Below, piece after piece: positions 1 to 33,437 of a stretch of DNA of 33,437 nucleotides. A model generated the notes under the pieces. That model did not search any database. It was not told the origin of the DNA and saw only the letters and a program-made list of their open reading frames with translations. The position numbers were made by a program, and so were the translations under genes. Every line of letters begins with the position of its first letter. The first letter of the stretch is position 1. The DNA is from Octopus bimaculoides (lineage: Eukaryota), in contig NC_068982.1 in the NCBI RefSeq assembly GCF_001194135.2, positions 45,297,653-45,331,089 on the forward strand. The letters run 5' to 3'.

Positions 1-298
1 TCGCGGTCATAGGATCGCGGTTTCGATTCTCAGACCGGGCGTTGTGAGTGTTTATTGAGCGAAAACACCTAAAGTTCCGCGAGACTCCGGCAGGGAATGG
101 TGGCGAACCCTGCTGTACTCTTTCACCACAACTTTCTCTCACTCTTACTTTGTTTCTATTGTGCCTGTATTTCAAAGGTCAGCCTTGTCATACTCTGTGT
201 CACGCTGAATATCACCGAGAACTACATTAAGGGTACACGTGTCTGTGGAGTGCTCAGCCACTTGCACGTTAATTTCCCGAGCAGGCTGTTCCGTTGAG
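1..298 (+). mobile_element. tRNA-derived SINE (family C here), 5' end cut by window edge
   Basis: B-box-like GGTTTCGATTC at about 19-29. The body (GCTGAATATCACCGAGAACTACATTAAGGGTACACGTGTCTGTGGAGTGCTCAGCC...CTGTTCCGTTGA) recurs at 16640-16750 (+) and 19560-19690 (-). Confidence 0.7.
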
Positions 299-617
299 GT
301 GGACACTTACGATGAATATTATCATATTTGGCAGAGTTGATGTGAGGAGAGAGGCAGGGCTGGCGCAAGGTACCGGCCACTAGGGCAGTCGACCGGGGAA
401 CCATGTGCTAGGGGACGTCAAGGAGGGCGTGACAAAGATAAGGAAATTTCCACGACCGTCAGCTTGTACATGCCGAAGTTCAGCTTTCCCGGGGTACCAG
501 CAAATCTAGGGCCGGAAATAATCCCTGAATATAGTGGCATATTGAGCGATGAATCGACTGTCTTACCGAAGGTAAATAATAAAATCAAGACTGATCAAAT
601 TACATCAGAGCTACTTT

Positions 618-775
618 CAGTACAGTCTTAAAGCATGGGTACACTGGGCAGTTGTCTGGAGGGTCTTACGGGTTTCAGGGGCCCAGTTCTAATCTATATA
701 TGGTGTGGCTTGCTGTCAATAAATATTATAGAGTCTAGTGCACTGATTTTCCCGGGGGCTTCTAAGCCGGCACTG
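618..775. mobile_element. hAT-type MITE
   Basis: Imperfect TIRs: CAGTACAGTCTTAAAGC at the left and GCTTCTAAGCCGGCACTG at the right. 8-bp flanks GCTACTTT / GTTACTTG (6/8 match) fit a hAT TSD. Confidence 0.6.
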
Positions 776-829
776 GTTACTTGTGATTTACGTATGAAGT
801 TGTCAATACCCTCAGCTGGGAATAAAACA

Positions 830-1096
830 CAGGATAAAGGATAAAGATCATCCCCGAGTCATATAGACTTATAGGGCCGGTTTTCCGGATTCTCTGGTGT
901 ATATATCCTTTGTCTACCATCCTAGACGGGACGCTGTTCCGTCGCAGGAATACTCAATTTCGTTAGCCGGGTGCACTGGAGCAACGCAAAATGAAGTGTT
1001 TTGCTCAAGAACACAACGCATCACCCCGTACAGGAATCGAAACCATAATCTTACGGTCATGAGTTCAACACCCTAACCGCTAAGCCACGCGTTTCC
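830..1096 (-). mobile_element. tRNA-derived SINE with V-SINE-like central domain
   Basis: Minus strand reads A box TGGCTTAGCGG, B box GGTTTCGATTCC, then GTGTTCTTGAGCAAAACACTTCA and CCTGCGACGGAACAGCGTCCCGTCTAGG, ending in a short (TTTATCC)2 tail. Confidence 0.7.
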
Positions 1097-1476
1097 ATTG
1101 CTCTTAGTTCACACTCAGTTATAGATCTAGATGCTTGGATCACTGGTAGTCATTGATTACAAATTTTTCATGGAAACACCGCTACTAATCTAATTTTAGT
1201 ATCAACTCATTGATAACTTCCTTTGGAATGATACTGGAATGATACTGGATGTTTTTGGTCTCTGTTAACGGGAGGAAGTGCAGATTTTGCAAAAAGTGCT
1301 TAGATTGAGTGTTGGGTTACGTATGTGCACGAAAAGTTGAGGAATGCAGTATAATATCATAAGAAACAAAAAGAGAAAGAAATGCAGTGAAAGTTACCAT
1401 GAACACGTGGACAGAAGAAAATGTAAGAAATAGTCATAGCGACTAATTACTTAGCTTTATTATTAACACAGACAAA

Positions 1477-1625
1477 AGCGACATACTGACAGAATCGTTT
1501 GCGCGTCGTTGGCGTTTCTTCGGGCTCAAGTTCAAATCCCTCCGAAGTCAACTTTACCTTTCGTCCCTTCGAAGTCGATAAAATAAAGTACTCGTTCTGG
1601 GCTCGGTGTAATCGATTGTCTTCCT
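1477..1625 (+). mobile_element. degenerate tRNA-derived SINE (family B)
   Basis: GACAGAATCGTT...GTTCAAATCCCTCCGAAGTCAACTTT...GTCGATAAAATAAAGTAC matches the copies at 23486 and 23855. Confidence 0.65.
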
Positions 1626-2260
1626 TCTCTTATTGTATCAAAATTAGAATAGATCATTAACACTGACATAACATTTTGTTTGATGGTCGTGAATTACGAT
1701 AAAGATTAGCAAACTGAATTTTAAAAAATCCTAGATGTGTAAAAGAAGCTGAATGAGAACATTTCTGAAACGCATTGTTGTTCTTAACGGTACTTTCTCA
1801 AACTAACGGGGTACAGTTTTAAAGAATGTAGTTATTACAACAACCATCAGCGAATCAAAATAGTCATTCTTGTATAATGTTTAGCAACAGTATGTTATGT
1901 AACACAATTCAAAACTTTATGTACAAGTAAAAAAAATTCAATGTCAACTCGTAGTCCAAAATGTATTAATTTGGTTGGCGTCTGACAGAATTACTTTTTC
2001 TTTGACGCTGTGCCGTTTTCAGTTTCTTAGACTTTCGAATTATATTTTGTTGTGACCTAGTTTCAGTATATATTCATTTCTTCTAGGATTTTTTTTTTTA
2101 TAAGAACTAATATGAGAATATTATTTCTTCATTGTTTAATAAAAATATGATCTTCTGCAAGATGAAATATAAGAAAGTATCAATTCCTTTCAACAGTTGG
2201 ATATTAAATAAAATCGCTAACCGCTAAAAGCTGCATAGTAATTGGATAGATCTCGGTAGC

Positions 2261-2667
2261 AAGTTCATTAAGTGTCGCCACCCCAATTGCGGGACTTGCG
2301 TCAACCTTATTGAAGACGCAACATACAAATTCAAATCAGGACAGATTTTTACCATAAAAGGTCATTTTACATGTTCTTCAAAGAATTTAACATGCGCTAT
2401 TAAATGTCAAGGATTTAATGAAAATTACATAGGTTAAACAAAGTTAATTCTCAGAAATAGACTGACCATTCACCGACAACAAATACGAGACACCAGTACT
2501 AGATAGATTCCGCTGAGTGGACACATAGACATATGTGCAAAAAATAGTCCTCCAAATTCCAGGTATCCCCATTCTACATTTGTTCAGTGAATACCATAGA
2601 TGAAACACGGATAAACGAAGAAAATACATTCATGCAAAAATACAAACCAAGACTTAACAAACTTTAA
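2261..2667 (+). pseudogene. Penelope-like element, decayed GIY-YIG endonuclease region
   Basis: Hand translation: KFIKCRHPNCGTCVNLIEDATYKFKSGQIFTIKGHFTCSSKNLTCAIKCQGFNENYIG*TKLILRNRLTIHRQQIRD. This has the CxxC linker and YIG motif with in-frame stops, and is homologous to 13833-13940. Confidence 0.8.
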
Positions 2668-4374
2668 CAGAGTACATATACAAATAAATATTTACACACA
2701 AAACCCATTCTGTCACTTAACACGAGGAATCTACGCACCTAACAACCCAAACTTTAGTCACTGGACTACATACAAACAACTCCTATCCACTCTCCCATTT
2801 GGCAGATTAACTCTAGAGTGCCTTGACTGTAACTAAACATGTTCACTAGACCGCGTCGGCCTTAATTTTCTGCGCAAAACATACTGTCATGTGACGCTAA
2901 TGCGCGGACAAAGTGGGAAGCGTACAAAAGGCTCTAAACTTAATCGTATATATATATATATATATATATATNNNNNNNNNNNNNNNNNNNNNNNNNNNNN
3001 NNNNNNNNNNNNNNNNNNNNNNNNNNNNNNNNNNNNNNNNNNNNNNNNNNNNNNNNNNNNNNNNNNNNNNNNNNNNNNNNNNNNNNNNNNNNNNNNNNNN
3101 NNNNNNNNNNNNNNNNNNNNNNNNNNNNNNNNNNNNNNNNNNNNNNNNNNNNNNNNNNNNNNNNNNNNNNNNNNNNNNNNNNNNNNNNNNNNNNNNNNNN
3201 NNNNNNNNNNNNNNNNNNNNNNNTATATATATATATATATTAGAAATATAATATTTCTAAATCTCTCAGAGAGATTTAAGCAGTAGTGGAGCGATAAAGT
3301 TGTAGTATATTGTCAACTTAATGTGACAATCCCAATAAGGGAACACACTACTGCCGTTTAGCCCTAGGAAGCTGGACCGCTTCCTGTCGGCCTTGACACA
3401 ATTACTGTGTCCTTAAGTTTGCGAGAATAAAAGGATAGAATAGTTTTCTCTCTTCTATTCTTTTACCTCATCTTCCACAATTCTATCCTTTTGCTCTTCG
3501 TTTTGTCTCTACCTTTCTCTTCTTCTTTTGCCTCCTCTTCTCCCACTATTCTATCCTTCTACTCTTTCGTTTTCTCTCTTCCATTCTTTTGCCTCCCCTT
3601 CTCCCTCTTTCTTTTTTTCTTCCTTATCCAGTCTCTAAATATTTACCTCTCCCCTTCACAGTTCTCTGTCTGTCACTTTCCCTAACTTTTCCTCCTTTGC
3701 TCACGTGGTCCCACGTGACCAACGGCTATTCTCCTAACTTTCGTTTATTTCCTTCTTCCTTTTTCAGCTCGACAGGGAAGACATATTGTTTTCTGTCTCC
3801 TGTCTAAGCTTGTTTCTTCGCGTTCGCCACCACAACTTCGTTTAAGCTTAGCAGCCCTCACTGTCCTGTTTTGTCACCATCTTGACCCTTCGCAAGATCG
3901 CAGATTTTATTTTATTTGCTTTGCGGGAGCAACTGTTTTAGCGAAGGCATATCTTGTCGTGAATTGCTCGAAATACGGACTAGAAAAACCAGCCGACATC
4001 TGATAAAGGGTAGTTCCTTGTGTTGTTTGTCTTGTTTTCCATTTTCTTCTTTCGTTGCTTGCAAAAAATGCACTTATTCCATGTCCTCGTTCTTCGTATT
4101 AATTGCTGTTTATGCTTTGTGACATCCTGTGCCCACATATGCATATGTATATACGTAAACATGTATGTACGTATACGTATGTATATATGTATATATATAT
4201 TATTATATGATTGAACACCACGCATCCTTTTTCAAGTAAGTTTTATCTCTCTCTCTCTTTCTCTCTCTCTCTCTNNNNNNNNNNNNNNNNNNNNNNNNNN
4301 NNNNNNNNNNNNNNNNNNNNNNNNNNNNNNNNNNNNNNNNNNNNNNNNNNNNNNNNNNNNNNNNNNNNNNNNNN

Positions 4375-4540
4375 ACCGATGCTGGTGTGTTTACGTCCCC
4401 CGTAACTTAGCGGTTCGGTAAAAGGGTCCGATAGAATAAGTACTAGGCATACAAAGAATAAATTCTGGGGTTGATTTGCTCGACTAAATGCGTTGCTCCA
4501 GCATGGCCGCAGTCAAATGACTGAAACAAGTAAAAAAAAA
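4375..4540 (+). mobile_element. SINE family A, 3' half
   Basis: ACCGATGCTGGTGTGTTTACGTCCCCGTAACTTAGCGGTTCGG...CCAGCATGGCCGCAGTCAAATGACTGAAACAAG; the first part is near-identical to 33360-33437. Confidence 0.85.
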
Positions 4541-6082
4541 AGGGAGACAAAATAAAAAAGGTTTAGTTTCTAACGATCTATCAGGGCGAATGCCGGACAG
4601 AAGGGTCACACAGGAGAGCTAGGAAGAAGGGGAGATAATAAAATTGTGGTGATCCCAAATCGAAGGTGCGCGTGCGTGTGTATGTGCGTGCGGAAGGGGG
4701 CTGGTGATCTTGACGTGTGCGTGTGTGCATGTATAGGTGTGTGGATGATGGTGTGGGTGCTTGGAAGTGGTCAGTTCTAGTGTGATGTGGTGTGGTATAG
4801 TGGTGTGTGGTGTGGTGGTGTGGTGGTGTGTGGTGTGGTGTGATAGTGTTGCGGTCTGGGGTAGGCGGGAGTGAGAGAAGCAAGGGTGGAGTGTAAGGGA
4901 TGGGATGTAAGGAATGGGTGAGGTAGGATGGGATGTATAGGGATGGTGGGGTTGGAATGTGTAAGGGTAGGGTAACGAGGGAGGGGTGACGATGAAGGGA
5001 GAGTGTGGAAGGGGGAAGGTGGGTAGGAGAGAAGAAGGGAAGTAGGTGTCAGAGTAAGAGAGGAGAGGTGGGTGGGAGGAAGTAGTTGTGAGAGGAAGAG
5101 AGGAGAGAGGAGGAGGATTAGATGAAGAGGGGAGGAGAGTTGAACCCATGTGGCGCAAAGGAGTGAAGAGAGAAGATTAATCCCTGTTCACGGCGAAGAC
5201 GGGAGTCCGGATGGCCCCTGTGCAAGGACAATCCGAACACAGGCAGGTGTTGTAAAGAATGACCGGTAGAGAAGAAATGGCGCGAGACCGGGGTGTCGTT
5301 GCCGAGTCTGATGTCTCGGAGGTGTTCCGCGAACCGGTCAGCCAAGCGGCGTCCCGTTTGACCGAGGACAGAGAGAGCAGGAGACGCAGTAGATGACGTT
5401 GCAGAAGTGCAGGTAAAGAAGTCAGTGNNNNNNNNNNNNNNNNNNNNNNNNNNNNNNNNNNNNNNNNNNNNNNNNNNNNNNNNNNNNNNNNNNNNNNNNN
5501 NNNNNNNNNNNNNNNNNNNNNNNNNNNNNNNNNNNNNNNNNNNNNNNNNNNNNNNNNNNNNNNNNNNNNNNNNNNNNNNNNNNNNNNNNNNNNNNNNNNN
5601 NNNNNNNNNNNNNNNNNNNNNNNNNNNNNNNNNNNNNNNNNNNNNNNNNNNNNNNNNNNNNNNNNNNNNNNNNNNNNNNNNNNNNNNNNNNNNNNNNNNN
5701 NNNNNNNNNNNNNNNNNNNNNNNNNNNNNNNNNNNNNNNNNNNNNNNNNNNNNNNNNNNNNNNNNNNNNNNNNNNNNNNNNNNNNNNNNNNNNNNNNNNN
5801 NNNNNNNNNNNNNNNNNNNNNNNNNNNNNNNNNNNNNNNNNNNNNNNNNNNNNNNNNNNNNNNNNNNNNNNNNNNNNNNNNNNNNNNNNNNNNNNNNNNN
5901 NNNNNNNNNNNNNNNNNNNNNNNNNNNNNGGCGGTGTGGATAGTGGTGAGGGGATATCCACGTAGTATGATGTGGCGAACCATGAATTGAGACTGAATCT
6001 CAAAGTCATGGTCGTCACTGCAGAGCCTGCGTAGACGGAGGAATTGGGAATAGGAGATGGAGAGCTTGGTATGTTTAGGGTG
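4541..6082 (-). mobile_element. Penelope-like element fragment (RT C-terminal region, GIY-YIG, low-complexity 3' region), spanning an N-gap
   Basis: Minus-strand HTKLSISYSQFLRLRRLCSDD...RGYP (5930-6080). After the gap: FTCTSA / VIYCVSCSLC / GQTGRRLADRFAEHLRDIR...REQGLIFSLHSFAPHGFN* (frameshifted, YIG codons deleted). A C/T-rich and (CACAC)n 3' tract follows. Confidence 0.85.
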
Positions 6083-6550
6083 GGGGGGAGGAGAAGTTGA
6101 GGTATGAGTGTGAGTCTGTGTGTTTGTAGTGGATGGAGGTGGTGAGAGTGGAATGATGAATACTGAACCAAATAAAAAAACAACCTTAAAATGAACAAAC
6201 AAGAAAAGGAAAATAATTAATCAAAGTTGGTTTTACATACTCTTTCCTACCCGACTTAATTGCAGCTGATAAAGTTCGAAGAACCCCTATCAGACCAATT
6301 TGCTAAGACGGTCTTTTGGTGGGGGTTGGTAAGCGGTGTTACAAATTAGACAGTTTTGAGTTGCAAACGTCACTATACGAGTGACAGAAAATGCAGACTG
6401 ATTATGTGGACCAGAAGAAAGGGAAATGATATGTTGCAAGATTTATGTTAAGACTAATTAACAGAGTAAATTGGAAAATTATTTAAGTTGTACTAAGATG
6501 GAATCTATGTTTTAACTTCTAAAAATAACGAATTATTTTAAGTATTTTTT

Positions 6551-6628
6551 ACCTTTTCTTGTTTCACTCACTATAATGCGGTCATGCTGAAGTACCGCCT
6601 TGAATTTTAGTCGAACGAATCGACCCCA
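6551..6628 (-). mobile_element. SINE family A, 3' terminal fragment
   Basis: Reverse complement matches GGGGTCGATTCGTTCGACTAAA...GGCGGT.CT.CAGCATG.CCGCA...TGAAACAAG. Confidence 0.7.
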
Positions 6629-6632
6629 GTGC

Positions 6633-6675
<43 letters not shown>

Positions 6676-6700
6676 GATTATCATTATTATCATTATTATT
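6625..6700. repeat. (ATT)n microsatellite
   Basis: Direct inspection; it produces the spurious poly-Ile ORFs. Confidence 0.95.
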
Positions 6701-6900
6701 ACTTCCGCCTTAGCGAAGGCAGAGGTATTGTTTTCAGTCATGTTTGTTTGTTTGTTTGTTTGTCTGTGGACAAGATATTTCAAGAACCGCTCGATGGATT
6801 TGGATGAAACTTTCATGGATGTTTAGACGCGTGACTGGCACGAACTGATTAGATTTTGGGATCGATCCACTACTGGACAAGGATTCTGGATTATTTGTTA
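6696..6900 (+). mobile_element. Helentron/Helitron-associated non-autonomous element (HINE/DINE-like) end
   Basis: Hairpin CTTCCGCCTT-AGCG-AAGGCAGAGG, then TATTGTTTTCAGTC, a (GTTT)n microsatellite and CAAGATATTTCAAGAAC...GATGGATTTGGATGAAACTT, the layout known for Helentron-derived non-autonomous elements. Confidence 0.65.
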
Positions 6901-7697
6901 TATTTGCTTTACTTTACATGATTACGATCTTACGTTAACTTTCAAGTTTTTCTCACTTATCTCCCTTTAAGCTGTTTCTAAAGTTTTATTTTCGTTTCTG
7001 TATAATTAATTTTACTCGCGTCTCTATCTTAGTAGAAACTGATGGTTAAAGAAATCAAACTACATAAACAAACGGCAGCAAAACTGTTCAGAAATTAAAT
7101 AACACTAACCTATTTTTATGATATATATATTGTATATTATACATACATGTTAACACTTTACAGTATACTTACATATATGCACAATCTATACCGATATATA
7201 GATGTATGTCTGATTTGTAACACCGTCCTTTGTGAAAAGTCAATTGCTGAAAGTGAAAAGATGTGCATGTAAAGAAAAAGAGTTGTTGAAAGTCTATGTG
7301 AGAGTCTTATGTACGTGCAAAAGTTCATAGACAATGCAAGGTTTGTACGTCGGGACGAGACGAAAAGCGTGTGTGCCGAAAAGGTTGCATGTGCGGGCTT
7401 CCGTATTTTCTTCCAGTTACTTTCCCGGCATGTAGCTGTCAAAATGTTGCGCTTATAGGCTTTCATGGTCGGCGAATACCTTGTGCGTCGGCAGTGTTGC
7501 ATTGTTGTGAAGTGCATCGTAGATTGCATCGCAGTATAGTGCTTTCTGTAGCAGGTCGATGGAGGGTGCATCTTGGTGGTGACGAAGGTTGTCATTAATT
7601 TTCCCTTTGGTTTAGCGACTGTTGATATCCTAGTTCTATAGTTCGAATCATCAAAAGTGCAGCGGCATCTAGCATCAGAAGGTAATAATTCTTTCGC

Positions 7698-7983
7698 TCG
7701 GGGTCACCAGTTGTGACTGTCGGTTCTTGGGAAGGCTGCAATGCTCTTCTTCGGGGTCACCACTTGTAACGATAAAGTTTCTATTTTGTGTAGCGATACC
7801 TGTTATAGTGCAACGTCGAGATTGCCAGTTTGTAACGAGGGAAATTGATTTGTAAACAATATTATGAAATGTCGGAGTCACCAATTGTAACAGTTAGATT
7901 TTAATTAGTGTATTTACCAATTGTAACTGCTAAGATTGATTAGGTACACAATAATATGATATGTCGGAGTCAGCAGTTGTGAC
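7698..7983 (-). repeat. spaced array of six GTYACA + PBS-like (tRNA-Trp complementary) units
   Basis: Plus-strand cores at 7703 GTCACCAGTTGTGAC, 7756 GTCACCACTTGTAAC, 7822 TTGCCAGTTTGTAAC, 7877 GTCACCAATTGTAAC, 7913 TTTACCAATTGTAAC and 7969 GTCAGCAGTTGTGAC. Exact TGGTGACCCCGA on the minus strand at 7698-7709 and 7751-7762. Confidence 0.8.
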
Positions 7984-8199
7984 AATAAAAATTTGTTATA
8001 ATTGTATGTTGTAAGATGGGAAAAATGAACAATGCATGAAGTTTTAAGGAAATATTTATTTACCGTTTCATCACAATACCTTGCCTCGACGGTCAGGTAA
8101 TGATAGATCCAAAAGCATGCGCAGTAAAATGTGTGTTTGTGTCCTCTTCATTGTTTAGTAGTAATTACAGAGAGAGATAGAATGATGTTGTAAGAGAAC

Positions 8200-9245
8200 A
8201 GAATTAGAGCTAGTGAAAGTTGTAGGCTGTAGGACCGTTGTCTCGCAGTTGCTGGCAGTAAACTTAATTTCTCTCGCTGACCATTGTCTTAATAGCTGCA
8301 TTCCTTGTGATCATGATTATAGCAGTCTGATCCACTACATATACCTTTTCACTGAGTTAGTATTCAATGCCTGACCCTGGGCAGCGATGATTAGGTTTTG
8401 AGTTTTCTTTTTTAGGTCACCCTTGCTGACTCACCTCCATGATGCTTCTTGCCTTTTAAGTTTTTAGTTTCACGGTGGAACTGACCATGTAATTCCATGC
8501 GGAGTAGGGTTTATTCTCTCTCGTCGGCTATTTGTGATCGGAATTCATGGGCACTTTCAAATCCATTTTTGGTAAATCCTTCTGCATTAGTAGCATACTA
8601 TAGCAGATCATGTTTGCTGTTTGCCAAATATTCTGCTATGTTTCTTCTTTCGCTTTTGATCCTGTACACTAATCAGCCAACGTCCACCTTTACACCTCTT
8701 CATGTAGAGCCTGTGCACGTTCGCCTTAGGGTGGAGGGTAACATGCTTTGTCATTGTTTTTCTGGTAATGCTATGGAGTTGGTTAATATCCGCTTGTGTC
8801 CATTTCAGGATGGGTGCACTATAGCGGACTACAGCAACTGCCCACATGTTGAGGGCAGTTACAAGGTTCCTTGAGTCGAGTTTTGATTTCAAGAGAAGTT
8901 TGAGGCGCTTCAAATATGCAGTGATGGCTTGTCTTTCATTTCTCTGTGCAAGATATTGTCCAGCTTCTGGATCCCAAGATACTTGTAACCATCATCATCC
9001 GGGTCTTCCATTCTCTTTCCGTTTGGTAATTCTATACCCCTACAATCTGTTCTCCACCCCCCAACCGTTTCAAAGTGAGCACTGCATACTTCGAGATACT
9101 GAATTCCATCCCTATATCCTTGTACATTTGTACAGTCTTAAACAGCCTCTCCATTTCAAGCTCTGTTTTTGCGAACAGTTTTAAATCATTCATGAAGAGA
9201 AGGTGGTTGAGATGAGATCCATTCTTTCTCAGTTCATAGACTTCG
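8200..9245 (-). pseudogene. R4/Dong-clade non-LTR retrotransposon fragment (RT domains 5-7, thumb and downstream)
   Basis: LNHLLFMNDLKLFAK (YMDD-type motif decayed), DIGMEFSISK, LKSKLDSRNLVTALNMWAVAVVRYS...HPKANVHRLYMKRCKGGR, LHGQFHRE, LIIAAQGQAL; frameshifted. Confidence 0.85.
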
Positions 9246-9469
9246 AACACACAAGAATAAGCAAGAGTGACAGAAACAAGCAGTAAGAAGGAAAATGCCA
9301 CTTGTATTTGAACACTATGCAAATTATATTTTAAAAATACTTTTCTTTTAATTTTTCTAAAATTTAATTGTTTTCTATACTTACAGTTGAAAAAGTCTCA
9401 ATGACTGAAAACGGTACTGAAATGTTTTATATAAAATTATCTTAGCATTTTCTACCTTGACTTTTTTTT

Positions 9470-9509
<40 letters not shown>

Positions 9510-9898
9510 TTATTTGTATGCGTGTCTATATGTGTTTGTATTTGTATGTATGTTTGTATTTACGGAGATATACATGTAATTTTATATGTGTACGTTTCGC
9601 AAACTGAACGAAATGTCCAACTTTCGTTACATACTTTTTGCAACGCCAACATTTCACTCTCTCTACCTCTATCTATTTTTTTCCTTTCTCTCTCAAATTT
9701 TCTGTTTCTATTTCTTCTTTTCCCCTTTTTCTTTCTCCCCACCACTTGTTATTCTCTCATTTTTTTCTTTTTGCTTCTTTCGCCTGTAACAACTAACTTG
9801 TGTAAGCATACGCCAGGAGGTTTTGTGCGCGTGCGTATGTGTGTGTGCGTGCATACATATATATGCATTTGTATGTATTTATATTTTGCCTATATATG

Positions 9899-10896
9899 TG
9901 TAGTGAAACTAACACCTCGATCGCCATTACATACAAAACTACCTATCGCCATTAGATACAAAACTGCTATCGCCATTCTTCTCATTTAAATATAAACAAA
10001 CGCGAGCTTAGCAGAGAACCCATTCCTTGTCATCACGTGACTGATTATTATTCGAAGCGGCAACTTCTTCGAACCGTTCCCGCCAGAACGCAAACTGACC
10101 AATCATGGCCCCTAATAAGGTCACGTGATAGAGTATGTTTCTGAAGCCATCGGGAGCCGATAGTTTGTTATAAATAGCTTTAACTCGGCGGCCAAATTCG
10201 TCTCGGTCCAGTTTCTCTTAGAGACTGTNNNNNNNNNNNNNNNNNNNNNNNNNNNNNNNNNNNNNNNNNNNNNNNNNNNNNNNNNNNNNNNNNNNNNNNN
10301 NNNNNNNNNNNNNNNNNNNNNNNNNNNNNNNNNNNNNNNNNNCGTCAACACGACTTACTATGTACACCAAACTAAACCACCGCGGCACATCTCTCTCTCT
10401 TCGATTCTGTTAGGTGACTTAGCTTCACCACGATAATAAACAGACAAGAGATTTCAGCCTGCGATAAACGTCTGTCCTCAAGGCCCTGGCATCGAAGCCA
10501 AAACACAACTAGTGATAAGCTCTGCCAAACGACGAACGACGAACATCTGTATAACAAGAATCACGGCCCGGCATGGATGCCACGACATCACAACTAGTGA
10601 TCAGCTCTGCCACACACAGCCCCAACTCACTTCTTTCACATACAGACTCATACTATTGTGTACTTAAGAGCTGGTATAAAATGCTCACGTGTTATTGACT
10701 CTCTATCTGCTGTAACAACTCACATACACATACATGTATCACTCACATACATACTTTTCTTTGTACGACGGCCTGTCTTTGATTATGTTCTTATATGTCG
10801 CATTCACAATCTCACATAGACATACATCTTTTACGCCACAATAAATATCTCTGTTATTCATCTTATACGGTTGTGGTCTTTCATTACTGGTCATCA
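9899..10896 (+). mobile_element. LTR-like unit 1 (contains N-gap)
   Basis: Starts TGTAGTG and ends GTCATCA (TG...CA). Contains 24-25-bp internal tandem repeats (ATCGCCATTAGATACAAAACT), a CCAAT box, TATAAATAG and a downstream AATAAA. Homologous to 11015-11649. Confidence 0.6.
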
Positions 10897-11014
10897 CTCA
10901 AAAATGGTGACTAAATGCCAGTAATAGACCAACCGTTCTATCAGTCTTTTTCACTACATCTTTTTTCTTTATTTCGTCTGTTTGCCTTCGACAAACCGAC
11001 TGGTGCGAGGCTAG

Positions 11015-11649
11015 TGTAGTGAAACTAACATCTCGATCGCCATTACATACAAAACTACCTATCGCCATTAGATACAAAACTGCTATCGCCATTCTTCTCA
11101 TTTAAATATAAATAAACGCGAGCGTAGCGGAGAACATCTCCTTGTCATCACGTGACTGATCATTATTCGAATCGGCAACTTCTTCGAACCGTTCCCGCCA
11201 GAACCGAAACTGACCAATCACAGCCCTTAATAAGGTCACGTGATAGTGTTTTTCTACTCCCGTCTGGGAGCCCCCTTAACGCCTTAAATAGATCAACTTA
11301 TACCCAGCAAATTGGTCTCGGTTCAGTTCTCTTTGAGATCTGTTCCGTGTACCACACGACAGCAGCAGCAACAATCAGCCAGCGAGCCAGCGACACATCA
11401 ACAGCTTCGTCCAGCCAACGATGANNNNNNNNNNTGCTCACGTGTTACTGACTCTTTCTATCTGCTGTAATAACTCACATACACATACATGTATCACTCA
11501 CATACACACTTTTCTCTGTATGACGGCCTGTCTTTGATTATGTTCTTATATGTCGCATTCACACTCTCACACAGACATACACTTTAATGCCACAATAAAT
11601 ATCTCTGTTATTCATCTCATACGGTTGTGGTCTTTCATTACTGGTCATC
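11015..11649 (+). mobile_element. LTR-like unit 2 (contains short N-gap)
   Basis: Same TGTAGTGAAACTAAC start; shares the first ~240 bp and last ~210 bp with unit 1; ends CTGGTCATC. Confidence 0.6.
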
Positions 11650-12049
11650 TATGTTATCGTAGTATAACATATTTGTGTATCATCTTTGATATATTTTTTG
11701 TGTTCGACCGTGTGACACGTTTAAATAAAAGGTGTCCTCTGTTTTTCCATTCGTCACCATATCCTCCTTTTTGAGTTCGCACGGTCGTCCTTACATATGT
11801 CTGTATTTGTATATAGCCATGTTTCTACGTCCGTATGTTTAGTGTATAACGTATATTATAGATCGCTTGGTATGTGCATATATTGCTAAATGCATATGTA
11901 ATTTAGCGTGAAAATGTTTTTAAACGGATATATCTTTTAATTTATTATTATTTTTACAGCTAATTATTTACCCTGGGTATTCAGGCCTTTTTCCTTCTTC
12001 ATAAGCTATTTTGGTTTAAGGTTGTCCCCACTTTTCATAATAATATGAT

Positions 12050-12330
12050 TTTAAACGCGCAACTTGTTATTTCATGAAACCGGTTGTTGAAAAGACCGTT
12101 AGTTGAAAGGACCAATGAAACAAAACCATGTTCAAATGTGTATCGGCAAGACTTCCGCCCGTCCCCGCCCCAAAAAACAAAAACACCCGTTTAAAAAAAG
12201 GTTTTTTCGACACAACCCCCACTCCTTTTGGCAATGGGGAATACGAATCTGCAAAAAAATTGGCAAAAATCGGCATTTTAAAATTACTACCCCCACTCTT
12301 TCCTGTGCATCTATCAAAGTAACTGTATTT
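12050..12330. repeat. interspersed repeat, probably Helentron-like non-autonomous
   Basis: GAATCTGCAAAAAAATT...GCATTTTAAAATTACTACCCCCA resembles 25327-25370. Confidence 0.35.
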
Positions 12331-12487
12331 TTGCATATAACTTTGTCTTGCTCCATTCTAAACAAAACTGTCCGACGAACGGGAACGTGAAACTCTGAGT
12401 AACAGTTTTTGTGATATATTTGCTGCTTTTTAATAAAGTATATATACATTTGAATGGTGTACAATGAACTTGCCGCGAGGAGTGGAA

Positions 12488-12524
12488 TATCCAAACGTTT
12501 CGGATTCAATCCTTCGTCAGGGGG
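12488..12524 (-). ncRNA. minimal hammerhead ribozyme-like motif (PLE-associated)
   Basis: Minus strand CCCC-CTGACGA-A-GGAT-TGA-ATCC-GAAACGTT-TGG: conserved core, perfect 4-bp stem II, palindromic ACGT stem III; stem I is weak. Confidence 0.7.
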
Positions 12525-12758
12525 CAGAGAAAAAGAGGAGAAAAGGAGAAAAAGTCAGTTTACATCCTCTCAGCTTGAAAAACTGGCTGCAACTGATAAT
12601 GGAGGCAGAATAACACGGGCTGCTAACGTAAAACAGAAGTTATAAGAGAGGGCGTGCAGAAAGGAGAAGGAAAAGGGTGATGGAGAGAGTAGAGGTAAGT
12701 AAATACGGAAATGTTGCAGAGTGAGTGTGGAAGGAGGATCAAAAAGAGTAAAAAAGAA

Positions 12759-13265
12759 TTAAGAGGAAGTGAAAGGATGAAAGGAAAAACGTTCATTCAT
12801 ACCTGTTGGGGACATAGTTTCAAGATCAAATATGAGACGTTGCTCCTTTCGTTTCCAATAGAAGGGGAATCCGTGGTGAAAGGCCATACCACACACTGAT
12901 AAATCTGCAATAGTATGATTCGCAGTGTTGAAGTGGATGGCGACAGGTTGGCCTGGCATACGAAGCATTATGCCTCGGATGTGTTCGCAAAAACGATCCC
13001 CAAGGCGTCGCCCTGTCTGTCCAATGTAAAGAGCACCGCAGAGTTTGCATACAATGCAATATATAAGAGTCGCCGAAGTGCAACAGAAGCGGTGTGTTAT
13101 GTGATATTGCTTCTTGGGCCCCGTAATGGTGGTAATATTGCTGATGTAGGGGCATGTGTTACATCGTCGGCGAGAACATTTAAAAGTTCCTGGTTGTGCG
13201 GAGCTGGGAGCTGTGAAGCTTCTAACAAGGAGATTTCTAAGACTCCTATCTTTTTTAAAAGACAA
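12759..13265 (-). CDS. GIY-YIG endonuclease domain of a Penelope-like element (uninterrupted, not a host gene)
   Basis: CSRRRCNTCPYI linker, FCCTSATLIYCIVCKLCGALYIGQTGRRLGDRFCEH, KEQRLIFDLETMSPTGMN. Confidence 0.85.
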   Translation of the reverse strand: MSFKKDRSLRNLLVRSFTAPSSAQPGTFKCSRRRCNTCPYISNITTITGPKKQYHITHRFCCTSATLIYCIVCKLCGALYIGQTGRRLGDRFCEHIRGIMLRMPGQPVAIHFNTANHTIADLSVCGMAFHHGFPFYWKRKEQRLIFDLETMSPTGMNERFSFHPFTSS

Positions 13266-13532
13266 GAGAGGCGGTGTGGAAAAGATAGGGGCAGTTGTTG
13301 GGTCAGAAAGAAGAATGCGAAAGTTGTGGGTGAGTTTGTGCGTTAGAGGGAGGATGGACGGGTGGCAGATGAGAAAGAGTGGGATGCGGTCGGTGGAAGT
13401 GCGTGAAGATGGTAGGAAAGCTGCGGTGCGGTTGATGGCTTCGGCTCAGTGGAGTGCCGAGTCGACAACTGATGGAGGATACCCTCAATTTAGAAAAAAA
13501 ACTGTTGGATTAATATATATATATATATATAC

Positions 13533-13940
13533 TACCCAGTTCAACTCATAGAGGAAGGAATCAGACGTGCATCACAAATTAACATAGAAAACTTAAGAAA
13601 AGTTAAACACAGCAGCACACATTCCCCGAAAATACTACCGTACATATCCACATACAACCCCAGAAACAAAGAAGCCTTCACCATCATCACCCAAAACATA
13701 CCAATGCTACATAAGGACCCCAAATTGAAGGAAATTTTACACACACACAAAATCATCAAAAGCCACAAACAACCAAAATCACTGAAAAAGATCCTCACAA
13801 AGGCAAAATTACTTTCCGAAACAACAGATGCGAAAGTAAACAAATGTGGTCGACCAAATTGTGCAACATGCCCAAACATTCTAGAAGGTTCAGAATTCCT
13901 CTTCAAAGAGGGACACAAATTCAAAGTTAAATCTAACTTT
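13533..13940 (+). pseudogene. Penelope-like element fragment (pre-endonuclease linker), runs into N-gap
   Basis: Open frame YPVQLIEEGIRRASQI...ILPYISTYNPRN...SHKQPKSLKKILTKAK...KCGRPNCATCPNI...FKVKSNF. Confidence 0.85.
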
Positions 13941-14898
13941 NNNNNNNNNNNNNNNNNNNNNNNNNNNNNNNNNNNNNNNNNNNNNNNNNNNNNNNNNNNN
14001 NNNNNNNNNNNNNNNNNNNNNNNNNNNNNNNNNNNNNNNNNNNNNNNNNNNNNNNNNNNNNNNNNNNNNNNNNNNNNNNNNNNNNNNNNNNNNNNNNNNN
14101 NNNNNNNNNNNNNNNNNNNNNNNNNNNNNNNNNNNNNNNNNNNNNNNNNNNNNNNNNNNNNNNNNNNNNNNNNNNNNNNNNNNNNNNNNNNNNNNNNNNN
14201 NNNNNNNNNNNNNNNNNNNNNNNNNNNNNNNNNNNNNNNNNNNNNNNNNNNNNNNNNNNNNNNNNNNNNNNNNNNNNNNNNNNNNNNNNNNNNNNNNNNN
14301 NNNNNNNNNNNNNNNNNNNNNNNNNNNNNNNNNNNNNNNNNNNNNNNNNNNNNNNNNNNNNNNNNNNNNNNNNNNNNNNNNNNNNNNNNNNNNNNNNNNN
14401 NNNNNNNNNNNNNNNNNNNNNNNNNNNNNNNNNNNNNNNNNNNNNNNNNNNNNNNNNNNNNNNNNNNNNNNNNNNNNNNNNNNNNNNNNNNNNNNNNNNN
14501 NNNNNNNNNNNNNNNNNNNNNNNNNNNNNNNNNNNNNNNNNNNNNNNNNNNNNNNNNNNNNNNNNNNNNNNNNNNNNNNNNNNNNNNNNNNNNNNNNNNN
14601 NNNNNNNNNNNNNNNNNNNNNNNNNNNNNNNNNNNNNNNNNNNNNNNNNNNNNNNNNNNNNNNNNNNNNNNNNNNNNNNNNNNNNNNNNNNNNNNNNNNN
14701 NNNNNNNNNNNNNNNNNNNNNNNNNNNNNNNNNNNNNNNNNNNNNNNNNNNNNNNNNNNNNNNNNNNNNNNNNNNNNNNNNNNNNNNNNNNNNNNNNNNN
14801 NNNNNNNNNNNNNNNNNNNNNNNNNNNNNNNNNNNNNNNNNNNNNNNNNNNNNNNNNNNNNNNNNNNNNNNNNNNNNNNNNNNNNNNTATATATATAT

Positions 14899-15047
14899 TC
14901 GACGGGCTTCTTTCAGTTTCCGTCTATCAAACCCACTCACAAGGTTATAGTAGAAGACATCTGTCCAAAACGAAGCGCAGTGGGACTGATCCCTGGTTGG
15001 GTAGCAAACTTCCTACCACACAGCCATGCCTGCACCTGTGTTCATAT
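14899..15047 (-). mobile_element. SINE family A, 5' half with deletions
   Basis: Reverse complement of the 33120-33285 head (GGCTGTGTGGTAG...GGATTTGGTAGACGGAAACTGAAAGAAGCCCGTCG-like). Confidence 0.8.
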
Positions 15048-15165
15048 CTGTAAAGCCGTTCTCGATCTCTCCACTTGTCGGAAGACCTCACAAATGTAGA
15101 GAAAGCGTAGAGTCGATTGAATCCTCCTCCGTATATGGCGGTAACCTCTTCTGAGTTTTTGTTGT

Positions 15166-15580
15166 GGCGTAGGCGTAGCCATGTGCTTAAGAAGCTTGCT
15201 CTGCAATCCCGCACTTTCGGGTTCAGTCTCACTGCACGGCGTCTTCAACAAATGCCCTCTACTATAGCTTTGGGTCGACCAATTGCCCTGTGAATGAATT
15301 TGGTTGATGGAAACTATGAGGAAGTCCATAGCGTGTGCTCGCGCGCGCGCGCGCGCGTGTGTGTGAGAGTACGTGCGTCCGAGTATGTCCTTCTACCGTT
15401 GACAACTGGTGTTAGTCTGTTTACGTCCCCTTAACTTTAGCAGTTTGGCACAAGACACCGATAGGGTAAGACCAGACTTTAAAAAAATAAACATCGCGAT
15501 CGTTTGTCCGACTAACCCCGTCAAAGAGATGCTCCAGCATAGCCGTAGTCCAATGACTAAAACAAATAAAACAAAAGATA
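15166..15580 (+). mobile_element. SINE family A, diverged full-length copy
   Basis: Head (GGGTTCAGTC B box), internal microsatellite here (CG)9(TG)n, and 3' half CTCCAGCATAGCCGTAGTCCAATGACTAAAAC. Confidence 0.75.
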
Positions 15581-15712
15581 AAATGGCGGGATCAACCTTG
15601 GTATGATTTGAACTCAAACTATAAAAAGGATTGTAATTAAGTACCGTAGTCCACCACACTGCACTCATGCTTTATAAATAACGATACAAAACCAAAACAT
15701 CTAGAGAGTGGC

Positions 15713-16168
15713 CAGGGTCGAAGTAAGACATTGTAGGGCCTCTGGGCCAATATGTTTTGGGGCTATTACGATTTTGTTAATTCAAAACATAAGATAAGAG
15801 AGCCCCATTAAATTTTGGGGCCAGAAGCAGTTTGAAGAGACCCCCAAAGCTTAAAGGGTCTCAGTTAATTCTAACAGCTTTTAAAATCTAAAACGGTCCA
15901 ATAAATCAAAAGAGTACTCATTAATTTAAATTGGATTAAAAACAAATTAAGCAAGTAAAAATAAATTATAAAGTATTTGATTGCTGTAAATATATTTTTT
16001 TAATTTTCAACTCCAAGCTTTAGATTTCCTTGAGTTGAAGAGACCTCCAATGCTTGAGGTCACCAAATTTGGGGCTTAGAAGTTCCTGGGCTTTGGTGGT
16101 TCCTGGGCCATGGGCAGGAGAATCCCTCGGGCATAGCTCATATTGGCCTATACATAAATCTGGCCCTG
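15713..16168. mobile_element. hAT-type MITE
   Basis: Ends CAGGGTCG...TGGCCCTG; 8-bp flanks AGAGTGGC / AAAGTGGT (6/8); multiple subterminal GGGCC motifs. Confidence 0.65.
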
Positions 16169-16600
16169 AAAGTGGTAATTAACGAAGATGACAGGTAGGC
16201 GTCATGCTGGCAGTATTAAAACTCAGAACATAAAAAGGGAGGCGTTATTAAAATCTGCAGGTTTTACTTAAAAAAACCCTTTTATTTTTAAACGAATAAT
16301 GATTCCCTACACTCATACCATGTCGCAAATTTTGCAGAAGGATTACAGCCGATATAATCGACACTAGTGCCTGCCGACTCTCTTTTGAACGTACCAGGAG
16401 AAATATTAAGACAAAGTTCCAGCAGGATCTAAATTAAAACTAAGGAACATAATAAAATAGGTAAACAATTTGCTTTGGTGCGTTACCGATTCCATCATCC
16501 ACAGCCCTTTTATTAACAGACAATTAAATAAATAAATGAAAATGATGAACATCAACATAAATTTTTCAGTGTCACTTTAGCGTGCGGTCTACTCGGCCGT

Positions 16601-16780
16601 GAAGGCGCATGTCTTAGTGGTTAGGCACTCTGTGGTATGCTGAATCTCTCTAAGAACTACATTAATGGTATACGTGTCTATGGAGTGGTCAGCCGCTTAC
16701 ACTTTAATTTCACGAGCACGCTGTCCCGTCGATCGGATCAACTGGTAATCCTTATCATCGTAACCGACGAAGCGTGCAGC
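16601..16780 (+). mobile_element. SINE family C, internally deleted
   Basis: A-box-like GCATGTCTTAGTGGTTAGG joined directly to the 3' body seen at 200-298. Confidence 0.65.
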
Positions 16781-17719
16781 TCAGGCTTAACCTTCATTCT
16801 AACCCGAATCCTAACTCATAAGGTCATTTTAAAGCGTAGACGAAGTATACTACAACAGACCACATGCTAAAGTGGTACCAATTTTTCTTTACACGAAGAA
16901 TAGTAAATAACAATAATTTTTGCCTTCCTCTCCCCCTTTATTTTGTTGCGTTTTCAATCTATCGCCCAACTTGCAACGTAGTAATTTTTAAGATTAAATG
17001 TGCAAAATTGACAAACGGAAAACCGCATTAAAAAATGCTTCATTTTCTGATCAATAGATAATAGCATAAATTACTTTGTGTGTAGACAAATGCTATAGGA
17101 TAGTAAGAACAAAAAGTCGTTCGTTTGCCAAAAATAACATTTCTATACAAAATTTCCAACAGACACTCCCATTCAAAGTTGGGGTAATTCGGTTAAATGG
17201 TAGTAAACTACATTGTTTTTGTTTTCGTCAACATTAAAAAATATAAACAACAAAATTGCATAAAATGCCGTAATTTCCGCTGTGTAATTTCACTAAACTT
17301 GGATTGTGAACAAAATATAAAACATATTAATTTGTTTCTTTAAGAATTTGATATTCATGAGAATATGATTTGCATGCATGCGTTCTTTATTTTTAAAATA
17401 TAAACGTGAGCGGATTGACATGTTTTCGTAAGCGGCATGTAAATATCACATATGTGAAATGGATACGGCGGTATATATAAAATCGAATCAGAGGTTCGTT
17501 TTTCATTTCAATACGCACGCAACAAACATGGTACTCTTAAAAGTATGGCTTTATTTCATGGTGGTACAGCTAGTAAGGTAAGACAGTTATAATATTACTG
17601 ATGAATTCGAATGCTTTTTATTTATATCTATATAGTCTGTATGTAACGAAGCAGTTAGTACAAGAAGTTTTATTTGGTGAACTTTCTAATAGTAAACCAA
17701 ATCTTACTAATGAAAACAT

Positions 17720-17766
<47 letters not shown>

Positions 17767-18670
17767 TACACACAAACACACACCTCATTATGTGTTTAGG
17801 CATACCTACACAAATGTGCCCCAACGTTTTGTTTTCTTATAACTTCCAGAAAATTAGATATTTTTTAATGAAATTTTCTAAAAATACGCTTTAGATAGTG
17901 TAGTCTAATTATATCGGAATTTGTTGTGAAAAAATTTCCGACGGCGGCAAGAGGTATTTCGGAAAATTCACACGAGTAGGCTATTACCTCATTTCTTTCA
18001 GAGAAATGGGTAATTTTTAATGAAATTTTCTACAAATACCTTTCAGAGTGTGTAGATTATGATTATNNNNNNNNNNNNNNNNNNNNNNNNNNNNNNNNNN
18101 NNNNNNNNNNNNNNNNNNNNNNNNNNNNNNNNNNNNNNNNNNNNNNNNNNNNNNNNNNNNNNNNNNNNNNNNNNNNNNNNNNNNNNNNNNNNNNNNNNNN
18201 NNNNNNNNNNNNNNNNNNNNNNNNNNNNNNNNNNNNNNNNNNNNNNNNNNNNNNNNNNNNNNNNNNNNNNNNNNNNNNNNNNNNNNNNNNNNNNNNNNNN
18301 NNNNNNNNNNNNNNNNNNNNNNNNNNNNNNNNNNNNNNNNNNNNNNNNNNNNNNNNNNNNNNNNNNNNNNNNNNNNNNNNNNNNNNNNNNNNNNNNNNNN
18401 NNNNNNNNNNNNNNNNNNNNNNNNNNNNNNNNNNNNNNNNNNNNNNNNNNNNNNNNNNNNNNNNNNNNNNNNNNNNNNNNNNNNNNNNNNNNNNNNNNNN
18501 NNNNNNNNNNNNNNNNNNNNNNNNNNNNNNNNNNNNNNNNNNNNNNNNNNNNNNNNNNNNNNNNNNNNNNNNNNNNNNNNNNNNNNNNNNNNNNNNNNNN
18601 NNNNNNNNNNNNNNNNNNNNNNNNNNNNNNNNNNCACACACACACACGTGATTTTATATATATATATATA

Positions 18671-18865
18671 TATGGGAGAATTTACGAAAAAAACAACAGA
18701 CGAAGACAGGTGGTGTAAACAACAAATATATTAGTTTAACGCTCGGGAATAGAGAAAGTCTTTGACGTTTCGAGTCTACGCTCTTCAACTGAAAGGAACA
18801 CAGAAAGAAATATGGAGAGAAACAAGGAGAAAAAAATATAAATGTAGTGGTCAGCGATCTATCAT
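18671..18865 (-). mobile_element. isolated PLE 3'-terminal fragment carrying a hammerhead-like motif
   Basis: Hammerhead-like motif at about 18758-18796. 18825-18864 resembles 4541-4583 (shared ...GCGATCTATCA / ACGATCTATCA), the 3' region of the PLE at 4541-6082. Confidence 0.55.
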
Positions 18866-19268
18866 ACACGCACACACATATGTATATAAATTTCACGTTC
18901 AATTAAATGACGGAAAGAAAATGGAAAGTTGAGATAATTATTATCAAAAAATTGGTAATCTTTACTTCTTACAGCCGTTTCCATTTGTGTTCAGTATGTA
19001 AATTACAAACTTATACTTTAAATTTGCATTTATATGTTATGAGCATAATTTCATCAGAGAAAGATATACATGAAGATATTACATGTAGACCTTTCCATTC
19101 ATGCAAGCAGACTATACATACACATACCCACTCANNNNNNNNNNNNNNNNNNNNNNNNNNNNNNNNNNNNNNNNNNNNNNNNNNNNNNNNNNNNNNNNNN
19201 NNNNNNNNNNNNNNNNNNNNNNNNNNNNNNNNNNATATATATATATATATATATACATGCACGCACAC

Positions 19269-19420
19269 ACGACGAGCTTTTTCAGTTTGCGCCAACCAAA
19301 TCCTCTGGGAAGGCTTTGAACAGCCCGAGGCCATAATAGAAGTCACTTGCCGAAGGTGTCACGCGGTGGGACTGAACCCAGAACCATGTGAATGGGAAGC
19401 AGACTTCTTACCACACCCCT
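19269..19420 (-). mobile_element. SINE family A head
   Basis: Reverse complement GGTTCAGTCCCACCGCGTGACACCTTCGGCAAGTGACTTCTATTATGGCCTCGGGC. Confidence 0.75.
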
Positions 19421-19529
19421 ATATATGTAAGCATAAACATGCATGCATAGTTGTTCAAGATGCTACACAGAAGGATCAAACACGAGACTGTATGATTCTG
19501 GAACGAGTTGTCTGCTTGGCCAGATAATT

Positions 19530-19795
19530 GACACTCCGTCACTTACGACGATGAGGGTTTCAGTTGATCCGATCAACGGAATAACCTACTTGTGAAAGCA
19601 ACATGCATGTAGCTGAGTACTCCACAGACACATGTACCCTTAACGAAGTTCTCCGGGAGATTCAGACATGACGCAAAATGTGAGAAGGCTGGCCCTTTGA
19701 AATACAGCTGAGTGGACTGGAACAACGTGAAATAAAGTGTCTCGCTCAAGAGCACAACGTGCCGTTGGGAATTGAACTGGTGATCTTACGATCGC
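19530..19795 (-). mobile_element. SINE with the head of the 830-1096 family and the 3' body of family C
   Basis: Minus strand GTGCTCTTGAGCGAGACACTTTATTTCACGTTGTTCCAGTCCACTCAGCTGTATTTCAAAGGGCCAGCC...GATCGGATCAACTG. Confidence 0.7.
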
Positions 19796-19819
19796 ACCTT
19801 TACTTGGCCAAATACCAGT

Positions 19820-20010
19820 ACGCGCTCACACACACACACACGCACATACACATACACTCATGCAGACGCACGCAGACGCACACGCACACGCACGTAAGCG
19901 CACACGCACGTAAGCGCACACGCACGTAAGCGCACACGCACGCACGCACGCACGCACTCCCACGCCCACGCACACCCCGCACTCTCACGTCCACGCGCAC
20001 CCCGCACCGT
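19820..20010. repeat. compound (CA)n/(CACG)n microsatellite with CACGCACGTAAGCGCA repeats
   Basis: Direct inspection. Confidence 0.9.
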
Positions 20011-20290
20011 CTCGACATGTTTGAAATGTAATGCAATCAAACACAGTAGTGTACCGTAACGTACCACAGGCTGCACAAGTCGACCTCTCTGCGGGATGGT
20101 GAAATTACTGTAGGGGAAAGGATGTTTAAAAGACAAGGATGTTTAAAAGACAAGGATGTTATGCTTGGCGCAGCTTGAAAACTACATTAAAAAACTGTGG
20201 TAGAGGTTTATTTATCTTTTGTGAAAATTTTAAATCTTGACATGCTTTCAGCAATAAAGTAATGGCTGATGTCTTAATGCTTGTTCATAA

Positions 20291-20465
20291 AGCGGCGACC
20301 TACCAGATTGTTAGGATGCCGGGCAAATTGCTAAGCGGCATTTCGTTTGTCTTTACGCTCTGTGTTCAAATTCTGCCAAAGTCGATAAAATAAGTACCAG
20401 CTGAGCACTGGAGTCGATGTAATCAACTTATTCCCACTCCTCCGAAATTGCTGACCTTGTGAAAG
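20291..20465 (+). mobile_element. SINE family B
   Basis: GTTCAAATTCTGCC...GTCGATAAAATAAGTACCAG...GTCGATGTAATC...AAATTGCTG. Confidence 0.75.
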
Positions 20466-20624
20466 TGGTATTTATACTTTTTCAGAAAGTACTGAACCAA
20501 TTAATTTTCCTGCTTTTGTCTGGAGTACTGTTTATTTTGTTTACGTAAAAGCCTACATTCTTTTACATATACAAACCTACATACATAAATACATGTATAT
20601 ATACCAAACGCAGACACGGATACA

Positions 20625-21245
20625 CAGGGTGCTTAAGATATTTGAGGACAGATTTATGTTTATAAAAAAGCAGATACATAATAAGAGATGATAACTTTAT
20701 TATTAAAAATGCTTTGAGGATAAAAATAAACCTTTTTTTTCTATAATGTTGTTCAATAAAGCCACCTTCAACTTCAATAACTGCTTCTATACAAGCTCTA
20801 AATCGTCTACATGCTCGAATCAAGTGGTCCTGGTTCATTTCAGACATTACTCAGACTATGGCGGATTTTAAAGAATCTTTAGTGTTATGGGCGTGTTCAT
20901 TGACCTTTCTCTCAATAACGCTCCACATGTAATAGCCCAATGGATTAAGATCTGGGGAATTTGGAGGCTAAATGTTAGGTGTTATGTGATCATGAAAATT
21001 TTCAGCCATCCATTCCTGCGTTACTTGAGCCTTGTGTAATTGTTCAGAGTCTTTCTGAAACACATATGAGCTTCCATTCATTGCGTATACTGTCTGTGCA
21101 GGGCTTAACAACTGTTTCCAAGACCTTAATGTAGGCGACAGCGTTAACTCTAAGGCCTTGTGGAAAGAAGTAAGGAGGCATCACATGTCCTTCACTGCTG
21201 ACAACCCCTAAGATCATGACAGTTGCAGGACATTTCTGTGAGGCA
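20625..21245 (-). pseudogene. Tc1/mariner maT (DD37D) transposon, 3' half with TIR
   Basis: PATVMILGVVSSEGHVMPPYFFPQGLRVNAVAYIKVLETVVKP; FQKDSEQLH...I*PPNSPDLNPLG has 37 residues between the second D and the third catalytic position (mutated to G). TIR CAGGGTG at 20625. Confidence 0.85.
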
Positions 21246-21326
21246 CATTTTGGAGACGAGGGTCTTGAGCACTCCTCAAGCTTTGCTCGACGCTCTGAAA
21301 GCAAAACTGCACCAGGAATGGGCTTC
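21246..21326 (+). mobile_element. short maT fragment, inverted relative to neighbours
   Basis: Matches the reverse complement of 21800-21877. Confidence 0.8.
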
Positions 21327-21597
21327 AGAAGAGTCTGCACATAACCATCTGTCATTTCTTCCGTTAACTTTATAATCTTAGTCGAAGTTTTTGTCTGAGA
21401 GAAACCAAATCAAATCTACTGGATTTTTCATTCTGTTTAAGAGCCTTTTAGTTTTGATGTAGCGATTTTCTTTTGCTTTTTCTGACATAAATTGACCTTT
21501 CCTCATCATATTTGGGTGGCGGGGTGGGGATGACTATCCCGAAATATAACAACGTATATATTTATCTATTATATATGTGCGCGTGTGTATGTATAAA

Positions 21598-22815
21598 TAG
21601 GGTGTCCCAAAATTAAGGAAACCAACTTTTTTCAATTTTGTCAAAGCAAAATATTGTAATATTTCGGGTCCGAGCGTAGCAATGCAATGCTAAAGGAAAC
21701 ACAATTATGGCACTACCGGTTTTATTCGATATGACCACCTGTGTTTCGAATCAAAGCCTTAAGTCTTCACACACGACACGCAGCCGTTCTTGCGTAATCG
21801 AAGCCCATTCCTGGCGGAGTTTTGTCAGAACGTCGAGCAAAGCATGAGACGTGCTCGAGACCCTCGTCTCCAAAATGGACCAAACAGAAAAATTCAACGG
21901 GTTGAGATCAAGGCTTCTTGAGGGCCATACATCTTTGCCTATGAACGACGGAATGTTTTCGTGAATCCAGTGTTGTGTCTGTTTGGAGCTGTGGGATGGT
22001 GCCGAGTCCTCTTGAAGGCTTTAAGTTGCGTCTTGAAAATGCTCATTCACCCATGGAAACAGCTCAGCTTCCAGAATGTCGCCAACGAATTGTTAGGTGT
22101 TAATTTTAACACCCGAGGGCACAAACACCCAAACCGTAATTGACTATAGATTTTGGCGTTGATTTGCGAGCAAGATGCACTCCAAAGTCGGTCATTTGAG
22201 TGATTTACTGTCTGTTCGATTTCAAATTTCTTTTCATCAATGAACACCAGGTTAGGCAGCGTGCCTTCAGCTATCTGACACAAGATAAGACGACTTTTCT
22301 CCAGTCTCATGGCCTTATAAACTTGAGTGAGCTCATGACAGTGAATCTTGTAGGGGTGGGTCCTGAGATCTTCCTTCAGTACTCGATACATCGATGTTCG
22401 GCTTATTTTTGCTGTGACAGCCAGTTTTCTGACGGACCGACGAGGATTTCGTCGTATCTTTTATCTGGTACTTTTGATAAAATGAGGCTCCACACACTTC
22501 TTTTTTTGGCCGCGTCCAGGTCGATCAGTGGTGGAACCAGTCTCTTGAAATTTCTTGACAATTTTCCAGACTGTTGTTCAGCTAATTTTAAGCTTTTTTG
22601 CTGTAGCTGTATTACTTTTGCCTCCTTTGTGGAGGGCTATGATTTTACTTCGGTCTATAGCCATTATCTAATTTATAAATCTGAATTCTTTTAGTCTGAA
22701 ACAAAAAGAAGACACACTAAGCTTTCATAATGATGCATAATTTTTATATCTTATCACATTTATAGATAGTTATTAAAACCCGAAACTTCGGTTGCCTTAA
22801 TTTCGGAACACCCTG
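21598..22815 (-). mobile_element. Tc1/mariner maT (DD37D) transposon, both TIRs, decayed transposase
   Basis: 26-bp TIRs TAGGGTGTCCCAAAATTAAGGAAACC / GGTTGCCTTAATTTCGGAACACCCTG (4 mismatches), with TA on the right flank. HTH ISRTTVWKIVKKFQETGS-like, VFIDEKKF, NDRLW, QEDSAPSH-x-SLDLNPLN (37-residue spacing, third D to N). Stops and a probable internal deletion. Confidence 0.9.
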
Positions 22816-22985
22816 TATATAACGAATGTATTGACGGCTAGTAATGAAAGATCCTGTAGTTTTCGTTAGACCTTCTTTCTAGAAGTTAAACTTCGTATAT
22901 AAAACTGAAGTGCATATCTGTCTGTCTATCTGCCAGTGTATCTATCTGTCTGTCTGTCCATCTCTCTGTCTGTTTATCCGTCTGA

Positions 22986-23023
<38 letters not shown>

Positions 23024-23344
23024 CCCCGTCTCTGTCTGACTGTCTGTCTGTCTAATGACTGAAAGAAGTAAATAACAAAGACTCCCCCCCCACCAAAAAA
23101 AACAAGCAAAAAACAAATTGAAGGAAAAAAAAAACCTGCTCTGTGTTTCCATATGTGCTTCTTCGTCTTTCGAACAATAGCGGTCAGTCGAAAGACACTT
23201 GCTCTATAGAACATGTTCTCTTCGTAGTTATCTCAACTGATATACTAGAATGCGTACAGTGTTCTAAATATTAGTTCTTTGCAATGCAATTTAAATCGCA
23301 CTGTATAATTATATGCTTGCGTGCACGTAAATTCTTCTTATTAT

Positions 23345-23458
23345 TTGCATTTCATCCTTTTGGGGTCAATAAATTAAGTACCAGTGAAACACTGGAGTCC
23401 ATGAACTCAACTAGTACCCCCCCCCCAAATTTCAGGCTTTGTGCCTTTAGTAGAAAGG
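23345..23458 (+). mobile_element. SINE family B, 3' part
   Basis: TTTCATCCTTTTGGGGTCAATAAATTAAGTACCAG...CAAATT..AGGC.TTGTGCCT, followed by an (ATT)n tail. Confidence 0.7.
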
Positions 23459-23485
23459 ATTATTACTATTATTATTATCATTATT

Positions 23486-23673
23486 AAGGCGAGCTGGCAG
23501 AATCGTTAGCACACCGGGCGAAATGATTAGTGATATTTCACCCGTCGCTACCCGTCGACATTGCCTTTCATCATTTCGGGTTCGATAAAATAAGCACTAG
23601 TTGAACACTGGGGTCGATGTAATCGACTTATCCCTTCCCACCAAATTGCTGCCCTTGTGGCAAAATTGGAAAC
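23486..23673 (+). mobile_element. SINE family B
   Basis: AAGGCGAGCTGGCAGAATCGTTAGC head, body and (ATT)n tail. Confidence 0.85.
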
Positions 23674-23854
23674 TATTATTATTATTATTATTATTTTATG
23701 TTTGACTTTTGCTTTGCATTTGTACAAGTTGGATCCAAGTCTCACCCAGAGACCTGAAGAGACAACAAGTTAGAAGTTCATGTAGGTGTTATGCTTAGGG
23801 TACCATATATTTGGATTTGTACATAGACATATTATTATTATTATTATTATTATT

Positions 23855-24057
23855 GCGGCGAGCTGGCAGAATCATTAGCATAACAGGGGAAATACTTAAC
23901 GGCACTTCGTCCGTCTTCACGTTCAAAGTTCAAATCCCGCCGAAGTCGACTTTGTCTTTCATCCTTTGGGGCTCGATAAAATAAAACCTTGAACATTGGT
24001 GGGGGTCAATGTAATCGACTTACACCTTTCCCCAAAATTGTGCCTATAGTAAAAAGG
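23855..24057 (+). mobile_element. SINE family B
   Basis: GCGGCGAGCTGGCAGAATC head, B box GTTCAAATCCC, (ATT)n tail. Confidence 0.85.
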
Positions 24058-24077
24058 ATGATTATTATTATTATTAT

Positions 24078-25212
24078 ATGAAAACTCAGAGCTTAATTTG
24101 CTGGGTATGATGGAAAATGTCAACTGTTCACAGCCAGCAGACTAAGGTGACAATTGTTTACTGGTCATGTTCCAAGAACCCTGCGAAGAATTCTTGCAGT
24201 TCCAAGCAATGATGATTTTTGTAGGTGTTCTACCTTCACACTTACACCGACATTTTTTAGCCATGTTGGTAGTTGAGTGCTGATACTTCAAGTAAAACAA
24301 TTACTATTGGTATTACGTCTACTCTCTTCATTGACCACAACATTCGTATTTCCCACTTTAAATCGTCATAGTTGTTTATTTTTTCTTTTTCTTTCACATT
24401 GATCCTTTTGTCACCGGAGCATGCTATGTCAATTATCATACACGTTCTTTCTTTTTTATTCACCACAACAATGTCCGGTTTCCGATGTCTGATCCGGTGA
24501 TCGCACTGGATCATTGCATCCCACAGGATTTTGCAATTCTCATTTTCGGTGACATCTGGAGTTTACTGATACCACGTCTTTGCTCTTTGTAGGCCGTGAT
24601 TTCCACAGAGCTCCCAATGTATCATTCTTACCACATTGTCAGAGCATCTTTTGTATTCGCGTTGTGCCAATTTCGGGCATTCGCTAACGATGTGCCAAAC
24701 CGTTTCACCCCTCTCACCACATATTCTGCATTTGTCATTATCGGTAGTGTTGTCTATTCTGCACTTCATATAGTTGGCTCTTAACGCTTGTTCCTGAGCT
24801 GCGCATATGAATGCTTCTGTCTCTATCTCCAGGCCATCCTTCCTCATCCATAACCACCGGTCCGCTGTATCTGTCTTGGCGTTTACATCGCTTGCAAACT
24901 GACTGTACATTTTCTTTTCCTTCCACACATTTTGTCTAGTTTTTGTTCATTTTTTGTTAAAACTTTTCTCTAGTTACACAACTTTCACTTTTGATGACGC
25001 CAGCCTTCGTGTTTCAACAGTGACTCCACGGCATTTTTTATATACCACCATAATCTGTTTTCGTCTCCTTCGATACTGTCCTGGCAACTGATCAAGCATC
25101 TTCCACTCTTTCTTCTGGACAAGTACAGCCTATCAGTGTCACTCTTAGGGTGAACTTTTTCATCCAAAATCCCTGTACCTCATCAGGTCCTGCTGCTTTC
25201 CCATTGCTTATC
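24078..25212 (-). mobile_element. R4/Dong-clade LINE 3' portion: CCHC knuckle and restriction-like endonuclease, RT deleted
   Basis: CRICGERGETVWHIVSEC; RKPDIVVVNKKERTCMIIDIAC (PD-D motif); LLGTARILRRVL*; 3' UTR ends at (TAA)n. At the 5' side, KAAGPDEVQGFWMKKF is fused to HPKSDTDRLY. Confidence 0.9.
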
Positions 25213-25214
25213 TT

Positions 25215-25520
25215 TTGACTATCTCCGCTTATGGCAGAGGTAAAGACAATGGACCGCATCCCCTTTGGGATGTTTTTTTTTGGTTTCTTTATATCAGGAA
25301 CCCACTATATCGAGCCCGAAGATTCCGAATCTGCCAAAAAAATCTGCATTTCAAAATTTTAAGCCCCCATAACCCCGTCCCCCATTTCTTAAATTTTCAC
25401 TTTTAAAAATACTTTTAATGGGTTTCTCGCTCATAAGGGGTATCTTCAGACCCCAAACACTGCTGGCCTGAGACCTTTTTAAAATATAGAGGGGGAAAAG
25501 CCTCGTTTTTAAAGGTAAAA
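25215..25520 (+). mobile_element. Helentron-like non-autonomous element
   Basis: Starts with hairpin CTCCGC-TTATG-GCAGAGGTA like 6696-6722; body resembles 12240-12295. Confidence 0.45.
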
Positions 25521-26964
25521 CCCTATGTGATTATCTCTGTTTGCTATTGTCCATCAATCTTCGGCCGCGCTGTCATCTTGCAGTCACAAAAGCACCACGA
25601 AGGTAAACGATTGTCTCCCTTCGGCCTTGGCTATTGGTTTCCGGCTGTAGTGCCACCCTGCAGATTCCCAAAAGCCAGCAGGAATTTTCTGTATAGACAG
25701 TCAATGTATTGTATATCCGAAAAAGAGAACACTCTAAAGCATCCCCAAACGCTTTAGCCTCGCAGACGTCTCGTCAGACTCTAAAACCGAAGACTTTATA
25801 TATATATGAATGATGAATTCTCTCGTCGTGAACGACAAATGAGTGTAAGGTAAAATAAAGCGGTAATCATGTTCTATGGACACACATGTACCTCTTAAGG
25901 CCTGTTGGTGCCTTGCAAACTTTTTAGCAAATGGAACAAGTTGAGGACTCAGTTTATTCGAGTGCTTGTGGATCATTTACTACGTATTTGCTTGAGTGAA
26001 CGGCAAGGCCTGCTTTGCTCCGTGTCACAAAACCACAATGACAGGTAAGGTTTTCACTTAGAGGGGCAGTGTTTTGCCAGCATGCCTTCATGCTTGCACG
26101 AAGTTGTGTGTATGCATGTATGTATATATGTAAACTTTGCTTTTAAACCTTTCGATGTCGGAAAAGCAAGGCAAAATAATTAGCCGAGTGCTGGTGTAAT
26201 CTTTTCATCTTCCTGTCACATCTTGGATGTTTCACTAAGTGAGAAGGCGAAGTGGGTGCCTGTATTTTGCTCGGACCAAATGGGGTCCTCAAAAGAATTA
26301 GTGAAATCATGGTAGATACCATACTAAGCGGTGGTGTAGCGTAGATTTTGGCCTTTCCCTGTTTGGTAGCCAAAACTGACCTCCCACTCACTTCCTTACA
26401 CGTTACACACCTTCTATCAAAGCAATCGTCATCACCAACCCTCAAGTGGCCACCCTGCGCCTACCCGACATACTCACACGCTATAGTGGTGCTGCTACCC
26501 CACGCTATACTACTGCTGCTAAAGTGTAATCGCTTGTAAGTGAAAAGTGTAGTTTTTTTTCTTTTTCTTTTTCTCATGTACGGAGGAGAACATGTTGCGA
26601 AAAAATATCAATGAAACAGAGAAGTTAATTTTGATGGATTATTTTTGACGTGGAGGAGGATAGAAAGAATGAAGTGATTATGCATAACGACGACATTGTG
26701 AGAGGAGGAGGAGGAGGAGGAGGATATTCTATGCTATGAGTTTGTTTTGACGGAATTACAGTCGTAAAAGGAAAATGAATATGTGTATAAATGGTGTCAG
26801 GGATGTATTTACTGTGGTATGTATGTAAATGCATACATACATACATACATAAGCACCGGAAAATATGAAACTCAGAGCTGTTTGCATTTAATGAGACCAT
26901 ATCTCAATGTTTTTGCAGTACCACTGCTACTATCAACATTTGGGATATTGGACAGAACACCAGA

Positions 26965-28200
26965 TGAGATACGCAAAAAGGTACTGACCACCACTGGCAA
27001 CTTCCACATTAACAGCAACACCGATAGGATTTACGTGAGACGAAGCGATGGCGGTAGAGGCATAAAGTCTGTACGAATAGCATTTGAATGTCGCATTGTA
27101 TCACTCAGACAACACCTGCTGTACAGTACAGAAAGAAACGAGTACATTCCATGCATACTCAAAAGTGAGAGCAGCATCTCCAGAGTTGGAGAACTACTGT
27201 GCAGGTACTCCGAGAATACAACTGTCTCATGCGACCCAAAGGTGATTGGGCTGGCTTAACTGAACAGAAGCTTGAAGAAGAAGCAGGCATCATTCCAAAA
27301 ATAAAGCAATGCATGAGTGCATATCCCGTAAGCTAGAGGGTAACAACAGCGTTGACAGGAAGAGTAGCCTCTTCTGGACCTGCGATAGATAGATTTCATC
27401 CCACCTAGAAGAATATACCTTCGCTATCTAGGAATAGGAGATAGCTAATAAATACCCAATAAACAAGAGGGGAAAAATACCTCTAGATCTTCATGTTGTG
27501 ATAAAAAGATGTCGGCTCTGCTACGCCAGTGTTGAAGATATCACCCACATCATCATCAGCTTCTCCACAATGTCTACGAAATATTACCTGCCTTTGAGGC
27601 ATGATATAGTTGAAAAAAAAAAATTACAATGCTATCCACAGGAAGGACTGTTTTAGCGTATACATCAGAACCAGCAGGTATTCACACCTTTAAAAACAAG
27701 GAATACTGGTCGAACATCCCAATAAAAACAACAATTAGGTGCAAACATAACAGACTTGATATTGTTCTGTGAGACGGGAAACAAGTCATGCATTGTTGCA
27801 GAGGTCAGCTACCCAGCACATATGAATGTACAATCAAAAGTCCAGGAAAAAGAGAATATTAATGCGGAATTTCCAGCTCTAGTACAGTGACTATGGATTC
27901 TCATTTGTACCTATTATTATAGGTGCATTAAGTTATGTATCAACAATTTTGTACAAGAACGTGGAAATACTCGGTTTCACATAAAAGGAGCAAACAAAAC
28001 TGATACGGATTCTCCGAATCCAATCTATTAGTGGCACAATGAAGATTTGTAAGACATTCCAAAAATTCTCCATTTGAGATTCTTATGTGAATAGATGCAC
28101 ACACATGCGTATGTGCATCGACCGTTCAGCCAACACACCAACTCAACAACATATTTACAAATACCGGGAACTCTCTTAACTCAATGGAGTCTTGTTGCTT
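26965..28200 (+). pseudogene. R4/Dong-clade LINE 3' fragment, second family, heavily decayed
   Basis: LTTTGNFHINSNTDRIYVRRSDGGRGIKSV; CRLCYASVEDITHII; RHDIV; KHNRLDIVL; many stops and frameshifts. Confidence 0.8.
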
Positions 28201-28294
28201 TGTTAGCAACCAGGTTGAATTCTCTCAAGAATAACTTAAATTAAACTCAAAGAAAAATTACATATGTACACGTGCACACACGCTCACTCATTCT

Positions 28295-28351
28295 AGGTGC
28301 AGGCGTGGCTATGTGGTAAGAAGTTTGCTTATCAACCACATGGTTACAGGT
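28295..28351 (+). mobile_element. SINE family A head, broken at B box
   Basis: AGGTGCAGGCGTGGCTATGTGGTAAG...AACCACATGGTTACAGGTTT, then an abrupt switch to LINE sequence. Confidence 0.8.
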
Positions 28352-29522
28352 TTACTCGAGTAATTCGTGCCCCTGTTCATCTACCAGAGACCGAATGGTG
28401 GCTTTGTTGCCCTGTTGCGCCTCCGCCACCCAGGCGTCTCGCGCGGCTCCAACACATTCGTTCATTAGAGCACACATCCTAGACCTGACTACACATCCTT
28501 CGTGTTTGGCGTTGAAGTGTTGGTCGAGTGCCAACCTTGCCGCCAAAACGTCGGATGCGATGCCACTTCTAATCGCTTCTTTTAGCTTCTTAACTTGGTC
28601 ACCCTCTACTCTGTTTCTATCTATCACTAGTGCTTTGCTATAGCTAATCGCTTCTGCTTTTATTGCTCTCGAGAGCAAACCACCATTTGTTGTTGATGAT
28701 GGCTCCCGTCAAAGCCCTCTTTACTAGCGTGCTAATCCGGTCTCTGAAAACTTGTCTCGACGGGAAAGACGCGTTTAGTTTCCAGTAACCAGAACCCTGT
28801 CTATGTGTCACATCTAAGTCTAGCGTACACGTCACAAGTTTGTGATCCGTGTAGCTGACTATGTGGAATTGTGGGCACCCTACGCTATCTCTATCTACTG
28901 TCCTGCACAGTATCCCATCTAGATACGATTTCGACGACCCGATACAGTTGTTCCATGTCCACGTTGGCGCATTCGGGTGGTCGAGTCGGTACCTGTCAGA
29001 CAGTTGAAAGCGTCTGAGCAGGTCTCTGAGGCATTTACATCCCCGTCTATTCCTATCTCTGCCCACTTATTCTAGATGCGTGTCCAAGGTAGCATAACAA
29101 TTCCCCACTAAAAGTAAAGGACGAGACCTTCCTAGGAATACTTCTAGACATCGAAAGAAATCCGACCGACCTGTTAAAGGCGGTGCGTAGACTGATACGA
29201 GTCGAAAAGCGCACCCATTGCTACTATCGACATTCAGGACAACCAGTCTACCCTCCGGGTCTACGAATATTGTCTTTACTTCGAGAGCCAGACTCTTCCG
29301 AAAAAGTACTGCTGTGCCACTACCGCCAATTCTCGACATAGAGGAAGAAAAATAAATGTTAAACTGTCCGCCAAACATGGACTTTAGGGCTCGTGGATTA
29401 TGGAGTCTGGTCTCACTTATGGCTATGATTTCTAATTCATGTGACTTTATGTCGTTTAAGAGGTACCCTTGTTTCCAAGGGGACCCCAATCCACGCGCAT
29501 TCACACAACCAATCTTGATCAT
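28352..29522 (-). pseudogene. Tx1/L1-clade LINE ORF2, APE endonuclease and linker; RT absent
   Basis: CVNARGL, ISETRL, VYAP, SYLDGIL, YTDHKLV and GSGYWKLNAS motifs. In-frame stop at 29067-29069 and a frameshift near 28680. Confidence 0.92.
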
Positions 29523-29574
29523 AATCCTAATGATGTGTGTGTTCAAACACTAACGATAGGAACAGAGAGTCATT

Positions 29575-31177
29575 TACCGTTCGAAAGTTTTTGTGTCTCC
29601 TCCTTTGGTTTTTTCCTCGAGGAGATCACTATAAAATTTTTTTGGAAGAGTACTTCTGGCATCTTCCAACCGTATCGGGGTAAATGGATTTTAGTGTGTG
29701 GTGTAGGGTTGGTGTGATGTGCAATATTTTAATGTGTTCTGGTGGTGTTGTGTGGGTGGTTGCTTGTTTTTATGCCTTTGTGTGTCAGGTTTGTTTTTGT
29801 ATTCCATCAACTCTATATTTTTCATGTTGATGGCAGTGAGCATTGTATGTGTGTTTGTTTTTGAAGTGTTGTTGTTGTTGGTGTTGTGTGTGCTAGTGTT
29901 GGTGTTCGAAAAGTTTTGGGGAGTTGTGTATATCCCTGCTTTGTTTGCGTTTGGTTTGGTTCTTTTTTTACTCCTCTTCCTCCTTCCTTTTCTTGCTATT
30001 TGCCATTCCTCACTGCTTTCGTCTTCTGACGAAATTTCTGTGGAATCGGAAGGGGGTAGGGCATTCTGTAAGCTTCTATGTGTGTTTATGTAAGTGGTTG
30101 TGTTGTTGTTTTCGTTGATGTTGGTTGTTGACTGTTTGTGTGTGGTGTATGTGATGTAGGGGAAGGGAAATCAGTTTTTGTATTATCTTTTGGTTTTTCT
30201 GTTTCTTTAGTGGTGGTTATTGTTGTTTTTTTGTGGCAGTCAGACAATCGTTTTTCAAATGTGTTTCACTGTTGCACAGATAACAACGTGACCGCCTGCC
30301 CTCCACCACTACATACAGTTTGTGGCCTTCTGTCAATTCTATGGAGGTGGGTATTTTATTAATTGATGACTGATCAATCTGCAAAAGAATATCACCCAAT
30401 TTTGTTGTTCTAAAATAGCAATTTCTAGGATGTTTATTTTCTCCATCTCGAAACAGATGGCAGATAATTATGTCTCGATTTCCGGAGGCACATTTTGTAT
30501 TGTGACTTTTGTCACTCTCTGGCCTAGATACGTTGGTATCATCACTAACCCATCCGTGTTGAGGGGTCACTGTAGAGAAACGTTTGGCCAGATTTTCGTC
30601 CTGGAATCGGACTTAGACGGTGCCGTATTTGTGCCACCAGTTCACATATTCCTTGTGTGGCCAAACGGAACGAAGGCATTTTTCTATTTTTTGTTGTGGT
30701 GCTTGCTTTGGTCTTTTTGTTTCCATGTCGATAATTTTATAGATGATCGTTCTTTTCTGTGTGTTTTCTAGGATGTTTTTTTGGGATGTGGAGGTGTAAA
30801 TTGTCTCGTTGCGCAGTGAATTTGACTATGGTTCTTTTTTGTTTTATTGCTTCAGCAAAATTTGTTTTGTCCTTGGTGGTGGTGGTGGTGTCGTCGGTGG
30901 CAGAAGAGGCAGTTGTAGCAGTAGAAGTTGTTGTAGTAGTGGTGTTGGTGTTGACGGCAGAGTTGATGTCTTTGGTGGCGGTGATGGTGGATGGTCTTGC
31001 GGCATTAGTTTTGTTGTTGTTGTTGTTGTTGGTGGTGGTGGTGACAGCGACGTTCAAGCTATCAGGTTCACCAGCTAATGGTAGCGGTAAGCTAGGGAAG
31101 TTTTCTTCTGTTGTTTTCAGCGCCTCGCTAGCGTTCCGCATGACATGCGCGCTGGCCTCGTGGTTTCCAGTCGCCAT
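29575..31177 (-). pseudogene. Tx1/L1-clade LINE ORF1 (gag-like, zinc knuckle), disrupted
   Basis: T/N-rich N-terminus, FAEAIK, LYVVVEGRRSRCYLCNSETHLKNDC (CX2CX4HX4C), K/T-rich C-terminus ending just before ORF2; stops and frameshifts. Confidence 0.8.
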
Positions 31178-31402
31178 TTTCGAAATGAAAAATGGCTAAA
31201 ATGAATCCACGAAAGCCTTCAAAATTTTGGAAATTTCGCCCTCCTAGGGGCAAAATTCTATGTAAATATTTATCATGTTTTGAAGTGAATGTTGTTGCAC
31301 AACTTTTAAACACAAAATATTCGACAATAAAACTTTTAAACATGCAAAAATAGCCAACTTACGTGGAGCCCATTTGACTAGCGTCCGTCTAGAAGATAGA
31401 TA

Positions 31403-31664
31403 CATTTCTTTTATTAGCCACACAGGGCTCAACGNNNNNNNNNNAAATTGGTGGTGTCGATCAAAAGGGATTGTAGGAAGGGAAAAATGGGCAGTTCGAT
31501 CAAAAGGGATCGAAAAAAAAAGAAAAGGAAAGGCCGATCAATAGGGATCGTGTATCACACAGTAATGTTCTCGTGTAAAAAGAGGGGAGGACAGTTTAGG
31601 TTTAGCCGTGGAAGGAAAAGCCCACGGAAAAGACCACGGTAACCTTGGTCAATATTCTCAATAT
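31403..31664 (-). mobile_element. 5'-truncated LINE 3' UTR with 15-bp TSD
   Basis: Minus strand ends GCCCTGTGTGGCTAATAAAAGAAATG; flanked by TCTAGAAGATAGATA at 31388-31402 and 31665-31679. Confidence 0.7.
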
Positions 31665-31919
31665 TCTAGAAGATAGATAAATAGATAGATAGATAGATAG
31701 ATGTAATATACACAAAATGTTGTATATTACATCTTCTACATTAAGATATTTGTGAATATGAATCGGATGGAATCACTGGAAATGTGGTGTGATAAGTATA
31801 AGCAATTGTCGGAAAGGAGAAAGACTACCACGTGAATAAAACTAGCGATGGAATATTTAATACTAGCATATCAGAAAAGTTCATTAACTGAGAAAATGTA
31901 ACCGTTTCTAATTAAGGCA

Positions 31920-32270
31920 CAATACCAGCAGTTTTGATGCTGGTACTTTATTTTATAGACTCCAAAAGGATCAAGTACAAAATTGACCTTGGCAGGATTA
32001 GAACTGTGAAAGTGAAGATCCAGAAGAAATACCGCTGAGCATATATATAGTTCGACGCTCTAACGACTCCATCAATAGCGTAGCAAGAGTGTTGTCACGC
32101 GGAGGAAACAACCCTTGAGATGGTTTACCGTTTCCACGGAGGTTCCCGAGCCTATGCAGGCTTATACAGCAGACCCCCAAAATGCCGACCCCTTAAAAGC
32201 GTTGCTCGGGCGGGACCACACTCTCACCGCTCACCAGCTACGTTACTAGGCTCCATCAACTCACTACCCT
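31920..32270 (-). mobile_element. SINE family B (diverged), interrupted by MITE
   Basis: Minus strand GAGTCGTTAGAGCG...AGTTCTAATCCTGCCAAGGTCAATTTTG..CTTGATCCTTTTGGAGTCTATAAAATAAAGTACCAG. Confidence 0.6.
32073..32248. mobile_element. hAT-type MITE
   Basis: TIRs CAATAGCGTAGC / GCTACGTTACTA; TSD GACTCCAT / GGCTCCAT (7/8). Confidence 0.75.
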
Positions 32271-32751
32271 CATTTAATAAATATTGTAATAAACTACCTT
32301 AAATTTGCCGACTCGTCCTAAGATGAAAAAATTAACGGTGTATTTAGAAAAGATTTTCACGTCAGTAAACTAATCTTTAAGGACACAAATAGGTTTAGAG
32401 TTATTGTTGAGGTTCAATGGACTAAAATTTACTTTTTAAAGTGTGGTAGGAATGTGAAATGATGAGTAAGCTGTGGTAATTCCAGTCAAGTAATTATTTA
32501 AAATATATAAATGCTACAAGAACTATGTAGGTTAATGATAAAGGAAGTAAGATACAAAGTAATATATGGCTATTAACTGACACACACACACACACATGTA
32601 CGTGCGTATGTATATACTACCCAGAGTCAGACAAACAATAACACGTGCTTCAAATTTTACATTTCTCAATTGTGTTATTTTAACCTATCCATCCATCCAT
32701 ACATGCGCGTTTACTCCCCCTCACACAGACACAGACACAGACACACACAAA

Positions 32752-33102
32752 TTGTTTCCCAACCACATGCTTCCGGGTTCAGTACGCTTCGTGGAACCTT
32801 GAGCAAGTGTCTTCTGCTATGACATCCGGCCGGCCAAAGCTTTGTGAGTAAATTTGGTAGACGGAAACTGAAAGAAACATGTCCTTTATATATACGTATG
32901 TCTATGTTTGTGCATGTCTCTGTGCCTATGTTTGTCTCCCATAATTGCCTCACAACCGGTGTCGGTGTGTTTATCTCCCGTAACTTAGCGGTTTTTATGT
33001 ACCAGGCTTAAAAAAAAGTACTAGGGTCGATTTATTCGAGTAAAATTTTTCAAATTGGTACCCTAGTATGACTACAATCTAATGACTGAAATAAGTACAA
33101 AA
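32752..33102 (+). mobile_element. SINE family A, diverged, 5'-clipped
   Basis: Colinear with 33150-33437 and with the tail at 4375-4540. Confidence 0.85.
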
Positions 33103-33119
33103 TGTTATATATATATATA

Positions 33120-33437
33120 TAGGTGTAGGAGTGGCTGTGTGGTAAGTAGCTTGCTTACCAACCACATGGTCCCGGGTTCAGTCCCACTGCGTGGCATCTT
33201 GGGCAAGTGTCTTGTACTATAGCCTCGGGCCGACCAAAGCCTTGTGAGTGGATTTGGTAGACGGAAACTGAAAGAAGCCCGTCGTATATATGTATATATA
33301 TATATGGATGTGTGTATATGTTTGTGTGTCTGTGTTTGTCTCCCCAACATCGCTTGACAACCGATGCTGGTGTGTTTATGTCCCCGTAACTTAGCGGCTC
33401 GGCAAAAGAGACCGATAGAATAAGTACTAGGCTTCTA
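33120..33437 (+). mobile_element. SINE family A, young-looking copy (cut by window edge)
   Basis: A box TGGCTGTGTGG (33132), B box GGTTCAGTCC (33175), internal (TA)n/(GT)n microsatellite, conserved 3' body. Confidence 0.9.

What the first reader, a model, noticed from the sequence alone, without database searches (positions are those of the whole stretch)
7698..7983. CRISPR-like array of LTR-end/primer-binding-site junctions complementary to tRNA-Trp
Seen, on the minus strand: GTCACA-AC-TGCTGACTCCGACAT, GTTACA-AT-TGGTAAATAC, GTTACA-AT-TGGTGACTCCGACAT, GTTACA-AAC-TGGCAATCTCGACGT, GTTACA-AG-TGGTGACCCCGA and GTCACA-AC-TGGTGACCCCGA, with unit starts 36-66 bp apart. The spacers are mostly unrelated, although those after units 1 and 3 are homologous, so at least one internal duplication occurred. 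Established: TGGTGACCCCGACGTGAT is the complement of the eukaryotic tRNA-Trp 3' end (the avian leukosis virus PBS), and ...TTACA/...TCACA + 2-3 nt + TGG is the normal 5'LTR-end/PBS junction of Gypsy-type elements. Those elements normally carry one such junction. Here two units match 12/12, two match 11-12/13, one matches 11/15 with only transitions, and one matches only TGGT.A. Inference: a multi-PBS cassette. It could supply alternative priming sites, record successively captured U5-PBS junctions (for example from mis-transferred plus-strand strong-stop DNA), or act as a decoy for tRNA-Trp 3' fragments, which are known to silence LTR elements via the PBS in mouse. An alternative is that the cores are GTCAC-N5-GTGAC palindromic protein-binding sites. 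I know of no description of such an array but cannot search the literature.
Basis: partly seen in the sequence, partly recalled or inferred. Interest (0 to 1): 0.85.

Follow-up and report, generated by a model that had tools for sequence, protein, structure and literature searches.

The report
Reiterated LTR-end/tRNA-Trp primer-site fossil
A 286-bp stretch of an octopus-type genome holds six head-to-tail copies of the short junction where an LTR retroelement ends and its tRNA-Trp primer-binding site begins; it looks like a dead, decaying retroelement remnant, not a working "CRISPR-like" system, though why only the junction stayed conserved is not settled.

Summary
On the minus strand, 7983 to 7698, six units carry GTYACA, then 2-3 nt, then TGGTGAC(C/T)CCGA. 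There are 4 hits at ≤1 mismatch against 0.08 expected. The same 20-nt junction occurs in two retroelement-like contigs from unrelated metagenomes. One (L009) has the full 18-nt tRNA-Trp site; the other (L006) is a complete 236-bp mini-LTR element. So reading the core as an LTR-end/PBS(Trp) junction holds.

The CRISPR-like and multi-PBS-cassette readings do not hold:
- The window has no LTR pair, no gag/pol and no second copy.
- Two units are badly decayed.
- Units 1-3 are plain duplicates.
- The flanks keep weak in-register similarity.

The upstream LINE fragment stops at 8336 and is unrelated to the array.

One feature remains unexplained. Cores of different unit types are 81% identical but their flanks only 37-39%. 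Core divergence equals that of the one whole-unit duplicate pair. The cores were therefore uniform, and the flanks already different, when the array formed.

Best reading: a fossil of an aberrant or variant LTR-retroelement 5' end. Its tRNA-defined junction module was probably re-copied during reverse transcription and has decayed neutrally since.

Interest is modest. A genome-wide BLAST, which I could not run, is decisive.

The parts
7961..7983 (-). Unit 1 core: GTCACA-AC-TGCTGACTCCGAC(AT). PBS match is 11/13.
7910..7927 (-). Unit 2 core, degenerate: GTTACA-AT-TGGTAAATAC. It reads as a type-A unit with an internal deletion, because the tail of its spacer resembles the tail of the unit 1 spacer.
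   Evidence: repeat family D3
7869..7891 (-). Unit 3 core: GTTACA-AT-TGGTGACTCCGAC(AT). PBS match is 12/13. The whole unit is a duplicate of unit 1 (51 nt, 80%).
   Evidence: repeat family D2
7813..7836 (-). Unit 4 core: GTTACA-AAC-TGGCAATCTCGACGT. PBS match is 11/15, with four transitions. It is the only unit that keeps positions 13-15 (CGT).
7751..7770 (-). Unit 5 core: GTTACA-AG-TGGTGACCCCGA. PBS match is 12/12.
7698..7717 (-). Unit 6 core: GTCACA-AC-TGGTGACCCCGA. PBS match is 12/12. The perfect GTCAC-N5-GTGAC palindrome lies here.
7630..7697 (-). Sequence after unit 6. It shows gapped, collinear similarity to the complement of tRNA-Trp beyond the 18-nt PBS, including ACCTTCTGAT (10/10) at 7674-7683, which matches the anticodon-stem/variable-loop region. 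Suggestive only.
   Evidence: (banded shuffle p=0.002)
7984..8335 (-). Unassigned 352 bp between the LINE breakpoint and unit 1. It could be a 5' LTR: it can be read as starting TG (TGTAG...), it ends ...GTCACA, and it has AATAAA at 8055-8060. No second copy exists to prove this.
8336..9239 (-). Context, not part of the array. A 5'- and 3'-truncated fragment of an R2-superfamily (restriction-like endonuclease) LINE. It is 82% identical to a copy in Octopus bimaculoides (L001), and homology stops at 8336.

Best explanation
The array is a dead remnant of the 5' end of an LTR retroelement of Ty3/Gypsy, BEL or TRIM-like type. In the living element, the 3' end of tRNA-Trp (...UCGGGGUCACCA) pairs with TGGTGACCCCGA(CGTGAT) just downstream of the LTR terminus ...GTYACA-NN and primes minus-strand DNA.

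Here that junction module occurs six times head to tail. The module comprises the last ~6-14 nt of U5, the 2-3 nt linker, and 12-15 nt of PBS. It is exactly the piece defined by the tRNA-linked 5' end of minus-strand DNA. Its downstream edge never exceeds the 18 nt that plus-strand synthesis can copy from the primer.

All cores were still uniform when the array was laid down, while the flanks already differed. I therefore infer that the reiteration arose in a retroelement context. The likeliest route is plus-strand synthesis repeatedly re-copying the tRNA-linked minus-strand end after failed or misaligned second strand transfer, with short template switches supplying the spacers. The aberrant cDNA was then inserted next to a LINE fragment.

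Afterwards one ordinary DNA duplication produced units 1-3. All units then decayed neutrally by about 10% each, and unit 2 also suffered an internal deletion. Nothing indicates that the array primes, records or decoys anything today.

What is shown and what is inferred:
- Shown: the anatomy, the identity of the junction, the absence of any element around it, and the contrast between core and flank conservation.
- Inferred: the reverse-transcription origin and present inertness.

Nested confidence: retroelement-derived junction relic about 0.8; reiteration made during reverse transcription rather than by later DNA-level events about 0.45.
For: - Six units are present, with 4 hits at ≤1 mismatch against 0.08 expected.
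- The identical 20-nt junction occurs in two retroelement-like contigs, L009 and L006. The tRNA-Trp complement and the avian retrovirus PBS were verified in papers.
- Plurality bases at PBS positions 13-15 across unit types rebuild CGT, as in the tRNA (and direct reading).
- Cores of different unit types are 81% identical (132/162), while flanks are 37-39% identical in register. Gapped spacer alignments are not significant.
- The whole-unit duplicate pair u1/u3 has core 85% and flank 79% identity, the same divergence as the cores in general. The cores were therefore uniform when the array formed.
- Residual similarity is concentrated next to the core on both sides, as expected if variable lengths of U5 were re-copied.
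- The unit 6 flank continues a collinear match to the tRNA beyond 18 nt (p=0.002), which is what primer read-through would give.
- An abrupt breakpoint at 8336 in the neighbouring LINE marks an insertion or rearrangement boundary 352 bp upstream of unit 1.
Against: - No LTR pair, PPT, target-site duplication or gag/pol is present, so the retroelement context rests on the junction alone.
- I know of no described case of reiterated strong-stop ends of this kind, and literature searches found none.
- The extended tRNA match is seen only in unit 6 and is marginal.
- The host tRNA-Trp could not be examined, because no tRNA genes occur in the window or in L001-L003.
- The origin of the spacers is unknown.
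- Only 116 kb of host-type DNA could be searched for other copies, so a multi-copy family, which would favour a functional cassette within an element lineage, cannot be excluded.
Confidence: 0.45

Rival explanations
1. The array arose in place by DNA-level amplification. A single inserted LTR-end/PBS fragment was multiplied by replication slippage or by fork template-switching at the quasi-palindrome GTCAC-N5-GTGAC. Only short patches containing the junction were copied into neighbouring AT-rich DNA, and the copies then decayed.
For: - Units 1-3 are clearly DNA-level duplicates.
- The core is a (quasi-)palindrome, read directly from the sequence (one search shows hits on both strands).
- The flanks are AT-rich and vary in length, consistent with indels.
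- Weak in-register similarity next to the cores fits copied patches of variable extent.
- No other copy of the region was found.
Against: - Slippage normally copies whole periods, yet here the flanks between unit types are at random-level identity while the cores are 81% identical.
- Nothing explains why every copied patch should stop within the 18-nt PBS limit and keep the CA-NN-TGG junction intact.
- Tandem Repeats Finder does not call the region as a repeat.
Confidence: 0.2
2. The array is or was a selected device. One form is a multi-PBS/att cassette maintained within an active retroelement lineage, offering alternative priming sites, with the PBS refreshed from the tRNA at each replication cycle. 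Another form is a host-retained platform: a decoy for 3' tRF-Trp, or a set of binding sites for a PBS-recognising repressor or zinc-finger protein. This would be analogous to the 12 Su(Hw) sites in the gypsy 5' UTR.
For: - The core-against-flank contrast (81% against 37-39%) is the signature of constraint at some stage.
- The array lies where a 5' leader would begin, 352 bp after a possible LTR start.
- Clusters of multiple plus-strand priming sites (PPTs) are known in Sireviruses.
- Arrays of motifs in the 5' UTR of LTR elements are known (own knowledge: the gypsy insulator).
Against: - Units 2 and 4 are badly mutated.
- Core divergence equals the neutral divergence of the u1/u3 duplicate, so there is no sign of constraint since the array was laid down.
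- No element surrounds the array and no other copy was found.
- The region shows no RNA structure signal (z = -0.83).
- The paired-unit pattern is absent from the JGI metagenome scan.
Confidence: 0.12
3. The resemblance to an LTR/PBS junction is coincidental. The cores are a homotypic cluster of palindromic protein-binding sites, or an internal repeat of an unrelated transposable element or LINE tail.
For: - The core contains GTCAC-N5-GTGAC.
- It also contains a nuclear-receptor-like half site GGGTCA (direct reading).
- A 12-mer match to some tRNA 3' end in a 33-kb window is not very rare on its own.
Against: - Eighteen specified bases (GTTACA..TGGTGACCCCGA) are identical to junctions in retroelement-like contigs. 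The chance of that in 33 kb is about 1e-6 per pattern.
- The unit consensus extends the tRNA match to 15 nt.
- LINE homology ends at 8336, and a profile of the LINE C-terminus finds nothing in 6800-8335.
- Intact relatives of the LINE have different 3' ends.
Confidence: 0.05

Closest known systems
Canonical 5' LTR/PBS junction of tRNA-Trp-primed LTR retroelements (avian leukosis/sarcoma viruses; invertebrate Gypsy/BEL-type elements such as the one on contig L009)
   Same: It has a terminal ...CA of U5, a 2-3 nt linker, then TGG... complementary to the tRNA-Trp 3' end including CCA. The 20-nt sequence is identical to L009 and L006.
   Different: Normal elements have one junction, flanked by a full LTR and followed by leader and gag. 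Here there are six junctions in 286 bp, only about 6-14 nt of U5-like sequence per unit, a PBS of 12-15 nt, and no element around them.
Tandem arrays of TRIM elements (Cassandra: LTR as tandem unit, internal domain with PBS/PPT as spacer, 12 or more copies; PMC7215508)
   Same: LTR-end/PBS junctions are reiterated head to tail, and the elements are non-coding.
   Different: Cassandra units are complete LTR plus internal domain, hundreds of bp long, and homologous over their whole length. They are made by LTR-LTR recombination. Here units are 36-66 bp with non-alignable flanks.
Clustered multiple polypurine tracts of plant Sireviruses (PMC2829016)
   Same: A reverse-transcription priming site is reiterated within one element.
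   Different: Those are plus-strand primers (PPT) next to the 3' LTR. They are conserved across a large active family in plants. Here it is the minus-strand primer site, at one decayed locus.
Capture of retrotransposon cDNA at chromosome breaks, and primer-tRNA read-through products (own knowledge: Moore & Haber 1996; Teng, Kim & Gabriel 1996 for Ty1; not checked here)
   Same: Fragments ending at the tRNA-defined cDNA terminus can be patched into the genome without integrase. tRNA sequence beyond the PBS marks a cDNA origin.
   Different: Described captures are single, longer fragments. No six-fold reiteration of the terminus has been reported, to my knowledge.
Gypsy insulator (12 Su(Hw) sites in the 5' UTR just after the PBS; own knowledge)
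   Same: About 300 bp at the start of an LTR-element leader is made of conserved short cores separated by divergent AT-rich spacers.
   Different: There the core is a zinc-finger protein site unrelated to the PBS, and it is present in all copies of an active family.
CRISPR arrays
   Same: There is only a superficial repeat-spacer look.
   Different: This is a eukaryotic locus. The repeats are 75-90% identical, not identical. The spacers are 16-45 nt and of uneven length, some duplicated, with residual homology. There is no leader or cas context.

Membership tests
LTR retroelement 5' end (U5/PBS junction) | LTR terminus ...CA followed by a 2-3 nt linker and TGG | tested here: met
   All six units have GTYACA, then 2-3 nt, then TG(G/C). 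The sequence is identical to the junctions in L009 and L006.
LTR retroelement 5' end (U5/PBS junction) | At least 12 nt complementary to the 3' end (with CCA) of a host tRNA | tested here: inconclusive
   Matches to human tRNA-Trp are 12/12 in u5 and u6, and 11-12/13 and 11/15 in the others. The octopus tRNA-Trp gene was not available; no tRNA genes occur in the window or in L001-L003.
LTR retroelement 5' end (U5/PBS junction) | A pair of long terminal direct repeats with PPT and target-site duplication | tested here: not met
   No direct repeat involves 6830-8335 in the window or in L001-L003.
LTR retroelement 5' end (U5/PBS junction) | gag/pol or another internal region downstream of the PBS | tested here: not met
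   ORFs downstream have no Pfam match and no homologue.
CRISPR-like repeat-spacer record | Near-identical repeats separated by unique, unrelated spacers of regular length | tested here: not met
   Cores are 75-90% identical. Spacers are 16-45 nt. The u1/u3 spacers are homologous, and the u2 spacer tail resembles the u1 spacer tail by eye and in repeat family D3. Residual in-register similarity is present in the flanks.
CRISPR-like repeat-spacer record | Spacers match foreign or mobile elements (here, U5 ends of other LTR families) | not testable with these tools
   No octopus genome or repeat library is searchable. The spacers match nothing in the window or in L001-L003.
TRIM/Cassandra-type tandem LTR array | The unit is a complete LTR plus an internal domain with PBS and PPT, homologous across units | tested here: not met
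   Units are 36-66 bp, only the junction is conserved, and there is no consistent PPT.
Ordinary minisatellite / tandem repeat | Head-to-tail copies homologous over the whole period with roughly uniform divergence | tested here: not met
   Tandem Repeats Finder makes no call. Core identity is 81% against 37-39% for the flanks. Only units 1-3 behave as plain duplicates.
3' UTR / tail of the adjacent R2-superfamily LINE | Continuity with the LINE, and presence in other copies of that LINE | tested here: not met
   DNA and profile homology stop at 8336. The L001 copy continues into the zinc-finger and endonuclease region instead. Other copies end in different UTRs plus (AAT)n.
tRNA gene, tRNA pseudogene or tRNA-derived SINE | A cloverleaf or at least most of the tRNA body on the plus strand | tested here: inconclusive
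   ARAGORN and Rfam find nothing. Only unit 6 shows gapped similarity beyond 18 nt (p=0.002). The presence of CCA argues for a copy of mature tRNA or a PBS, not a gene.

The most novel reading that the evidence does not exclude
The six junction cores were kept uniform by selection or by tRNA-templated refreshing, because the array is a working multi-PBS/att cassette of an undescribed retroelement family, or a host-retained platform that binds 3' tRNA-Trp fragments or a PBS-recognising repressor. This locus would then be one recently dead copy of it.
Probability: 0.1. Interest if true: 0.75.

Novelty: new variant of a known kind. Interest (0 to 1): 0.3.

Why it matters
If it is only a fossil, its value is small but real. 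It would be a natural record of an aberrant reverse-transcription product, namely repeated copying of the tRNA-linked cDNA end. It would also show that tRNA-Trp-primed LTR elements lived in a cephalopod genome.

If the cores turn out to be maintained, either in many copies or across species, it would be the first multi-PBS cassette. That would bear on three questions: how retroelements choose primers, how 3' tRNA fragments silence them, and how hosts target the PBS. All three could then be tested with small-RNA and chromatin data from octopus.

Tried and rejected
1. LINE tail. The fragment at 9239-8336 is 82% identical to an O. bimaculoides LINE. Homology ends at 8336, and a C-terminal profile finds nothing further downstream. 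Rejected.
2. Hidden further units. An nhmmer profile of the units finds only the six.
3. LTR pair or second copy. blastn of 7600-8150, 7984-8335 and 6830-7697 against the window and L001-L003 returns only self hits.
4. Coding context. The ORFs across and after the array have no homologues among 5.8 billion proteins, no Pfam family and no record.
5. tRNA or other known RNA. ARAGORN and Rfam (gathering and E≤10) find nothing relevant. Hammerhead/retrozyme and Penelope ideas were dropped for lack of any hit.
6. RNA structure. The fold of the array is no better than shuffles (z = -0.83).
7. Spacers as continuations of the tRNA. Significant only for unit 6.
8. Spacers related to the flanks upstream of u1 or downstream of u6. 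Not significant.
9. Tiny-LTR tandem model, suggested by L006. It would require homologous 28-48-nt 'LTRs' between units; only units 1-3 share them, and there is no consistent PPT. Rejected.
10. Array pattern in public collections. It has 0 hits in JGI metagenomes. The single-junction pattern gave 1 chance hit in a phage gene (L004) and 5 metagenome hits, of which 2 are retroelement-like.
11. Sampling more host DNA through LINE homologues. This gave only one octopus locus (L001). The other two contigs fetched (L002, L003) are ENA contigs of unknown organism.
12. Bacterial promoter/terminator scan. Irrelevant for a eukaryote and uninformative.

Full report
**Context**

The window is TE-rich, gap-containing eukaryotic DNA of octopus type.
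- It holds 2603 N in nine runs.
- It carries cephalopod-style SINE copies that are 92-97% identical to ones in a locus of Octopus bimaculoides chromosome CM046617.1 (L001).
- It carries a LINE fragment 82% identical to a LINE in that same locus.
- The best named protein relative is an O. bimaculoides 'uncharacterized protein' with an RVT_1 domain.
- No tRNA gene and no Rfam family is present.

**Observation**

On the minus strand from 7983 to 7698 there are six units:

| Unit | Sequence |
|---|---|
| u1 | GTCACA-AC-TGCTGACTCCGACAT |
| u2 | GTTACA-AT-TGGTAAATAC |
| u3 | GTTACA-AT-TGGTGACTCCGACAT |
| u4 | GTTACA-AAC-TGGCAATCTCGACGT |
| u5 | GTTACA-AG-TGGTGACCCCGA |
| u6 | GTCACA-AC-TGGTGACCCCGA |

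Unit starts are 56, 36, 55, 66 and 53 bp apart. The pattern GTYACANNTGGTGAC has 4 hits at ≤1 mismatch, all here, against 0.08 expected. A profile built from the units finds no seventh unit anywhere in the window. Tandem Repeats Finder does not call the region.

**What the core is**

The complement of human tRNA-Trp plus CCA is TGGTGACCCCGACGTGATTTGAACACGCAACCTTCTGAT..., as printed for an anticodon-edited human tRNA-Trp. TGGTGACCCCGACGTGAT is used as the PBS primer for chicken ALV/EAV proviruses.

I scanned public collections for the exact 20-nt form GTTACA-NN-TGGTGACCCCGA. Two retroelement-like contigs came back.
- **L009** has the following layout. An ORF whose C-terminus weakly resembles an integrase SH3 domain is followed by a roughly 600-bp stretch ending ...GTTACA. 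Then come TT, the full TGGTGACCCCGACGTGAT, and a 248-aa ORF with DUF7041 and a zinc-knuckle-like end.
- **L006** is a complete 236-bp element. It has two identical 48-bp LTRs (TGTATT...GTTACA), TT, TGGTGACCCCGA, a purine tract before the 3' LTR, and a 5-bp target-site duplication AGGAG.

The other hits (L004, L005, L007, L008) look like chance matches: L004 lies in phage coding DNA, and in all four the tRNA match stops after the 12 specified bases. So the core is an LTR-terminus/linker/PBS(Trp) junction. The GTCAC-N5-GTGAC palindrome is a by-product of GTYACA meeting TGGTGAC. Across the four unit types, the plurality bases at PBS positions 13-15 rebuild CGT, so the ancestral core matched at least 15 nt of the tRNA.

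The host's own tRNA-Trp could not be checked. I rely on the strong conservation of this tRNA among animals (own knowledge).

**What surrounds it**

Upstream on the minus strand lies a LINE fragment (9239-8336). Its relatives carry a CCHC zinc finger and a restriction-like endonuclease of the R2 superfamily. Support for this is a Pfam zf-RVT hit and weak PDB matches only to R2 proteins.

In L001 the LINE continues through these domains to its stop codon. In the window, both DNA homology and a profile of the C-terminal region stop at 8336. Two other LINE copies of this type end in different short UTRs followed by (AAT)n. The array is therefore not a LINE tail.

The 352 bp between the breakpoint and unit 1 match nothing. 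This stretch can be read as starting TG and ending CA, and it holds AATAAA 77 nt before its end. That fits a 5' LTR but is unproven.

Downstream there is no gag/pol. The 145-aa ORF and the ORF across the array have no homologue, no family and no record. No part of 6830-8335 recurs in the window or in L001-L003.

**Relations among units**

- u1 and u3 are whole-unit duplicates: core 17/20, flank 27/34, p<0.001.
- u2 reads as the same type with an internal deletion, from the D3 repeat and direct reading.
- Between the four types (u1-3, u4, u5, u6), gapped spacer alignments are not significant.
- In-register comparison does show residual similarity in the 10-14 nt before GTYACA (p=0.0006) and in the 20 nt after the PBS (p=0.008).

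The key contrast is this: cross-type cores are 81% identical (132/162), while flanks are 37-39% identical. Core divergence is the same as the overall divergence of the u1/u3 duplicate. This means the cores were essentially identical, and the flanks already different, when the array was laid down. Everything has decayed at one rate since then.

After unit 6 the sequence keeps a gapped, collinear similarity to the tRNA complement beyond 18 nt, including ACCTTCTGAT (10/10) at 7674-7683. A banded shuffle gives p=0.002, and the other units show nothing similar. The RNA fold of the array is unremarkable (z = -0.83).

**Mechanism**

The conserved module is the U5 end, the linker, and no more than 18 nt of tRNA copy. 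That is exactly what the tRNA-linked 5' end of minus-strand DNA defines.

I therefore favour an origin during reverse transcription. Plus-strand synthesis would have repeatedly re-copied that end after failed or misaligned second strand transfer, with short template switches supplying the spacers. The product was then inserted beside the LINE fragment, underwent one DNA-level duplication (u1-3), and decayed neutrally. This step is inference.

The main rivals are:
- short-patch duplication in place at the quasi-palindrome;
- a cassette kept uniform by selection or by tRNA-templated refreshing in an active element lineage, or by the host.

The data do not support a CRISPR-like record or present function. 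Two units are ruined. There has been no constraint since formation. No element or second copy is present. The paired-unit pattern is absent from the one large collection I could scan, though that collection is mostly prokaryotic.

**Comparison with known systems**

| Known system | Relation to this array |
|---|---|
| Canonical tRNA-Trp LTR/PBS junction | Same sequence, but normally single |
| Cassandra TRIM tandem arrays | Junctions reiterated, but as whole homologous LTR-plus-internal units |
| Sirevirus multiple PPTs | A priming site is reiterated, but the plus-strand one, in an active family |
| Retrotransposon cDNA capture at breaks; gypsy Su(Hw) site array (own knowledge) | Partial analogies only |

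I found no description of reiterated U5/PBS junctions.

**Verdict**

The most likely reading is a retroelement-derived fossil. Novelty is modest: a new variant of retroelement-derived repeats. Interest is 0.3. There is a roughly 10% chance that it reflects a real multi-PBS device. A genome-wide BLAST and a cross-species comparison would settle that.

Noticed in passing
L006 157-392 (contig JAAUYA010324019.1): A complete LTR element of only 236 bp. It has two identical 48-bp LTRs (TGTATT...GTTACA), TT, a 12-nt tRNA-Trp PBS, the purine tract GGGGAGGGG before the 3' LTR, and a 5-bp target-site duplication AGGAG. [quoted passage not shown] The host organism is unknown.
   Followed up: partly
window 7630-7697 (-): After unit 6, the sequence stays collinear with the complement of tRNA-Trp beyond the 18-nt PBS. 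ACCTTCTGAT (10/10) lies at 7674-7683, and a banded shuffle gives p=0.002. This could reflect primer read-through or an extended primer contact, as in the Ty1 boxes. It is unproven.
   Followed up: partly
window 7967-7991 and 8408-8432: Unit 1 on the plus strand (GAGTCAGCAGTTGTGACAATAAAAA) is 76% complementary to a stretch inside the LINE coding region (GAGTCAGCAAGGGTGACCTAAAAAA on the minus strand, encoding ...SKGDLKK). Probably chance.
   Followed up: no
window 24140-25100 (-), 26768-27256 (+); L001 10160-11650 and 11700-12400: Further copies of R2-superfamily LINEs with a CCHC finger and a restriction-like endonuclease (...RKPDIVV...IDIA...). Two of them end in a short UTR followed by (AAT)n, which suggests R4/Dong-like targeting of TAA repeats. 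One 3' UTR (L001 about 12334-12360) holds a perfect 10-bp hairpin, CAATCACTCG-G-CGAGTGATTG.
   Followed up: partly
window 12762-13445 (-), 5121-5426 (-), 5930-6220 (-), 13494-13940 (+): Fragments of Penelope-like elements: a GIY-YIG endonuclease with an upstream Cys motif (...YIGQTGRRLGDRFCEH...). The Pfam GIY-YIG hit is weak (E=0.018).
   Followed up: partly
window 28355-31195 (-): An AP-endonuclease-type LINE. There is an Exo_endo_phos hit at 29070-29549. Upstream is an ORF1-like region with a CCHC knuckle (30220-30612) and an Asn/Thr-rich low-complexity stretch.
   Followed up: partly
window 21047-22460 (-): A remnant of a Tc1/mariner-like transposase, identified by eye from ...DSAPSHSSK...WPSRSLDLNPLNF.... 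There is no Pfam hit at E≤0.01.
   Followed up: partly
window 9898-10134 vs 11014-11249; 10699-10895 vs 11454-11649: Two pairs of 93-97% identical direct repeats, offset by 1116 and 755 bp and interrupted by N gaps. This may be a recent local duplication or an assembly redundancy. Each copy holds a 25-bp tandem repeat (ATCGCCATTACATACAAAACTACCT).
   Followed up: no
L002, L003 (ENA ERZ25066843, contigs of 1.4-1.5 Mb): An ENA assembly with megabase contigs full of tandem, nearly identical R2-superfamily LINE copies, so it is evidently eukaryotic DNA. Genes there were called with a prokaryote-style ORF caller.
   Followed up: no
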